A stretch of 58,397 nt of DNA from contig CBDUPA010000030.1 in assembly GCA_965368975.1 (NCBI GenBank), positions 1-58,397 on the forward strand, read 5' to 3'. The notes under the pieces were generated by a model. It worked only from the letters and a program-made list of their open reading frames with translations, did not search any database and was not told the origin of the DNA. Source of the DNA: an uncultured bacterium. GTDB lineage: Bacteria > Acidobacteriota > Thermoanaerobaculia > Multivoradales > JAHZIX01. Of the stretch, positions 1-58,397 are shown piece by piece. Made by a program: the position numbers and the translations under genes. Every line of letters begins with the position of its first letter. The stretch's first letter is position 1.

Positions 1-2812
1 CGCCGCCGCCACCACCGCCACCGCCGGCACTGATAGTGACGGAACGCGTGCCGGTCGCCGGGTTGCAGGATGTGTTGGCAGCCCGCAGCACCTTGCTGCC
101 GGTACTGCTCCAGGACACCGTGATGCGGTTGCTGTTGGAGGCGCCAGTGACCGTACCGCCGCTGGTGTTCCAGCTCCAGCCGGTGGTGCTGGGCGTACAG
201 TTGGTGGCTGTCGCGGTGAAGGTCAGAGCCTGATTGGTGGTGCCCCCGGAGACGCCCGTGATCGTAATGCTCGGCGTTCCACCGCCACCGCCACCGCCGC
301 CGCCACCACCGGCAGTGCTGACGATGATCTTCGGATGCGTGTACACATCCGTCTGGCTGCCACGCTTGATTCGCAGCTTCGGTTCGTACTCACCCGAGCT
401 GGTGTAGGTGTGCGAGGTCACGGGTGAAGTGTTGCCCGGATTCTCGTAGGAGCCGTTGCCGTCCCAGTCGTAGTCGTAGCTGTCCGGCTCACCGGTGGAC
501 TGGTCGGCGAACGTGATGCTCTGGCCCGTATCCGCGAAGCAGCCCTCAGAGATGCAGAAGATACCCGCTGCGGCGAACTGTGCCTTGAGCGGACTGATGT
601 TGTCGATGGTCACATTGAGGATCGTGCTCGAGCGCTCGACCTCGACACAATTGCGAACTTCGACCTGTACCTGGTAGGTGCCCGCCACCGTGTAGCTGTG
701 CGTGGGAGCCGGCCCGTTGATCGGATCGTCCGTCCAGGGACCGAAGCTGCCGCCGACGACATCGTAGTTCCAACGCCACTCCGTGGCGCCGGGTACGTTG
801 ACCTGGAAGTCGACGTTGCCGTTCGAAGGATTGGCCGGAAAGCCCGTGTAGGTCGGCGAGAAGCTCTGGTCAGCGGGCAACGCCGGCAGCGCATTGATCA
901 ACACCGGTGCACTCATCCTGGTGACCGTTCCCGAGGCATTGCTGATGGTGACTTCAGCAGTGTAGCTCTCACCCGCTGTCACGGTATTGGGCAGGGCTTG
1001 CAGGACGAACGAGTCTGAGCCGCCGCTGACACTGTCGACCAACTGGTTGTTCGCGTCCAAGACCTGCCAATCGAAGGTCAAGGGCGGTTCGCCCGTCACA
1101 CCTTCGGCCTGGAAGGTAATCGGCTGACACAGGAGAGCCGGCGAAGGTGAAGCGGATACGCTCGTCACCTTCGGATCGGGATCGAGGACGGTCAGCGTCT
1201 TCACGGTGTCGTCACTGCCGGCGCCGTTCGTTGCCTGCAACGTCACCGTCTTGCTGCCGGTGCCGCTGAAGGAAACCGTCGGATTCTCCTGGGTCGAGAA
1301 GGACGGGTTGCCATCCGGACTGAAGGTCCAGTTCCAACCGACCGGCTGGCCAGTCGAGGCGTCCGCGAACGTAACGCTCGTCCCCGGGTAGATCAACTCC
1401 GGCGTGTATGTGAAGTCGGCGATCGGCGGCAGGGCTCCGGTCCGCTGATGGACGTCCAAGAGACCCTTCGCCGCGCGGTAGAAGTAACTGCCGTAGAACT
1501 TTCCGGACTTGGGTAGGATGTGGTTAAAACCACTCGCGCCACCGTTGCGGTAGTACCAAGACCAGTAGGTGACCGCCTCTCCGTCGATTGTCACCTGCGC
1601 CTGCGGCGTGATGTCGCGCGGCACCGACGGGTTGCTGACGTCGTCGAGCCATTCTTCCTGGGGGAACTTCGAGCAATTGGAGGCCGTGCCCCAGTAGAGG
1701 AAAGGCGTGTTGTTCGAGCGCGAGAAGCTCACCGTACCCAGGCCAGGCAAGGCCGGGAATCCCGCGGTACGCGACCATAACTGTGTCGGCCCACAAGATC
1801 CTCCTTGGGTGATGCAGCTGACGTCGTAGATCCGATGGGCGAACTGAGAGCGCACGGCAGCATAGTACTTGCTCCCTTCCTGCCACATCGCTACACCGTA
1901 GATCACCTCGCTGCTCAGTGCATTCATGACCCTGCGCGGTGCAGTCGGCGTACTGACGTCCCAGATCTCCATGCCGAAGATGGTGGACGCCGATGAGACG
2001 ATGACGTAGTTGCCAACACCATGGACAAAGGAAGCCGTGTTACGGGTGCCGAGCTTGCCGAGGTAAACCCCGGGACACACCGTGGAGCCAGGCTGCCCTT
2101 CCGTGCAGCGCGAACTCAGGCTCTTGGCCGCATCCATGTCGTAGATCAGGACACCGCCACCTTCACCTTCCGCCGCTGCGAAGCCGTAGGCTCGGCCGCC
2201 GATCAGCGTTGTGTGCACCTGCTTGGCCTTGCGTGTCCGTGCATCAGGGCCGTGATCCTGGTAGACGATCGCCGGGGAATTCTTGTTGCTGGTGTTGAAG
2301 ATGATCATACCTGTGCCGTTCTCTCCGACCAGCGCAGCGAGATCCGCTCGCCCCGGCGGAGAGTCCGCATGCTGGAAGGGAATGAATGCGTGGGCATCAG
2401 CGCCCCAGGTCAGATTCATCGAGTTGATGCCCACGTCCGCCTTGATTTCCGGCAGACCCGGATTGATGTTGGCATCCCAGATCTGGAATCTCTGAGAGGT
2501 TGCCACGAAAAGCCAACCGCTCTCGACGTCCACCGACTGGAAATAGGGGTTTGTCAGCCAGCTCGTGAACTCGGTGAAGCCCGTCGTATCGCGGACTCCC
2601 GGCAATTGCCCCTTATCCGTAGGCTGCAAGTCTCCCCAGAGCTGCGAGGGCACTCCGGAAGCCGGCGTATGGTTCGCCAGATAGCCATTGCACTGAGCGA
2701 TCGCTGCAGGCGACGGCAACAGCGCGATGACCAACGCCGTGACCAGCAGGGGTGCGGGCCAAGCGCGGCCACCAGAGGAAGGTGCAGCCGAGGGTCGAGA
2801 GTAGAAAGGCAT
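1..2812 (-). CDS. Large exported beta-propeller + PKD/Ig-like repeat surface protein, 3' end outside the window; paralog of 8026..11040
   Basis: Not in the ORF track because no stop lies in the window. ATG at 2812 with GAGGAG RBS; reads MPFYSRPSAA...LLVTALVIALLPSPAAIAQC...NPYFQSVDVESGWLFVATSQRFQIW...LTWGADAHAFIPFQ...YFYRAAKGLLDVH...ADFTYTP...WNWTF...KTVTLQATN (PKD); poly-Gly linkers at 278-310 and 2-25. Confidence 0.9.
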   Translation of the reverse strand, partial: MPFYSRPSAAPSSGGRAWPAPLLVTALVIALLPSPAAIAQCNGYLANHTPASGVPSQLWGDLQPTDKGQLPGVRDTTGFTEFTSWLTNPYFQSVDVESGWLFVATSQRFQIWDANINPGLPEIKADVGINSMNLTWGADAHAFIPFQHADSPPGRADLAALVGENGTGMIIFNTSNKNSPAIVYQDHGPDARTRKAKQVHTTLIGGRAYGFAAAEGEGGGVLIYDMDAAKSLSSRCTEGQPGSTVCPGVYLGKLGTRNTASFVHGVGNYVIVSSASTIFGMEIWDVSTPTAPRRVMNALSSEVIYGVAMWQEGSKYYAAVRSQFAHRIYDVSCITQGGSCGPTQLWSRTAGFPALPGLGTVSFSRSNNTPFLYWGTASNCSKFPQEEWLDDVSNPSVPRDITPQAQVTIDGEAVTYWSWYYRNGGASGFNHILPKSGKFYGSYFYRAAKGLLDVHQRTGALPPIADFTYTPELIYPGTSVTFADASTGQPVGWNWTFSPDGNPSFSTQENPTVSFSGTGSKTVTLQATNGAGSDDTVKTLTVLDPDPKVTSVSASPSPALLCQPITFQAEGVTGEPPLTFDWQVLDANNQLVDSVSGGSDSFVLQALPNTVTAGESYTAEVTISNASGTVTRMSAPVLINALPALPADQSFSPTYTGFPANPSNGNVDFQVNVPGATEWRWNYDVVGGSFGPWTDDPINGPAPTHSYTVAGTYQVQVEVRNCVEVERSSTILNVTIDNISPLKAQFAAAGIFCISEGCFADTGQSITFADQSTGEPDSYDYDWDGNGSYENPGNTSPVTSHTYTSSGEYEPKLRIKRGSQTDVYTHPKIIVSTAGGGGGGGGGGGTPSITITGVSGGTTNQALTFTATATNCTPSTTGWSWNTSGGTVTGASNSNRITVSWSSTGSKVLRAANTSCNPATGTRSVTISAGGGGGGGG

Positions 2813-2977
2813 GAGTGGACAGCTCCTCGTCGATCGAATGTGCGGGTCGAGAGATCGTGTGGGGGTAGCTCTCGGCCCTCCGTGAGGCTTCAGCGTGCCG
2901 GCAGAGACAGACTTAGAGACGGGACATCCACGAGGCAACGGAAGCTCCATAGTGTCAGTCTCGAACGGCTATATGCT

Positions 2978-3006
2978 ACTGTAGCAAAAACCAACAACGC
3001 CTTCAA
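2978..3006 (-). promoter_or_regulatory. Putative sigma70 promoter for the left PKD gene
   Basis: Minus strand TTGAAG-17bp-TACAGT with extended TG; both boxes lie in palindromes (cttcaagcttgaag 3001-3014, tgctactgtagca 2974-2986). Confidence 0.55.
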
Positions 3007-3221
3007 GCTTGAAGAACGGCGATTTCGTGCGGCCCGGGCGCTGGCCTCTCTCGAGGAACCTCGAAGAGAGGATCTCAGCGCCATGCTTCAGTATGGCGCA
3101 ACAGCAGATTCAGCGCAATGGCAACCGAACGGTCTCCAGAGCAAGCTGAACTCGTAGTTCTTTCAGTTGGGGAGGGGCAGTGCGGAAGAGGGGGAGGTAT
3201 GTGGCGAGCAAACTCGGGAAG

Positions 3222-3266
3222 ACAAAGGAAAAGGGCGGGCCGGGATGATCCCGGACCCACCCTCTT
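3222..3266 (-). terminator. Intrinsic terminator after the 3327..4682 gene
   Basis: Minus strand AGGGTGGGTCCGGGA-TCA-TCCCGGCCCGCCCT followed by TTTCCTTTG. Confidence 0.75.
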
Positions 3267-3326
3267 ACTAGCACCCGAACCCCTGAGGTCAAGGGCCCCT
3301 CAGGAATTCAGATGCTCAGACCATGA

Positions 3327-4682
3327 TCACGGGTTGATGGCACCCGGGACCGGAAGCAGGGTCTCGTTCGGGCCGGTGGTGACCGTGAAGGTCTTCGGGG
3401 TAACCACGCCACCGGTGATGTTGGCCAGAGCGCTGTCCAGGTGGACGCCCGGGTAGCCAACGGTGAACAGGCCAGCCGCCGAGTGGCTCACGCCAACCCA
3501 GCTCTGCTTGATCGGGTTGAACAGCGCACCGGTGATGGTGGTGTTCAGGTTCATGTAGAACCAACCGAAGTCGAAGACCGAACCGAACTCGGTGGCACCG
3601 GTGCGGTTGCTCTCCCACGGGCACGGCGTAACCGTGTCGAGGGTCGGCGGCGGCGAGAACGGGGTGTCCTCGACCACAATCGGGTTCTCGAATTCGTCGA
3701 AGATCACCAGCTGGGTCTGCGCCAGCGGGAACGGGCTCGGGGTGGTGCCGCACAGGAAGTAGGCACTCTCGTCACGGCCGGTGTCGCGCCAGCAGTAGAT
3801 GTCCGAGTCGTCGTCGAAGGCACCCTCGGCGCCGCTGAAGTAGCGGACGGCCCAAGTGGTGGCCAGCGGCTCGCGGTTGTCGACGGCGGTGCCGGCGACG
3901 TAACGGCCGTAGAAGGTGTAGTCGTTGACAGCCCAGAAGCCGTTGCCGACGGAGTCGACGGCTTCGATGTGGATCAGGTTCTCACCGAAGGCGAAGGCGT
4001 TGGCCACGTCGACCAGGAACCAGTCGCCCCACAGGACGTTCTGGTTGCCAGCGGTACCGGTACCGGCATCCGCGAAGTAACCCGCGGTGCTCGGGAAGTC
4101 GGTCGAGCAGTTGTTGACCACGTCAACGGTGAGGTAACCGACGTAGGTGTCGGCATCCTGCGGCGTGCCGCCGCAGAGACCCGAGTTCAGGAAGCCGTTC
4201 GGGGCAGCCTGACCGTTGTGGACGTTCTGGATGTAGCTCAGCAGCGAGCTCGGGATGTTCGCCGGCAGCGGGAACACGCAGTTCGGGAACGCCGCATCGG
4301 CGAACGAGAAGTCACCAGGAGCCGCGCCGCTGACGTCGACCTGGGTCGCAGTCGACTGGTCGCGGTTCGGGCCGGTCACCGGGATCGCACCAGTGCTGAA
4401 CAGGTCGTTCAGGTTGATGGTGATGACGTCGTAACCGGTCAGGTAGACGGTGAAGTCGAGGGTCGGACGCGACAGGTTGGTCCACAGGGTGACGTGGGCG
4501 ACCTGCGGAGCGGCCGAGGCGTTGTTGATCGAGAACAGGGTGGTCACACCCGGGCTGACCTGGAAGTAGGGCAGCAGCAGGGTGGAAGCCGGGACGGCGT
4601 CAATGGCGCCGATCTCAGCAAACGCCTGACCACCGAGGCTCAGCAGAGCCACTAGCGCCATGCAAAGGGCGATCTTCTTCAT
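3327..4682 (-). CDS. Exported acidic protein of unknown function (451 aa), candidate major surface/S-layer protein
   Basis: ATG 4682 with AGGAG RBS; signal peptide MKKIALCMALVALLSLGGQAFA; N-terminal IDAVPASTLLLPYFQV; strong codon bias, long structured leader, own terminator. ORF is secure, function is inferred. Confidence 0.8.
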   Translation of the reverse strand: MKKIALCMALVALLSLGGQAFAEIGAIDAVPASTLLLPYFQVSPGVTTLFSINNASAAPQVAHVTLWTNLSRPTLDFTVYLTGYDVITINLNDLFSTGAIPVTGPNRDQSTATQVDVSGAAPGDFSFADAAFPNCVFPLPANIPSSLLSYIQNVHNGQAAPNGFLNSGLCGGTPQDADTYVGYLTVDVVNNCSTDFPSTAGYFADAGTGTAGNQNVLWGDWFLVDVANAFAFGENLIHIEAVDSVGNGFWAVNDYTFYGRYVAGTAVDNREPLATTWAVRYFSGAEGAFDDDSDIYCWRDTGRDESAYFLCGTTPSPFPLAQTQLVIFDEFENPIVVEDTPFSPPPTLDTVTPCPWESNRTGATEFGSVFDFGWFYMNLNTTITGALFNPIKQSWVGVSHSAAGLFTVGYPGVHLDSALANITGGVVTPKTFTVTTGPNETLLPVPGAINP

Positions 4683-5045
4683 TTCTGACAATCTCCTAGT
4701 TTGGGACCCGCGGTGTATTTGGCTCGAGCGAAGGAACCGAAGGCACTGTGCCCTCATCATCTGTTCGCCGCTCGGCCACGCTGGGTCCCGATGCTTTTTC
4801 TACTCAGCTAGCACTGTGTTTGTAGATCGCTTTGGATCTAGAGTAGAACATCACCTCCCGGTTAAAAGCTTGCTGTACTTCTGTACTTTTTGCAGCGTGA
4901 TCACCTGGGGCGACCACTGTGTATCTTCGGTAGCTAACCAACGCCTCAGTGCGGGTAGAACCTCTAAGCTAGTAGAGCAATCCACACCAAATCCTGTCGG
5001 TCTGGCTAAGCCTCTCCAAACTATAGGCAGCATTCCTGCTCCCTG

Positions 5046-6860
5046 TCAAGGGGCTGTACCCATTCCGGCCGCCTCTGAGACCGCGCCGCCAGCATGTCCC
5101 TCGACGTGCCCGAGCTGCGGAGTCCAGGCGCGCAGAGCGCCGAAACTCTGGCAACGGTTTTGCAAGCCGGGAATCGGCAAGGTGGAGCCTTCACCGGACC
5201 AGGAAGCTACGACCTCGTCGCGGCCGTCGGCATTGAGGTCTCGCAACATGACGTGATAGCCGCGGCACCCGTTGCCGAGTCCCTCGAGCTCAGGCGACTT
5301 TTCTTGCGTGAAGTTGCCAGCACCGTCGCCCAGGAACAGCCAGATATCTCCAGCACCATCGAGTGCCGCAAGATCCATGTGACCGTCACCATCGACATCT
5401 CCCGCATCCAGGCTCCAGAAGCTGCGCCGCCCCTCGTCGAAGGCCAGGGTCTTGCGGTGCCAGCCGTCTTCTTTGGACAGCAGCAACTCGACAGCCGATC
5501 GCCACACCTTGCTCTCCCAGCTCGCGAAGCCGACAGCCAGATCATCACGGCCATCCCCGTCGAAGTCGGCCAACTCGACAGACTGCAGGTAGGAGCGCGG
5601 CCGAAGACCTTCGGGCGCTTCCGTGACCCAGGAGGCATCCCCCTGCCCGAGGCGCAGGATGTCGCGCCGCCCCAGCAGGAGAGACGCTGTCACCAGGTCG
5701 GCATGACCATCGCCATTGATGTCACCGACAGCCAGCGAGTCTCCGAAGACATTGCCGTGCGTCACCCCCTTCGCCAGGCGCTCCCAGGTGCCGTCGCCCT
5801 CGTTCAGGTAGATGACCGCACCGTAGCTCTCGACGCGGCTCGTGGGGCCAGCGCCTCCGCTGATCCGAATCGTCGGTCGTGGGCCCTCACCGGAAGCCAG
5901 CAGATCGAGTCGTCCATCACCATTCCAGTCGGCGACTTCGATGGCGCGCGAGGAAAATCCGGAGTCCGAGCCGCCGCGGCCAGGCACGACCAAGTCAACG
6001 CCTTCGCTCCAGGGCACGAAACGGCCGGGTTGCTGCTGGATGACGACCAACAGGCCACGCAGATGGAAGCCGAACGCGAGATCCATGAGGCCATCGCCAT
6101 TGAAGTCCCCGGCAGCAGCATCGCCATAGTCATAGGGCGCCAGCGGAAAGCGAGCCTCTTGCCAAACTCGCCAATTCCCCTGGCCGTCACCGAGGAAAAT
6201 CACCGGCCGCGGACCGCTCTTGCGCGCCGGACCGTGAACGATGTCGAGGAAGCCGTCACCGTTGACGTCGGCAATGTCGAAGCCATTGCGCCAGCGACCT
6301 TCTTTGGGCAGACCGGCATCGAAGGCCTTCATCACCAGACGATCACCTTGTGCGACCTCAGGTTGATACAAGGCGTTGATACGTAGACGCTCTTGCTCTT
6401 CCTCCTGCGCCCGCTCTTCGGCAGTGATCGGCTCCGGCATCTCGATCGTCCGGTACACGCGCACGTAGAAGTTCTCGTCATCCTGGTCGTCGACCTTGAA
6501 AACGTACCAGTGCTGGTATCGAATGTGGTCGGCATCGACCCACGAGAAAGTGCCGTCGACCTTCTTCAGGGGTGCCAGGAAGTACTCACGTCCGTCCTCG
6601 GCCTTGAGCCACTTTCCGTCAGCCGGCTCCAGGGAACCCAGATCGTCCATGGGATCGTACGCGTCCAACTGATCTGCCACTCGCTCGTCGGCCAGCTGCT
6701 GTGCTTGCTCCAGAGTCATGCTCGGTCCCGGGGACGAACCCTGCGCCAGGACGGTCACGGGCGCGATGACGATGCTCAGGAACACCAGTACCGCGAACTG
6801 CGCGGCTCTCAGCGGCAACGGGAAGGACCACCGGTGGGCACCGGCGAGGTGGGTCTGCAT
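5046..6860 (-). CDS. Exported FG-GAP/VCBS repeat (integrin-like propeller) protein
   Basis: Repeated DxNGDGxxD(L/I) motifs (DVNGDGFLDI, DFNGDGLMDL, DWNGDGRLDL, DINGDGHADL, DFDGDGRDDL, DVDGDGHMDL, DLNADGRDEV); signal peptide; AAGGAGG RBS. Confidence 0.9.
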   Translation of the reverse strand: MQTHLAGAHRWSFPLPLRAAQFAVLVFLSIVIAPVTVLAQGSSPGPSMTLEQAQQLADERVADQLDAYDPMDDLGSLEPADGKWLKAEDGREYFLAPLKKVDGTFSWVDADHIRYQHWYVFKVDDQDDENFYVRVYRTIEMPEPITAEERAQEEEQERLRINALYQPEVAQGDRLVMKAFDAGLPKEGRWRNGFDIADVNGDGFLDIVHGPARKSGPRPVIFLGDGQGNWRVWQEARFPLAPYDYGDAAAGDFNGDGLMDLAFGFHLRGLLVVIQQQPGRFVPWSEGVDLVVPGRGGSDSGFSSRAIEVADWNGDGRLDLLASGEGPRPTIRISGGAGPTSRVESYGAVIYLNEGDGTWERLAKGVTHGNVFGDSLAVGDINGDGHADLVTASLLLGRRDILRLGQGDASWVTEAPEGLRPRSYLQSVELADFDGDGRDDLAVGFASWESKVWRSAVELLLSKEDGWHRKTLAFDEGRRSFWSLDAGDVDGDGHMDLAALDGAGDIWLFLGDGAGNFTQEKSPELEGLGNGCRGYHVMLRDLNADGRDEVVASWSGEGSTLPIPGLQNRCQSFGALRAWTPQLGHVEGHAGGAVSEAAGMGTAP

Positions 6861-6936
6861 TGGGAAGGCCTCCTTGGGCGAGTTGTCCGTCGACGGGGTG
6901 CGTGGGCTCTGGTTCCGACCGCCTGGATCTGGGGTT

Positions 6937-7707
6937 CTAGATCTCGTCGACGAAGCGTGGTTTCAGGCGGCGGAACAGCCCCACGCCGAATCCTAACAAC
7001 AGCAAGGCGGAGAACGCCAGCATCCAGGTGCCCGGCACCCAGGCTGGACCGTCGGCGAGAAAGGCGACGCGATAGATCTCCACCAGGCTGGTCAAGGGGT
7101 TGAGCTCGATCCATACCTGGTACTCGACGGGAACGAAACTCATCGGATAGACGATCGGTGTCAGGTAAAACCACGTGTTGAGCATGAGTCCGAGTCCCTG
7201 GGCCATGTCGCGAAAGTAGACGTGCACACACGCCAGCAGCATCGCGACCCCCAAGGTCAGCGCAACCTGCAGCGGGATCGCCACCAGCAGCATGGGCAGG
7301 CCGGCCCCCGGCAGGTGACCGGTAGCTGCCAGCACGCCGACGAAGACCAGCGCCGCAATGCCCTGATGCAGCAGTGCCGTCAAGACGACGGCCAGGACCA
7401 ACAGTTCGGCCGGAAACCGCATCTTCTTGACCAGACTCGCATTGTCTGTGATCGCCACGGTGCCGCGGCTGATGCCTTCGTGCATGGCCGTCCACGGCAG
7501 CAGGCCGCAGAACAAGAAGACGGCGAAGGAGTCCGTCCGCTCTCCCAACAACGACATCTTCATCACCGTCGAGAAGACAAAGGTGAAGAGCACCAGCAGC
7601 CACAAGGGCTGGGCGAAAGACCACAGGAACCCGAACAGGGATCCTGCATAGCGGGCCTGGAAATCCCGGCGCACCATTTCACGAAGCAGGAATAGGTACT
7701 GACTCAT
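6937..7707 (-). CDS. ABC-2 polysaccharide exporter permease (Wzm/TagG-like)
   Basis: RRDFQARYAGSLFGFLWSFAQPL, LVKKMRFP, YFRD, FYLTPIVYP, LNPL and FVDEI motifs; multiple hydrophobic segments. Confidence 0.92.
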   Translation of the reverse strand: MSQYLFLLREMVRRDFQARYAGSLFGFLWSFAQPLWLLVLFTFVFSTVMKMSLLGERTDSFAVFLFCGLLPWTAMHEGISRGTVAITDNASLVKKMRFPAELLVLAVVLTALLHQGIAALVFVGVLAATGHLPGAGLPMLLVAIPLQVALTLGVAMLLACVHVYFRDMAQGLGLMLNTWFYLTPIVYPMSFVPVEYQVWIELNPLTSLVEIYRVAFLADGPAWVPGTWMLAFSALLLLGFGVGLFRRLKPRFVDEI

Positions 7708-8025
7708 CGTCTTTGACTCGGGCCTTCGCCCCTAGGCGGCGCACTATACCCCGAGAAAGCTGCTCGGGAGTGAGTCGAGAAACACATGGCAGTGCAGCAT
7801 AGCAGGCAGACGCATGAGCGACTACCGAAAACGGCTCTCTTTCCGCGAGAATCCCGCTGAATCCCATTCGCTTGTGGTGACCGGCCGGAAGATCCGCTAT
7901 ATGGTGTAGCGCTTGCATTCGATGTCTCGCCAGCATACAGTAAGGCCCATCCTAGCGAAGCAACCTTCGCGTCCGCTTTCCTGATTCGCTTCCCCCCCTG
8001 CGAGTCCTCCCAGGAGTCCAGCAGC

Positions 8026-11000
8026 ATGAGTCAGAGAGTTCTACGTAGCCCTTCGCATCTTCTTGCCTGTTCCACCTGCCTCGAGTCTGTCGAGTCTCGA
8101 GACCGTACGAGGGGTGCGACCCCAACACCAGATCTCCACAGCTTGGCCAGTGCCGGCAGCTTGGCCAGTGCCGGCAGCTTGGCCAGTGCTGGCTTGATCT
8201 GCTGTCTCACCCTGCTGCTCTGGAGCCCGGCCCGCCCCCTGCACGCAGGCACCTGTGCTGCCTTGGCTTGCCAGGGTTATTCCAGCTGTCACGCTCCCGC
8301 CTCGCCGCCCCCAGCGTCGCTCTGGGGCCTGTTGGAGCCGGTCGATACCGGCTCTCTACCAGCCGAACGAGACAACACGGATTTCCAGGAGTACTCGAGC
8401 TGGGAGACCAACCCGTACTGGCAATCCCTCGACGTCGAGGGCGGCTGGATGTTCACTGCCGCCAGCCAGCGTTTCCAGACTTGGGAGCTCTCGTCGATCA
8501 CGGGCCTGCCGATACGGCACGGCGACCTCGGTCTCTCCGCGATGAGCTTGACGTGGGGTGCCGACGCCCACGCTTTTCTGCCATTCCAGGACGTTGACGC
8601 TCCTCCCGGTGTCACAGACGTCGTTGCCATGTCCGGCAACAACGGTGTCGGCCTGGTCGTCTTCGATACCAGTGACAAGCGACGGCCATCGGTTCTGTAC
8701 CAGGACCACGGACCGGGAAACCCACCGCTACGGGAAGCCAAGGGCGTCTATGCCTCGACGATCAACGCTCGCCACTACGCCTTCGTCGCCGCCGGCGGCA
8801 TCGGCGGCGGTCTCCATGCCTACGACCTGTCGGCCGCGCAGCAACTGAACAACCGCTGCACAGAGGGGCAACCCGGCACGACGCGCTGCGCCGGCGTCTA
8901 CCTCCGGCAGCTGGGCAACCGCACCAAGACACAATTCGTCGACGGCGTCGCCGACCTGCTGGTGGTCAGCTCCGGCACCGACCCGTACGGCTTCGAGATC
9001 TACGACCTGCGCAACCCGGCCAATTGGGGTGCTCAACCACCGCAGCTACGCATGGAAGGGCTGACCTCGGAGACCGTCTTCGGCGTCGCCATGTGGCAAG
9101 AGCAGGATGCCGGCACCACGATGACCTACCTCGCCGTGCGTACGCTGACGCAGGGTCGCATTTACGACGTCTCGTGCGTCGAAGACGGCTACTGCCAGCT
9201 TGGCGCGCCGGTGAGCAGCTTCAACCTACCGTTCGCTATCCCGTCCACGGTGACCTTCTCGCGCAGCGGCAACACACCCTTCCTCTACTTCGCCCATGGC
9301 ACCGAACAGCCGTGCTCTCCGGTGGGCGGTCGCGAACACCTGTTCAACGTCGAGAACCCGGCCGCGCCGGCCGACATCTCGCCGACCTTCGAGGTCAACA
9401 TCCAGGGTGAGAACGTCAGCTACTGGGAGTGGTACAACAAGGGTGCCGGTAGCGTCCACGGCTTCAACCACATGCAGCCGCGGGTCGGCAAATTCGCGGG
9501 CGACTACTTCTATCGCGCCGCCAAGGGCATCCTTGATGTGCACCGCCGCACCGGCGGTTCAGCGCCGAGCCCAGACTTCAGCTGGAGCCCGAGCCAGATC
9601 TACCCCGGGACCAACGTCAGCTTCACCGACCTGAGCACCGGCGGAGCCAACAGCTGGGGCTGGACCTTCGACCCCGATGGCTCGCCCGGCTCGTCGACCA
9701 CCCGCCATCCGAGCGGCATCAGCTTCCCGACGCCGGGCACCAAGAGCGTGACACTCGAAGCGAGCAACGACTTCGGCCCCGACTCGCTGACCCAGAATCT
9801 GACGGTATTGTCACCCGACGTACAGGCCGGCAGCGTCAGCGTCTCACCCAACCCAGCCTTGTTGTGTCAGCCGGTGACCTTCACCGCGACCGGCTTCACC
9901 GGGCAGCCGACGCTGAGCTACGACTGGGACCTGCGCGATGGCAGCAACAGCCAGGTCGCCGGAGCTGTCGCCAACGGCAACCAGCTGACCTGGGACACGA
10001 CCGGAGCAGACACTGGCACCACCTATACCGCCACCGTCACCGTCAGCAACGGCGTCCCCAGCAATGACAATGCCACGAGCGCTCCGCTGGTCATCACACC
10101 ACTGCCGGCGCTCCCCGCGGCGGGCAGCTTCGTGCCCACCTACGACGGCGCCCCCGACCCCATCTTCGAGGGCGACCCGGTCCAGTTCCGTGTCACCGCT
10201 AGCGGCGCCACCAGCTGGCGGTGGGACTTCGGCGCTGGCTTCGGCGCCTGGAGCGACGACCCCGTCAACGGCCCGGCACCGCAACACACCTTCACCTCGC
10301 CCGGCCCGCACAGTGTCCGCGTCGAGGTCGACAACTGCGGGCCGGACAGCCCCATCTCGAGTGCGACGCTACAGCTCGACATCCAGGGCGAGCCGCCGAG
10401 GGTCGATAGCTTCCAGGTGACCGGCGGCGCCTTCTGCTCCGGTCTCGGCTGCTCCGCCGACGTCGGCATCGAGCTGACCTTTGGCCAGACCTTCTCGGGC
10501 GCCAACCCGGACTTTTACGAGTATGACTGGGACGGCAACGGCACCTTCGAAGAAAGCAGCCTCAACCCAGTCTCTACACATACCTACGAAGCGAATGGCA
10601 GCTACCAACCATGGGTACGAGTCCGCACGGACTTCGCCAGCGACTCGCTGCAGCTAGGCGCACCGATCAGCCTGGGCGGCGGTAGCGATATCGATCCGCC
10701 GGCAACACCGGGAAACCCGGCTGCCATGACCGTGCCAGGCAATGTCGAAGTCACCTGGGACACCGTCGCCGGTGCGACCGGCTACAACGTCTACCGAGCA
10801 CTCGGCCCGCTGGCCGCCGGCAACACCTACGGCGTGGTCGGCAACCTCGGCAACACCGGCAGCTACACGGACAACACGGCTGCCGACGGCGTCGAATACT
10901 GCTACCAGATCACCGCCGTCAACAACGGCGGCGAAAGCGCACCAACAGCCGCGACCTGCAGCACTGTCGAGCCCCTGGACAGCATCTTCGGCGACGACTT

Positions 11001-11040
11001 CGAAGCCAACAGCCTGGATGCCTGGGCCGTTTTCAACTGA
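8026..11040 (+). CDS. Exported beta-propeller + PKD + Fn3 surface protein with C-terminal IFGDDFE motif
   Basis: CAGGAG RBS; PKD motifs (VSFTDLSTGGANSWGWTF, WRWDFG, YEYDWDGNG); Fn3 (VTWDTVAGATGYNVYR...YCYQITAVN); tail IFGDDFEANSLDAW. Confidence 0.88.
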   Translation: MSQRVLRSPSHLLACSTCLESVESRDRTRGATPTPDLHSLASAGSLASAGSLASAGLICCLTLLLWSPARPLHAGTCAALACQGYSSCHAPASPPPASLWGLLEPVDTGSLPAERDNTDFQEYSSWETNPYWQSLDVEGGWMFTAASQRFQTWELSSITGLPIRHGDLGLSAMSLTWGADAHAFLPFQDVDAPPGVTDVVAMSGNNGVGLVVFDTSDKRRPSVLYQDHGPGNPPLREAKGVYASTINARHYAFVAAGGIGGGLHAYDLSAAQQLNNRCTEGQPGTTRCAGVYLRQLGNRTKTQFVDGVADLLVVSSGTDPYGFEIYDLRNPANWGAQPPQLRMEGLTSETVFGVAMWQEQDAGTTMTYLAVRTLTQGRIYDVSCVEDGYCQLGAPVSSFNLPFAIPSTVTFSRSGNTPFLYFAHGTEQPCSPVGGREHLFNVENPAAPADISPTFEVNIQGENVSYWEWYNKGAGSVHGFNHMQPRVGKFAGDYFYRAAKGILDVHRRTGGSAPSPDFSWSPSQIYPGTNVSFTDLSTGGANSWGWTFDPDGSPGSSTTRHPSGISFPTPGTKSVTLEASNDFGPDSLTQNLTVLSPDVQAGSVSVSPNPALLCQPVTFTATGFTGQPTLSYDWDLRDGSNSQVAGAVANGNQLTWDTTGADTGTTYTATVTVSNGVPSNDNATSAPLVITPLPALPAAGSFVPTYDGAPDPIFEGDPVQFRVTASGATSWRWDFGAGFGAWSDDPVNGPAPQHTFTSPGPHSVRVEVDNCGPDSPISSATLQLDIQGEPPRVDSFQVTGGAFCSGLGCSADVGIELTFGQTFSGANPDFYEYDWDGNGTFEESSLNPVSTHTYEANGSYQPWVRVRTDFASDSLQLGAPISLGGGSDIDPPATPGNPAAMTVPGNVEVTWDTVAGATGYNVYRALGPLAAGNTYGVVGNLGNTGSYTDNTAADGVEYCYQITAVNNGGESAPTAATCSTVEPLDSIFGDDFEANSLDAWAVFN
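8140..8193 (+). repeat. In-frame 18-bp tandem repeat x3 (SLASAG)
   Basis: agcttggccagtgccggc twice plus agcttggccagtgctggc. Confidence 0.95.
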
Positions 11041-11077
11041 GGCCAAAGATCGCATGGAGCGCCCCGATCGGCCCCGG

Positions 11078-11109
11078 TTGACAGCTAGGTTACAGGAGCA
11101 TATCCTCCT
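11078..11109 (+). promoter_or_regulatory. sigma70 promoter with overlapping palindromic operator upstream of the XRE gene
   Basis: TTGACA(11078)-17bp-TATCCT(11101); dyad AGGAG-catatc-CTCCT (11094-11109) straddles the -10 box. Confidence 0.7.
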
Positions 11110-11244
11110 ATGGTCTGCAACCATTGACACGCGGGTCGCCTTCAACCCGTCGACAGCGAGCAAGAAGAGGCCACCGAACGTCGCAAGACCGCCGGATCTA
11201 GGTCCGCGAGTCAGCTACAGCATCAAGGAACCGCGAGAGAAGCT

Positions 11245-11619
11245 ATGGCCAACCCCAGCAAGATGAGACACGTGCAACTGGTCGGACAAAAAATCCGGGA
11301 ACTGCGCAAGCAGCGTAAGCTCACCCAGACCGAAGTCGCGGCCCGGATCGGCATCCAGCAAAGCGACCTGTCGCGCATGGAGAAGGGTGAATACCGCGTC
11401 AGCCTGGACACCCTCTTCCGTATTCTCGCCGAGTTCAACATGAGCATGGCCGAGTTCTTCGACGAGATGAGTCGCGAGAGCTTCTCGCCACGCGACGTCA
11501 GCCTTGTGCGACAGTTCAACTCCCTGGAGCCCGACGACCAGCAGGAAGTTCAGAGCTTCATCGCCTTCAAGCGAGCACAGCAGAAGAGTCCGGCACAAGC
11601 AGCCCGAAAATCGTCATAG
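11245..11619 (+). CDS. XRE/Cro-CI family HTH transcriptional regulator
   Basis: VGQKIRELRKQRKLTQTEVAARIGIQQSDLSRMEKG. Confidence 0.93.
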   Translation: MANPSKMRHVQLVGQKIRELRKQRKLTQTEVAARIGIQQSDLSRMEKGEYRVSLDTLFRILAEFNMSMAEFFDEMSRESFSPRDVSLVRQFNSLEPDDQQEVQSFIAFKRAQQKSPAQAARKSS

Positions 11620-11760
11620 CGCAACGACCATCTCGGGACAAGCTACGCGCGGCGTGACATACTCACGCTCAACACTTGCCGCTATAGCTTCGGCACCGCC
11701 GCCGGACCCCGGCGTATCCAGACAAGGATGGGTTCGAGACACCGAGAGCGCCTGATATCT

Positions 11761-12771
11761 ATGAGTAACGTCATCTACCTGCACGACCGGAAGAAGTCCA
11801 CTCCGGAACCAGCACCGGCTACCCACGCGGCCACGGCGGTCGCTGCCGACACCTCGGCAACGAACTTCCGCCGCGACCTCGACCCCAGAGCCCGCTACGA
11901 GATGCTGCGTCAGCGAGGTGTCGACGAACTTCACGACGGCCGCCTGGACGTCGCCTACGAGTACTTCGACCAGGCCTACTCGGTTGCCTGCGACCTTGCC
12001 GACGACTGCCTGTGCGACCGTGCCTTCTGCAACCGCGCAGCGGTAGCCATCGAGATCGGCTCTCCCGGAGATAGCCTCGAACCCTTGCGGCAGATCTTGA
12101 CCCTGCATCGCGATGTCGAGAACAGCGGTCTGGCCGCCTACAACATCGCCCAGATCTACCAGCTGAAGAAAGACTTCAAGAAGGGCCTCTTCTACGCCCG
12201 CATCGCGCGCAACCTATTCGTCCAATTGGGCAGGAACGAGCGCCTTGCCGCTGGCTACAACCGTATCGGCAACCTTCTGCTTGCCGACAGCTACTTCGAC
12301 GAAGCCGTCGCTGAGTACGAAAAAGCGCTTGAGCTCTTCGAACCGGGGCCCAGCATCCAGCGGGCGATTCTGATCGAGAACCTGGGCTACTGCAGAGTGG
12401 TGCAGGGACGCTGCGACGAGGGCTTTCACCTGCTCTTCGAGAGTCTGCGCTCGTTGCGGCGCCTCGGCGGACATGGCTTCGCGGTCTACCCGCACCTGAG
12501 CTTGTGCTACGCCTACATCGAACGCGCGAGGCCACGCCACGCCCTGCGCCACGGTATGCGCGCTCTCGCCTTGGCCACCACGTTCCGAAACCAGGATTGC
12601 ACGAAGTACGCCTACTACTTGCTCGCTCAAGCTGCACAACTGGAAGGCGACCCCGTCGCTGCCCGCGACTACCTGGTCCAGCTGCAGAGTGAGTTCTACC
12701 CGCAATCACCCGAGATCGTCGACTTCCTGATGGTGGTCGATGTTCGTCAAGTGATCAACATCAAGGCTTGA
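11761..12771 (+). CDS. Cytoplasmic tetratricopeptide-repeat protein (RRNPP-receptor-like)
   Basis: TPR helices AAYNIAQIY, AAGYNRIGNLL...FDEAVAEYEKALEL, LIENLGYC; no signal peptide; ATG 11761 preferred over 11728. Confidence 0.85.
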   Translation: MSNVIYLHDRKKSTPEPAPATHAATAVAADTSATNFRRDLDPRARYEMLRQRGVDELHDGRLDVAYEYFDQAYSVACDLADDCLCDRAFCNRAAVAIEIGSPGDSLEPLRQILTLHRDVENSGLAAYNIAQIYQLKKDFKKGLFYARIARNLFVQLGRNERLAAGYNRIGNLLLADSYFDEAVAEYEKALELFEPGPSIQRAILIENLGYCRVVQGRCDEGFHLLFESLRSLRRLGGHGFAVYPHLSLCYAYIERARPRHALRHGMRALALATTFRNQDCTKYAYYLLAQAAQLEGDPVAARDYLVQLQSEFYPQSPEIVDFLMVVDVRQVINIKA

Positions 12772-12773
12772 CC

Positions 12774-14162
12774 ATGCGTATCCGGATCTCAGCCCTCCTT
12801 TGCTCGCTGCTGCTGATCACCACCGGCGCTCTGGCCGCGGATCGCGACGAACGCGCGTCCGTGCTGGGCAACGAGGGAGAACTCTACCGGGCTGAAGCTG
12901 GAACCTACGGCGACCTCTTCCCAACCGGGACCGAGACCGCTCCCGAGAGCCGGGTCCTGGCACTCGACGTCACCCACCCGCTGACGGGTACCGAGCGCTT
13001 CTTGATTCCCGGGACCGCAGACTCCAATGGCGACTTCGAGGGCCGTCCGTCACTCTTCTTCGACGACGGCTCGAGCACGCTCTTCTTGGTTTGGGAGAGT
13101 ACCCGCAATCAGATCCACCCCTACCTGCAAATCACCAGCTGGCAGCACGGGAACTGGAGTGATCCGCTCGTCATTTGGAGCAATGCCTTCGCCCTCAAGG
13201 GCTCGGCCAATCTCGCCGTCACTCGGGACGCCTACAACCTGATCGCAGCAGATCAGAGCGAGACGGTCATCTCGCGTACCGTTCTCCACCTGATCTGGTG
13301 GGAAGATGCCGTCGGTGGCACAGACGTCCTGTATGCCCCCATTGTGCTCCAAGATGGAAAGTACTCGCAGAGCCAACCGGACATCCTGAGACTCAACGAC
13401 TTTGTCGACTCCGAGAACGGCAGCATTGCTCCACTTTCCCTGGTCCACGCTCCAGCCATTCAGCCCGGCCGCGACCATCGCTCGGTTTTGGCAACGTTCA
13501 CCGACCAGCTGACGGGCCGTCTGTCCACCCTGGAGATCACCGTCCTTCCAGGTGAGCTGAACAGTCTGGCAGACAAGATCCGCGGAGAAATCATCGAGAT
13601 TGGCGAACGTGAGTTCGAGCCGGCCAATCCTTGGCCCTTTGCCGACAAGATTCGCGGCGAGATCATCGAAATCGGTGCCCGTTTGAACCGGCAGAACCTG
13701 ACCTTCCTGGCGGACAAGATCCGCGGAGAGATCATCGAGATCGGCTCCCGTTACAGCCGCGATCAGGTAAGCGAGCTGGCGGCACGCATCCGCGGAGAAA
13801 TCATCGAGATCGGTTCGAAGATCTTCGGCGCCGAACACATCCGGCTCTACGAAACTGGTGAGAATCGAAACACCGTCGAAACCACTGCCTGGTTCGATGG
13901 CCTAGAAACGCGTCACCAGCTTACATTCCACACCGCTTCGAGCCGCCTCGCGCCTGCTGGCGGGCAGACTCCTGCTCTCGTCTACTCCTCACGCAGTGGC
14001 GAACATGCCCTGCTGGCCTGGGACTATGGCGACGATTGGATCTTCTACCAAGAGAGCACAGACGAGGACAACTGGAGCGAGCCACGTGCTCTCGCGCTGG
14101 GCAACCACCTGTCCCGCGAGCGAGCTCTCGAAGTGCTCACACAACGCATCGAGAACCGCTAG
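12774..14162 (+). CDS. Exported protein of unknown function with four ADKIRGEIIEIG repeats
   Basis: Signal peptide MRIRISALLCSLLLITTGALA; ATG 2 bp after the TPR stop; beta-rich flanks around a repeat block. Confidence 0.85.
   Translation: MRIRISALLCSLLLITTGALAADRDERASVLGNEGELYRAEAGTYGDLFPTGTETAPESRVLALDVTHPLTGTERFLIPGTADSNGDFEGRPSLFFDDGSSTLFLVWESTRNQIHPYLQITSWQHGNWSDPLVIWSNAFALKGSANLAVTRDAYNLIAADQSETVISRTVLHLIWWEDAVGGTDVLYAPIVLQDGKYSQSQPDILRLNDFVDSENGSIAPLSLVHAPAIQPGRDHRSVLATFTDQLTGRLSTLEITVLPGELNSLADKIRGEIIEIGEREFEPANPWPFADKIRGEIIEIGARLNRQNLTFLADKIRGEIIEIGSRYSRDQVSELAARIRGEIIEIGSKIFGAEHIRLYETGENRNTVETTAWFDGLETRHQLTFHTASSRLAPAGGQTPALVYSSRSGEHALLAWDYGDDWIFYQESTDEDNWSEPRALALGNHLSRERALEVLTQRIENR
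13566..13814 (+). repeat. Four 39-bp coding repeats separated by unique 30-33 bp spacers
   Basis: Units start at 13566, 13638, 13707, 13776: LADKIRGEIIEIG, FADKIRGEIIEIG, LADKIRGEIIEIG, LAARIRGEIIEIG; differences are mostly synonymous. Confidence 0.95.
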
Positions 14163-14278
14163 ACGTCGATGGCGCGTCCTCGCGCCGCCAAGTTTGCAGC
14201 CTGGTAGGTGACAGCCCGCCAGGCTTTGTGCGTTCTGGCCGGTTCGCGCCTACGCTGCATAGCGGTATCATTGGACGC

Positions 14279-14986
14279 ATGGCGATGCGCATCTTCCTCC
14301 TTCACGGCATGGCACGCACAGCAGCGTCAATGGTGCTGCTCAGCTGGCGACTCCGGCGGGCGGGCTACGCAACCACCGCGTTCGGATACCACACCGTCGT
14401 CGAAGACCTGGAGGCCATGTCCGCGCGCTTGGTGACGACCATCCGACGCAAGCTGGAAGGCGACGGGACTCCGGACGGACCCTACGCCATCATCGGTCAC
14501 TCGCTGGGTTGCATCATCACACGTCAGGCCCTACCTGAGCTGCCACCCGGCTGCAGCCATTTCGTGATGCTGGCGCCCCCCAACCAGCCACCGATCCTGG
14601 CACGGAAGTTCAAGCGCAACCTTCTCTTCCGGGCCCTGACGCGCGATGCCGGACGCAAGCTAGCAGATCCAAGTTTCTATGACCAGTTGCCGGAACCGTC
14701 AGAAATCCCCACTTTGATCATCGCCGGGACCGCCGGACCCAGCGCTCGCTGGCTACCGTTCCAGGGCGAAATCAACGACGGCATCGTCAGCCTGCCCGAG
14801 ACTCGGCTCGATGGCCTACCGCGCATCCAGGTCGGCGGTATTCACAGCTTCCTGATGAACCGCCGGGACGTCCTCGACCACATCCTCGAGTTCTTGCGAC
14901 AAGATCGTCCTCCGTCCCCGAACCCGCCCACCACGGCCAGCCCACCGTCAAGCGTGGCTCCCGCCTCTGCCACTTCCCTCCACTAG
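14279..14986 (+). CDS. Alpha/beta hydrolase (lipase/esterase family)
   Basis: LLHGM oxyanion loop, GHSLG nucleophile elbow, NDGIV, IHSF; start trimmed from the 14036 ORF. Confidence 0.88.
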   Translation: MAMRIFLLHGMARTAASMVLLSWRLRRAGYATTAFGYHTVVEDLEAMSARLVTTIRRKLEGDGTPDGPYAIIGHSLGCIITRQALPELPPGCSHFVMLAPPNQPPILARKFKRNLLFRALTRDAGRKLADPSFYDQLPEPSEIPTLIIAGTAGPSARWLPFQGEINDGIVSLPETRLDGLPRIQVGGIHSFLMNRRDVLDHILEFLRQDRPPSPNPPTTASPPSSVAPASATSLH

Positions 14987-15138
14987 CCCCATCCCGGAAC
15001 GCAGGCTTCACGCGACACCAGGTGACAGCCAGTGGGTGGAGTGGTAGGCTTGGACTCTGATTTCTCATTACAGTCGTCTCGCAGACAAGAACTCCCCCCA
15101 GACTCAAAGTACGATCCCGGCCCCTCGTGGAGGTTCGC

Positions 15139-17529
15139 ATGAAGTCGAAGCCCATCCATCCGCGCATGCGCAATGGCGCCCTGGCGATAATACTGCTTGC
15201 TCACATTCTCACCCTGCAAGCGTTCGCCACGTCTGCGCCCCCCCACACGGACGGGCCTCGGGAGATGCCGTTCGAGATTCGGCTGCCACCTGGAGAGGAC
15301 GCGCCGGTACCCGTCTTGCTGCACTTGGCGGATCCACGACCCGATGTCGCACCCATGGCTCCTGTACCTGCGAACGCTCCACTGCGCAGCGTCCTCAAGG
15401 GGCAACCGAAAGCCTGGCGCATGTGGGTCGAGGCGGAGGGCTATTGGAGCCCGGCCCAGATGACTCCCGCCATCAGCCAGAGCGAGACGACGCTCTTCCA
15501 ACTCTACCCGACAGGCCGGTTGCAAGGCCGTGTACAAGTACCAGCCGAAGAGACGCCGCCAGAACGCTTGACCGTCCGCTTCGAGCAAGCGGCAGACGCG
15601 CCGGCCACGCCCTTGACCATCCCCAGAGATCAGGTCGAGTGTCCGATCGCCCGCGATGGGCGCTTTCTGTGCACCGTACCTGCAGGCACGCTGGATCTCC
15701 GGTTGCGCGCCCGCGGCTTCGCCTCCACCTACAGCTGGAGCACGACCATCAGCCGCGAACGCGCCACCTCGCTCGGCATCCTGCAGCTCCAGCGTGGCGG
15801 CTCGGTGGTGGGCCGGGTCGAGTTGACACTCGATGACACACCTCCGACTCCCTCGCTCGCCGGTACCACGATCGAGATTCAACCCGTGCAAGCCAGCCGT
15901 CCGGACACCCGGCAAGCCGGTGAGCGCCTGCAGCGCATGCAGCAGCGGGTCGAAGCCGACAACCGAGGTTTCTTCCACATCACCGGCCTGTCGCCTGGGC
16001 TCTACGAACTGCGTGCACGCCGGGAGGGCGTCGGCGAAGCGATGTACCCACCGCTGCAGGTGCACGAGAACGCGGAAACGGCCCTTACCCGTCCATTGAG
16101 GCTGCAGCCTCCCGTTCGTCTACAACTCACGGTGCATCCACCGGTCGACCCACTGCAGAGGCGCTGGCGTGCCGAGATCCTCGATCCGGACCGCACGGGC
16201 GCCGCACTGCGACGGGCCAGCACGGGAACTGTCACGGAAGACGGGCTCTGGACCTCCGGTGACCTGCTGCACAAACCATACATCCTGCTGCTGGTCGACG
16301 ACGACGGCAATCGCTGGTGGCATGAGCGCTTTCATCCCGGCCAACAGCGACAGCTGGACTTGCGCTTGCAGATCGTACCCGTCGAGGGTTCAGTGACGCT
16401 CGAGGGTGAGCCCCTCGCGGACGCCACCCTGTGGTTCGGTGGCCGCAACGGCCTCCGTAGTCTGCGTGCGCTGGCAGACCAGGAAGGTCACTTCAGCACC
16501 CTGCTGCCCGCCGAGGGCGAATGGAAAGTCGACCTTGCGACCCTCGCTCCACGCCTCGACCGCCGACTGCCCGCGATCGACATCGATGCTGGCGAGAAGG
16601 GCTGGGCCGAGGTCGAGATCGCGTTGCGCGACTTCTCCCTGCGCGGTGAGGTGCGCGACAACCAGGGTGATCCCGTCCGAGCGATGCTGCTCCTGGTCGG
16701 CGCCAGCAACGGCACGCGACCGATCCAGGCCTGGAGCGAGACGGACGGCACCTTCACCTTCCGGGGCCTCGATCCGGGACTCTACGAGATCCAGGCCTAC
16801 GCCTCCAGCGGCGCCATTTCCTCCGATCGTCAACGGGCCGAGCTAGACGACAACGGCGCCAGCCCTTACCTGACGCTCCACCTGGGCGAGGCCGAGACCT
16901 TCGTCGGCAGCATTGTCTCGACGTTCGGCCCGGTCCCTGGCGCCGCCGTCTTCGCCATGCCGTTGCGCGCTGGCGAGACGATCGCGGTGCTCCAGCCGCA
17001 GGCACAGAGCGACGCCAACGGCCGTTTCAGCCTGTCACTGCCGCCCACGACGGATGCCCTCGACCTGATCGTGGCGCCGCCTGGCTACGCGTTGAGTACC
17101 CATCGAATCTCCACCGTCGCGGCACAGAAGGGAGAGACGGCGACGATCCCAGTACACCGCCAGGGTGGCACCCTGGTGCTGGAACTCGCCCCGGGGCAGA
17201 CTCTCAGCGACCTGTACCGGATCGCCACGCTGCACCGCGAAGGTGTCCGTCTCGACGCTGCGACGCTCCTGCGCTGGCGCAACACCTACAGCCCATCCGG
17301 CTATGCCTCGGGATCGGCGTCCACGGACACCGATCCGTGGGCCACCCGCATCCCCATGCTCGCCTTCGGCACCTACACCGTCTGCCGGCGCGGTGCCGAC
17401 CGAGACTGCGTCTCGGGCTACTTGCCACCTGGCGGCGAGCTCATCCTATCCCTGGCGACAACCAGCCCGGAGGCCGAAGCGGCCGCACCGGCGATGGCGT
17501 CTGCCGTCTCTTCTCTATCCCGGAGGTAA
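15139..17529 (+). CDS. Exported protein with tandem carboxypeptidase-regulatory-like (transthyretin/Ig-like) domains
   Basis: GGAGG RBS then ATG 15139; signal peptide; repeated DxxGxFxxxGLxPGxYxL motifs (ADNRGFFHITGLSPGLYEL, TDGTFTFRGLDPGLYEI, SDANGRFSL). Confidence 0.85.
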   Translation: MKSKPIHPRMRNGALAIILLAHILTLQAFATSAPPHTDGPREMPFEIRLPPGEDAPVPVLLHLADPRPDVAPMAPVPANAPLRSVLKGQPKAWRMWVEAEGYWSPAQMTPAISQSETTLFQLYPTGRLQGRVQVPAEETPPERLTVRFEQAADAPATPLTIPRDQVECPIARDGRFLCTVPAGTLDLRLRARGFASTYSWSTTISRERATSLGILQLQRGGSVVGRVELTLDDTPPTPSLAGTTIEIQPVQASRPDTRQAGERLQRMQQRVEADNRGFFHITGLSPGLYELRARREGVGEAMYPPLQVHENAETALTRPLRLQPPVRLQLTVHPPVDPLQRRWRAEILDPDRTGAALRRASTGTVTEDGLWTSGDLLHKPYILLLVDDDGNRWWHERFHPGQQRQLDLRLQIVPVEGSVTLEGEPLADATLWFGGRNGLRSLRALADQEGHFSTLLPAEGEWKVDLATLAPRLDRRLPAIDIDAGEKGWAEVEIALRDFSLRGEVRDNQGDPVRAMLLLVGASNGTRPIQAWSETDGTFTFRGLDPGLYEIQAYASSGAISSDRQRAELDDNGASPYLTLHLGEAETFVGSIVSTFGPVPGAAVFAMPLRAGETIAVLQPQAQSDANGRFSLSLPPTTDALDLIVAPPGYALSTHRISTVAAQKGETATIPVHRQGGTLVLELAPGQTLSDLYRIATLHREGVRLDAATLLRWRNTYSPSGYASGSASTDTDPWATRIPMLAFGTYTVCRRGADRDCVSGYLPPGGELILSLATTSPEAEAAAPAMASAVSSLSRR

Positions 17530-17531
17530 CC

Positions 17532-17753
17532 ATGCTCCAAGCCCTTGCCTTGACGTTCCACCTCGCCCTGGCTCCGTTCACGACCGCAGCATGCCAAGAT
17601 TGCGGCCGCGTCATGATTCCCCCTTTCGACCCTATCGATGCCAGCACCCTGTGTGGCATCTGTATCTACGACTTCGGCAATGCCGTCGAGTGCTTCGAAC
17701 TGGACAACTGCGAAGGCTGCGGCGCCTTCAACCCCGGCGAGTGCACCGCCTAA
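17532..17753 (+). CDS. Small exported Cys-rich peptide (73 aa, 8 Cys)
   Basis: GGAGG RBS at 17522-17526 inside the end of the upstream gene; MLQALALTFHLALAPFTTAA-CQDC...LCGIC...ECF...NCEGC...ECTA; the ORF track over-extends it to 17337. Confidence 0.8.
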   Translation: MLQALALTFHLALAPFTTAACQDCGRVMIPPFDPIDASTLCGICIYDFGNAVECFELDNCEGCGAFNPGECTA

Positions 17754-17816
17754 CCTAGCGCTGGTATCGATAGTGGCAGCCCTTCGCAAGCTGTCTATCA
17801 CCTGATCATCCATGCC

Positions 17817-17856
17817 GTACCCGGGGCGCACCTCACAACTGCACCCCGGGTGCTTT
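17817..17856 (+). terminator. Terminator/stabilising hairpin after the Cys-rich peptide
   Basis: gtacccggggcgca-9nt-tgcaccccgggtgc followed by ttt; second hairpin gatag-tg-gcagc/gctgt-ctatc at 17769-17799. Confidence 0.55.
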
Positions 17857-17894
17857 CATGTGTGTCGTGTTCTGCAACTTTGAGAGACTCTCCT

Positions 17895-20800
17895 ATGCCC
17901 TGGAAGCAACGTGCTCTTGAACTCACATTCCTCATTCTCTTTTTTCTATCCTTCTCTCATATTCACAACACTACTACCTCAAGCCCGCTCTCGCTGCTTG
18001 TACTTTCGGTTCCGGAATCTCTCTCCCTAACTGAACTTCAACCCGGAGTGGAGATAATTGGCTGGCGCTTCAACAACACCGACACGTTCCTTGTCAGTCC
18101 CTTTGACTGGTATCTCTACCTTGATGAATGGGCTCCCCGGGGTGCACAAGTACTGGTTCTTCCAACTAAGGACCGTAGGACGCCTCTCCCTATCGACTTA
18201 CCCCATGCGGTCCGCTTATCTCTAGAACCGGTACCTCGCTTTGGCAACAGCCCCAAACTCAGCCCCTCAAGCATCCTTGACTTCCTAGCAAGCGAGAGCA
18301 CGGACTGTAATTCTATTAGTCCGATTCTCGCCGACCTCTCTAGATTTCCTCGCCGTAGTGACTCATTCGCTTTTCTCCTACTGCAAGCTGCCCTGAGAGC
18401 ATGGAAGCTAGAATGCACCGCAGCAGTAGAAAACCTCGTCAGGCTCGCAAGCTCTAACGCGATCACACCACATGCCAGACAATACTTGAAGCTGACGCTT
18501 GGTCGCTTGTATATCGCCCAGTATAAGACCGCCGAAGCCCGAGACATCTTCGAACAGGCTCTCAGCGATGCGAGCAACACAAGCCTAGCGACAGCTCGCC
18601 TGAACTACTATCTCGCCGATCTTGCCTGGTTAGCAGAGGATCTACCTGCCGCCGAGTCCTACGCTCATGTTGCATACAGCCAAGTATCGGCGATAGCACC
18701 AACCTCATCTTTCTTAGGTGACGTCGTCTTCTTGCAGGGCAATCTCGCGCTCGCCCAGCATAACCTCGTCACAGCGCAGGACCTATACCAAAGCGCCTTG
18801 CTACTCCATGATCACTCTCAAGCACCTTGCAAGACACGAGTTGACATCCTGACAAACCTCGCTATTAGCTATAGCAATCAGAGTGACAATTCCAATGCCA
18901 CAGCTACCTACGAAAGCGCACTCAGGATCGCACAGTCGATTGGAACCCGTGCGTCCACACAAGCACGTATTGCTCACAATTACGCGGTCACCTCAGCTAC
19001 TTCGGGCGATCTACATGCAGCACAGGAAAAGTATTCACTTGCAATCAGGTTAACTCCCACGTCATCAGTAGACGCTAAAATACATCTCCTCAGAACCCTG
19101 ATCGGCTCAATTTCCGTCGAGGTAGCTCTCGGCAATTTGCAGACTGCTCAGCAGCAACTCACACAAGCAAGAGAGATCGCGAACGAGGCCACCATACCAA
19201 CGTTACTCTTAGCGCACCTGTCCTCGGCAACTGCGCGATTTGCCGCAGAGACCGGCGAGTTCAACAAAGCCTTGGGGCCTTCAGGGGATGCGCTAGAAAC
19301 TTTTCTTGCATATGAAGAATGGACGGGTGTGATTCAGGCAATCAACATTGCTCTCCCTAGCACACTCGCCACCGGAGATCGGGACAGAGCGACAGACTTC
19401 GCCGAGCTCCTGCAAACGCTTCTTCGAGAGCAAGATCTACGCCCCTCTCTGAGAGGACTTGCTCTCCGAAACCTAGGAGACTACGAAGCCAGATGGGGAA
19501 ACTACCTAGACGCAGAGCGTTTCTACACCGAGGCACTCGACCAATTCGAGGGAACTCCAGGTAGCTCTCTCAACTCAGCAGCGGTACTAAATAATCTTGG
19601 TTTAATGCTCACTGAGCTTGGTCGGCCTCAAGAGTCCCTTGTACCGTTAATAAGAGCGCTTAGACTCACGAAACAAAGCTCCCCCGAGGGCCTATTAGCT
19701 ACTGGAATTCTCAATCATCTTGGCAATAGTCTACGCGAACTTGGACGACTTGCTGAAGCCGAAGCGATGTACCAGCAAGCAGCATTTATCCGCTATCGAA
19801 AGACCCCAAACAGTCCACTTCTCGCATCTCTTCTAAACAATATCGCTTTACTCCATGAGTTCCGTGGCGACTACGCAATGGCCCTTCGCTATCACAACCA
19901 AGCCCTCAACATTCGCAACACCCATGATAACCCCATTGATATCGCAACCAGCATGGCCAATCTTGGGATTACCTACTATTCACTTGGTGATTATCCTAAG
20001 GCAGAGCTACTCCTGACACAGGCAGTAGAGATATTCAAGAATGCCAACGCTCCCCCTCCCTTTATCGCCACAACCCAATCAGCATTGGGCCTTGTGCAGG
20101 AAAAACTTGGTTCAACCGAAGCGGCCATCGCAACATTACAAGAGAGTCTCAATCTCATTGAGTCAAGAGAGTATGGGTTGTTCAGCAGAGTGGAACAAAC
20201 ACTCCAACTCGGAGTCTTGTCTCTTATGAAAGGCCATCTCGGCCACGCGGACAAGTTCCTCTCAGATGCCCTGGCCTATTGTGAGCAAGAGAAGGCAGGA
20301 AGTGCAGTCCGAGTATCAATCTTAGCGAACCTTGCGGAGCTTCGATTTCTTCAGAATAGAAAGCCTGAGTTTCTGGCCCTGGCTCATCTATTACTTAGCG
20401 CGATTTCTCAGGACTCATTTAGCTCTTCTCCTGCCTTTAGTCAGAACTCCCCCCCTTGGGTCAGAGGCGAAGATCTCAGGCAACTAGCACACCGCGTCCT
20501 TGGTACCGGGGACTTCAAACTCGGCTTTAGGATCATTGAAACTCTTAAATCCAATCGCTTCCTTCATCGCCTCAGTCGTCGACTGGAGCGTGGTCCTTCT
20601 GACAGATTGACTCAAGGCCATAAACACTTGAGAAGCTTACAGGATCGCCTTCTCTTGATGGAATCGTCAGCCACCGAAGATCACGCTTTGATACTTGAGA
20701 GCGCTCAAGAAGCCTTACAGATGGAACTACTATCTTCCGACACGAATGTCAGCCACACAAGACTAGTGAGGGAAGAAACTACACTTGATTCAGAATCACT

Positions 20801-21938
20801 ATTGGAGAACTTACAAGCAGCACTGGAACCAGATGAACTCTTTCTTAGCTACAGCGTGTCGAATGAGTCCATTCTGGTACTTTCGATCTCGGCGCATGAA
20901 TATCAACATCGCGTGCTTTCAGTTAGTACCGGAGATCTCCAACAGCTCCTTGATACTTACCTTCAATCAATAATGAGAGCAAGGACACGCCAAGAACTAG
21001 ACTCTCTATACAGAAACCGTAGCCAGAGACTGGTCAACAGTCTATTCAAACCAATTATAGATCCACTGCAGCAGGCCAAGAAAATCATCATAGCTCCTGA
21101 TGATTTCTTATACAGAATTCCTTTCGCCGCTCTAGTCAACCCGCTGGAGCAACGCAGATCAGACGGCGCTTTAGTTCTCGATGATTGGTCCATCATAATC
21201 AGTCCTTCCGCTACTTTCTACACTGAGAAAACAATCTTACGATCGAGTCAGCACTCGCATCAGGATACTGTAGATCTCGTCTTGATTGGTGCCCCATCTC
21301 CACCGGAAGGCTCAACAGAGATCGCACACACCGGCGAGCCCCATCCTACTTACTCTAGGCTTCCACACGCTCGACGTGAGGTCTTAACAATTTTCGATCT
21401 CTACAGGAACGACAGTACAGTGGAACTTTTCGTGGGGCCCGAAGCATCCGAGTCGTATATGAAGGATCTACCTCATCACATCACAACCCTGCATGTTGCA
21501 AGCCATATGACGGCAGACTCCAACAGCCCCTACAAATCGGCTCTCGTCTTGAGCGAAAGTTTCGCTTCCGACTCGGACCTTCCAGAGAATGGCTACTTAC
21601 AAGCATGGGAAATATATGACCATTTCGAACCGCACGCGGAGCTAGTTGTCCTTTCTGGCTGCTCATCAAGCATAGGACCAGACTATGATGGTGAAGGGCC
21701 ACTCAGCTTAACCAAAGCCTTCCTATACACCGGCGCAAGCTCAGTCATAGCAAGTCTATGGAACGTCGAAGACCACTCTACGGCTGAGCTAATGATCGCC
21801 TTTCATCGCTCCCTTAGAAGCGGATATAGTTCAGGAGAGGCTCTGAGAATGGCGCAGCTCCAGATTCGAGATAGTTCACACACCAACTTGGCGCCTTACT
21901 ATTGGGCATCATTTCAGATTTATGGCGTTGGGAAATAA
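17895..21938 (+). CDS. TPR + CHAT (caspase-like, clan CD) protease with N-terminal hydrophobic segment
   Basis: Many TPRs (LNNLG, LNHLGN, LNNIA, MANLG); CHAT motifs IIAPDDFLYRIPFAAL, LHVASH, LVVLSGCSS, AFLYTGASSVIASLWNVED, PYYWASF; visibly lower GC. Confidence 0.92.
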   Translation: MPWKQRALELTFLILFFLSFSHIHNTTTSSPLSLLVLSVPESLSLTELQPGVEIIGWRFNNTDTFLVSPFDWYLYLDEWAPRGAQVLVLPTKDRRTPLPIDLPHAVRLSLEPVPRFGNSPKLSPSSILDFLASESTDCNSISPILADLSRFPRRSDSFAFLLLQAALRAWKLECTAAVENLVRLASSNAITPHARQYLKLTLGRLYIAQYKTAEARDIFEQALSDASNTSLATARLNYYLADLAWLAEDLPAAESYAHVAYSQVSAIAPTSSFLGDVVFLQGNLALAQHNLVTAQDLYQSALLLHDHSQAPCKTRVDILTNLAISYSNQSDNSNATATYESALRIAQSIGTRASTQARIAHNYAVTSATSGDLHAAQEKYSLAIRLTPTSSVDAKIHLLRTLIGSISVEVALGNLQTAQQQLTQAREIANEATIPTLLLAHLSSATARFAAETGEFNKALGPSGDALETFLAYEEWTGVIQAINIALPSTLATGDRDRATDFAELLQTLLREQDLRPSLRGLALRNLGDYEARWGNYLDAERFYTEALDQFEGTPGSSLNSAAVLNNLGLMLTELGRPQESLVPLIRALRLTKQSSPEGLLATGILNHLGNSLRELGRLAEAEAMYQQAAFIRYRKTPNSPLLASLLNNIALLHEFRGDYAMALRYHNQALNIRNTHDNPIDIATSMANLGITYYSLGDYPKAELLLTQAVEIFKNANAPPPFIATTQSALGLVQEKLGSTEAAIATLQESLNLIESREYGLFSRVEQTLQLGVLSLMKGHLGHADKFLSDALAYCEQEKAGSAVRVSILANLAELRFLQNRKPEFLALAHLLLSAISQDSFSSSPAFSQNSPPWVRGEDLRQLAHRVLGTGDFKLGFRIIETLKSNRFLHRLSRRLERGPSDRLTQGHKHLRSLQDRLLLMESSATEDHALILESAQEALQMELLSSDTNVSHTRLVREETTLDSESLLENLQAALEPDELFLSYSVSNESILVLSISAHEYQHRVLSVSTGDLQQLLDTYLQSIMRARTRQELDSLYRNRSQRLVNSLFKPIIDPLQQAKKIIIAPDDFLYRIPFAALVNPLEQRRSDGALVLDDWSIIISPSATFYTEKTILRSSQHSHQDTVDLVLIGAPSPPEGSTEIAHTGEPHPTYSRLPHARREVLTIFDLYRNDSTVELFVGPEASESYMKDLPHHITTLHVASHMTADSNSPYKSALVLSESFASDSDLPENGYLQAWEIYDHFEPHAELVVLSGCSSSIGPDYDGEGPLSLTKAFLYTGASSVIASLWNVEDHSTAELMIAFHRSLRSGYSSGEALRMAQLQIRDSSHTNLAPYYWASFQIYGVGK

Positions 21939-22055
21939 CTTCCGCCAGCCATAGAGGACTACAGAATCGTGTCTGCCAACTCATGCAGTAGCGTCCCGAC
22001 ATTAAGGCCGGAGACCCATGCCCGTTTTCTAAACTAGAGGCTCAGAAGCACGAAC

Positions 22056-23648
22056 TCACCGTAGCCAGTCGAAGTACTTCGCCAGCCACGCCTTCTTCGA
22101 CGGCGTCAGCTTCTGGCGGAACCAGGTATCACCGGCACGCTTCACCACCTCGGCCTGCGTCGGGTACGGGTGAATCGTGCCGGCGATCGCTGCCAGGCCG
22201 ACCCGGTTCCGAATGGCCAGTGTCAGTTCGCTGATCACATCACCAGCGTGCTCGCCAACCATGGTAGCGCCCAGGATCTCGTCCTTGCCCCTCCGGTAGT
22301 GAACGCGCAGGAAACCCTCAGTCAAACCGTCCAGGATGGCACGGTCGTTGTCCTCGAGATCTATGGTGAGCGTCCCGACAGCATACCCTTGCTCCTCAGC
22401 TTGCGCGAGTGAAAGCCCCGTGTGGGCCACTTCCGGCGACGTGTAGGTGCACCAGGGCATGACCAAGTCACTGACTCTTGCGCGACCGAAGGGAAAGAGC
22501 GCATTGCGGATCACGATTCGCGCCATGGCATCGGCTGCGTGGGTGAACTGATAGCCACCGGCCACATCGCCCGCCGCGAAGATCCTGCTGTTCGTCGAAC
22601 GCAGATGATCGTCGACCTCGACACCACGGCGCCCGACTGAGACGCCGGCGGCCTCCAAGCCCAGTCCGTCGACGTTCGGACGGCGCCCCGCGGCCACTAG
22701 AATGCGTGTACCGAGCACACTGGCCGACTCGGCCCTGCCCTGTGCGACGGCGGTCCGCCCGTTGCCCGAGCCACGGCTTCGGTAATGGACCCGAAAGCCG
22801 TCGGCCTCAGCCTCGACACGGTACGCCTCCACCGAGGTCTCGACGCACACACCATCGCGCACCAGAGCCCTTTGGGCCAGCGCCGAGGCGTCGGCATCGT
22901 CGCGAGGTAGCAGGCGCTCACCGCGCTGCAGCAGCGTCACGTCGCAGCCGAAGCGGGCGAAGCTCTGCGCCAGCTCGCAACCGATGGGACCACCGCCGAG
23001 GATCACCAGCGATGCCGGCAGCCGCGTCAACGAGAAGACCGTCTCGTTGGTCAGAGGCTGCGCCTCGGCCAGCCCGTCGATCGGCGGCAAGGCGGCACGC
23101 CCCCCGGTAGCCACCACCGCACGCCGGAAGTGCAGTCGCTGACCATCGACATCCACGGCATCCTCGGCCACGAAGCGACCTTCGCCGAGAAAGACGTCGA
23201 CCCCGAGGTCGCGAAACCGGGCCGCACCGTCGACCGGACTGATGTCGGCCCGCAGCCGGCGCATGCGCTCCATGACCGCCGCGAAGTCCCCGCCACTGCC
23301 GGCGACCGGAGCTCCGAAGGCTGCACCGTTGCGCGCCGCATGCCAGGCCCGGGCGGCGCGGATGATCCCCTTCGACGGCACACACCCAACATTGAGGCAA
23401 TCACCCCCCATCAGGTGCCGCTCGACCAACGCCACGCGGGCCCCCAGCCCCGCGGCGCCCGCCGCGCAGATCAGACCCGCCGTGCCGGCACCGACCACCA
23501 CCAGGTGATAGCGCGGTGCCGGTTTCGGGTTCTGCCAATCCGGCGGATGTACGTGACCCAGCAGCCGTCGGTTGTGCTCGTCATCCGGTGGCAACTGACC
23601 CCAGGTCACCTCACCGCCCGCCGCTCGTTCCGCTCGCTGCTCAGACAT
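22056..23648 (-). CDS. Pyridine nucleotide-disulfide oxidoreductase (mercuric reductase/dihydrolipoamide dehydrogenase-like)
   Basis: VVGAGTAG, GGDCLNVGCVPSK, LGGGPIGCE, FAAGD, IHPYPTQAE. Confidence 0.93.
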   Translation of the reverse strand: MSEQRAERAAGGEVTWGQLPPDDEHNRRLLGHVHPPDWQNPKPAPRYHLVVVGAGTAGLICAAGAAGLGARVALVERHLMGGDCLNVGCVPSKGIIRAARAWHAARNGAAFGAPVAGSGGDFAAVMERMRRLRADISPVDGAARFRDLGVDVFLGEGRFVAEDAVDVDGQRLHFRRAVVATGGRAALPPIDGLAEAQPLTNETVFSLTRLPASLVILGGGPIGCELAQSFARFGCDVTLLQRGERLLPRDDADASALAQRALVRDGVCVETSVEAYRVEAEADGFRVHYRSRGSGNGRTAVAQGRAESASVLGTRILVAAGRRPNVDGLGLEAAGVSVGRRGVEVDDHLRSTNSRIFAAGDVAGGYQFTHAADAMARIVIRNALFPFGRARVSDLVMPWCTYTSPEVAHTGLSLAQAEEQGYAVGTLTIDLEDNDRAILDGLTEGFLRVHYRRGKDEILGATMVGEHAGDVISELTLAIRNRVGLAAIAGTIHPYPTQAEVVKRAGDTWFRQKLTPSKKAWLAKYFDWLR

Positions 23649-24375
23649 CCGCCGCCTCCTCCAGCGCCCGCCGCGCGCGTCGCGTGACGAAGACCGTCAC
23701 GATCACCGTTGCCAGCAAGCCGGCACCAACAAAGACCCAGAACTCGGCGCCGCGCGCGGAACCGTCATCGCTCACCGCCTGCGCCAGACTGCCGGCGGTG
23801 AAACCGTAGTAAACGTAGAGAAAAGTCCCCGGCAGCATACCCAGACACGCCGCCACGTAGTGCCCCAGCCGCACCCGCGTCAAGCCCAGCGCGTAGTTGA
23901 GCAAGTTGAACGGAAACACGGGCGACAATCGCAACAGCGTCACGACCTTCAAGCCATCCTTGCCCACCGCGCGGTCGATCGCCTCGAACCTCTGATGGCC
24001 TCGAATACGCTTCTCGACCCAGTCGCGCGCACCGTAGCGACTGACCAGGAAGGCTAGCGTCGCACCCAGCGTCGCTCCAATAAAGACGAAGCCCGTGCCC
24101 TGCCACAAACCAAAAATGGCCCCCGCCGCCAAGGTCAGTACCGAGCCCGGTACAAAGGCGACCGTCGCCACGGCGTAGCCAACGATGAAGGCCACCGGCC
24201 CCCAGAATCCCAAGCTCTTGACCCACTCGGCGAACTGCGGCAGATAGCCAGCTGCTTGTTTGCCCAACGTCAAGACTACGGCGACAACTACGACCATGCC
24301 GACCAGCAGACCGATAGTCTTTCCGTGGCCTCGGGTCTCCCGCTGTTCCTCAGAAGCTCCTCCGGCATCGCTCAT
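23641..24375 (-). CDS. TVP38/TMEM64 (DedA/SNARE-associated) membrane protein
   Basis: VPGSVLTLAAGAIFG, LLRLSPVFPFNLLNYALGLT, GMLPGT; overlaps the oxidoreductase start. Confidence 0.92.
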   Translation of the reverse strand: MSDAGGASEEQRETRGHGKTIGLLVGMVVVVAVVLTLGKQAAGYLPQFAEWVKSLGFWGPVAFIVGYAVATVAFVPGSVLTLAAGAIFGLWQGTGFVFIGATLGATLAFLVSRYGARDWVEKRIRGHQRFEAIDRAVGKDGLKVVTLLRLSPVFPFNLLNYALGLTRVRLGHYVAACLGMLPGTFLYVYYGFTAGSLAQAVSDDGSARGAEFWVFVGAGLLATVIVTVFVTRRARRALEEAADV

Positions 24376-24557
24376 GGCAGTCCTTTCTCGAACTCGGCAT
24401 TCGTCTCGCGCGCGCTCCATGGCAGGTCTTGCCCACCTCGATGGACTTTACGCGGGCCGTGGCGGTTCGGCTCTCTCCCCCTAGCAACACCAGCATCGCC
24501 ACCTATGCCTCGACACCAGTAGTGACATTCCAATTCAGCCTCATTGACCAAGAAACC

Positions 24558-24586
24558 TTGACACATCGATCCACAGGACGCACAAT
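24558..24586 (+). promoter_or_regulatory. Putative sigma70 promoter of glnA
   Basis: TTGACA-17bp-CACAAT; a second TTGACA lies at 24595. Confidence 0.45.
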
Positions 24587-24676
24587 CCGCCTTATTGACA
24601 CGAAAAACGCGCACACCATGCATTTTTCCGATATCACCCCTCAGCACCGCGATCCGCCACTCCCAAGGAGACCGTC

Positions 24677-26005
24677 ATGACTCGCCAAGACATTCTCAGC
24701 GCTGCCGACGAGCACAACGTCCGTTTCCTGCGCCTCCAATTCACCGACATCATGGGCATCATCAAGAACGTCGAGCTGCCGCGCAGCCAGTTCGAGAAGG
24801 CCCTGGACGGACAGATCCTGTTCGACGGCTCGTCGATCCAAGGCTTCACCCGCATCGAAGAGTCGGACATGCTGCTCGTGCCCGACTACAACACCTTCAA
24901 GATCAACCCCTGGTCCAACGACGACGGCTCCAAGGTCGCGCGCATGATCTGCGACGTCTACCTGCCGGACGGCACCCCCTTTGCCGGCTGCCCGCGTTTG
25001 ACGCTCAAGCGGCAGGTCGAGCGCGCGGCCAAACTCGGATACACCATGGTAGCCGGTCCCGAGGCCGAGTTCTTCCTCTTCCAGAAGGACGCGCAGGGTG
25101 AGGTGATCCTCGAAACCCACGACGTCGGCGGCTACTTCGACCTCACCCCGGTCGACCGAGGTGAGGAGTGCCGGCGCGACATCGTCATAGTGCTCGAATC
25201 GATCGGCTTCGAAGTCGAGGCGGCACACCACGAGGTGGCTCCCGGCCAGCACGAGATCGACTTCAAGTACGCCGATGCCGTCCACACCGCGGACAACGTC
25301 ATCACCTTCCGCTGGGTGGTCAAGAAGGTCGCGCTCGATCACGGTCTGCACGCCAGCTTCATGCCCAAGCCGATCTTCGGCGTCAACGGCTCCGGCATGC
25401 ACGTCCACCAGAGCCTGCTGACCACCAAGGGTGAGAACGCCTTCTACGGTGAGAACGACAAGTACCAGCTGTCCGACGTGGCGCTCAACTACATGGGTGG
25501 CATCCTCAAGCACGCCGGTGCCTTCGTCGCCATCACCAACCCGCTGGTCAACTCCTTCAAGCGTCTGGTGCCCGGCTTCGAGGCACCGATCAACATTGCC
25601 TGGTCGGAAAAGAACCGCAGCCCGTTGGTACGCGTCCCCGCCCGCCGTGGCATGTCCACCCGCTGCGAGGTGCGCATCCCCGACCCGGCCTGCAACCCCT
25701 ACCTCGCCCTCGCCACCATGCTGGCCGCCGGTCTCGATGGCGTCGAGAACAAGATTGATGCCGGTGCCCCGGTCAACAAGAACATCTTCACTATGAGCCA
25801 GCGCGAGAAGCGCCGCCTGAAGATCGGCCAGCTGCCGGCAGACCTGAGTGAGGCGCTGGATGTCCTGGAGAAGAACAAGGTGATGCGCGACGCTCTTGGC
25901 GAGCACATCTTCGAGAACTACCTGGCCGCCAAGCGCCAGGAGTGGGCGGACTACATCTCGCACGTCCACCCGTGGGAGCAGGAGCGCTATCTGCGCGAGT
26001 ATTGA
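24677..26005 (+). CDS. glnA: Glutamine synthetase type I
   Basis: [52 protein letters not shown]; AAGGAG RBS. Confidence 0.97.
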
Positions 26006-26025
26006 TCGCGCTCAGACATGCGGCC

Positions 26026-28821
26026 CTACTTGGCGTCGTACCAGGTAGGGCCGTCCCCGACATCCACCACCAGCGGTACCGCCAGCTGCGCCACGCCTTC
26101 CATCGCCTCGACGACCAGCGTCCGCGCCGTCTCCAGCTCCGCTTCCGGCACTTCCAGCATCAGTTCATCGTGGACGGTCAGCAGCAGCTGCGACGTCAAG
26201 CTCTCTTCGCGCAGACGCCGCTCGACCGCGATCAGCGCCAGCTTCATCAGGTCGGCAGCCGTGCCCTGGATGCGCGCGTTGATCGCCATGCGGCGCGCGT
26301 TCTCCCGCAAGTTCCAGTTGCGGCTCTTGATGTCCGGCAGCCAGCGGATACGACCGTACAGGGTCGTGACTTTGCGCTCTTCTTCGGCGCGCGCCAACGT
26401 CTCCTCGACGTACTTCTTGACGCCCGAGTACCGCTCCAGATAAGCGTCGATGAAGGTCTGCGCTTGCTTGCGCGGGATGCCGAGGTTCTGCGCCAGGCCG
26501 AAGGCACTGATGCCGTAGATGATGCCGAAGTTGATCGTCTTGGCGGCGCGGCGCTGTTCACCGCTGACCATCTCGGGCGCGATGCCGAAGACGTGAGCGG
26601 CAGTGGCGGCGTGAATGTCCTGGCCGGCGCGGAAGGCTTCCTGCAGTGCCTGCTCGTCGGCGATGTGGGCCAGCACGCGGAGCTCGATCTGGCTGTAGTC
26701 CGCGACCAGCAGACAATGCCCCTCCTTGGCGACGAAGGCCTTGCGGATACGCTGGCCCAGCTCTGTGCGCACCGGGATGTTCTGCAGATTCGGGTTGGCT
26801 GATGATAGACGCCCCGTTGCCGCCACGGCCTGATTGAAGCGCGTGTGCAGTCGGCCATCTTCGGCCACCAACAAGGGCAGAGCGTCGACGTAGGTCGACT
26901 TCAGTTTCGTGACCTCACGGTAGCGCAGCACGCGCTCCGGCATGTCGTAGCCCTGCGCCGCCAGCTGTTCCAGGATCTCGGCGCCGGTGGCGTAGGACTT
27001 CGTCTTGCGCGTGCGCTTGATCACCGGGTAACCGAGCTTCTCGAACAGGATGACCCCCAGCTGCTGGGGCGAGCCGATGTTGAATACCTCACCGGCCAGC
27101 TCGTAAATCTCGCGCTCCAGCGCGTCGACCTCCTTCTCCAGCTCGACGGACATGTCGGCCAGGAAGTCGGCATCGAGCTCGACGCCGCGCTCTTCCATGC
27201 CAAGCAGCACCGGCAGCAGCGGCACCTCCATGTCATAGTAGATGCGATCCTGGTGGGCCTCCTCGGCGCCCGCTTCGGCCAGCGGCAGAATGGCGTCCTC
27301 GGACGGCGGACGTGGACCCAGCTGCTTGCGCAGGAAGGGCTCCAACCGCCGCGCGACATCCAGCCGCTCTCCGGCGAAGGCCAGCAGCTTGCCACTGCCC
27401 AACGCTGGCAGCTCCTTCTTCACCCAGCCGGCGTCCTTGGCGTCGACCAGCGTGCGCTGTAGCCGCTCCAGGGCCAGCTCGGCTAGCGTATGACCGCGCA
27501 GCGACGGCTCCAACACGTAGGAGACGAGCATGACATCGAACAGCCGGGCGCGGATGCTCGCCGGCTCGGTGGACAGCCGCGGTAGCAGGCGCAGCACTTC
27601 CTTGAGGTCGTGCCCGAGCAGCCGCATCTCGCCGTCCCCGGCCCAGGTCTCCAGACTGTCCACGACCTGCGGCCACAGCTCCTCGCGCCGACGATCGACA
27701 TAGACGATCTCCGGCGCTTCGTCCCCGGACAGTTCGCCGGCCACCGCCGCCGCCACGCCCAGCGCCGCCTCACCCTCGTCCAGATGCCCGCCAATCGCTG
27801 CCAGCCACACCGCCTTGCCAGCCTTCAGCTCGGAGGCGAATGCCTGCCAGTCGGCTGGATCGGTCACTTCCCTCGCCGGCGCACTGGTGGTCGGATTGTC
27901 GGCTTGCAGCTCTTGCAGCAGGGTAAAGAACTCCAGCTCGGTGAACAGCTCACGCAGCGCATCGACATCGGGCGGGTCGCGGTGCAAGGCCTGTGCATCG
28001 AACGGGATGCCGAGATCGGTGTGAATGGTCACCAGGTCCTGCGACAGCTCCGCCTTGTCGCGGTGCTGCTGCAAGCCCTCGCGATAGCTCTTGCGCTTGA
28101 CTTCCTCGGCCCGCTCGAGCAACTCCGCGAGCGAGCCGTAGTCACGGATCAGCGTCTTGGCGCCCTTCTCACCGATCCCCGGCACGCCCGGCACATTGTC
28201 GCTGGCGTCGCCCATCAGAGCCAGCACGTCGACCACCTTCTCTGGCGGCACGCCGAAGTCTTCCTCGACCAGCGCCGGATCGTAGAGCTTGTCGCGCCCC
28301 GTGTGGTACATGAAGACATGCGGCCCCACCAGCTGCATCAGATCCTTGTCCGCGCTCACCAGCACCACGTCGTACCCCGCAGCCGCGGCGCTCACCGACA
28401 GCGTGCCGAGCACATCGTCCGCCTCGTAGCGCTCCAGTTCCAGGATAGGGATGCGGTAGGCGTCGATCACCTTGCGGATCCACGGAATCTGCGGCCGCAG
28501 ATCCTCCGGCATCGGCGCACGATTCGCCTTGTAGTCCTCGTACTTCTCCGAGCGCACCGTCTTGCGCGATACATCCAGCGCCACGCCGACCAGCTCCGGC
28601 TTCTCCTCGCGCAGCAGCTTGCGCAGGATCTGTAGGAAGCCGAAAATCGCGTTTGTCGGCTCACCGCGAGAGTTGGACAGGTTGCGGATGGCGTAGAAGG
28701 CCCGGAAGATGTTGGAATAGCCGTCGATGAGGAAGAGGCGTGGCCGGCCCTGCGAAGCCGAAGACGGGGCATCTACGGAAGCGCTGGCCGGAGAACGGTC
28801 GAACAGGTCTGTTTGTGACAT
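26026..28821 (-). CDS. polA: DNA polymerase I
   Basis: 5'-3' exonuclease (LIDGY, EADD, DASDNVPGVPGIGEK); polymerase motifs TGRLSS-NPNLQNIP, ADYSQIELR, AKTINFGIIYG, VHDEL; start trimmed to ATG 28821. Confidence 0.97.
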   Translation of the reverse strand: MSQTDLFDRSPASASVDAPSSASQGRPRLFLIDGYSNIFRAFYAIRNLSNSRGEPTNAIFGFLQILRKLLREEKPELVGVALDVSRKTVRSEKYEDYKANRAPMPEDLRPQIPWIRKVIDAYRIPILELERYEADDVLGTLSVSAAAAGYDVVLVSADKDLMQLVGPHVFMYHTGRDKLYDPALVEEDFGVPPEKVVDVLALMGDASDNVPGVPGIGEKGAKTLIRDYGSLAELLERAEEVKRKSYREGLQQHRDKAELSQDLVTIHTDLGIPFDAQALHRDPPDVDALRELFTELEFFTLLQELQADNPTTSAPAREVTDPADWQAFASELKAGKAVWLAAIGGHLDEGEAALGVAAAVAGELSGDEAPEIVYVDRRREELWPQVVDSLETWAGDGEMRLLGHDLKEVLRLLPRLSTEPASIRARLFDVMLVSYVLEPSLRGHTLAELALERLQRTLVDAKDAGWVKKELPALGSGKLLAFAGERLDVARRLEPFLRKQLGPRPPSEDAILPLAEAGAEEAHQDRIYYDMEVPLLPVLLGMEERGVELDADFLADMSVELEKEVDALEREIYELAGEVFNIGSPQQLGVILFEKLGYPVIKRTRKTKSYATGAEILEQLAAQGYDMPERVLRYREVTKLKSTYVDALPLLVAEDGRLHTRFNQAVAATGRLSSANPNLQNIPVRTELGQRIRKAFVAKEGHCLLVADYSQIELRVLAHIADEQALQEAFRAGQDIHAATAAHVFGIAPEMVSGEQRRAAKTINFGIIYGISAFGLAQNLGIPRKQAQTFIDAYLERYSGVKKYVEETLARAEEERKVTTLYGRIRWLPDIKSRNWNLRENARRMAINARIQGTAADLMKLALIAVERRLREESLTSQLLLTVHDELMLEVPEAELETARTLVVEAMEGVAQLAVPLVVDVGDGPTWYDAK

Positions 28822-28916
28822 GAGGCTGCTGATTCTACCGCGCACAACCCGCCAATTCGGGGAACTCGCGGGCACCAACACTCGTACAAGAAGGCGATGG
28901 AAGAAAGGAACCAAAG

Positions 28917-29195
28917 ATGGAGATGATTCCCGGCGGCCTACTGTCCTGGATCGTCATGGGGCTCTTGGCCGGCATCCTGGCACGCTTGCTGATGCCCGGA
29001 CGTCAGCGATCCGCGTCCGGTGGGCGCGCTGGCTGCGTTGTCACGACGTTGTTGGGCATCGCTGGGGCGATCCTGGGCGGTTTCTTGTCGACGATCCTCG
29101 GCTATGGCGGCCTCGGTAGCTTCGACCCGCGCAGCCTGGTAGTTGCGACCCTCGGTGCCTTGCTCTTGTTGCTGCTGGCGCGGCTGCGCGGCTGA
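28917..29195 (+). CDS. GlsB/YeaQ/YmgE (transglycosylase-associated) membrane protein
   Basis: WIVMGLLAGILARLLMPG...LLGIAGAILGGFL...VATLGALLLL. Confidence 0.9.
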   Translation: MEMIPGGLLSWIVMGLLAGILARLLMPGRQRSASGGRAGCVVTTLLGIAGAILGGFLSTILGYGGLGSFDPRSLVVATLGALLLLLLARLRG

Positions 29196-29210
29196 AACTG
29201 TACCTGGGAA

Positions 29211-29726
29211 CTAGCGTCGCACGTGCGACAGTAAGTGCCCGGCCTCCGGCAGGATCAGCTTCTCCATCGCTAGGGCTACCGCCTTGCTCGATCCAGGCAG
29301 CACGAAGATCAGCTTGCGCGCCGCAATTCCCGCGCAGGCTCGACTGAGCATGGCCGCGGCGCCGACCTGCTCGTAGGAGAGCATGCGGAACAGCTCGCCG
29401 AAGCCGTCGACGCTCTGCTCAAAAAGAGGCGCGACGGCGTCGGCAGTGACGTCACGAGGCGCGAAGCCGGTGCCGCCGGTGAGCACGATCACGTCGACAT
29501 CCCTGTCCTCTAGCGCAGATTGGACAGCACCGCGGATGGCGCCCTGCTCGTCGGACACCAGGGCGCCACCGGCAACGCGCTGACCGGCATCCTCGGCGAG
29601 CTGACGAATCAGCGGACCGCTCTTGTCCGTTTTCGGCGTGCGCGTGTCGCTGACGGTGATGACGTAGTAGCTCAGCTGGCGGCCCAGCTGAAGAGTGGCG
29701 TCCCGACGGTGTTCAGTGGCACTCAT
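29211..29726 (-). CDS. moaB: Molybdenum cofactor biosynthesis protein B (MoaB/Mog)
   Basis: ITVSDTRT...DKSG, TGGTGFAPRDVT, GFGELFR, AMLSRA, LPGS. Confidence 0.92.
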   Translation of the reverse strand: MSATEHRRDATLQLGRQLSYYVITVSDTRTPKTDKSGPLIRQLAEDAGQRVAGGALVSDEQGAIRGAVQSALEDRDVDVIVLTGGTGFAPRDVTADAVAPLFEQSVDGFGELFRMLSYEQVGAAAMLSRACAGIAARKLIFVLPGSSKAVALAMEKLILPEAGHLLSHVRR

Positions 29727-29762
29727 GCGAGAATCTTAGCCCGTTCCCGTAGACTGAGTCAC

Positions 29763-31109
29763 ATGTCCGGTGGCGAACAGAAGCTCGCACAGACCCTCAA
29801 GACCACCCTCCAGGCCGGTGCCCGCCGCGGCAAGGCCCGCCTGTCAGCATTGCTGCGTCCGCTTCCCGGACGCAATCTGCCCAAGGAACTCAGAGCCGGT
29901 CGCGTCGGACGCCTGGCCCGGCGGTTGCCGCTAGGCCTGCGGGATCCCGGCTTTGCCGATCTGCTGCGCTGCATCGACGACGACGGCATGATCCACCCGG
30001 ACAACAACGTCACGCTCTACTTTGACGGCACCCAAGCCCTCGACGCCATGCTCACTGCCATCAGCGAGGCACAGCGCGAGGTGTTGGTGGAAGCGTACAT
30101 CTTCGAGGATGACGACTCGGGCCATCGCTTCCTCGATGCCCTGGCGTCGACGGCGGCGCGGGGCGTCAATGTCAAGGTGCTGGCGGATGCCTATGGATCG
30201 TTCTGGACGCGGCGCGAGTTCTGGCAGGAGATGCGGGACGCCGGAATTGCCGTCAAGTTGTTCCACCCACTGCTCTCGAAGCTGTGGTGGCACGCCTTCC
30301 GGGATCACCGCAAGGTGATCGTCACCGACCGGCGGATCGCCTTCACCGGCGGCATGAACATCGGTGACGAGTACCTCTCGAGCGCGCGCCGCGAACGCGA
30401 CGAGTTGTGGCGCGACACGCACCTACGCCTGACCGGGCCGGCGTCCGAGGAGATGGCCGGTGTCTTCGCGGAGAGCTGGGAACGAGCCAGTGGCGAGACC
30501 CTTCCGCGCTGGTCCGACAACTGGCAGTCGAGTCCGCCGGAAGAAGAGACGCGAACGACCGACGCTGCGGTCTTGGTGCTCGAGTCGTGGCCACTGCGTG
30601 GGCACCACGAGACGGCTTCGGCCCTGGCGGCGATCGTCGAGGCGGCGAGTGAGTCGGTGTGGATCACCAACGCCTACTTCGCTCCCAACCGGCTGGCGGT
30701 GCGCATCCTCGAGCGCGCGGCGCAGCGCGGCGTCGACGTGCGCTTGCTGCTGCCGGGGCAGACCGACGTACCGCTGGTGCGACACGCTGGGCACGGCTTC
30801 TTTACGCGCCTGCTGAACTCCGGCATCCGCGTCTTCGAGTACCAGCCGGCCGTACTGCACGCCAAGACCCTGGTGGCGGACGGTCACGTGGCAGTAGTGG
30901 GATCCAGCAACCTGGATCTGCGCTCGTTCCGCTACAACGCGGAATGCAACCTGGTGCTACTCGACGCACACCTCGCCGGCCAGCTGCAACACCAGTTCCT
31001 GGCTGACCTCGAACGCTCCCAGGAGGTCCTCCTCGACACCTGGCGGCAACGCTCCTGGATGCACCGCCTGGGTGATGCACTGGCGCGCAAGCTCGGGCCG
31101 CTGCTCTGA
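29763..31109 (+). CDS. Cardiolipin synthase (phospholipase D family, ClsB-like)
   Basis: Two HKD motifs, DHRKVIVTD and LHAKTLVAD; GGMNIG; GSSNLD. Confidence 0.92.
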   Translation: MSGGEQKLAQTLKTTLQAGARRGKARLSALLRPLPGRNLPKELRAGRVGRLARRLPLGLRDPGFADLLRCIDDDGMIHPDNNVTLYFDGTQALDAMLTAISEAQREVLVEAYIFEDDDSGHRFLDALASTAARGVNVKVLADAYGSFWTRREFWQEMRDAGIAVKLFHPLLSKLWWHAFRDHRKVIVTDRRIAFTGGMNIGDEYLSSARRERDELWRDTHLRLTGPASEEMAGVFAESWERASGETLPRWSDNWQSSPPEEETRTTDAAVLVLESWPLRGHHETASALAAIVEAASESVWITNAYFAPNRLAVRILERAAQRGVDVRLLLPGQTDVPLVRHAGHGFFTRLLNSGIRVFEYQPAVLHAKTLVADGHVAVVGSSNLDLRSFRYNAECNLVLLDAHLAGQLQHQFLADLERSQEVLLDTWRQRSWMHRLGDALARKLGPLL

Positions 31110-31184
31110 CGCTGCATGGTAAACTAGTCAATTACCACGCCGAGGCACCTCGCTCCCCCCCGGGCTCTCGACACTGGAGCTACC

Positions 31185-32234
31185 ATGCCCGAGTCCCCTG
31201 AATCCAGCCACCGCCCACTCGCTACCGTTGTGCTCGCCGGATGCCTCCTGGCGTCCCCCGCGCTAGTTGCGCCCGCGCTAGCTGCACTCCTGGCGGGGAC
31301 GACCTGTACCGCTGCCGGTGGCACGGGCTGCCCTGCCGCGATTCCGGCACTCAGTCCCGGCGTTGTCACTTCGACCCTGGAGATCACCGGTTGCGACCAG
31401 ATTAGCGACGTCGATGTCGGCCTGCAGGTGCAGCACGACTGGACGGGCGACCTGCGCGTCCTGCTCGAATCGCCGACCGGCACTCGCGTGCGCCTGCTCG
31501 ATCGCCCCGTGGATACCGGCAGCGCCGTGGCGACCACCTTCGGCTGCGCTTTCGACGATGTCGACGCGGTGCTCGACGACGAGGCCGCGACCGAGGCGGC
31601 AACGGCATGCGAGGACGACCTGGGTGGAACACAGGCAGCGATCCGTGGAAGTCTACGGCCAGCCGAACTGCTCTCGGCCTTCGACGGACTCCTGGGCAAC
31701 GGTACCTGGCGGCTCTACGTCTCGGACTTCGCGGGCGACGACGCCGGCACGCTCGACGACTGGTCGCTACAGCTGACTTGCATCGACGTCGATGTCGACC
31801 TGCGCACCATCAAGACCGCCAACCTGGATTCCGCCGGCATCGGCCAAGAGGTCGACTTCCTGCTCGGTGTCGGCAACGTCGGCAGTGCTACGGCCAGCGG
31901 TGTCGTGGTCACCGACGACCTTCCCGCAGGGCTCGCCTTTGTGAGCAGCGACTGCGCCACACTGGACGCCCCACTGGCCAGCGCCTCGACGGTGCGCTGG
32001 CGGGTCGGCGATCTGGAGCCCGGTGAGCGGACCCAGTGCCTCGTCACCACGCAAGTCGATGGCAGCGTCAGCGGTCTGATCGAGAACACCATCGACGCCG
32101 TCGCCGCCCAGAGTGACGCGCTGCCGAGCGACAACCAGGCCACCGCGCAAGTGACCAGCGGCTTGTTCTTCGACGATCTGGAGACCGGGAACTTGTCGCG
32201 ATGGTCGAGCGTCGCATTTGGAGGTGCGCCATGA
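31185..32234 (+). CDS. Exported proprotein-convertase P-domain + DUF11 protein with C-terminal FFDDLETG motif
   Basis: HDWTGDLRVLLESPTG...NGTWRLYVSD...GTLDDWSL (P-domain); DLRTIKT...VVTDDLPAGLAFVS...DNQA (DUF11); tail LFFDDLETGNLSRWSS. Confidence 0.85.
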   Translation: MPESPESSHRPLATVVLAGCLLASPALVAPALAALLAGTTCTAAGGTGCPAAIPALSPGVVTSTLEITGCDQISDVDVGLQVQHDWTGDLRVLLESPTGTRVRLLDRPVDTGSAVATTFGCAFDDVDAVLDDEAATEAATACEDDLGGTQAAIRGSLRPAELLSAFDGLLGNGTWRLYVSDFAGDDAGTLDDWSLQLTCIDVDVDLRTIKTANLDSAGIGQEVDFLLGVGNVGSATASGVVVTDDLPAGLAFVSSDCATLDAPLASASTVRWRVGDLEPGERTQCLVTTQVDGSVSGLIENTIDAVAAQSDALPSDNQATAQVTSGLFFDDLETGNLSRWSSVAFGGAP

Positions 32235-34465
32235 AGCTGCAGCCAGGCTCGAGCACCAGTCCCTGGCTGAGCGGCCTCTTGCTCACTACCATGTGCCTCG
32301 TGGCCAGCCAGCCCGCCCACGCCAACCTGCTGCCCAACGGCGGCTTCGAGTCGGGCCTGACCGGCTGGACGGTGGGCGGCACCGGTGTCGTCGAGATCCT
32401 GCAGGCCGGCAACTTCAACCCCGCCATCACGCCCACGGAAGGCACCTCCTTCGCACTGCTCGCCACCGGCCCAGGCAACCGCGGCGGTGGTACCGGCAAC
32501 GTCGACGGCAACGGTACCAACGAACTGGACATCTCGACCCTGACCGTGGTCTTCACCACCACGGCCGGTACCACGCTCAGTTTCGACTGGGATTTCCTGA
32601 CTAGCGAGACGCAGGAGAGCGGCATCTACGACGATGTCTTCCTGGTCACTCTAGACGGTACCTCGATCCTCAACGGCAGCGTCAACAAGCTGTTCGGCGG
32701 TGACATCTCGCCCTTTCCGGACACCGGCGCCTACGACGGCGTCAGCTACACCGTCAACAGCCCCGGCACCACCGACAACAACGACTTCGGCGGCAGCGGC
32801 AGCGACGGACGCACCGGCTTCAACAGCTTCAGCCTCGACCTGCCGACCGCCGGCACCTACACGCTGCAATTCGTCATCGGCGACCAGACCGACAACCTGT
32901 TCGATAGTGGCCTGCTGCTCGACAATGTACAGGTACGCGAGCAGACCGACCTGGCCATCACCAAGACCGACGGCGCCACCGTCTCGGTGCCCGGCAATGC
33001 GATCAGCTACACCCTGACCGTCAGCAACGCGGGACCACAGGATGCCCTGGGCGCCACCGTCGCGGATACGTTCGTCGCCGAGCTGACCGGCGTGACCTGG
33101 GCGTGTGTGGCTGCCGGCAGCGCCTCGTGCACCAGCGCCGGCAGCGGCAACATCATCGACACTGTCGACGTGCCCGTGGGGGACACGCTCACCTACACCG
33201 TCAACGCCACGATCAGCGCCAGTGCCAGTGGCACGTTGGTCAATACCGCAACCGTCACTCCCCCAGCCACCTTGGACGACATCAACCCGGGCGACAACAG
33301 CGCCAACGACACCAACCTGCTGGCCAGCGGCACCACCGTCCAGCTGACGGACTCACTGGGCGGCGACCTGCTGATCAAGAGCGGCGGCCTGGTGTTCAAC
33401 CAGCACGCCAACACACAGCCGAGTGTCGACCAGGACGCCAGCGTCGTCGCCTTCGTCTCGAATGCCGACTACGCCGGCACCAACGGCGACATGGGCACCG
33501 AGATCTTCGTCTACGAAGCCGGTACGCTCACCCAGGCCACCAACGTCGCGACACCTCTCGACTTCCGTCACGCGGCAAATCCCGACCTCTCGCTCACCGG
33601 CCAGTGGCTGGTCTTCGAGTCGAGTGCCGACCTCACCGGCGGCAATCCGGACTGGAATCGCGAGATCTTCCGTCTCGACCGCTTGACGGGCACCCTGAGC
33701 CAGATCACCAGCACCACCAATTGCGACAACCGGGGCCCCACCGTGCGTGCCGATGGCACCCGCATCGCCTTCGACACCACCTGCACGGACCTCACCGCCG
33801 GTTTCAATGCCGACGGCAACCGTGAAGTGGTGGTGTGGAACGGCGGCACGCTCGAGTACCGGGAGACCACCGGCTGCACCAACTCCGATGCCTCGATCGC
33901 TCCCAACAACGGCAACTGGACCGCCTTCGTCTCGGACTGCGACCACGACAACGCCAACGGCGATGGCAACGTCGAGCTGTTCCACTGGCGCGGTCGCAGC
34001 AACTCGACCCCCAACCAGGTCACCGTCTCCAGCCTGGCCAGCGGTCACACCAACCAGCTGCCAGCGTCCGAGGACAACGGCCGCTTCGTCACCTTCCTCT
34101 CCAACGCCGACTACACCGGCAACAACGTCGACGGCAACCTAGAGGTCTTCCGCTACCAGCGGACCGGCGGTGGCAACATCACGCAGCTGACCGACACCTT
34201 CTTGACCCTGAACCTGTGGGCCGACATGGATGCCGACGCTGACCATGTCGTCTTCGAACAGCTCGACCTGCTCTCCGGCATCACCACCACCTACCACCTG
34301 GACCTGAACACCAGCACGTTGACTCCGATCAACGTCGAGCCGGGGACGTTCCCGGTCGTTGGCCAAGGCGGCGGCAACGCGATCGTGGTCTTCCAGGGCA
34401 CCAGTGACTTCACCGGTGGTAACGGCGACGGTAACTTCGAAGTCTGGCGGACGGTAGTGCCGTAG
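32231..34465 (+). CDS. Exported protein: beta-sandwich + DUF11 + TolB/PD40-like propeller
   Basis: GGAGG RBS and ATGA overlap; signal peptide; NGGFESG, FDSGLLLDNV, DLAITKTDG; repeated F(V/E)S.AD..G.N.DGN.E(I/V)F blades. Confidence 0.85.
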   Translation: MKLQPGSSTSPWLSGLLLTTMCLVASQPAHANLLPNGGFESGLTGWTVGGTGVVEILQAGNFNPAITPTEGTSFALLATGPGNRGGGTGNVDGNGTNELDISTLTVVFTTTAGTTLSFDWDFLTSETQESGIYDDVFLVTLDGTSILNGSVNKLFGGDISPFPDTGAYDGVSYTVNSPGTTDNNDFGGSGSDGRTGFNSFSLDLPTAGTYTLQFVIGDQTDNLFDSGLLLDNVQVREQTDLAITKTDGATVSVPGNAISYTLTVSNAGPQDALGATVADTFVAELTGVTWACVAAGSASCTSAGSGNIIDTVDVPVGDTLTYTVNATISASASGTLVNTATVTPPATLDDINPGDNSANDTNLLASGTTVQLTDSLGGDLLIKSGGLVFNQHANTQPSVDQDASVVAFVSNADYAGTNGDMGTEIFVYEAGTLTQATNVATPLDFRHAANPDLSLTGQWLVFESSADLTGGNPDWNREIFRLDRLTGTLSQITSTTNCDNRGPTVRADGTRIAFDTTCTDLTAGFNADGNREVVVWNGGTLEYRETTGCTNSDASIAPNNGNWTAFVSDCDHDNANGDGNVELFHWRGRSNSTPNQVTVSSLASGHTNQLPASEDNGRFVTFLSNADYTGNNVDGNLEVFRYQRTGGGNITQLTDTFLTLNLWADMDADADHVVFEQLDLLSGITTTYHLDLNTSTLTPINVEPGTFPVVGQGGGNAIVVFQGTSDFTGGNGDGNFEVWRTVVP

Positions 34466-34486
34466 GGCAGGATCGCCCAGTTCTTC

Positions 34487-34589
34487 CTCTGGGTAGGGGC
34501 GGCCCCATGTGGCCGCCCTCCGCCTCTGATCTCAGATCCAGAGGCGGCTACGCCGCCGGGCAGGCACACGGGCCTGCCCCTACCCAGAG
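34487..34589. repeat. Inverted pair of GTAG-type REP elements (REPIN/BIME-like)
   Basis: GTAGGGGCGGCCCCATGTGGCCGCCC (34493-34518) and, on the minus strand, GTAGGGGCAGGCCCGTGTGCCTGCCC (34583-34558); central hairpin ccgcctctg/cagaggcgg. Confidence 0.8.
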
Positions 34590-34609
34590 AGTGCAACCCC
34601 GACCGCCGA

Positions 34610-35770
34610 TCACTCCGGAAACAGCGCCCGATCGATCTCGGGAAACAGCCGCAGCGCGTTCTGGTAGTACAGCTTCTTCAGCACCTCGTCCGGCAACTCC
34701 AGGCCATACATGCGCCAGAAGGCGTGACGGCGACGGTAGTAGGGGAAGTACTCGTCCGCCGTCTCGAGAACGCGGAAGTAGGTGTGGTACTCGTCGGGAC
34801 GCCAGCTGTCCTTGCCGAACATCACGCGGTCCTGGTACCGGACCAGCCATGCACGCGCGAAGCGCGGTTGACGGCCGAGTTCGGCGAGCACGGCACCGAT
34901 CTCGGTCATCATGTTGGGTAACTCGTCCATCAATTCACCGAGGCGGGCCAGATCGTTGCCGTACCACCCCAGGTGCGCGTTGATGAACGTCGTCCCCGGG
35001 TGCTTGCGGAACACGTTGTGCTGCTCGGCCATGATCTGCTCACAGGACGGCACCTCGGCCGGGTCGCGGTATCGCTCCGGACGCTCGATCAGTTCCTGCC
35101 AGCGCTCGTTGTTGGCGTCCTTGGGCAGCCAGAAGGCGGCTGGTTCACCGCTGTGGATCAGCACCGGGATCCCGAGTTCGCCGCACTTGGCCCAGATCGG
35201 ATCGAGCCGCGGATCGTCGACGGGCACGCGCTTGCCGTCGGCGTCGAGTTGCGTCAGGCCAAGGTTCTTGTAGATCTTCAACCCGGCGGCCCCCACCGTC
35301 ACGTCCGCCTCCAGCTCGCGGACCGCTCGCTCGGTCCAACCCGCTTCACCGAAGCCTTCGAAGTCGACGTTGGTGAAGACGACAAAGCGCCCCGGTGCCA
35401 TCGAGCGCGCGTTCTCGACCGCTCGGCGCAGGTAGTCCGTATCGTTGAGAGCGAAGCGGGTTGTGCCGTCGGGCAGCTCGACGCGCCGGAAACCGCGGCC
35501 ACTCAGGTTGACCATGACCGCCATGTTCAGCTGATCCATCTCGACGATCAACGCATCGAGATCCTGATCCGCCATCCGGTACTGGTGGTTGTGCACGTCG
35601 ATGAACGGAAAGCGTGCCCGCGTCACGGGATTCTCCGGCACAACCAGGGTGGACGGTGGATCGTACTCCATGAAGTTGGGCAGGTCGGCAGGCTCGACAC
35701 CGGACTGCTGGGCCGCGAGCACGAGTCCAGACAGGAGACCGAGAACAACAAGGCCAGCGATTCGAATCAT
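34610..35770 (-). CDS. Exported amidohydrolase (Amidohydro_2-type TIM barrel)
   Basis: AAGGAG RBS, signal peptide MIRIAGLVVLGLL; IDVHNH, GLKIYK, PVLIH, INAHLG, VMFGKD, YYQNA. Confidence 0.9.
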   Translation of the reverse strand: MIRIAGLVVLGLLSGLVLAAQQSGVEPADLPNFMEYDPPSTLVVPENPVTRARFPFIDVHNHQYRMADQDLDALIVEMDQLNMAVMVNLSGRGFRRVELPDGTTRFALNDTDYLRRAVENARSMAPGRFVVFTNVDFEGFGEAGWTERAVRELEADVTVGAAGLKIYKNLGLTQLDADGKRVPVDDPRLDPIWAKCGELGIPVLIHSGEPAAFWLPKDANNERWQELIERPERYRDPAEVPSCEQIMAEQHNVFRKHPGTTFINAHLGWYGNDLARLGELMDELPNMMTEIGAVLAELGRQPRFARAWLVRYQDRVMFGKDSWRPDEYHTYFRVLETADEYFPYYRRRHAFWRMYGLELPDEVLKKLYYQNALRLFPEIDRALFPE

Positions 35771-35966
35771 GACGGGCAGCTCCTTTGCGGGCGCAGCAGA
35801 TTCAGATGGTGGACGAAGTGCAAGCAGGTACGGCAAGACATGGCGAGCGGTTGCACAGCTCCATGGCAGGAGGAAGGTACAATCTACCGAGCCATCAAGA
35901 ACCGGGCAAGCACTACTGGGCAAAGTACAACCGGGCCAACACACCCCGTCAGCAGGAGGTCGAGCC

Positions 35967-36686
35967 ATGTGCGGACGTTACACCCTCACCACCCCCGTCG
36001 AGACGGTCGCCGAAGTCTTCGGCGTGCAGGAATTCGCCGACCTGCGCCCACGCTACAACATTGCCCCGACGCAGGAGGTGGCCGTCGTCGGACGCAATCA
36101 GGAAGGATCGCGCACGCTCGGCACGATGCGCTGGGGCTTGATTCCGCACTGGGCCAAGGACGCCAGCATCGGCAATCGCATGATCAACGCCCGTAGCGAA
36201 ACGGTGGCCGAGAAGCCGGCGTTCCGCAGCAGCTTCAGACGTAAGCGCTGCCTGCTACCTGCCGACGGCTTCTACGAATGGAAGAAGCTGGACGGCCAGA
36301 AGCAGCCGTACTACGCTCGCCGAAAGGATCACGCACCGTTCGCCCTCGCCGGCATCTGGGCACGCTGGCGCCCCAAGAGGGAGAACCAGGAGAACGGCGA
36401 GGACGGTCCGGTGATCCAGAGCTGTGCGCTCCTGACCACCGAGCCCAACGACCTCATGCGCGACATCCACGACCGCATGCCGGTGATCCTGCCGGCGGAG
36501 GCCTGGGACCTGTGGCTCGATCCGGAACCCGAAGATGTGGACGCGCTGACCGAGTTGCTGCAACCGTACGATCCGACGGTGATGGAAGCCTACGCGGTGA
36601 GCACACTGGTCAACCGACCGGGCAACGACTCGCCGCGCTGCATCGAGCCGCTGGACGCGGATGACGCCGCGGAAGCTCCGAACTAG
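35967..36686 (+). CDS. SOS response-associated peptidase (SRAP, YedK/HMCES family)
   Basis: AGGAGG RBS; MCGRY N-terminus, RYNIAPTQ, MRWGL, INARSET, DGFYEW, IHDRMPVIL. Confidence 0.95.
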   Translation: MCGRYTLTTPVETVAEVFGVQEFADLRPRYNIAPTQEVAVVGRNQEGSRTLGTMRWGLIPHWAKDASIGNRMINARSETVAEKPAFRSSFRRKRCLLPADGFYEWKKLDGQKQPYYARRKDHAPFALAGIWARWRPKRENQENGEDGPVIQSCALLTTEPNDLMRDIHDRMPVILPAEAWDLWLDPEPEDVDALTELLQPYDPTVMEAYAVSTLVNRPGNDSPRCIEPLDADDAAEAPN

Positions 36687-36697
36687 CCCCCGAGGAC

Positions 36698-37900
36698 CTA
36701 GCCGCCCAGCAGGGTGATCACCGGCGGCAGCGTCGCGACGCCACCGGCGCAAGGCGCTGGCGTGTGCTGCGCTTGCCAGTCGAGGTGACAGGCGACCTCT
36801 TCGGACTCCTGGTCGGCCGGTGTCCACGGCAGGGCACAGGACGGGTGCAGGGGCAGCAGCAGGCTCAGCACGAGCATCATTGCGGCCGCCGCCAGCAGCA
36901 GGCGGCTACTCCAACGCGTCACCGGCACCTGTCCGGCACAGATACGCTGCATGCGTAGACGCAAGTCCGCACCGCTCATCCTCGACATGACGGGCACCGA
37001 TACTCGCTGCAGCTCCGCTCGCTGCAGCTCCGGCGCCAGACTGAAGCGCAAGACCTTGAGCAGGCCCTGGGCGTAGCTACGCGGTGTGCCCACGAGCGCC
37101 AGTACGGCTTCGTCACACGCCAGCTCACGCTCCACCAGCAGCCGGCGCTCGAGCAGCCAGACGAGCGGATGGAACCAGAGCAGCGCCCGCAGCACGTAGT
37201 GCGACTGCGCCACCAGGTTGTCCCGCCGACCGACGTGCGCCAGTTCGTGCAGCAGAACCGCGTCCAGCTCGCCCCGGTCGAGGTGCTCCGGCATCGCCGC
37301 CGGCACGATGACACGCGGCTGACGGACACCCCAGACGCCGGGCTCACTCAGGCTCGACGACAACCACAGCGTCGCGCCCTCGGCACCCGGTACGCGGCGG
37401 CGCAGGGTTCGAAAGCGAAGTGCCAATTCACCTCGGTGCACCGGTTCGGCTTGCTCGACCAAGGCAGCCAGACCACGATGACGGTGACGCCAGCGCGCCA
37501 GCATCCAGCCACCGCCCAACGCCCAGATGCCCGTAGCCAGCCAGGCCAGACCCACTGTCGACATCGCCAGGTTTGGCGCCACCTCGGCCGTCCAACCCAG
37601 CGACTGGCGCAGGCCGGCGGCCAGCGTGCGCGCGTCGAACAAGCCGAGCAAGGAAGCGGGCAGCAGGGTCGGCAGCGCGGCGACGGACAGGCCGCAGACA
37701 CTCAGCAAGAGGCCCACGGGCAGCAGCAGCTTGAGCGACGCGAGCAAGTAGACCCCGTGACGCCAGCGTGCCGGTGCCTGGCGCAACGCCCAGCCGAAGA
37801 CCATCAGGACCAGCGCCACCAGAGTCGCCTGCCACAGATGCGTCAGCCACAGCTGCCAAATACGAACGGGGGCGTGGAACAGGGCGTCGAGCATCGGCAT
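36698..37900 (-). CDS. BlaR1/MecR1-like M56 membrane metallopeptidase
   Basis: HLWQAT, VLLHELAHVGRRDN, WFHPLVW, RELACDE. Confidence 0.92.
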   Translation of the reverse strand: MPMLDALFHAPVRIWQLWLTHLWQATLVALVLMVFGWALRQAPARWRHGVYLLASLKLLLPVGLLLSVCGLSVAALPTLLPASLLGLFDARTLAAGLRQSLGWTAEVAPNLAMSTVGLAWLATGIWALGGGWMLARWRHRHRGLAALVEQAEPVHRGELALRFRTLRRRVPGAEGATLWLSSSLSEPGVWGVRQPRVIVPAAMPEHLDRGELDAVLLHELAHVGRRDNLVAQSHYVLRALLWFHPLVWLLERRLLVERELACDEAVLALVGTPRSYAQGLLKVLRFSLAPELQRAELQRVSVPVMSRMSGADLRLRMQRICAGQVPVTRWSSRLLLAAAAMMLVLSLLLPLHPSCALPWTPADQESEEVACHLDWQAQHTPAPCAGGVATLPPVITLLGG

Positions 37901-37968
37901 GGTGTCTCAGGTGCGGATCGGTTGGCCTCTGGCGTTCAGCTCGCTTCTTCGCTCAACTGGTTCTCCGC

Positions 37969-38361
37969 TCAGCTGGCTTCTTCGACGAGGCGCTCGACAG
38001 CGCGCAGGTCCGAGAGCTTCAGGCGTCCCGACTCGGCCAAGTGGGCCATCAGGGGGCGGGGCGAGCCGCCGAAAAGATCGAGAAAGTCGTCGACCAAGCG
38101 TCGATAGGCGGCCTTGCGGCTCACCCGCGGCTCGTAGATATGCGCGTTGCCCACCTTCTTGACCTGCCGTACCGCGCCCTTCTCTTCCAGGCGCCGCACG
38201 ATGGTCTGGACGGTAGTGTAGGCCGGTTGCCGGGAATCCGGCAGCGTCTCCAGGATCTCGCGCACCGAGCCACGGCCCAGGCGCCAGAGTTCTTCCATCA
38301 CTTCCAGTTCGAAGCGCGTGAGCTTGATGCCGTCAATCTTGTAGCTACCTTCTTGCTCCAC
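37969..38361 (-). CDS. BlaI/MecI/CopY family repressor
   Basis: LTRFELEVMEELW, AYTTVQTIVRRLEEKG, FGGS. Confidence 0.93.
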   Translation of the reverse strand: MEQEGSYKIDGIKLTRFELEVMEELWRLGRGSVREILETLPDSRQPAYTTVQTIVRRLEEKGAVRQVKKVGNAHIYEPRVSRKAAYRRLVDDFLDLFGGSPRPLMAHLAESGRLKLSDLRAVERLVEEAS

Positions 38362-38434
38362 GTTCTTGCCTCCAGCATCGAAGTACGTTCAGACTCTCGA
38401 CGAGTTGCGGGCAAGGCTACCACGGCTGTAGGCG

Positions 38435-39262
38435 TTACGCCTCATGCTGTAGGCGCTCGCGCCCCCCTTGGGACGACCGTACCCGGCTGGACGGGTGTCG
38501 CAACATCTCCTCTTCCCGCCACGCAGCCTCACCGTCGGCGAAGTGTTCGCGCTTCCAGATCGGCACCTCGGCCTTGAGCCGCTCGAGCGCCACACGGCTG
38601 GCTTCATAGGCAGCGGCGCGATGCGGCGAGGCGACGGCGATGGCGACGCTGGTTTCGCCGACCGGAACATCACCCAGACGGTGGACGATGGCGGCGTGTA
38701 CCGCGGCGGCGTCCGTGCCACCGTCCGACAAGTCCGTGACGATCCGGCGCAGGCGCTGCTCGGCCATCGGACGATAGGCGGAGTAGGTCAGGTGCGTGAC
38801 GCGGCGAGCATGTCGTGAGGCGTCCACGGGCGCCACTTTGGTGGTAGCGTTGGTTGTCGAAGAGCTGTGCACGGTCGCCTCGCGTACACCCCCCAGGAAG
38901 AGCAAGACGGCGCCGCACGACGGATGCTCGACGGACCGCACCACCGCCTCGACGTCGATCGCCTGATCGACCAGCCACACTTGCGGTCCAGAGGGACGCG
39001 GCGCCTCTTCCTCGGGCCGCCCTCCGGACACCGGTGGCAGCAGGGCGACCTCGGCACCGTCGTGCAGCGGCGCATCCGCACCCGTCAAGTCACCATCGAC
39101 AGCGATCGCCAGCCGCGGCCACAAGGGCGCCAGCTCCGGAAAACGTTCATCCAGTTTCCGCCGCAACTCGGCGACGGTGCTGCCGTCCGGCAGCTCCAGC
39201 TCGACCGCGTCGCGGCCCACAGCATCCCCGGCACTGGCAAAGGCTAGGAGTCGTATCCGCAT
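38435..39262 (-). CDS. Fused molybdopterin synthase MoaD-MoaE
   Basis: MoaD part ends EVALLPPVSGG; MoaE motifs GAVLLFLGGVR, HRLG, SPHR, LKAEVPIWKRE. Confidence 0.92.
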   Translation of the reverse strand: MRIRLLAFASAGDAVGRDAVELELPDGSTVAELRRKLDERFPELAPLWPRLAIAVDGDLTGADAPLHDGAEVALLPPVSGGRPEEEAPRPSGPQVWLVDQAIDVEAVVRSVEHPSCGAVLLFLGGVREATVHSSSTTNATTKVAPVDASRHARRVTHLTYSAYRPMAEQRLRRIVTDLSDGGTDAAAVHAAIVHRLGDVPVGETSVAIAVASPHRAAAYEASRVALERLKAEVPIWKREHFADGEAAWREEEMLRHPSSRVRSSQGGRERLQHEA

Positions 39263-39363
39263 GCATCCACCTCGGTCCTTCCATCCGTCTCTGCTTGCTT
39301 CTGTACAGGACGGGATGGTATCAGTTGACGGCGGACGTCAAGCTGCCGCAGGAGAGCTTTGCT

Positions 39364-41022
39364 TTGGCCATTATCGAGAGCACACTGAAGAAAGACGACG
39401 CCTTCGACAAGCGCGACGCCCACTGGCGCGCCAACCTCGCCGCGCTACGCGAGGAAGCCGCGCGGCTGCACGCGGGCGGCGGAGCCAAGTCACAGGAGCG
39501 CCAGCGTAGCAAGGGCAAGATGCTGGCACGCGAGCGCATCCAGGCGCTGTGCGACCCGGACGAAGAGTTCCTGGAACTCGGGCTGTGGACGGCCTGGGGG
39601 TGCTACCAGGAATACGGCGGCGCCCCCGCGGCCGGCGTCGTCACCGGTGTCGGACGCATTCATGGCCGCGACGTCATGGTGATCGCCAACGACGCCACGG
39701 TCAAAGCTGGAGCCTGGTTCCCGCTGACCTGCAAGAAAGTGCTGCGAGCCCAGGAAATCGCGCTCGAGAATCGCTTGCCGGTCATCTACCTGGTCGACTC
39801 GGCCGGCGTCTTCCTGCCCATGCAAGACGAGATTTTCGCGGACCGCGAGCACTTCGGACGCGCTTTCTACAACAACGCCCGCCTGTCGGCCGAAGGCGTC
39901 TTCCAGATGGCCGCGATCATGGGGCCGTGCGTGGCCGGCGGCGCCTACCTGCCGATCATGAGCGACGAGTCGCACATCGTCGAGGACACAGGCTCGATCT
40001 TCCTCGCCGGGCCGCACCTGGTGCGCGCCGCCATCGGCGAGCAGATCGAGATCGAAGACCTGGGCGGCGCCGAGATCCAGAGCGACGTCTCGGGCGTGGT
40101 CGACCATCGCCATCCCGACGATACCAGTTGCCTGGAAAAGATCCGCCACCAATTTGCCCAGCTGGCCGAGGGCCGCAAGGCCCCCTTCGCCCGCCGCAAG
40201 CCGGTCGAGCCACTGCATGCGCCCGAAGAGCTGTACGGCGTCATGCCGATCGACCGCGCGCGCCCCTACGACACCTTTGAAGTTCTTGCTCGCCTGCTCG
40301 ACGGCAGCGAGTTCGAAGAATTCAAGGCTACCTACGGCCGCACCATCATCTGCGGCACCGGCTGGATCGACGGCTGGCCGGTCGGCATCGTCGCCAACCA
40401 GCGCTCGGTCACCCAACGCAAGACCGGCAGAGACCCGAAGGATCGCGAGCTGCAGATCGGCGGCGTGGTGTACTCGGACTCGGCCGACAAGGGCGCGCGC
40501 TTCGTGCAGCTGTGCAACCAGAAGGGCATTCCGCTGCTCTTCCTGCAGGACGTCACCGGCTTCATGGTCGGCAGCCGTGCCGAGCGGGGCGGCCTGATCA
40601 AGGACGGCGCCAAGATGGTCAATGCGGTGGCCAACAGCACCGTGCCCAAGATCACCATCTTCACCGGCAACTCCTACGGCGCTGGCAACTACGCCATGTG
40701 CGGCAAGGCCTACGGCGCGCGCTTTGTCTACTCCTGGCCGTCGTCCTCGATCGCGGTGATGGGCGGAGCACAGGCGTCCAAGACGCTGCTGTCGATCCAG
40801 CTCAAGAACCGCGAGGTCAGCGAGGAAGAGAAGCAGGAACTGCTGGCGCGTATCCAGAAGAAATACGACGACGCCATGGACCCACGCCATGCCGCCGCTC
40901 GCCTGTGGACCGACGACATCATCGACCCCGCCGACACCCGCCGCATCGTCTCGCATTCGCTGGCCTGCGCCGCCTGCAACCCCGAGATCGGCGGCTTCCG
41001 TACCGGCGTGCTGCAAACCTGA
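39364..41022 (+). CDS. Acyl-CoA carboxylase carboxyltransferase subunit (methylcrotonyl-CoA carboxylase beta/LiuB/AtuC-like)
   Basis: AGGAG RBS then TTG 39364; ANDATVKAGAW, YLVDSAG, CVAGGAY, GFMVG, SYGAGNYAMCG. Confidence 0.93.
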   Translation: MAIIESTLKKDDAFDKRDAHWRANLAALREEAARLHAGGGAKSQERQRSKGKMLARERIQALCDPDEEFLELGLWTAWGCYQEYGGAPAAGVVTGVGRIHGRDVMVIANDATVKAGAWFPLTCKKVLRAQEIALENRLPVIYLVDSAGVFLPMQDEIFADREHFGRAFYNNARLSAEGVFQMAAIMGPCVAGGAYLPIMSDESHIVEDTGSIFLAGPHLVRAAIGEQIEIEDLGGAEIQSDVSGVVDHRHPDDTSCLEKIRHQFAQLAEGRKAPFARRKPVEPLHAPEELYGVMPIDRARPYDTFEVLARLLDGSEFEEFKATYGRTIICGTGWIDGWPVGIVANQRSVTQRKTGRDPKDRELQIGGVVYSDSADKGARFVQLCNQKGIPLLFLQDVTGFMVGSRAERGGLIKDGAKMVNAVANSTVPKITIFTGNSYGAGNYAMCGKAYGARFVYSWPSSSIAVMGGAQASKTLLSIQLKNREVSEEEKQELLARIQKKYDDAMDPRHAAARLWTDDIIDPADTRRIVSHSLACAACNPEIGGFRTGVLQT

Positions 41023-41057
41023 TCAGGACGCACTCCCCGAGAGAGGCAAGTTGAACC

Positions 41058-42425
41058 ATGAAAACCATCCGCATCGGTAACGGCCAGGGCTTCTGGGGCG
41101 ACAACGTCGACGCTCCCGTCGAGCTCCTGCGCGGCGGCGAGATCGACTACATCGGCATGGACTACCTGGCCGAGGTGACGCTGTCGATCATGATGCGCCA
41201 GAAGCTGCGCGACCCGAACCTCGGCTACGCCACCGACTTCATCGGCTTCATCCGCCGCGTGCTGCCCGAACTCAAGGAACGCAACGTGCGCGTGCTGGCC
41301 AATGCCGGCGGCCTCAATCCGCAGGCGTGCCGGCAGAAGATCTTCGAAGTGGCCAAGGAACTGGGCGTCAGCGGCGTGCGCGTCGGTGTCGTCGAAGGCG
41401 ACGACCTGCTGCCGCGCCTGGGCGAGCTGCTCGACGCCGGCCACGAGCTGCGCAACATGGAAGACGGTGCACCGCTGGCACCGCTCAAGGACCGCGTCAC
41501 CAGCGCCAACGCCTACCTCGGCGCCCGACCGGTGGTCGAGGCACTGCAGGACGACCCGCTGATCGTCCTGTGCGGCCGCATCACCGACACCGCTCTGGCC
41601 CTGGCACCGATGATCCACGAGTTCGGCTGGCCCGAGGACGACTGGGATCACCTGGCCGCCGGCACCATCGCCGGCCACATCCTGGAGTGCGGCGCCCAGT
41701 GCACCGGCGGCAACTTCAGCCGCTGGTGGGAAGTGCCGGATCTGTGGAACGTCGGCTACCCGCTGATCGAAGCGCGCGAGGACGGCACCTTCACCGTCAC
41801 CAAGCACGAGGGCACCGGCGGCATGGTCACCGTCGACACCGTCTCCGAGCAGCTACTGTACGAAATGGGCGACCCCAACGAGTACATCACCCCGGATGTG
41901 GTCGCCGACTTCACCTCCATCCAGCTGCGCCAGGACGGCAAGGACCGGGTGGCGGTGAGCGGCATCAAGGGTCGCCCACGCACGCCGTTCCTCAAGATCT
42001 CGACCTCCTACCTCGACGGCTACAAGGCGAGCGGTGAACTGACCGTCAGCGGTCCGCGCGCGGTCGACAAGGCCAAGCTCGCCGCCGACATCGTGTGGAA
42101 GCGCCTGGAGCGCTCCGGCGTCACCTTCGAGGAAGGCCACCGCAAGGCCGAGCTACTCGGTCAAGGCGCCTGCCTGCCCGGTATCCTGAGCGGCAGCGAC
42201 GAGCCGCCCGAGGTCGTGCTGCGCCTGTCCGTCCAGGACCAAGACCGCGACAAGGTCGAGCGCTTCGGCAAGGAGATCGCCCCCTTGATCACCGCCGGCC
42301 CCCCGGGCGTCACCGGCTTCGCCGGCGGCCGGCCCAAGCCACAGCGCGTCGTCGCCTACTGGCCGGCGCTGCTGGCGCGAGAGACCGTCGAACCTCATCT
42401 CAAGGTGTCGGTCGAAGAGGTATGA
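41058..42425 (+). CDS. Acyclic terpene utilization AtuA-family protein
   Basis: IRIGNGQGFWGD, DYLAEVT, SANAYLG, AGHILECGAQCTGGN, EQLLYE, YITPDV. Confidence 0.92.
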   Translation: MKTIRIGNGQGFWGDNVDAPVELLRGGEIDYIGMDYLAEVTLSIMMRQKLRDPNLGYATDFIGFIRRVLPELKERNVRVLANAGGLNPQACRQKIFEVAKELGVSGVRVGVVEGDDLLPRLGELLDAGHELRNMEDGAPLAPLKDRVTSANAYLGARPVVEALQDDPLIVLCGRITDTALALAPMIHEFGWPEDDWDHLAAGTIAGHILECGAQCTGGNFSRWWEVPDLWNVGYPLIEAREDGTFTVTKHEGTGGMVTVDTVSEQLLYEMGDPNEYITPDVVADFTSIQLRQDGKDRVAVSGIKGRPRTPFLKISTSYLDGYKASGELTVSGPRAVDKAKLAADIVWKRLERSGVTFEEGHRKAELLGQGACLPGILSGSDEPPEVVLRLSVQDQDRDKVERFGKEIAPLITAGPPGVTGFAGGRPKPQRVVAYWPALLARETVEPHLKVSVEEV

Positions 42426-42649
42426 CCCCGCTGACCCGGCTGCGCCTGCAGGTATTCGCGGCAACCCTGCCGCCGTTGCTCGCCGCCTTCTGGATCAGCG
42501 TCCACACCAATCTCCTGCTGCACCTGGCTTGGGGCTTCACCCTCGCCGCCCTCGCCACCTGGCTTTTGAATCGCCGTTCCGCGCTTCGATCTACTGGTCG
42601 TTCTATTGGGCTCTCGACCCGAACCGAGAGCAAGGAGTCATCACCGTGA
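42422..42649 (+). CDS. Small two-helix membrane protein (75 aa)
   Basis: ATGA overlap upstream and GTGA overlap downstream; MTPLTRLRLQVFAATLPPLLAAFWISVHTNLLLHLAWGFTLAALATWLLNRR. Confidence 0.65.
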   Translation: MTPLTRLRLQVFAATLPPLLAAFWISVHTNLLLHLAWGFTLAALATWLLNRRSALRSTGRSIGLSTRTESKESSP

Positions 42650-42999
42650 GAGTGCCCCTGCACAAGATCGCCCACACCCGCTCCGGCGACAAGGGAGACG
42701 GCAGCAACGTCGGCCTGATCGCCTACACCGCCGCCGGCTACGACGTCATCAACGAACAAGTCACCGCCGAGCGCGTCAAGGCTCACTTCGCCCAGGTCTG
42801 CCACGGCAAGGTCGAGCGCTTCGAGGTGCCCAACCTCCATGCCCTCAACTTCATGCTCCACGACTCCCTCGGCGGCGGCGGCACCGCCAGCCTGCAGATC
42901 GACGCCCAGGGCAAGACGCACGGCCAGGGCCTGCTCCAGCTCGACGTCGAGGTGGCCGAGGATCAGCTGGCGTCGATGATGCCGCCCACTGCAGCTTGA
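42646..42999 (+). CDS. AtuA-related small protein (separate C-terminal domain)
   Basis: AAGGAG RBS, GTG start; IAHTRSGDKGD, VERFEVPNLHALNF, LGGGG, DAQGK. Confidence 0.88.
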   Translation: MRVPLHKIAHTRSGDKGDGSNVGLIAYTAAGYDVINEQVTAERVKAHFAQVCHGKVERFEVPNLHALNFMLHDSLGGGGTASLQIDAQGKTHGQGLLQLDVEVAEDQLASMMPPTAA

Positions 43000-43029
43000 T
43001 CCAGAGAGCCGCCTGAACCGGAGAGCCAC

Positions 43030-43830
43030 ATGAGCGAACTGCCCCAGTACGAAACACTCCTCGTCCGCCGTCAAGACGACCTGCTGTGGGTCACCCTCAA
43101 CGACCCCAAGCGCGCCAATGCGCTGTCGCCCAAGATGGCCAGCGAGCTGACCCGCATCTACACCCACCCCTGGCGCAGCGAAGGCGTGCGCGCCATCCTG
43201 CTGCAGGGAGCCGGCAAGAACTTCTCCGCCGGCGCCGACCTCGCCCACCTACGCAATCTGCGCGACGCCGGCCTGGAAGAAAACCGCCTCGACTCCGCAC
43301 GACTGCGTGGCCTGTTCGAATCGGTGCTGCGCCAGCCGGCGCTGACCATCGCGCTCGTCCACGGCGCCTGCGTCGCTGGTGGGTGCGGTCTCGCCACCGC
43401 CCACGACTACGTCATCGCCACGCCGGATTCGCGCTTCCTCTACAGTGAAGTCAAGATCGGCTTCGTCGCAGCCTTGGTGGCCACGTTCCTGCCGCTGCGT
43501 CTACGTGGGCAGCACATTCGCGAGTGCCTGCTGCATCCGGAGTTCCTCTCGGCGGAGCGCGCGCTGGAGATCGGATTGATCAACCGGATCTTGGCGGACG
43601 AGGAGACGCTAGAGCAAGCGGGAGAGAAGCTGGCGGGCGACGTGCTGACCAACGCGAGTTCCGAATCGATCGCGCGCACCAAGACGCTGATGCTGGACTT
43701 GATCGGGCGTCCGCTGAGTGAGGCCTTTGATTTGGCTGCCGAGGTCAATGCGCGGTCGCGCGGCACGGACGACTGCAAGCACGGGATCTCGACGTTCCTG
43801 GAAACCAAGAAGGCGCCGAGCTGGCGGTAG
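43030..43830 (+). CDS. Enoyl-CoA hydratase (methylglutaconyl-CoA hydratase-like)
   Basis: LNDPKRANAL, FSAGADL, VHGACVAGGCGL, SEVKIG. Confidence 0.9.
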   Translation: MSELPQYETLLVRRQDDLLWVTLNDPKRANALSPKMASELTRIYTHPWRSEGVRAILLQGAGKNFSAGADLAHLRNLRDAGLEENRLDSARLRGLFESVLRQPALTIALVHGACVAGGCGLATAHDYVIATPDSRFLYSEVKIGFVAALVATFLPLRLRGQHIRECLLHPEFLSAERALEIGLINRILADEETLEQAGEKLAGDVLTNASSESIARTKTLMLDLIGRPLSEAFDLAAEVNARSRGTDDCKHGISTFLETKKAPSWR

Positions 43831-43838
43831 TTGGGACC

Positions 43839-44273
43839 CTACACGAACTCCACCCCGACGCCCTCCAACTTCCGCACCAGCACTTCCCGCAGCTCCCGCG
43901 CATCTTCCTGACGATTGTCGCGACGCAGCCAGCGATTGAGCAGTCCCATCTCCGTCGCCACCCAGACGATCCACTCGACGCTCTCCAGCGGTAGATCCCG
44001 CGCGACCTCTTCGGTCAAGCCGGTCTCGCTAAAGTCGACGTCCGGAATGCCGGTGCAACCGACCCACAGCCAGTAGGGCTTGCGGTGCACCATCAGGCAG
44101 TAGCCAAAATCCTCCACGATCTCTTCGGTGATCGGGAACTTGGTGTCGGCCAAGGCTTCGACGAGCCACTCGGACAGAGACTTGCCGAGGACGCCGGGGT
44201 TGATCTCTTCGTCCTCGTGGGGCACGACGGGAAAGCACGTCGCTCTGAACGTGATCTCGGGCAGGCGCTTCAT
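43839..44273 (-). CDS. Hypothetical protein (144 aa) coupled to the selenoprotein gene
   Basis: ATG overlaps the upstream TGA (ATGA); MKRLPEITFRATCF...EEINPGVLGKSLSEWL...EDFGYCL. Confidence 0.75.
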   Translation of the reverse strand: MKRLPEITFRATCFPVVPHEDEEINPGVLGKSLSEWLVEALADTKFPITEEIVEDFGYCLMVHRKPYWLWVGCTGIPDVDFSETGLTEEVARDLPLESVEWIVWVATEMGLLNRWLRRDNRQEDARELREVLVRKLEGVGVEFV

Positions 44274-45010
44274 ACGTCCAGGTCCCGGATCACCGGTCCC
44301 TCGACTTCTCCCCCCTCCAGCATCTGCAGCGCCGCCTCGATCACCCGCATCTGACGCTCCGGCTCCTTCGGCGCATCGAGCGGATAGCCATGCGGGAACG
44401 GGACGCACAGCGCCCGGGGTGGACACACTTTCTCGGTGATGTAGCGCAGCAGCTGGACCACCACCGTCGAGATGCCGTGCCGCTCCAATTCCGCACCGAC
44501 CAGACAGACCGTCTGGTTGCAGGTGGGTCACACGGGAACCAAGAGCGCTACGTCGACTTGGTCCTCGACGAAGAGCGCGGCAGCCTCGGGGGCACTCTGC
44601 TTGATCAACCGACCGGGGGCAGGGATGGAGCCCATGAAGGAGAGGTGGCGGTGGTTGACGCTGCCGATGCGGCCTTGCTCCTGCAGCTCACGAACGCGAT
44701 CCAAAGGGAAGGCGAGGTTGGGGTCCGAAGTGATGCCGACGTGGTCGAAGGCGTCACTGCGGTGGCAGTCGACGAGCGACGAGGCGTCGGTATCCGCTGG
44801 AATCTCGCGGAAACTCCAGTCGCCGCCCTTGATCGACTCGTCGAAACGCTCTTGCTCGGGTCGCACAAAGCCGGCCGTGGAGACGAGGCCGAGACGGCAC
44901 TCGGACAGGGGCTTGGCCAGGGGCGTCCAGGGGACGGGATCGATCTTGCGCCAGGGATAGGTGCGGATGAACACCTGGTAGAGCCGCTTGAATTCACTGA
45001 TGTCGCCCAT
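44270..45010 (-). CDS. Selenoprotein of the GrdB/PrdB reductase family (246 aa, Sec at UGA 44530-44528)
   Basis: ORFs 44528..45010 and 44270..44488 share a frame across one TGA, giving ALLVPV-U-PTCNQTVCLVGAELERHGISTV; family motifs PLAKPLSECRLGLVSTAG, DPNLAFPLDR, PPRAL.VPFPHGYPL; AGGAGG RBS. Confidence 0.9.
44494..44525 (-). promoter_or_regulatory. Bacterial SECIS-like hairpin
   Basis: After the UGA: CC-CACC-UGCA-ACCAGAC-GGUCU-GUCUGGU-C-GGUG; 7-bp upper stem starts at nt 11 after the UGA, with a G-led loop. Confidence 0.8.
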
Positions 45011-45167
45011 TCATGCCTCCTGCCTAGAATCGCCGATGGGGAATTCCTCCGCAATGCTAGCGCATTGTGCAGAGTAGCCCCTTCACGGCCTTCCGGTGCC
45101 CCTCGACAGCTGAGCTGGACTGGTAGTCTCGACCGGAACCGAAAACGACACAGAGGATCGATCCGCC

Positions 45168-47873
45168 ATGCACTTCTTCCTTTCCGTGCTCCTGGCCCTG
45201 ACGTGCTGCCTGCTACCACGCACCGCAATGGCACAGAGTACCAGCGCTCCCCAATCTCCCGCCTCCGAGAACCCCGGCACAGGAACGGCAGAGACACCTC
45301 CAGCGGCTGATGCACGGCCCGGCGACACGGTGGAAGACACGCGCTCGCTCGACGACATCGCGATCCCGGACAGCTTGCCGGAGCGCCACCGCACGTGGAT
45401 CGAGCATCACCGGGTGCTGCTGATTCCGCGCGAGCTGGACGTGTTCGTGGGACTCGACAAGGAGTACCAGCGCGATGCCTTCATCCGCCGCTTCTGGAAG
45501 GTGCGCGACCCGTTCCCGGCGACGGCCCGCAACGAGTTTCAGGATCGCTACGAGGCGAACCTGGAGCTGGCGCGCTCGCGCTATGACAACCTTGGTGACG
45601 CGCGGGCACAGGCGGTGCTGCTGCACGGCGAGCCGTCGAACGTGCTGGAGATCCGCTGCGCCGACTATTTGCACCCGCTGCAGCTCTGGTACTACGAGCG
45701 CACGATGCAGATCACCGGCTCCTTCTACCTGGTGTTCTACAAGCCAACGGGCGGCCCGCATGGGCCCTACGAGCTCTGGCAACCACGGGACGGCTTCTAC
45801 CAACTGCTGTCGACGACGATCGGCGCCATCCCCGAGGATGCGGTGATCTTGAGCACGATCAGCGACAGCTGCTTCCGCGGCGCGGACATCGTCGATGCGT
45901 TGGCACGCTCGATCGACTGGGAATACGTCAACACGCAGATCAACATCCCGCCCAAGCCGTCCGACGAGTGGCTGCGCACCTTCGTCGCCTTCTCGACCGA
46001 CCTGCCCACGGGCGCCGAGCTGTTCGAGGCGAACGTCGAGCTGAGCTATCCGGGGCGCTTCCAGAGTCGCAGCCTGCTGCAGGGCATCATCTCGGTGCCG
46101 CGCGCCCATGTGGCAACGTCCGACCTGACCAAGACACCGACGTACAACTTCGTGCTCGACGGCGAGATCCTGCGCGACGGGGAGTTGTTCGAGCACTTCC
46201 GCTATCGCTTCCACCTGCCGCAGACCGGCGACGGCGCACCGCCGGCCGAGGCGGGACGGGAGCTGCCGCTAATCTTCCAGCGCTACCTGCGGCCGGGGGA
46301 CTACTCGCTGGTGCTCAAGCTGCAGGACCTGGGGTCGAACCGCTACTACCGCCACACGCGAGATCTCGAGGTGCCACGGGTGGCGACGCGCACGGTGGCG
46401 GCACCAGAGCTGGTACCGGACGCGGCGCAGGCGGCGGCCAGCGGCGCGGACCCTGGAGGAGTGAACCACTCGGCGATCAATCAGAGCATCGGAGCACGCC
46501 TGCTCAGCGAGGCGAATCAGGATTTGACGACCGGTGACCAGAGCGTGCGCTTGCTGGTGCCCTTCGGGGGCCTGCTGGTCGGCCGCGTGCGGGTCGACGC
46601 GGTGGTCGACGGACCAGACGTCGACCGCGTGCGCTTCTTCCTCAACGACCGAGCGGTGTTCGCCAAGCGGCGGCCGCCGTTCAGCGTCGAGTTGAACCTG
46701 GGCGACAGCCCACGCATCCACACGCTGCGCGCGGTGGCGCTGGACGAGGCGGGCAAGGAACTGGCGGCAGACGAAGTGCTGGTCAACGCCGGGCCGCATC
46801 GCTTCGGCGTGCGCCTGATCGAGCCACGGCGCGGCGGCCGGTACAGCCGCAGTTTGCGGGCGCAGGCGCTGGTCGACGTGCCCGAGGGCGAAGAGCTGGA
46901 GCGCCTGGAGTTCTACCTCAACGAGACGTTGGTGGCAACGCTCTACCAGCCGCCCTTCGTGCAGCCGCTGCTGGTACCCGAGGAGCAGGCGATGACCTAT
47001 GTACGCGTCACTGCCTACTTGCGCGACGGCAACTCGGCCGAGGACGCGGTCTTCGTCAATGCCCCCGACTACGTGGACGAGGTCGACGTGCAGTTCGTCG
47101 AGTTGTACAGCAGCATCCTGGACCGCGGTGGCGAACCGATCGAGGACGTCGAGCAGCAGGAGCTGAAGGTGCTGGAGAACGGCGTGGAGCAGCAGATCCG
47201 GCGCTTCGCCAAGGTCGACGATGTGCCGATCCACGCCGGCCTGGTGATGGACGTTTCCCGCTCGATGGAGTACCGGCTCGAGGACGCCGTGCGCGGCGCG
47301 CTGCGCTTCTTCGAGGACGTGATCACGCCCAAGGATAGGGCGGCGGTGATCACCTTCAATGAGGAGCCACACCTGGCGGTGCGCTTCACCAACGATCTCG
47401 ACGTGCTGGCCGGCGGCGTCGCCGGCCTGACCGCCGAGGGTGAGACGGCGCTCTACGACAGCCTGGTCTACGCGCTCTACTACTTCAGTGGCATCAGTGG
47501 CAAGCGCGCGATCATCCTGCTGTCAGACGGCGAGGACGTGCGCAGTCGCTACACCTTCGAGGACGTGATCACCTACGCTCGCCATACCGGTGTCGCGGTG
47601 TACACCGTCGGCATCGACCTCAGCGGCAGCTCGCGCACGGCCAACATCCAACTCAGCCTGCGCCAGCTGGCCGACGAGACCGGCGGCCGCGCCTTCTTGA
47701 TCCAAGACTCGCGCGAGCTGATCGATGTCTACGAACGCATCCAGACCGAGCTGCGCTCGCAGTACCTGATCACCTACCAATCATCCCTGGACGACGAGGG
47801 CTTCCGCGAGGTCGAGGTGCAGGTGGACCGTCCACGCGCCGAGGTGCGCACGCTGCGCGGCTACTTCCCTTGA
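45168..47873 (+). CDS. Exported GWxTD-domain + Ig-like + VWA protein (acidobacterial type)
   Basis: RDAFIRRFWKVRDP...NEF...DARAQAVLLHGEP; MIDAS motifs DVSRSM, GETALYD, LLSDGED; LADETGG, ELRSQY, GYF end. Confidence 0.87.
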   Translation: MHFFLSVLLALTCCLLPRTAMAQSTSAPQSPASENPGTGTAETPPAADARPGDTVEDTRSLDDIAIPDSLPERHRTWIEHHRVLLIPRELDVFVGLDKEYQRDAFIRRFWKVRDPFPATARNEFQDRYEANLELARSRYDNLGDARAQAVLLHGEPSNVLEIRCADYLHPLQLWYYERTMQITGSFYLVFYKPTGGPHGPYELWQPRDGFYQLLSTTIGAIPEDAVILSTISDSCFRGADIVDALARSIDWEYVNTQINIPPKPSDEWLRTFVAFSTDLPTGAELFEANVELSYPGRFQSRSLLQGIISVPRAHVATSDLTKTPTYNFVLDGEILRDGELFEHFRYRFHLPQTGDGAPPAEAGRELPLIFQRYLRPGDYSLVLKLQDLGSNRYYRHTRDLEVPRVATRTVAAPELVPDAAQAAASGADPGGVNHSAINQSIGARLLSEANQDLTTGDQSVRLLVPFGGLLVGRVRVDAVVDGPDVDRVRFFLNDRAVFAKRRPPFSVELNLGDSPRIHTLRAVALDEAGKELAADEVLVNAGPHRFGVRLIEPRRGGRYSRSLRAQALVDVPEGEELERLEFYLNETLVATLYQPPFVQPLLVPEEQAMTYVRVTAYLRDGNSAEDAVFVNAPDYVDEVDVQFVELYSSILDRGGEPIEDVEQQELKVLENGVEQQIRRFAKVDDVPIHAGLVMDVSRSMEYRLEDAVRGALRFFEDVITPKDRAAVITFNEEPHLAVRFTNDLDVLAGGVAGLTAEGETALYDSLVYALYYFSGISGKRAIILLSDGEDVRSRYTFEDVITYARHTGVAVYTVGIDLSGSSRTANIQLSLRQLADETGGRAFLIQDSRELIDVYERIQTELRSQYLITYQSSLDDEGFREVEVQVDRPRAEVRTLRGYFP

Positions 47874-47945
47874 CGGGTACTTCCGTTGAAGAAGCGAGCC
47901 GTAATCCGGCCTTCCATCAGCCATCGTTTGGCCTAGACTACGGCT

Positions 47946-48551
47946 ATGTCAAAGACGCTGACCTTGATCCTGGCCTCCGGCTCACCGCGGCGGCGCGAAC
48001 TGCTGAACAAGCTCGGCGTGCACTTCGAGGTGCGGCCGGTGGACATCGACGAAACTCCACGGCCGGGCGAAGCGCCGGACGTCTATGTGGAGCGCTTGGC
48101 ACGCGAGAAAGCCGTCGAGCAAGCGGCGGAGGGCGAATTGGTGTTGGCCGCTGACACCACGGTCACGCTGGACGAACGCATCCTGGGCAAGCCGGAGGAT
48201 CCCGAGGACGCACGCACCATGCTGCGCGACTTGGCCGGCCGCGAGCACCAGGTGATGACCGGCGTCGCGCTGCACGCTCCCGGCGCCGAGGTGCCGACGG
48301 TGGCGGCGGTCGACGTTTCGACGGTGCGTTTCGCCCCCATGAGCGAGGCCGAGATCGCCTGGTACGTCGACACGGGCGAGCCGCTGGACAAGGCCGGAGC
48401 CTACGGCATCCAGGGACGCGGTGCGCTGTTCATCACTGGCCTCGACGGCAGCTTCAGCAACGTCGTCGGTCTACCGCTACGCTGCCTCTACGAGCTCTTG
48501 CGCCGCTGCGGCTGGGAGCAGCGACTGCGGACTGGAACTGCAGCATCTTGA
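47946..48551 (+). CDS. maf: Maf family nucleotide pyrophosphatase
   Basis: LILASGSPRRRELL, AADTTV, LGKP, DKAGAYGIQG, NVVGLP. Confidence 0.95.
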   Translation: MSKTLTLILASGSPRRRELLNKLGVHFEVRPVDIDETPRPGEAPDVYVERLAREKAVEQAAEGELVLAADTTVTLDERILGKPEDPEDARTMLRDLAGREHQVMTGVALHAPGAEVPTVAAVDVSTVRFAPMSEAEIAWYVDTGEPLDKAGAYGIQGRGALFITGLDGSFSNVVGLPLRCLYELLRRCGWEQRLRTGTAAS

Positions 48552-48573
48552 CCAGCTCCTCCTGCGAGTCAAC

Positions 48574-49011
48574 CTACTCGCCGAGCGCCGGTTCCCGTAG
48601 CCCCGCGTCGCGCAAGAAGCGCAGCCAGCGGCAATAGCCGGTCAGCATCTCGGTGAACGCCAATTCCTCTTCCCCGTCGAGCGGCGCACCGGAAAAAGTA
48701 TTCGCCAGCAGCCGCTGCACCAGTTCGCGGTTGGAGGTCGGCTGCAACAGCCGCCGCGACCGCGGCTCACGCGGGTCCGGCTCCTCGCCTTGGCGGCAGA
48801 TGTCGAGTATCGAGGCCAGGTGTCCGAGGGAGCAATCCATCGCTTCGAGCAGTTTGAACAACACGGGCACTGTCGGCATGGTGTGGCCGTGCTCGTACTT
48901 GCTCAGCATCGGCCCGGTGATGCCAGCACGGCGCGCAACCTCGTGCTGCAACAGGCCCCGGTGCATCCGCAGCCAGCGCAGGGCCTTGCTCATCTGATCA
49001 ACGCTGTACAT
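48574..49011 (-). CDS. XRE family HTH regulator
   Basis: ALRWLRMHRGLLQHEVARRAGITGPMLSKYEHGHTMP; start trimmed to ATG 49011. Confidence 0.85.
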   Translation of the reverse strand: MYSVDQMSKALRWLRMHRGLLQHEVARRAGITGPMLSKYEHGHTMPTVPVLFKLLEAMDCSLGHLASILDICRQGEEPDPREPRSRRLLQPTSNRELVQRLLANTFSGAPLDGEEELAFTEMLTGYCRWLRFLRDAGLREPALGE

Positions 49012-49319
49012 GTATGATTCTCTTCGAAAGTCAAGCCAGTCTAGTGCACTCGTGTCGAGACTTGCAAGGGAACGACTCGATCGTGTCTCTAAGAAAGATC
49101 GCCTTCCACGCACCACGATCTTCCGTCTCGAGTATCCAATGTCGTAACCACAGAACGCGTTAAGATTATCCTGGATCCCTGGCCCGAGCCGAGACGGACG
49201 TGGACCCATCTTGGATGGAGGGGCCGAGCCGTAAAAGCACCCGCCCCGCACGAGGATCTTGCTCATCCGCGGCGGCCCGTCCGCGGCGGCCCGTCTGCAA
49301 CCCAGCACCTGACCCGGCC

Positions 49320-51134
49320 ATGACCACCCCGCAACCCACGACGGCCCTGCTGCACTTGCTGCGACACCCCCGAATGCGGGTCGCCAGCCTGCTGCTGGGT
49401 TTGCTGGCGTTGGTGTTGCTGCTGGGCTACCTGGTCCAACACCGCCAGCGGACGTTGGAGGATCTGGCGACGTCCTGGCCACCGCTACTGCTACTCGGCC
49501 TGGCTGGTGTGAGTGCCGCCTTGTTGGCGTTGCACGCCCACCTGCTGCAGCGACCTGCCGGGCATGGAAGCTCCAGCGACCTGCAGCGCACCCTCGCAGC
49601 GCTGCTCAGTCGCGTCCGCGGCGCCCATGAGATCGGCGAGCTGGCGGCGCTGGTGACCAGCGGCATCCAACAAGCACTGCGACTACGGCACGCCAGTCTG
49701 CTGGTCTACGACCCGCACACCGGCAGGGTGATCGACCCCCAGCAACACCTGCAGCCACTCGCCGCCGCCAACAACCTGCTGCTCCTGCTGTCGGCGAGCA
49801 GCGAGCCTCTGCCGGTCAATCCTCGTATTCTCGAATGGCTGCGCCGCGCGTCGCCCGAAGACGCCGTGTGGTTGCTCGATCATGAGTTCGCCTTGCTGGT
49901 ACCCGTGCTGGGTGTCGACGGTTCGTCCCTTGGCCTGATCGCACTCGGCCCGCGGTCCGATGGCCAACCCTATGAGGCCCCGGACCACGAAGCCTTGAGC
50001 GCCCTGGGCGACACCGTCGCGCTGACGTTGGAGGTCTGGGGACGCCGGCCGCCCAGCGTTGGGGAACTACCGGCCAGCAACGTCCTGCCGGGCGCACCGC
50101 GGCTGCTGTCGGCCAAGGACAGCGGTATCCGCAACGGCTTGCCGGCGACACCAGGCAGCGCGCGCGAATGCCTGGAATGTGGTCGCCTGTTCTCGGCAGC
50201 GGTCGAGGTGTGCCAGGACTGCGAGTGCGAGCTGGACATCGCCCTCGTGCCCCTGGTGCTGCCCGACAAGTTCCGCTTCGAGCGCCGGCTGGGTACCGGT
50301 GGCATGGGTATCGTCTACCTGGCGCGCGACCTGTCGCTACACCGGGACGTGGCGGTCAAGACGCTGCGCCGCGTGTCCATGGAAGACGCCGTCCGCCTGC
50401 GCCGCGAAGCCCGCGCCGCCGCTGCTGTCCACCACCAGAATCTGGCCCTGATCCACGGCGTCGAGAGCTGGTCCGGAGCGCCGATGCTGATCCTCGAGTA
50501 CCTGCCCGGCGGAACCCTCGACGACCGGCTCAAGCAGTTCGGTCCGCTACTCCCGCACCAGGCCATCGAGCTCGTGCTGGCGATGGCCAGCGCCCTGGAG
50601 CGCCTGCACCGTGCCAGCGTGCTGCACCGCGACCTCAAACCCAGCAATATCGGCTTTGCCGTCGATGGCACCCCGAAGCTGATGGACTTCGGCATCGCTC
50701 GCCTACAGACGGACCTGCGTTCCGAGGCCACTACCGCCATCGGCTCGATCGAGGACGACGCCGCGACGCTGACGGGCATGCCTGACTCCAACCCCACGTC
50801 GTCGACACCTCGTCTGATCGGCACCCTGCACTACCTGTCCCCGGAAGCCACCAATGGCTCGCCACCGTCGCCGGCAATGGACTTGTGGAGCCTCAACGTG
50901 GTGCTCTACGAATGCCTGACCGGCAAGCGCCTGTTCAACGGCACCATCCTGCAGGTACTAGACGCCATCCGTAAGTCTCGCATTCCGGACGTGCGCGAGG
51001 TCAGCCCGTGGGTGCCGGAACCGCTGGCCGAGTATTTCCAAACGGCTCTCGGGGTCGAGGCGCAGCGGCGTCCAGCAAGCGCGCAGGCGTTGATGCGGCG
51101 ATTGGATGATGTGCGGCGGGAGTTGCACGAGTGA
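49320..51134 (+). CDS. Membrane Ser/Thr protein kinase with GAF-like region and Zn ribbon
   Basis: Two TM segments; CLEC...CQDC; LGTGGMGIVY, VAVK, HRDLKPSN, DFG, GTLHYLSPE, DLWS. Confidence 0.92.
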   Translation: MTTPQPTTALLHLLRHPRMRVASLLLGLLALVLLLGYLVQHRQRTLEDLATSWPPLLLLGLAGVSAALLALHAHLLQRPAGHGSSSDLQRTLAALLSRVRGAHEIGELAALVTSGIQQALRLRHASLLVYDPHTGRVIDPQQHLQPLAAANNLLLLLSASSEPLPVNPRILEWLRRASPEDAVWLLDHEFALLVPVLGVDGSSLGLIALGPRSDGQPYEAPDHEALSALGDTVALTLEVWGRRPPSVGELPASNVLPGAPRLLSAKDSGIRNGLPATPGSARECLECGRLFSAAVEVCQDCECELDIALVPLVLPDKFRFERRLGTGGMGIVYLARDLSLHRDVAVKTLRRVSMEDAVRLRREARAAAAVHHQNLALIHGVESWSGAPMLILEYLPGGTLDDRLKQFGPLLPHQAIELVLAMASALERLHRASVLHRDLKPSNIGFAVDGTPKLMDFGIARLQTDLRSEATTAIGSIEDDAATLTGMPDSNPTSSTPRLIGTLHYLSPEATNGSPPSPAMDLWSLNVVLYECLTGKRLFNGTILQVLDAIRKSRIPDVREVSPWVPEPLAEYFQTALGVEAQRRPASAQALMRRLDDVRRELHE

Positions 51135-51139
51135 GCTCC

Positions 51140-52375
51140 CTACCGTACCCACCATCGCGCCAGCCACCGACGTAAACTCCAGCGTCGCCGGCCGATCCCG
51201 CTGCGACGCGCGGTGCGCAACCCGAGTTCCGCCATCACCGCATCCGTATGCATACCGAGTTCGGGATAGTCCTCGGCGACGTGCGGTCGGGTCCCATCGA
51301 AGCGGGCCGGGAAGGCCAGACGTGGGCGGCCGCCGGGGTCGCTACGCAGCAGGTCGCGAGCGGCAAGTTGTGGATGAGCAGCGGCCTCGGCCGGGGTGAG
51401 CACCGGTTCCGCGGGAATGTCGTGTTCCTCGCACAGCTGACGCCAGTCGGCACGCGTGCGCGACGCAAGCAACGCTGCGACCTCGGCGCGGGTTTCCGGA
51501 TCGCGGCTCAAGTGACGGCGCTCCAGATCCTTGCGCCCGGCAGCGCGGCAGAAACGCTGCCAGAAGTGCGGTTCGAGCGCGGCCAGGGCGAACGGCTTGC
51601 CGTCGGCGGTCGTGTAGACGCCGTAGCAGGAAAGCGCACCGGTGAGCAGTCCAGGCTCGCCGAGCCCGGTGCCGTTGACCGGCTCGCGCTCCGTGCCGGC
51701 GGGCTCTGAGAGGCCGACCAGGTGTGCCGACGGCAGGGCCGCCCAGTGAACCAGGTTGGCGTGCACCGCGGCATCGAAAAGCGAGGTGTCGATCCAAGTG
51801 CCCTCGCCGGTCTCACGGCGGCGGTAGAGGGCGGCGAGGATCGAGCAGGCGGCGCTCCAGGCACCCGCGACGTCGGCCACGGGCAGCGACGGTGGCTGTT
51901 CAGGGTTGCTGGCCATGGCGCCGGAGAGGGCTTGGTAGGTGATGTCGTGCCCGGCACGCTGCGCATACGGGCCCTCCTGCCCGAAGCCGGAGAGCGAGCA
52001 GATCACCAGCCGTGGAAACTGACGCCGCAGCTCGGCGGGCTCGAAGCCGAGACGCGCCAGCGTGCCGGGACGGAAGGTCTCGAGCAGGACATCGGCGCGC
52101 GCCAGCAGGCGCCGAAGGGCTTCTTGCGCCGCCGGCTTCTTGAGGTTCAGCGCCACGCTCTCGACGCCGCCGAGCAGCAGCGCCGACAGGGTGCCGACTC
52201 CGTGGCGCCGCGGTGGCGCCAGGCGCGCCGGATCCCCCAGCTCCGGCTCCTCCACCTTGATCACGCGCGCGCCGAGATCGGCCAGCAGGCGGGCGGTCAA
52301 GGGCCCGGGATAGTTGCGACTGAGATCGACAACAACCAGGTCTCCGAGCGGGTAGCCGTCCGAGGTCAGGCTCAC
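51140..52375 (-). CDS. Family III CoA-transferase (CaiB/BaiF/AMACR-like)
   Basis: LLADLGARVIKVE, FRPG, SGFGQEGPY, GHDI, PVADVAG; probable GTG start 52375. Confidence 0.92.
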   Translation of the reverse strand: MSLTSDGYPLGDLVVVDLSRNYPGPLTARLLADLGARVIKVEEPELGDPARLAPPRRHGVGTLSALLLGGVESVALNLKKPAAQEALRRLLARADVLLETFRPGTLARLGFEPAELRRQFPRLVICSLSGFGQEGPYAQRAGHDITYQALSGAMASNPEQPPSLPVADVAGAWSAACSILAALYRRRETGEGTWIDTSLFDAAVHANLVHWAALPSAHLVGLSEPAGTEREPVNGTGLGEPGLLTGALSCYGVYTTADGKPFALAALEPHFWQRFCRAAGRKDLERRHLSRDPETRAEVAALLASRTRADWRQLCEEHDIPAEPVLTPAEAAAHPQLAARDLLRSDPGGRPRLAFPARFDGTRPHVAEDYPELGMHTDAVMAELGLRTARRSGIGRRRWSLRRWLARWWVR

Positions 52376-52385
52376 TCTGTCTCGC

Positions 52386-53849
52386 TCACTCGGCTTCGAA
52401 GAGCAGCGCACAGCCCGTGCCACCCGCGGCTGACAGGCTCACGAGACCCGTCCGGGGGCCAGTACGGGGGCCAGTACGAGGGCCAGTACCGTCACCACGA
52501 CGGCGCAGCTCGCTGAGTAGCTGCAGCACCAGGCGCGCGCCGGTAGCGCCGAAGGGGTGGCCGAAAGCGATCGAACCACCGGTGACGTTGAGGCGGTCGA
52601 GCGACACCACGCCTACCGACTCTTCGCGGCCGAGTTCGTGGCGCGCGAACTTGGGCGACGCCAGAGCTTTGAGGTTGGACAGCACCTGCGCTGCGTACGC
52701 CTCGTGCATCTCGACCAGGTCAACGTCATCGAGCCGCAGACCGGCGCGGTCGAGCGCCCGCGGCACGGCGTAGGCCGCCGACTGCAGCAGCTGGCGCGCC
52801 GGATCGACGGCGGCGAAAGCATAGGAGCGCAAGTAGCCCAGCGGTTCGTAACCGCCGGCCTCCGCCGCCCGTTCGCTCATCAACAACAGCGCGACGGCAC
52901 CGTCGGTCAATGGACTGGAGTTGCCCGCGGTCAGGCTGCCGAAGCGGTGATCGAAGACCGGCTCGAGGGCTGCCAGCGCCGTCGCCGAAGTGTCCGGACG
53001 CACGGCACTGTCACGTTTCAGCATGGCGGATCCGCTGGGCGGAAAGACGGGAATGATCTGCTCGGCGAGACGGCCATCCGCCATCGCGGCCGCGGCGCGG
53101 CGGTGCGACAGCAAAGCGATCTCGTCCTGGGCCTGACGGCAGACATCGTTCTGGCGCGCCATCTCCTCGCACGCTTCTCCGGCCGTTTGCCCGGTGGTCG
53201 ATTCGGTGATCGTCGGCGCCGTGGGCGTCAGGTCCTTGAAGCGCAGCTTGCGCAGCACCGCCAGGCGCGCGCTCATCCCCTTGGCCTTGCTCAGCTCCAT
53301 CAGGCGCTGCGCCGTGTTGCGCGAGTACAGCACCGGCAGGTTCGACAGGGACTCGGCACCGCCGGCCAGAACCACCTCCGCATCCCCGTTCAGGATGGCT
53401 CGCGCCCCGTCCACCAGTGCCTGCACTGACGACGCACACGCCTGGTTGACCGCATTGCCCGGAACGTGGCTCGGTAGTCCGGACCGCAGCACCACTTCGC
53501 GTCCCAGGTTCGGCGCATTGAGCGGCGGTGCGACAACACCGAAGACGCACAGATCGACGCGTGCCGGGTCGGCATCGACGCGTGCCAGGACTTCGATGGC
53601 GGTGCGGCTGGCCAGATCGATCGTGTCCAGGTCGGCCAGGCCCTCTCCCGCCTTGATGAAGGGCGTCCGGCACCCGGCCACGATCGCCACGCGCCCTCGC
53701 GGCCCCGCCAGCTCTACCCGAGATTCGCGCGCTCGCGGCTCCGCCGGCTCGGCGCGAATCCACACCGTGTCCGCCCGCTCGCGGATCTCCTCCGCCGCGG
53801 TAGCGTTGTTGGGAGGCGGCAGGGGTGACGTCGCGGCAACTTCGGCCAT
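52386..53849 (-). CDS. FadI-like thiolase with the C-terminal catalytic Cys replaced by Ser
   Basis: RTPF, NQACASS, GGAESLS, TAGNSSPLTDGA, HEAY, GHPFGATG, LVSLSAAGG. Confidence 0.88.
   Translation of the reverse strand: MAEVAATSPLPPPNNATAAEEIRERADTVWIRAEPAEPRARESRVELAGPRGRVAIVAGCRTPFIKAGEGLADLDTIDLASRTAIEVLARVDADPARVDLCVFGVVAPPLNAPNLGREVVLRSGLPSHVPGNAVNQACASSVQALVDGARAILNGDAEVVLAGGAESLSNLPVLYSRNTAQRLMELSKAKGMSARLAVLRKLRFKDLTPTAPTITESTTGQTAGEACEEMARQNDVCRQAQDEIALLSHRRAAAAMADGRLAEQIIPVFPPSGSAMLKRDSAVRPDTSATALAALEPVFDHRFGSLTAGNSSPLTDGAVALLLMSERAAEAGGYEPLGYLRSYAFAAVDPARQLLQSAAYAVPRALDRAGLRLDDVDLVEMHEAYAAQVLSNLKALASPKFARHELGREESVGVVSLDRLNVTGGSIAFGHPFGATGARLVLQLLSELRRRGDGTGPRTGPRTGPRTGLVSLSAAGGTGCALLFEAE
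52453..52489 (-). repeat. In-frame 12-bp tandem repeat x3 (TGPR)
   Basis: Plus strand cgggggccagta-cgggggccagta-cgagggccagta; encodes GTGPRTGPRTGPRTG. Confidence 0.9.
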
Positions 53850-53859
53850 GGCGCTGAGG

Positions 53860-54792
53860 TTATACCACGCGAATTCCGAAGCTCTCCCAGGCGGCGCTCT
53901 CTTCGTCCGGAAGGGCTTCCGGATGGGCTTCGTCCGGCAGGGGAACCGGCAGTCGCTCGTCCCCCGTCACCACGATGGCACGCAACCGGTCGAGCGGCGG
54001 TGCCAGGCGCTTCGACGTGGAGTCCATACGAAGGAGCCGCCGCCACCACCGTCGATGCTCCCGCGCCAGCTCCCGCCCGGCCTCGACCAACGCGTCCGCC
54101 GAACCGTGCAGCAGCGTCGGTCGCACCCAGCCGATGACGTCCAACCAAGCGTCTGGAGAGGCGTCCAGCGCCACTGCCGCGCCGCGGCTCAGCGCCCAGC
54201 TCAGCACCAACCGCTCCCCAGCTTCCGTCAGCGAGCGGCAGCAGACCACCACATCTCGGTGCGCCGGTAGGAAGCGGTGCACTGGAACAACCGGCAAGCG
54301 AGCCTCCAGCGCCTCGACTCGGCGCAGCAGCTCGACCGCGTCGAGTTGTTCGCCGTCCAGCCTGACTCCCCCGTCCACTACCTCGGGCCAGTCGGGGTCC
54401 TCGCCGCGCGAGCGGGCCCACGACGGTACTTCCGGCGCAGGAGGCACCTGCTCGACGATCCGCATCTGCCGCGAACGCCAGGCATCCAGCTCCTCTTCTG
54501 GCAACCGGAACTCCGGCACCCAGACCGGCACTGCCAGGGCGCCGACCGCCTGCACGGCCAAGTCGAATGCCAGGTACTCCGGTAGCGGGCGGTAGGGAAA
54601 GACGACGGTCTCGAGTGGCTCGGCACCCGCGCAGACCAACGCCTCCATCCCCGTCACGACCTGGCGCGCGAGCTGACGCCAGCTCCACCAAGCCCAGTCG
54701 AGCACCCCGCGTCGTTCCTCCTGGAAGAACAAACACGGCTCTTCCGGCACCGCACGGGCCTGCTGCAACACTGCACGAGCGGGAGTCTTCAC
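53860..54792 (-). CDS. Degenerate, truncated long-chain acyl-CoA synthetase-like (AMP-binding) protein
   Basis: WSWRQLARQV, PEYLAFDLAVQAVGALAVPV and VRPTLLHG resemble the ACSL N-terminal half; no TSGTTG loop; stops just before the expected GYGxTE motif. Confidence 0.65.
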   Translation of the reverse strand: MKTPARAVLQQARAVPEEPCLFFQEERRGVLDWAWWSWRQLARQVVTGMEALVCAGAEPLETVVFPYRPLPEYLAFDLAVQAVGALAVPVWVPEFRLPEEELDAWRSRQMRIVEQVPPAPEVPSWARSRGEDPDWPEVVDGGVRLDGEQLDAVELLRRVEALEARLPVVPVHRFLPAHRDVVVCCRSLTEAGERLVLSWALSRGAAVALDASPDAWLDVIGWVRPTLLHGSADALVEAGRELAREHRRWWRRLLRMDSTSKRLAPPLDRLRAIVVTGDERLPVPLPDEAHPEALPDEESAAWESFGIRVV

Positions 54793-54847
54793 CAGCGTAT
54801 CTCCATGCAGGTCGCCATTGAGGAGCGTTTCCCCAGTCAGGAGCCTG

Positions 54848-55126
54848 CTACAGAGAAGCCTTGTGCAGCGCCGCCGACATCTTCTCTTCGATCTTGTGAC
54901 GCATCATGGTCGCGGGCGGCTTGAGCGCCGCCTCACCGATGATCCGGTTGTCCTCGTAGCGGACCGAGCCGCTGGCCCCGGGTCCGCTCAGCTCGAGCAA
55001 GTCCCCGTTCCACTTGCGCTTCAGCATGCCACCCGGAAACTCCGCCTTGAGTGCGGCGTCGAGTTCGGTGCGCACTTCGTCCATGGAGCTCTTGGCGGTG
55101 TCGACGATGATCCTCAGGTCACTCAT
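54848..55126 (-). CDS. Putative polyhydroxyalkanoate-system small protein
   Basis: 92 aa; KWNGDLLELSGPGASGSV...MMRHKIEEKM resembles the PHA granule-region family. Confidence 0.6.
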   Translation of the reverse strand: MSDLRIIVDTAKSSMDEVRTELDAALKAEFPGGMLKRKWNGDLLELSGPGASGSVRYEDNRIIGEAALKPPATMMRHKIEEKMSAALHKASL

Positions 55127-55205
55127 GGCGCGAAAAGTACCACAGTCATGGCAGCCTGAGAGCATTGGGGCCAACGCTGGCAGTGGGTACTAGCGGAGTA
55201 CACAC

Positions 55206-55237
55206 AGAAAAGGCCCCGGGATTGCGTCCCGGGGCCT
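55206..55237 (-). terminator. Intrinsic terminator after the protease gene
   Basis: Perfect 11-bp stem aggccccggga/tcccggggcct followed by TTTCT on the minus strand. Confidence 0.85.
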
Positions 55238-55262
55238 CGGTCCGCTCAACAGCGAATGTGCA

Positions 55263-56930
55263 TTAGGGACGGCAGGTCTTGAAGATCCACCAGCCCTGGC
55301 ACTTGTTGGAGCAGCAATCCGCGTTGACGGAGCACCAGGCACCGTTGGCCAGGCAGGCGCTGCAACCCTCGTCCACGCTGCCATCGCAGTCGTTGTCGAC
55401 ACTGTCGCCGCACAGCTCGGCGGCGCCCGGATACGCGGTGGCGTCGCTATCGTCGCAATCGACGCTGGCGCAGGAACCGTCGCCGTCCGAATCGGTGCAG
55501 CCGGAGCCCGGATCGAGCCACTGCGAGATGCTGCCGTAGGTAACGGCGAAGGCGCCGTCGACGGTGGCGTTGCTGTTGTGGTCGCACGCGTTGTTGATGT
55601 TGGTGCCGCAACGACCGTACAGCTGGCCGACGACCTGGCCACTGCTGTTGACCACCGGCGAACCGGAGCTACCACCCTCGGTACCTGCATAGGTCGTCTG
55701 GCTGTAGATGAAGTTGCCACGCGGCAGCGTGCCGCAGGTGCCGTAGCTGGTGTTCACGCTCTGCTCGGAGTAGGCCTGCGGAGCGCCGGCCGGATGGCTG
55801 ATGCGATAGAGGTCGAGCCCGTTGGCGTACGCCACAGCACTGGTGGTCCAGCCCAGGAAGGCGCTGCCCGCGGGTGCGGAGCCCGAGAGCTGCAGGAAGG
55901 TGAAGTCCGTGGAGCTGTTGGTGGCCAGCAGCGTCGAACCGACCATGCTTGGCACGGCGCCGTCCGGGTTGTAGCAGGAACCACCACACGGCGTGGTGAA
56001 CTGGAAGAAGGTCTCCAGCGAGTTGGCAACGCTCTGGCTGCTCAGGCAGTGGTTGGCGGTCAGGAAGTACGGGGTCCCGCTGGAGGCCGTGTCATTCAGC
56101 AGGCCTCCGGTGCAGATGTAGACGTACGGGCTGATCACGAACTGCATGTGCGCCACGGCGTCCTGAGCGGCGTTGACCGCCGAGGACATGGAACTGCAGG
56201 AAGCGTTCTCGACGCAGCTCTCGTTGAAGCTGCAGAAAGCCTTGTCAGCGGTCAGCGCCGCGCGACGGCTGACGGCCAGCTGGAACGCCTCGGTCAGGTG
56301 AGCGACGCCAGCGATGCGCAGGCTGGAACCCTCCAGGGCGGTCCGCACGTCCGCGCCACGATAATGCAGCTGCACGAGGGCTTCGTCACCGACCAGGGTC
56401 TGAGCCCAGAAGTCGCCACTACCGAGTAGACCCCGCCCCGTGTAGGGACCAAAGGCTTCGCCCAGCGTGTTGTAGATGTAGAGCTCGACACCCTGGGGCA
56501 GGTCGACACCATCGAAGTGCAAGCGCATCGCGGCGGCACCCGGGCTGCGCACCACACCGGTCCAGACAAATCCGTCACGGCTCATGCGAGTGGCACCGAA
56601 GCCATCGAAGCCGGGGGCAATCGCGAAGTTCACGTCCTTGGCGATACCGACGCGCTGACGCGGTTCGTTGTGGTTCCAAACGTCCGAAAGCTCTGCGTCG
56701 GTCACCTCGACCCGTGCGGCACTGCCCATCGCGGCCCGGACCTGCTGGGCAGCAAGCCAGCCGTGGCGAACCTGCATCGCTTCAGTCGCCGCGGCACGAT
56801 CGAAGGTGGTCGTCGCACGCTCCAGTTCCGCCTGCGGCGCGAAGACGTCGGTGCCGACACCGGACTGAGCGAATACCGGCACCGCCAGCAGCATCGCCAC
56901 AGCGGCCATACAAACGATCAATTTCCTCAT
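55263..56930 (-). CDS. Exported lysyl endopeptidase-like S1 serine protease with Cys-rich C-terminal modules
   Basis: GAGGA RBS, signal peptide MRKLIVCMAAVAMLLAVPVFA; CTGGLLND, LTANHC, DFTFL, SHPAG, GTEGGSSGSP; tail DCDD...PGAAELCGDSVDNDCDG. Confidence 0.92.
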   Translation of the reverse strand: MRKLIVCMAAVAMLLAVPVFAQSGVGTDVFAPQAELERATTTFDRAAATEAMQVRHGWLAAQQVRAAMGSAARVEVTDAELSDVWNHNEPRQRVGIAKDVNFAIAPGFDGFGATRMSRDGFVWTGVVRSPGAAAMRLHFDGVDLPQGVELYIYNTLGEAFGPYTGRGLLGSGDFWAQTLVGDEALVQLHYRGADVRTALEGSSLRIAGVAHLTEAFQLAVSRRAALTADKAFCSFNESCVENASCSSMSSAVNAAQDAVAHMQFVISPYVYICTGGLLNDTASSGTPYFLTANHCLSSQSVANSLETFFQFTTPCGGSCYNPDGAVPSMVGSTLLATNSSTDFTFLQLSGSAPAGSAFLGWTTSAVAYANGLDLYRISHPAGAPQAYSEQSVNTSYGTCGTLPRGNFIYSQTTYAGTEGGSSGSPVVNSSGQVVGQLYGRCGTNINNACDHNSNATVDGAFAVTYGSISQWLDPGSGCTDSDGDGSCASVDCDDSDATAYPGAAELCGDSVDNDCDGSVDEGCSACLANGAWCSVNADCCSNKCQGWWIFKTCRP

Positions 56931-57216
56931 TCTACTTTCCTCCTCAATGTGTACATGAATGATCGATCCGGAGCACGCAACCTCCGGACCCACAAGACGC
57001 CACAGGGAATAAATCCCATAGACACACATACATAGACCCAGAATTGAGATCGGGCGAGACGGGCCACGATCGTGGCAAACGCCCGGATATAGATTTGACC
57101 TGCGAATGTTGCCAGGATCACCGGAAGTTTGTCAAGCTCCTCATGGAGTGATTTAAGCCCTGGCCCTCAAGCTCAAAATCAGCGCGGCCACTCTCGGTAC
57201 CTGTAGGATCGGCGTC

Positions 57217-58089
57217 ATGAAGATCCATCTCGTCGACGGTACCTACGAACTCTTCCGCACCTTCTTCGGCGCTCCCGAGCGCCAGCTCGACGACGGCCGC
57301 GAGGTCGGCGCCACGATCGGCTTGCTGAACACACTGCTGGCACTGCTGCGCACCGGCGGCGTCACCCACGTCGCGGCGGCCTTCGACACCTTGATCGAGT
57401 CGTTCCGCAACCAGATGTTCGCCGGCTACAAGACCGGTGAGGGCGTGGACGAGCGCCTGATGCGTCAGTTCCCCCTCGCCGAACGCGCCGCGCATGCACT
57501 CGGCATCACGGTGTGGTCGATGCGCGAGTTCGAGGCTGACGACGCCATGGCCACGGGTGCTGCTCGCTGGGCAGACGCCGCGGGTGTCGAGCAGGTGGTG
57601 CTGTGCTCACCCGACAAGGACCTGACGCAGTGTGTGCGCGGCGGCAAGGTCGTGTGCCTGGACCGGCGGCGCGAGATCCTGCTCGATGAAGCCGGTGTGA
57701 TCGAGAAGTTCGGCGTCTCGCCAGCATCGATCCCCGACTACCTGGGCCTGGTTGGCGACGCCGCGGACGGGATCCCTGGTCTCAAGGGCTGGGGCGCCAA
57801 GTCGGCGTCCACCGTGCTGGCGCGCTGGGAGCACATTGAAGCGATCCCGCACAATATCGAGGCGTGGGAGGTCAAAGTACGCAGCGCCGCCAAGCTTTCT
57901 GAGACACTGAACACCCAGCAGCAAGACGCCTTGCTGTACCGACAGCTAGCGGTGCTGCGTACAGATGTGCCGCTGGAGGAAGAGTTGGAAGACTTGGAGT
58001 GGCGTGGCGCGCGGCGGACGGAGCTGGAACAACTCTGCGTCGAGTTGGGGCAGCAAGCTTTGCTGGAACGCGTACCGCGCTGGCGGTGA
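57217..58089 (+). CDS. Stand-alone 5'-3' exonuclease/flap endonuclease
   Basis: LVDGTYELFR, FRNQMFAGYK, EADD, SPDKDL, GDAADGIPGLKGWGAKSA. Confidence 0.93.
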   Translation: MKIHLVDGTYELFRTFFGAPERQLDDGREVGATIGLLNTLLALLRTGGVTHVAAAFDTLIESFRNQMFAGYKTGEGVDERLMRQFPLAERAAHALGITVWSMREFEADDAMATGAARWADAAGVEQVVLCSPDKDLTQCVRGGKVVCLDRRREILLDEAGVIEKFGVSPASIPDYLGLVGDAADGIPGLKGWGAKSASTVLARWEHIEAIPHNIEAWEVKVRSAAKLSETLNTQQQDALLYRQLAVLRTDVPLEEELEDLEWRGARRTELEQLCVELGQQALLERVPRWR

Positions 58090-58320
58090 CTCGGGCTTCG
58101 TTTCAGGCGTAAGCTGCTGCCCACGTGGCTCCGGAATCGGGTCACCAAACTCATGCACCGGCTCCAGCCACAGTTCCATAACGTCCTGGGCATTCTTCAA
58201 AGCATCGTCCTGTGAATTGCCGTGGGCCATGCACCCAGGGAGTTCTGGAACCTCTGGAATGAAAAGGCCGTCTTCGTCACTCCAGTAGATGAAAACCCCG
58301 TACTTATTGCACTTATGCAT
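57946..58320 (-). pseudogene. HicB-family antitoxin, probably degenerate (lost stop, no HicA seen)
   Basis: IYWSDEDGLFIPEVPELPGCMAHGNSQDDALKNAQ...FGDPIPEPRG; the frame continues about 145 bp antisense into the flap endonuclease gene. Confidence 0.7.
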
Positions 58321-58397
58321 CAAGCACCTACGAGGAAATAGTGAGCTATGGTCAAGAGTTGTGTATCAGCCCTCAGGCGGCGATCCTGTCTTCTCGG

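Follow-up and report, generated by a model that had tools for sequence, protein, structure and literature searches.

Could three adjacent genes of a diderm bacterium form a peptide-signalling circuit akin to RRNPP systems? To our knowledge, descriptions of RRNPP signalling through cytoplasmic TPR receptors are limited to Bacillota and their mobile elements. Our full-text literature searches found no paper naming RRNPP together with Acidobacteria and nothing relevant on Thermoanaerobaculia with quorum sensing and peptide. The genes, denoted XRE, TPR and REP, lie on the forward strand at positions 11078-14162 of the window, i.e. the whole stretch of DNA analysed here (58,397 nt; assembly GCA_965368975.1, contig CBDUPA010000030.1, positions 1-58,397, forward strand). 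It comes from an uncultured bacterium of the GTDB lineage Bacteria; Acidobacteriota; Thermoanaerobaculia; Multivoradales; JAHZIX01. A sequence-only reading of the region had interpreted XRE and TPR as a split HTH/TPR receptor, with several copies of the ligand carried by an envelope protein, REP. The promoter, the dyad, the three genes and the four IRGEIIEIG copies that it described are all in place (Table 1). As for the interpretation itself, co-conservation, the repeat pattern and covariation speak in its favour, whereas the operator that it proposed is not supported.

Table 1. Features of the XRE-TPR-REP unit in the window
Feature	Position	Strand	Remarks
Sigma-70-like promoter, TTGACA-17-TATCCT	11078..11106	+	Upstream of XRE; 10/12 positions match
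Dyad AGGAGCATATCCTCCT, AGGAG-N6-CTCCT	11094..11109	.	Over the -10 box; exact, single in the window
Candidate XRE operator CTATGGTCTGCAACCATTG, CTATG-N9-CATAG with 1 mismatch	11108..11126	.	Directly after the -10 box
XRE, XRE-family HTH protein, 124 aa	11245..11619	+	Pfam HTH_3, E 2e-15
TPR, stand-alone cytoplasmic TPR protein, 336 aa	11761..12771	+	Pfam TPR_12, E 1e-13
REP, exported beta-propeller protein, 462 aa	12774..14162	+	No Pfam/NCBIfam family; signal-like N-terminus
Probable Sec signal peptide MRIRISALLCSLLLITTGALA, then ADRDE	12774..12836	+	Judged by eye
Four-helix insert between propeller blades, residues 260-351	13551..13826	+	Carries the four repeats; AlphaFold2
Peptide copy 1, IRGEIIEIG, from residue 269	13578..13604	+	
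Peptide copy 2, IRGEIIEIG, from residue 293	13650..13676	+	
Peptide copy 3, IRGEIIEIG, from residue 316	13719..13745	+	
Peptide copy 4, IRGEIIEIG, from residue 339	13788..13814	+	

The synteny of the three genes proved to be conserved across Thermoanaerobaculia, a class of soil Acidobacteria. TPR is directly upstream of REP on the same strand in 126/126 cases over all loci (28/28 in 20 genomes), with XRE upstream in 97 of the 126. XRE is present in 18/20 loci, the order XRE-TPR-REP is kept in 8/8 loci from other orders of Thermoanaerobaculia, and a TPR match was found in 64/77 loci on metagenome contigs. In the window the REP gene starts 2 nt past the TPR stop codon, and many relatives have 4-bp stop/start overlaps between genes of the unit. 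The unit occupies a conserved housekeeping neighbourhood, in single or double copy, and is not on mobile elements. The sequence-only reading had also suggested that the circuit may control a neighbouring surface-protein locus; a homologue of the PKD protein is found nearby in only 7/20 loci, one of these weak.

A scan of positions 10900-14500 found one promoter of this type against 0.9 expected, so that the match alone is no better than chance and it is the position, rather than the match, that speaks for a promoter. Comparable TTGACA/-10 pairs were read by eye upstream of XRE in relatives, and a terminator scan of the same interval returned none. The dyad AGGAG-N6-CTCCT, with one exact occurrence in the window against 0.04 expected and matches in 4/100 shuffles, had been proposed as the operator. 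Among 160 loci it was matched in only four, never at the XRE promoter, and such a role therefore lacks the backing of conservation. Conservation upstream of XRE genes was found for a second palindrome, CTATG-N9-CATAG, with exact copies in 14 fetched loci, some overlapping others; in those loci read, it precedes the XRE start. We infer that it is the XRE operator. In the rest of the genome of the window the exact palindrome has no match, and for that reason no wider regulon is proposed; the upstream region of a second module in the same genome has no clear copy of it. With an HTH_3 domain and a conserved palindrome upstream of its own gene, XRE has the features of a repressor that presumably binds there. 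Its best NCBIfam match is an RstR-type phage repressor, below the cut-off of that model, and it is weakly matched by the AimR model, which matched no other protein of the unit. A C-terminal extension of approximately 50 aa is conserved, identity across the order is 53-71%, and 39 columns are invariant. The alignments of REP and TPR contain no conserved block of 7-10 columns.

As for TPR, a longer open reading frame starting at 11728 would code for 347 aa, and our residue numbers follow that version. Its N-terminus contains nothing signal-like, and its AlphaFold2 model (pLDDT 89.4, 14-15 helices) has the fold of a peptide-binding superhelix. The closest solved structures are LGN/Pins TPR domains (E 1e-7 in the fold search), with TM scores of 0.64 for NprR and 0.67 for Rap in Foldseek; a PDB profile search likewise gave Pins at 1e-14, Rap3T at 1e-3 and RapF at 2e-3. 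The Asn residues that had been noticed in successive repeats are indeed conserved, forming a ladder that comprises N178 in 99 of 105 homologues, N182 in 87, N218 in 103 and N139 in 57. At least 120 homologues are 260-345 aa long. No HTH Pfam domain is fused to TPR in the 120 homologues listed, and a search among longer proteins for XRE-TPR fusions yielded none, only four unrelated long TPR proteins. We also considered the conserved C-terminus of TPR (...VDVRxxINLKA) as a peptide-mimicking pseudo-ligand; the resemblance is unconvincing.

REP matched no family in Pfam and NCBIfam searches. Its family, with 807 representatives at 50% identity (E<=1e-3), is unannotated, with no Pfam or NCBIfam model to cover it. 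The N-termini of 28 homologues, inspected by eye, begin with basic residues, continue with a hydrophobic stretch and then have small residues, as in REP. The AlphaFold2 model of REP (pLDDT 84.5, pTM 0.82) is a beta-propeller, for which fold searches with Foldseek and VIA-align returned only generic propeller matches (Z 12-15) and no specific function; the only leads from the ESM Atlas, BNR-like and scoring 0.86-0.89, stayed under its 0.9 mark. The sequence-only reading had named repeats that are buried in a stable fold and never released as a refutation of its hypothesis, and the model does place them in a confident four-helix insert (helices 260-280, 287-300, 306-324 and 329-351; pLDDT about 90) of a folded propeller. 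REP homologues are 336-500 aa long, and those of 336-417 aa, from other orders, lack the insert and keep one copy of the motif.

The repeated element has the general form D-x-x-R-x-x-I-I-x-x-G, DKIRGEIIEIG in the window, and is present in one copy (short forms) to four (REP of the window). It behaves as had been anticipated for a ligand, being variable between species and homogeneous within a gene. An identical 8-mer occurs in 2-4 copies in 147/176 family proteins, in more than 100 versions, and likewise in 207/272 unique proteins. Within a protein, the copies are alike over positions -3 to +7 counted from the Arg, and this likeness stops abruptly past the Gly: identity within versus between proteins is 0.86 versus 0.28 at -1, and 0.27 versus 0.31 at +8. 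Tandem Repeats Finder detected nothing in REP, the repeats being short islands with unrelated linkers between them. The helix slots that bear a copy vary, with slots 2 and 4 in 24 proteins, 1 and 4 in 15, 1, 2 and 4 in 12, and other combinations. The four DNA copies of the window are 81-96% identical, with synonymous differences only. Over 125 pairs of identical copies, the number of nucleotide differences per 27 nt is 0 in 10 pairs, 1-2 in 41, 3-5 in 62 and >=6 in 12, and in 41/71 genes every copy pair differs by at least 3 nt. Paralogous modules in one genome can have different peptides, as exemplified by RGEIIEIG and GSHLIEIG in that of the window.

The repeat covaries with TPR residues adjoining the Asn ladder, as the sequence-only reading would have it. 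For the analysis of 71 peptide-TPR pairs, we used a tree from which the tested regions had been left out. Peptide position 6 covaries with TPR residues 134 and 98: residue 134 is Arg in 31/36 pairs with Asp6, in 2/23 with Glu6 and in 0/12 with a non-acidic residue 6. Among 13 phylogenetically independent contrasts, 10.1 agree with this association and none runs against it (sign test, p ~0.002). In an unbiased scan of 25,975 peptide x TPR comparisons, Asp6-Arg134 had the highest net score, 11.4. None of the approximately 4 million control comparisons reached it: the top scores there were 6.5 for peptide x REP propeller (36,900 comparisons), 9.3 for TPR x TPR (1.07 million) and, for propeller x TPR, 8.3 in one direction and 9.0 in the other (1.53 million in each). 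The association is kept in the genome and metagenome subsets separately. As for position 3, Glu or Asn is associated with Arg179, adjoining the invariant N178, in 7/7 cases; 5/5 independent contrasts agree and this is the best of 2,147 traits tested, with an E/N/D grouping for position 3 that was picked after the table had been seen. The short single-copy forms with Arg at position 3 have Asp179 (3/3), i.e. the charges are swapped. His or Gln at position 3 goes with Leu or Gln at residue 179, an association that is clear in the table and weak in 7 contrasts (2.0 same, 0.1 opposite, 4.9 unchanged). The covariation signal is confined to a few residue pairs. Distributions of mutual information are alike overall (99th percentile 0.757 for peptide x TPR versus 0.718 for peptide x propeller); plain mutual information did not separate TPR from propeller columns overall, and only the tree-aware contrasts did so. 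Judging from helix assignments and from the distance to the ladder Asn residues, the covarying TPR residues probably line the groove; residues 80 and 164 are on B helices.

Covariation thus supports recognition of the general element by the cytoplasmic TPR protein, and because of it we consider binding of a 9-11-residue stretch of REP to TPR most likely. How the two would meet is more conjectural. The route that we think most likely, which has the logic of Rap-Phr acting on a separate repressor, Rco, in plasmid pLS20, is that REP would leave the cytoplasm by Sec, its helical insert would be cleaved in the periplasm and the freed peptides would come back in via an oligopeptide permease. They would then fill the Asn-lined TPR groove, and peptide-bound TPR would act differently on the XRE repressor, itself presumably seated on the CTATG-N9-CATAG operator at the operon's own promoter. 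As the peptide would arise in the periplasm of a diderm cell, such a circuit could sense how the propeller protein turns over in the individual cell, not cell density. We tentatively propose that XRE-TPR-REP is a self-contained ligand-receptor-repressor switch of this kind, vertically inherited in Thermoanaerobaculia, although we see the balance as tipped slightly against this complete scheme. It is tempting to speculate further, if with a good deal more doubt, that the propeller is a periplasmic 'sentinel' that stores one to four copies of a private peptide, the cutting and re-import of which inform XRE through a co-evolving, Rap/LGN-like TPR with no membrane-spanning sensor. Cutting of the insert may then be set by a ligand of the propeller or by envelope proteolysis. 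Such a peptide circuit, if real, would be the first of an RRNPP-like type outside Gram-positive bacteria, and its pro-signal would be a folded protein.

Several observations are at odds with periplasmic release and re-import. REP is a conserved, folded propeller of 340-500 aa and not a propeptide of 10-100 aa (PMC10075063), and its repeats are in confidently predicted helices of a folded insert, so that a folded domain would have to be proteolysed to free them. The unit contains no gene for a protease, an exporter or a permease; the genome of the window has five Opp/Dpp-type binding proteins, which is only a necessary condition for import. With a receptor in the cytoplasm and an exported ligand, their meeting is presumptive, and the structures closest to TPR are not those of RRNPP receptors. 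Alternatively, the element might be captured before export, with TPR binding it in unfolded, cytoplasmic pre-REP as a dedicated chaperone or export sensor. Unexported REP would titrate TPR from or onto XRE, and transcription of the operon would track export flux. Covariation and co-conservation fit this possibility equally, both proteins are made in one compartment from overlapping genes, and neither a protease nor an importer is necessary. It also accounts for a functional folded propeller that bears the element, multiple copies of which would give an oligomeric TPR avidity, and TPR has a weak NCBIfam match to the type III secretion chaperone SctY (E 0.0077, far below the cut-off). Nevertheless, no Sec substrate is known to need a private TPR chaperone, and the element, within residues 266-347 of 462, would be accessible for a short time only. 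The variable slots and the sharp end after the Gly suit a discrete peptide better than a chaperone-binding stretch, and the evolutionary pattern is like that of the Phr duplications (PMC5199041). We regard capture before export as less likely than the route by release and re-import.

The same evidence that favours periplasmic release would also fit strict RRNPP quorum sensing, in which the peptide would pass the outer membrane, build up as cells become denser and enter neighbouring cells, and paralogous modules with different peptides in one genome are what insulated channels would have. This is improbable, since a hydrophobic 9-11-mer would have to cross the outer membrane twice, the unit is devoid of an exporter, and its single or double copies reside in a housekeeping neighbourhood rather than on mobile elements. 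Finally, there might be no receptor-ligand relation at all: the repeats would be structural helices homogenised by short-tract gene conversion, XRE and TPR would only regulate transcription, and covariation would stem from shared ancestry. The confident four-helix insert and the overall likeness of the mutual information distributions agree with this view, and gene conversion is plausible in part because 51/125 copy pairs differ by no more than 2 nt. However, the other 74/125 differ by at least 3 synonymous nt with unchanged amino acids, identity stops short of the linkers, and a copy may be borne by any subset of the four slots in spite of their structural non-equivalence. Shared ancestry likewise fits poorly with an Asp6-Arg134 score above those of some 4 million controls of the same ancestry, with a peptide that has no comparable covariation with its own propeller, and with the charge swap at TPR residue 179. 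We see little chance that a receptor-ligand relation is absent.

The unit bears the evolutionary signature of a receptor-ligand pair in a diderm phylum, with lineage-specific versions, identical copies, residue-level coevolution and a charge swap. What sets it apart from known systems is a ligand that forms part of a conserved, folded protein of the periplasm. Exact and cheap targets for mutant swaps are provided by the covarying pairs (peptide 3 with TPR 179; peptide 6 with TPR 134 and 98).

Among known systems, LGN/Pins proteins, which have extended peptide ligands, are the best match of TPR by both sequence and fold, and conserved Asn residues are found on successive A helices in both. LGN/Pins are eukaryotic polarity proteins, and the likeness is one of fold and, presumably, of binding mode only. 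TPR class II chaperones of type III secretion couple export to transcription factors, as in IpgC-MxiE and SicA-InvF. In the proposal of capture before export, a cytoplasmic TPR protein would similarly bind an exported protein and couple its export to a transcription factor; unlike in those systems, the signal of REP is of the Sec type, there is no secretion apparatus nearby, and the transcription factor is XRE rather than of the AraC type.

Compared with RRNPP systems, whose receptor family comprises Rap, NprR, PlcR, Rgg, PrgX and AimR, TPR falls within the receptor length of 250-500 aa and a neighbouring receptor gene accompanies all 126 REP genes (PMC10075063), while peptide recognition by the TPRs is supported by covariation. 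In contrast, validated propeptides have 21-50 aa, with a search range of 10-100 aa (PMC10075063), far from the folded 462-aa REP, and XRE is a separate gene instead of the fused N-terminal XRE-type HTH of PlcR, NprR, Rgg and AimR. A closer parallel is the Rco/Rap/Phr* system of Bacillus subtilis pLS20, in which, according to PMC7430634, Rap binds the repressor Rco and the peptide releases Rco. In both, the XRE-type repressor and the TPR protein are separate polypeptides, and short peptides stem from a Sec-exported source; the receptor gene directly precedes that of the peptide source, and receptor and peptide co-evolve. They differ in that XRE, TPR and REP make up a single operon on the chromosome of a diderm, and in the peptide source, here a 462-aa beta-propeller with internal copies and there a propeptide of some 44 aa that has the peptide C-terminally. 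TPR is weakly homologous to Rap (profile E 1e-3), LGN being better by fold. The Phr autoinducers also underwent intragenic duplications, identical and diverging, with receptor coevolution (Even-Tov et al. 2016, PMC5199041). Bacillus Rap-Phr duplications and REP share several copies of the recognised peptide per precursor, identical in some genes and diverging in others, a lineage-specific version and a coevolving TPR receptor. The Phr copies are in a short unstructured propeptide with recognised units of 5-6 residues, whereas those of REP have 9-11 residues, are spaced 23-24 residues apart and each lie on one helix of the folded insert.

The window carries three adjacent genes, for a repressor-like HTH protein (XRE), a cytoplasmic receptor-like protein (TPR) and an exported repeat protein (REP), and we consider it quite probable that TPR recognises the element IRGEIIEIG found in REP. 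All three genes described in the sequence-only reading are present, and their coordinates are collected below. The later of the two TPR starts agrees better with the N-termini of close relatives; TPR residue numbers are those of the 347-aa ORF.

Features of the window, and of related loci where named
Feature	Position	Strand	Remarks
FG-GAP repeat protein	5046-6860	-	conserved upstream neighbour of the unit
ABC-2 type transporter permease	6937-7707	-	
PKD-domain protein, 1004 aa	8026-11040	+	directly upstream of the unit
Promoter-like TTGACA-17-TATCCT	11078-11106		
Palindrome CTATG-N9-CATAG	11108-11126		one mismatch (CATTG at its 3' end); immediately 3' of the -10 box
XRE-family HTH protein, 124 aa	11245-11619	+	Pfam HTH_3, E 2e-15
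TPR protein	ORF from 11728, likelier start 11761 (MSNVIY...)	+	Pfam TPR_12, E 1e-13
Conserved TPR C-terminus	12739-12771	+	...VDVRxxINLKA
REP, 462 aa	12774-14162	+	gap of 2 nt to the TPR stop codon
1362-aa protein	17850-21938	+	multiple TPRs; CHAT (caspase-like) domain at the C-terminus
Second XRE-TPR-REP unit of the same genome	L016 (other contig, C3), 5674-8509		
M23 peptidase with Csd3-like domain	L017, 3717-5138		absent from the window
XRE gene of a metagenome locus	L088, 939-1304		

REP has no family match in Pfam or NCBIfam. Its N-terminus is basic, then hydrophobic and followed by A-L-A, a pattern found by eye in 28 homologues as well, and reads as a probable Sec signal; no signal-like segment is present at the N-terminus of TPR. 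The AlphaFold2 model of REP, built on a 19-sequence alignment (pLDDT 84.5, pTM 0.82), has beta strands across residues 28-257 and 365-441 and four helices (260-280, 287-300, 306-324 and 329-351), each of which bears one IRGEIIEIG repeat (at residues 269, 293, 316 and 339). Structure searches returned generic beta-propellers only (Elp2 WD40, Z 15.0; PLL lectin, Z 14.6; sialidases, Z about 12), and the ESM Atlas offered only BNR-like leads, under its trust mark. As for TPR, its model comprises 14-15 helices (pLDDT 89.4), and it most resembles the peptide-binding TPR superhelices of LGN/Pins (Foldseek E 1e-7; profile E 1e-14). NprR (TM 0.64), Rap (TM 0.67) and RapI rank lower among the fold matches, and the sequence profile finds Rap3T and RapF at E about 1e-3. 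The Asn residues to which the sequence-only reading had drawn attention are conserved, N178 in 99, N182 in 87, N218 in 103, N102 in 79 and N139 in 57 of 105 homologues. None of the 120 TPR homologues listed has an HTH domain, so that TPR appears always to be separate from XRE. The TPR C-terminus is conserved to the last residue (N344 in 103/105), which suggests a recognised tail; tail residues 339 and 343 covary moderately with the peptide.

REP homologues are present in 54 of the 61 genomes of the window's order, often two per genome, and in 22 of 301 sampled Acidobacteriota genomes, a tally that includes one genome (G083) flagged unpublished and used nowhere else in the analysis; all 22 belong to the window's class. 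The source names of the database entries give that class as Thermoanaerobaculia, Acidobacteriota. A HMMER search against 1.84 billion representatives yielded 807 REP relatives at E<=1e-3 and 426 at E<=1e-30. In the 20 fetched genome loci a TPR gene lies directly 5' of all 28 REP genes, on the same strand, and 18 of these loci have an XRE gene (it is missing from L028 and L033); the order is TPR-REP-XRE in L034. When all loci and the window are counted, TPR precedes 126/126 REP genes, some of them on metagenome contigs that overlap each other, and XRE is also upstream in 97. The three genes are therefore co-conserved, and 4-bp overlaps between genes of the unit occur in many relatives. A search with XRE gave 515 relatives. 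Among 77 metagenome loci found via XRE, 64 have a TPR match, and in 9 of the 13 others fewer than 250 nt of contig remain. At L061, L068, L088 and L093, 680-3600 nt downstream of XRE contain no TPR or REP match at E<=1e-5, and XRE may also exist apart from the trio.

The surroundings of the unit are conserved too: an FG-GAP protein is encoded 5' of it in 13 loci, and its 3' side has, in 15-16 loci, genes for a GHMP kinase, an M23 peptidase and an ECF sigma/anti-sigma pair; the window has a PKD-domain protein and other genes in place of the conserved neighbours. This PKD protein adjoins the unit, but at only 7 of the 20 genome loci does a homologue lie within about 7 kb, and at one of these the match is weak; the link to a surface-protein locus suggested in the sequence-only reading is thus no more than partial. 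The M23 peptidase, with its Csd3-like domain, is encoded two genes 3' of REP, after the GHMP kinase, in 16 loci. M23 enzymes cleave after Gly, and an invariant Gly closes the conserved peptide unit; the M23 neighbour may be a coincidence of the conserved neighbourhood.

The promoter-like site is the sole one of its kind in the scanned stretch, against 0.9 expected. The dyad AGGAG-N6-CTCCT, proposed as operator from the sequence alone, occurs exactly in the window (0.04 expected) but is absent from the XRE promoters of relatives. It gives way to the palindrome CTATG-N9-CATAG, which was seen when the regions upstream of 17 XRE genes were read and which is exact in 14 fetched loci; this conserved palindrome is the likely XRE operator. 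No clear copy of it was found at the promoter of the second unit in the same genome. That unit has an XRE 67% identical to the window's, the peptide GSHLIEIG in two copies and Gln at TPR residue 179. In many genomes (L017-L019, L024-L027, L032 and others) a single XRE is accompanied by two neighbouring TPR-REP pairs, in tandem or divergent orientation, and in one class of paralogues Gly replaces the Arg of the motif (GGMIIETG, GNMVIEIG).

In aligned homologues, the peptide varies among lineages (RGEIIEIG, RGNIIDIG, RAHIIESG, RSHIIEIG, RAQIIDLG, RHQIVDFG, GSHLIEIG) and is identical in two to four of the four helices within one protein, as expected from the sequence-only reading. An identical 8-mer occurs at least twice in 147 of 176 family proteins (twice in 84, three times in 53, four times in 10), and at least twice in register in 207 of 272 unique proteins. 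The helices bearing a copy differ: the second and fourth in 24 proteins, the first and fourth in 15, the first, second and fourth in 12, the first two in 6, the last three in 5, all four in 2, and other combinations. Copies resemble each other more within than between proteins from about -3 to +7 of the Arg, positions 0-7 being identical by design of the copy selection, and the likeness does not extend past the invariant Gly (at +8, identity is 0.27 within and 0.31 between proteins); the linkers show no homogenisation. In DNA, the median difference between identical 9-mers is 3 nt out of 27. Among 125 copy pairs, 10 have no nucleotide difference and 74 have at least 3, and in 41 of 71 genes all pairs differ by at least 3 nt. 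One gene has two identical 14-residue copies in which 9 of the first 24 nt differ, including TCT versus AGC for Ser. These differences rule out recent gene conversion as the sole cause of copy identity. What is kept constant from copy to copy is the protein sequence, and this points to a single reader of all copies.

Covariation between peptide and TPR was analysed in 107 complete TPR-REP pairs, in which REP has at least 300 aa in 105, a repeated 9-mer in 78 and this 9-mer in register in 71. By plain mutual information, peptide position 3 with TPR 179 and 183 tops 1,280 combinations, the overall distributions being similar for TPR and the REP propeller. Residues 179 and 183 are the two positions that vary within H-N-x-I-G-N-x, which lies on the helix of N178 and N182. 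Glu or Asn at position 3 goes with Arg179 in 7/7 cases, Gln with Gln in 18/22 and His with Leu in 23/32. On a tree from TPR and propeller columns that excluded the tested parts, five of five independent contrasts for Arg179 shift position 3 one way, and Arg179 is the best of 2,147 TPR and propeller residue traits (runner-up 3.5, top propeller trait 3.0), with the E/N/D grouping at position 3 set after the table was seen.

When all residue traits were scanned without bias, a still stronger pair emerged at position 6. TPR 134 is Arg in 31/36 cases with peptide Asp6, 2/23 with Glu6 and 0/12 with a non-acidic residue; with Glu6 it is Phe in 15/23 and Trp in 3/23. The association holds in genomes (16/19 with Asp versus 2/18 with Glu) and in metagenomes (15/17 versus 0/5). 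Arg98, one turn ahead of N102, is found in 20/23 cases with Glu6 versus 10/36 with Asp6, and residue 164 also tracks position 6 (Ser with Asp, Ala with Glu). Over 13 independent contrasts for Arg134 on supported branches (treekit), 10.1 go the same way, 0 the opposite way and 2.9 are unchanged (sign test p about 0.002). The net score of Asp6-Arg134, 11.4, is the maximum of 25,975 peptide by TPR comparisons, seven of which reach 7, and exceeds all control comparisons: 0/36,900 reach 7 for peptide by propeller (maximum 6.5), 32 of 1.53 million for propeller by TPR (maximum 8.3; 9.0 in the reverse direction), and 0 of 1.07 million reach 11 for TPR by TPR (maximum 9.3). Judging from helix assignments and the spacing to the Asn residues, the covarying TPR residues would face the groove; residues 80 and 164 are on B helices.

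The REP proteins of other orders in the class are shorter (336-417 aa), have no four-helix insert and carry, in the corresponding position behind a conserved L-x-P, a single related element, R-[ILV]-[RH]-[IV]-P-[ILV]-G; the order XRE-TPR-REP is found in 8/8 loci with short REP. As the short forms have one copy and no insert, the element predates its multiplication. The proline that it contains argues that it would be non-helical when read. The short forms, which stand outside the covariation statistics, have Asp at TPR 179 in 3/3 cases with Arg at peptide position 3, and RVHIPLG is paired with Glu179, the reverse of the charge pairing in the long forms. Together with this reversal, the covariation is the pattern expected of touching side chains, and it strengthens the core of the earlier interpretation, that TPR is the receptor of a multi-copy peptide; taken as a whole, that interpretation is supported in part.

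How the two would meet is a matter of weighing several routes. A purely structural repeat with no relation to a receptor is less likely, as is strict cell-to-cell signalling. The main rival is that TPR captures unfolded pre-REP before export and switches between REP and XRE, which requires neither protease nor importer and is consistent with the gene overlaps. We nevertheless prefer a route in which the peptide would be freed from exported REP, re-imported and read by cytoplasmic TPR, because the peptide unit has sharp ends, because the number of copies and the slots that hold them are free to vary, and because a periplasmic peptide in a diderm can reach an Opp-type importer directly. Five Opp-type binding proteins are encoded in the genome. 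Release and re-import are also favoured by Phr peptides, which show the same evolutionary pattern, and by the precedent of pLS20, a stand-alone TPR protein with a separate XRE repressor. It is tempting to speculate that the circuit could report propeller turnover inside one cell, in which case the conserved propeller would have a role as the sensing part.

In full-text searches we found no paper joining RRNPP receptors, the TPR peptide receptors of Firmicutes, with Acidobacteria, and nothing relevant on Thermoanaerobaculia, quorum sensing and peptides; among the matches listed, papers that mention RRNPP alongside Gram-negative bacteria, tetratricopeptide proteins or XRE deal with Bacillota or unrelated topics. 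Phr peptides have both identical and diverging intragenic duplications and coevolve with their receptors (PMC5199041). Rap of pLS20 binds Rco and the peptide releases Rco (PMC7430634). Compared with the five-criteria RRNPP signature (PMC10075063), the unit has the receptor length, the TPRs and the adjacency, and Sec export of REP seems likely by eye, but REP is not a 'small propeptide'. Since LGN/Pins match better, TPR is not demonstrably an RRNPP-family receptor. We would therefore class the unit, by analogy, as working like a Rap-Phr/Rco switch rather than as a member of the family.
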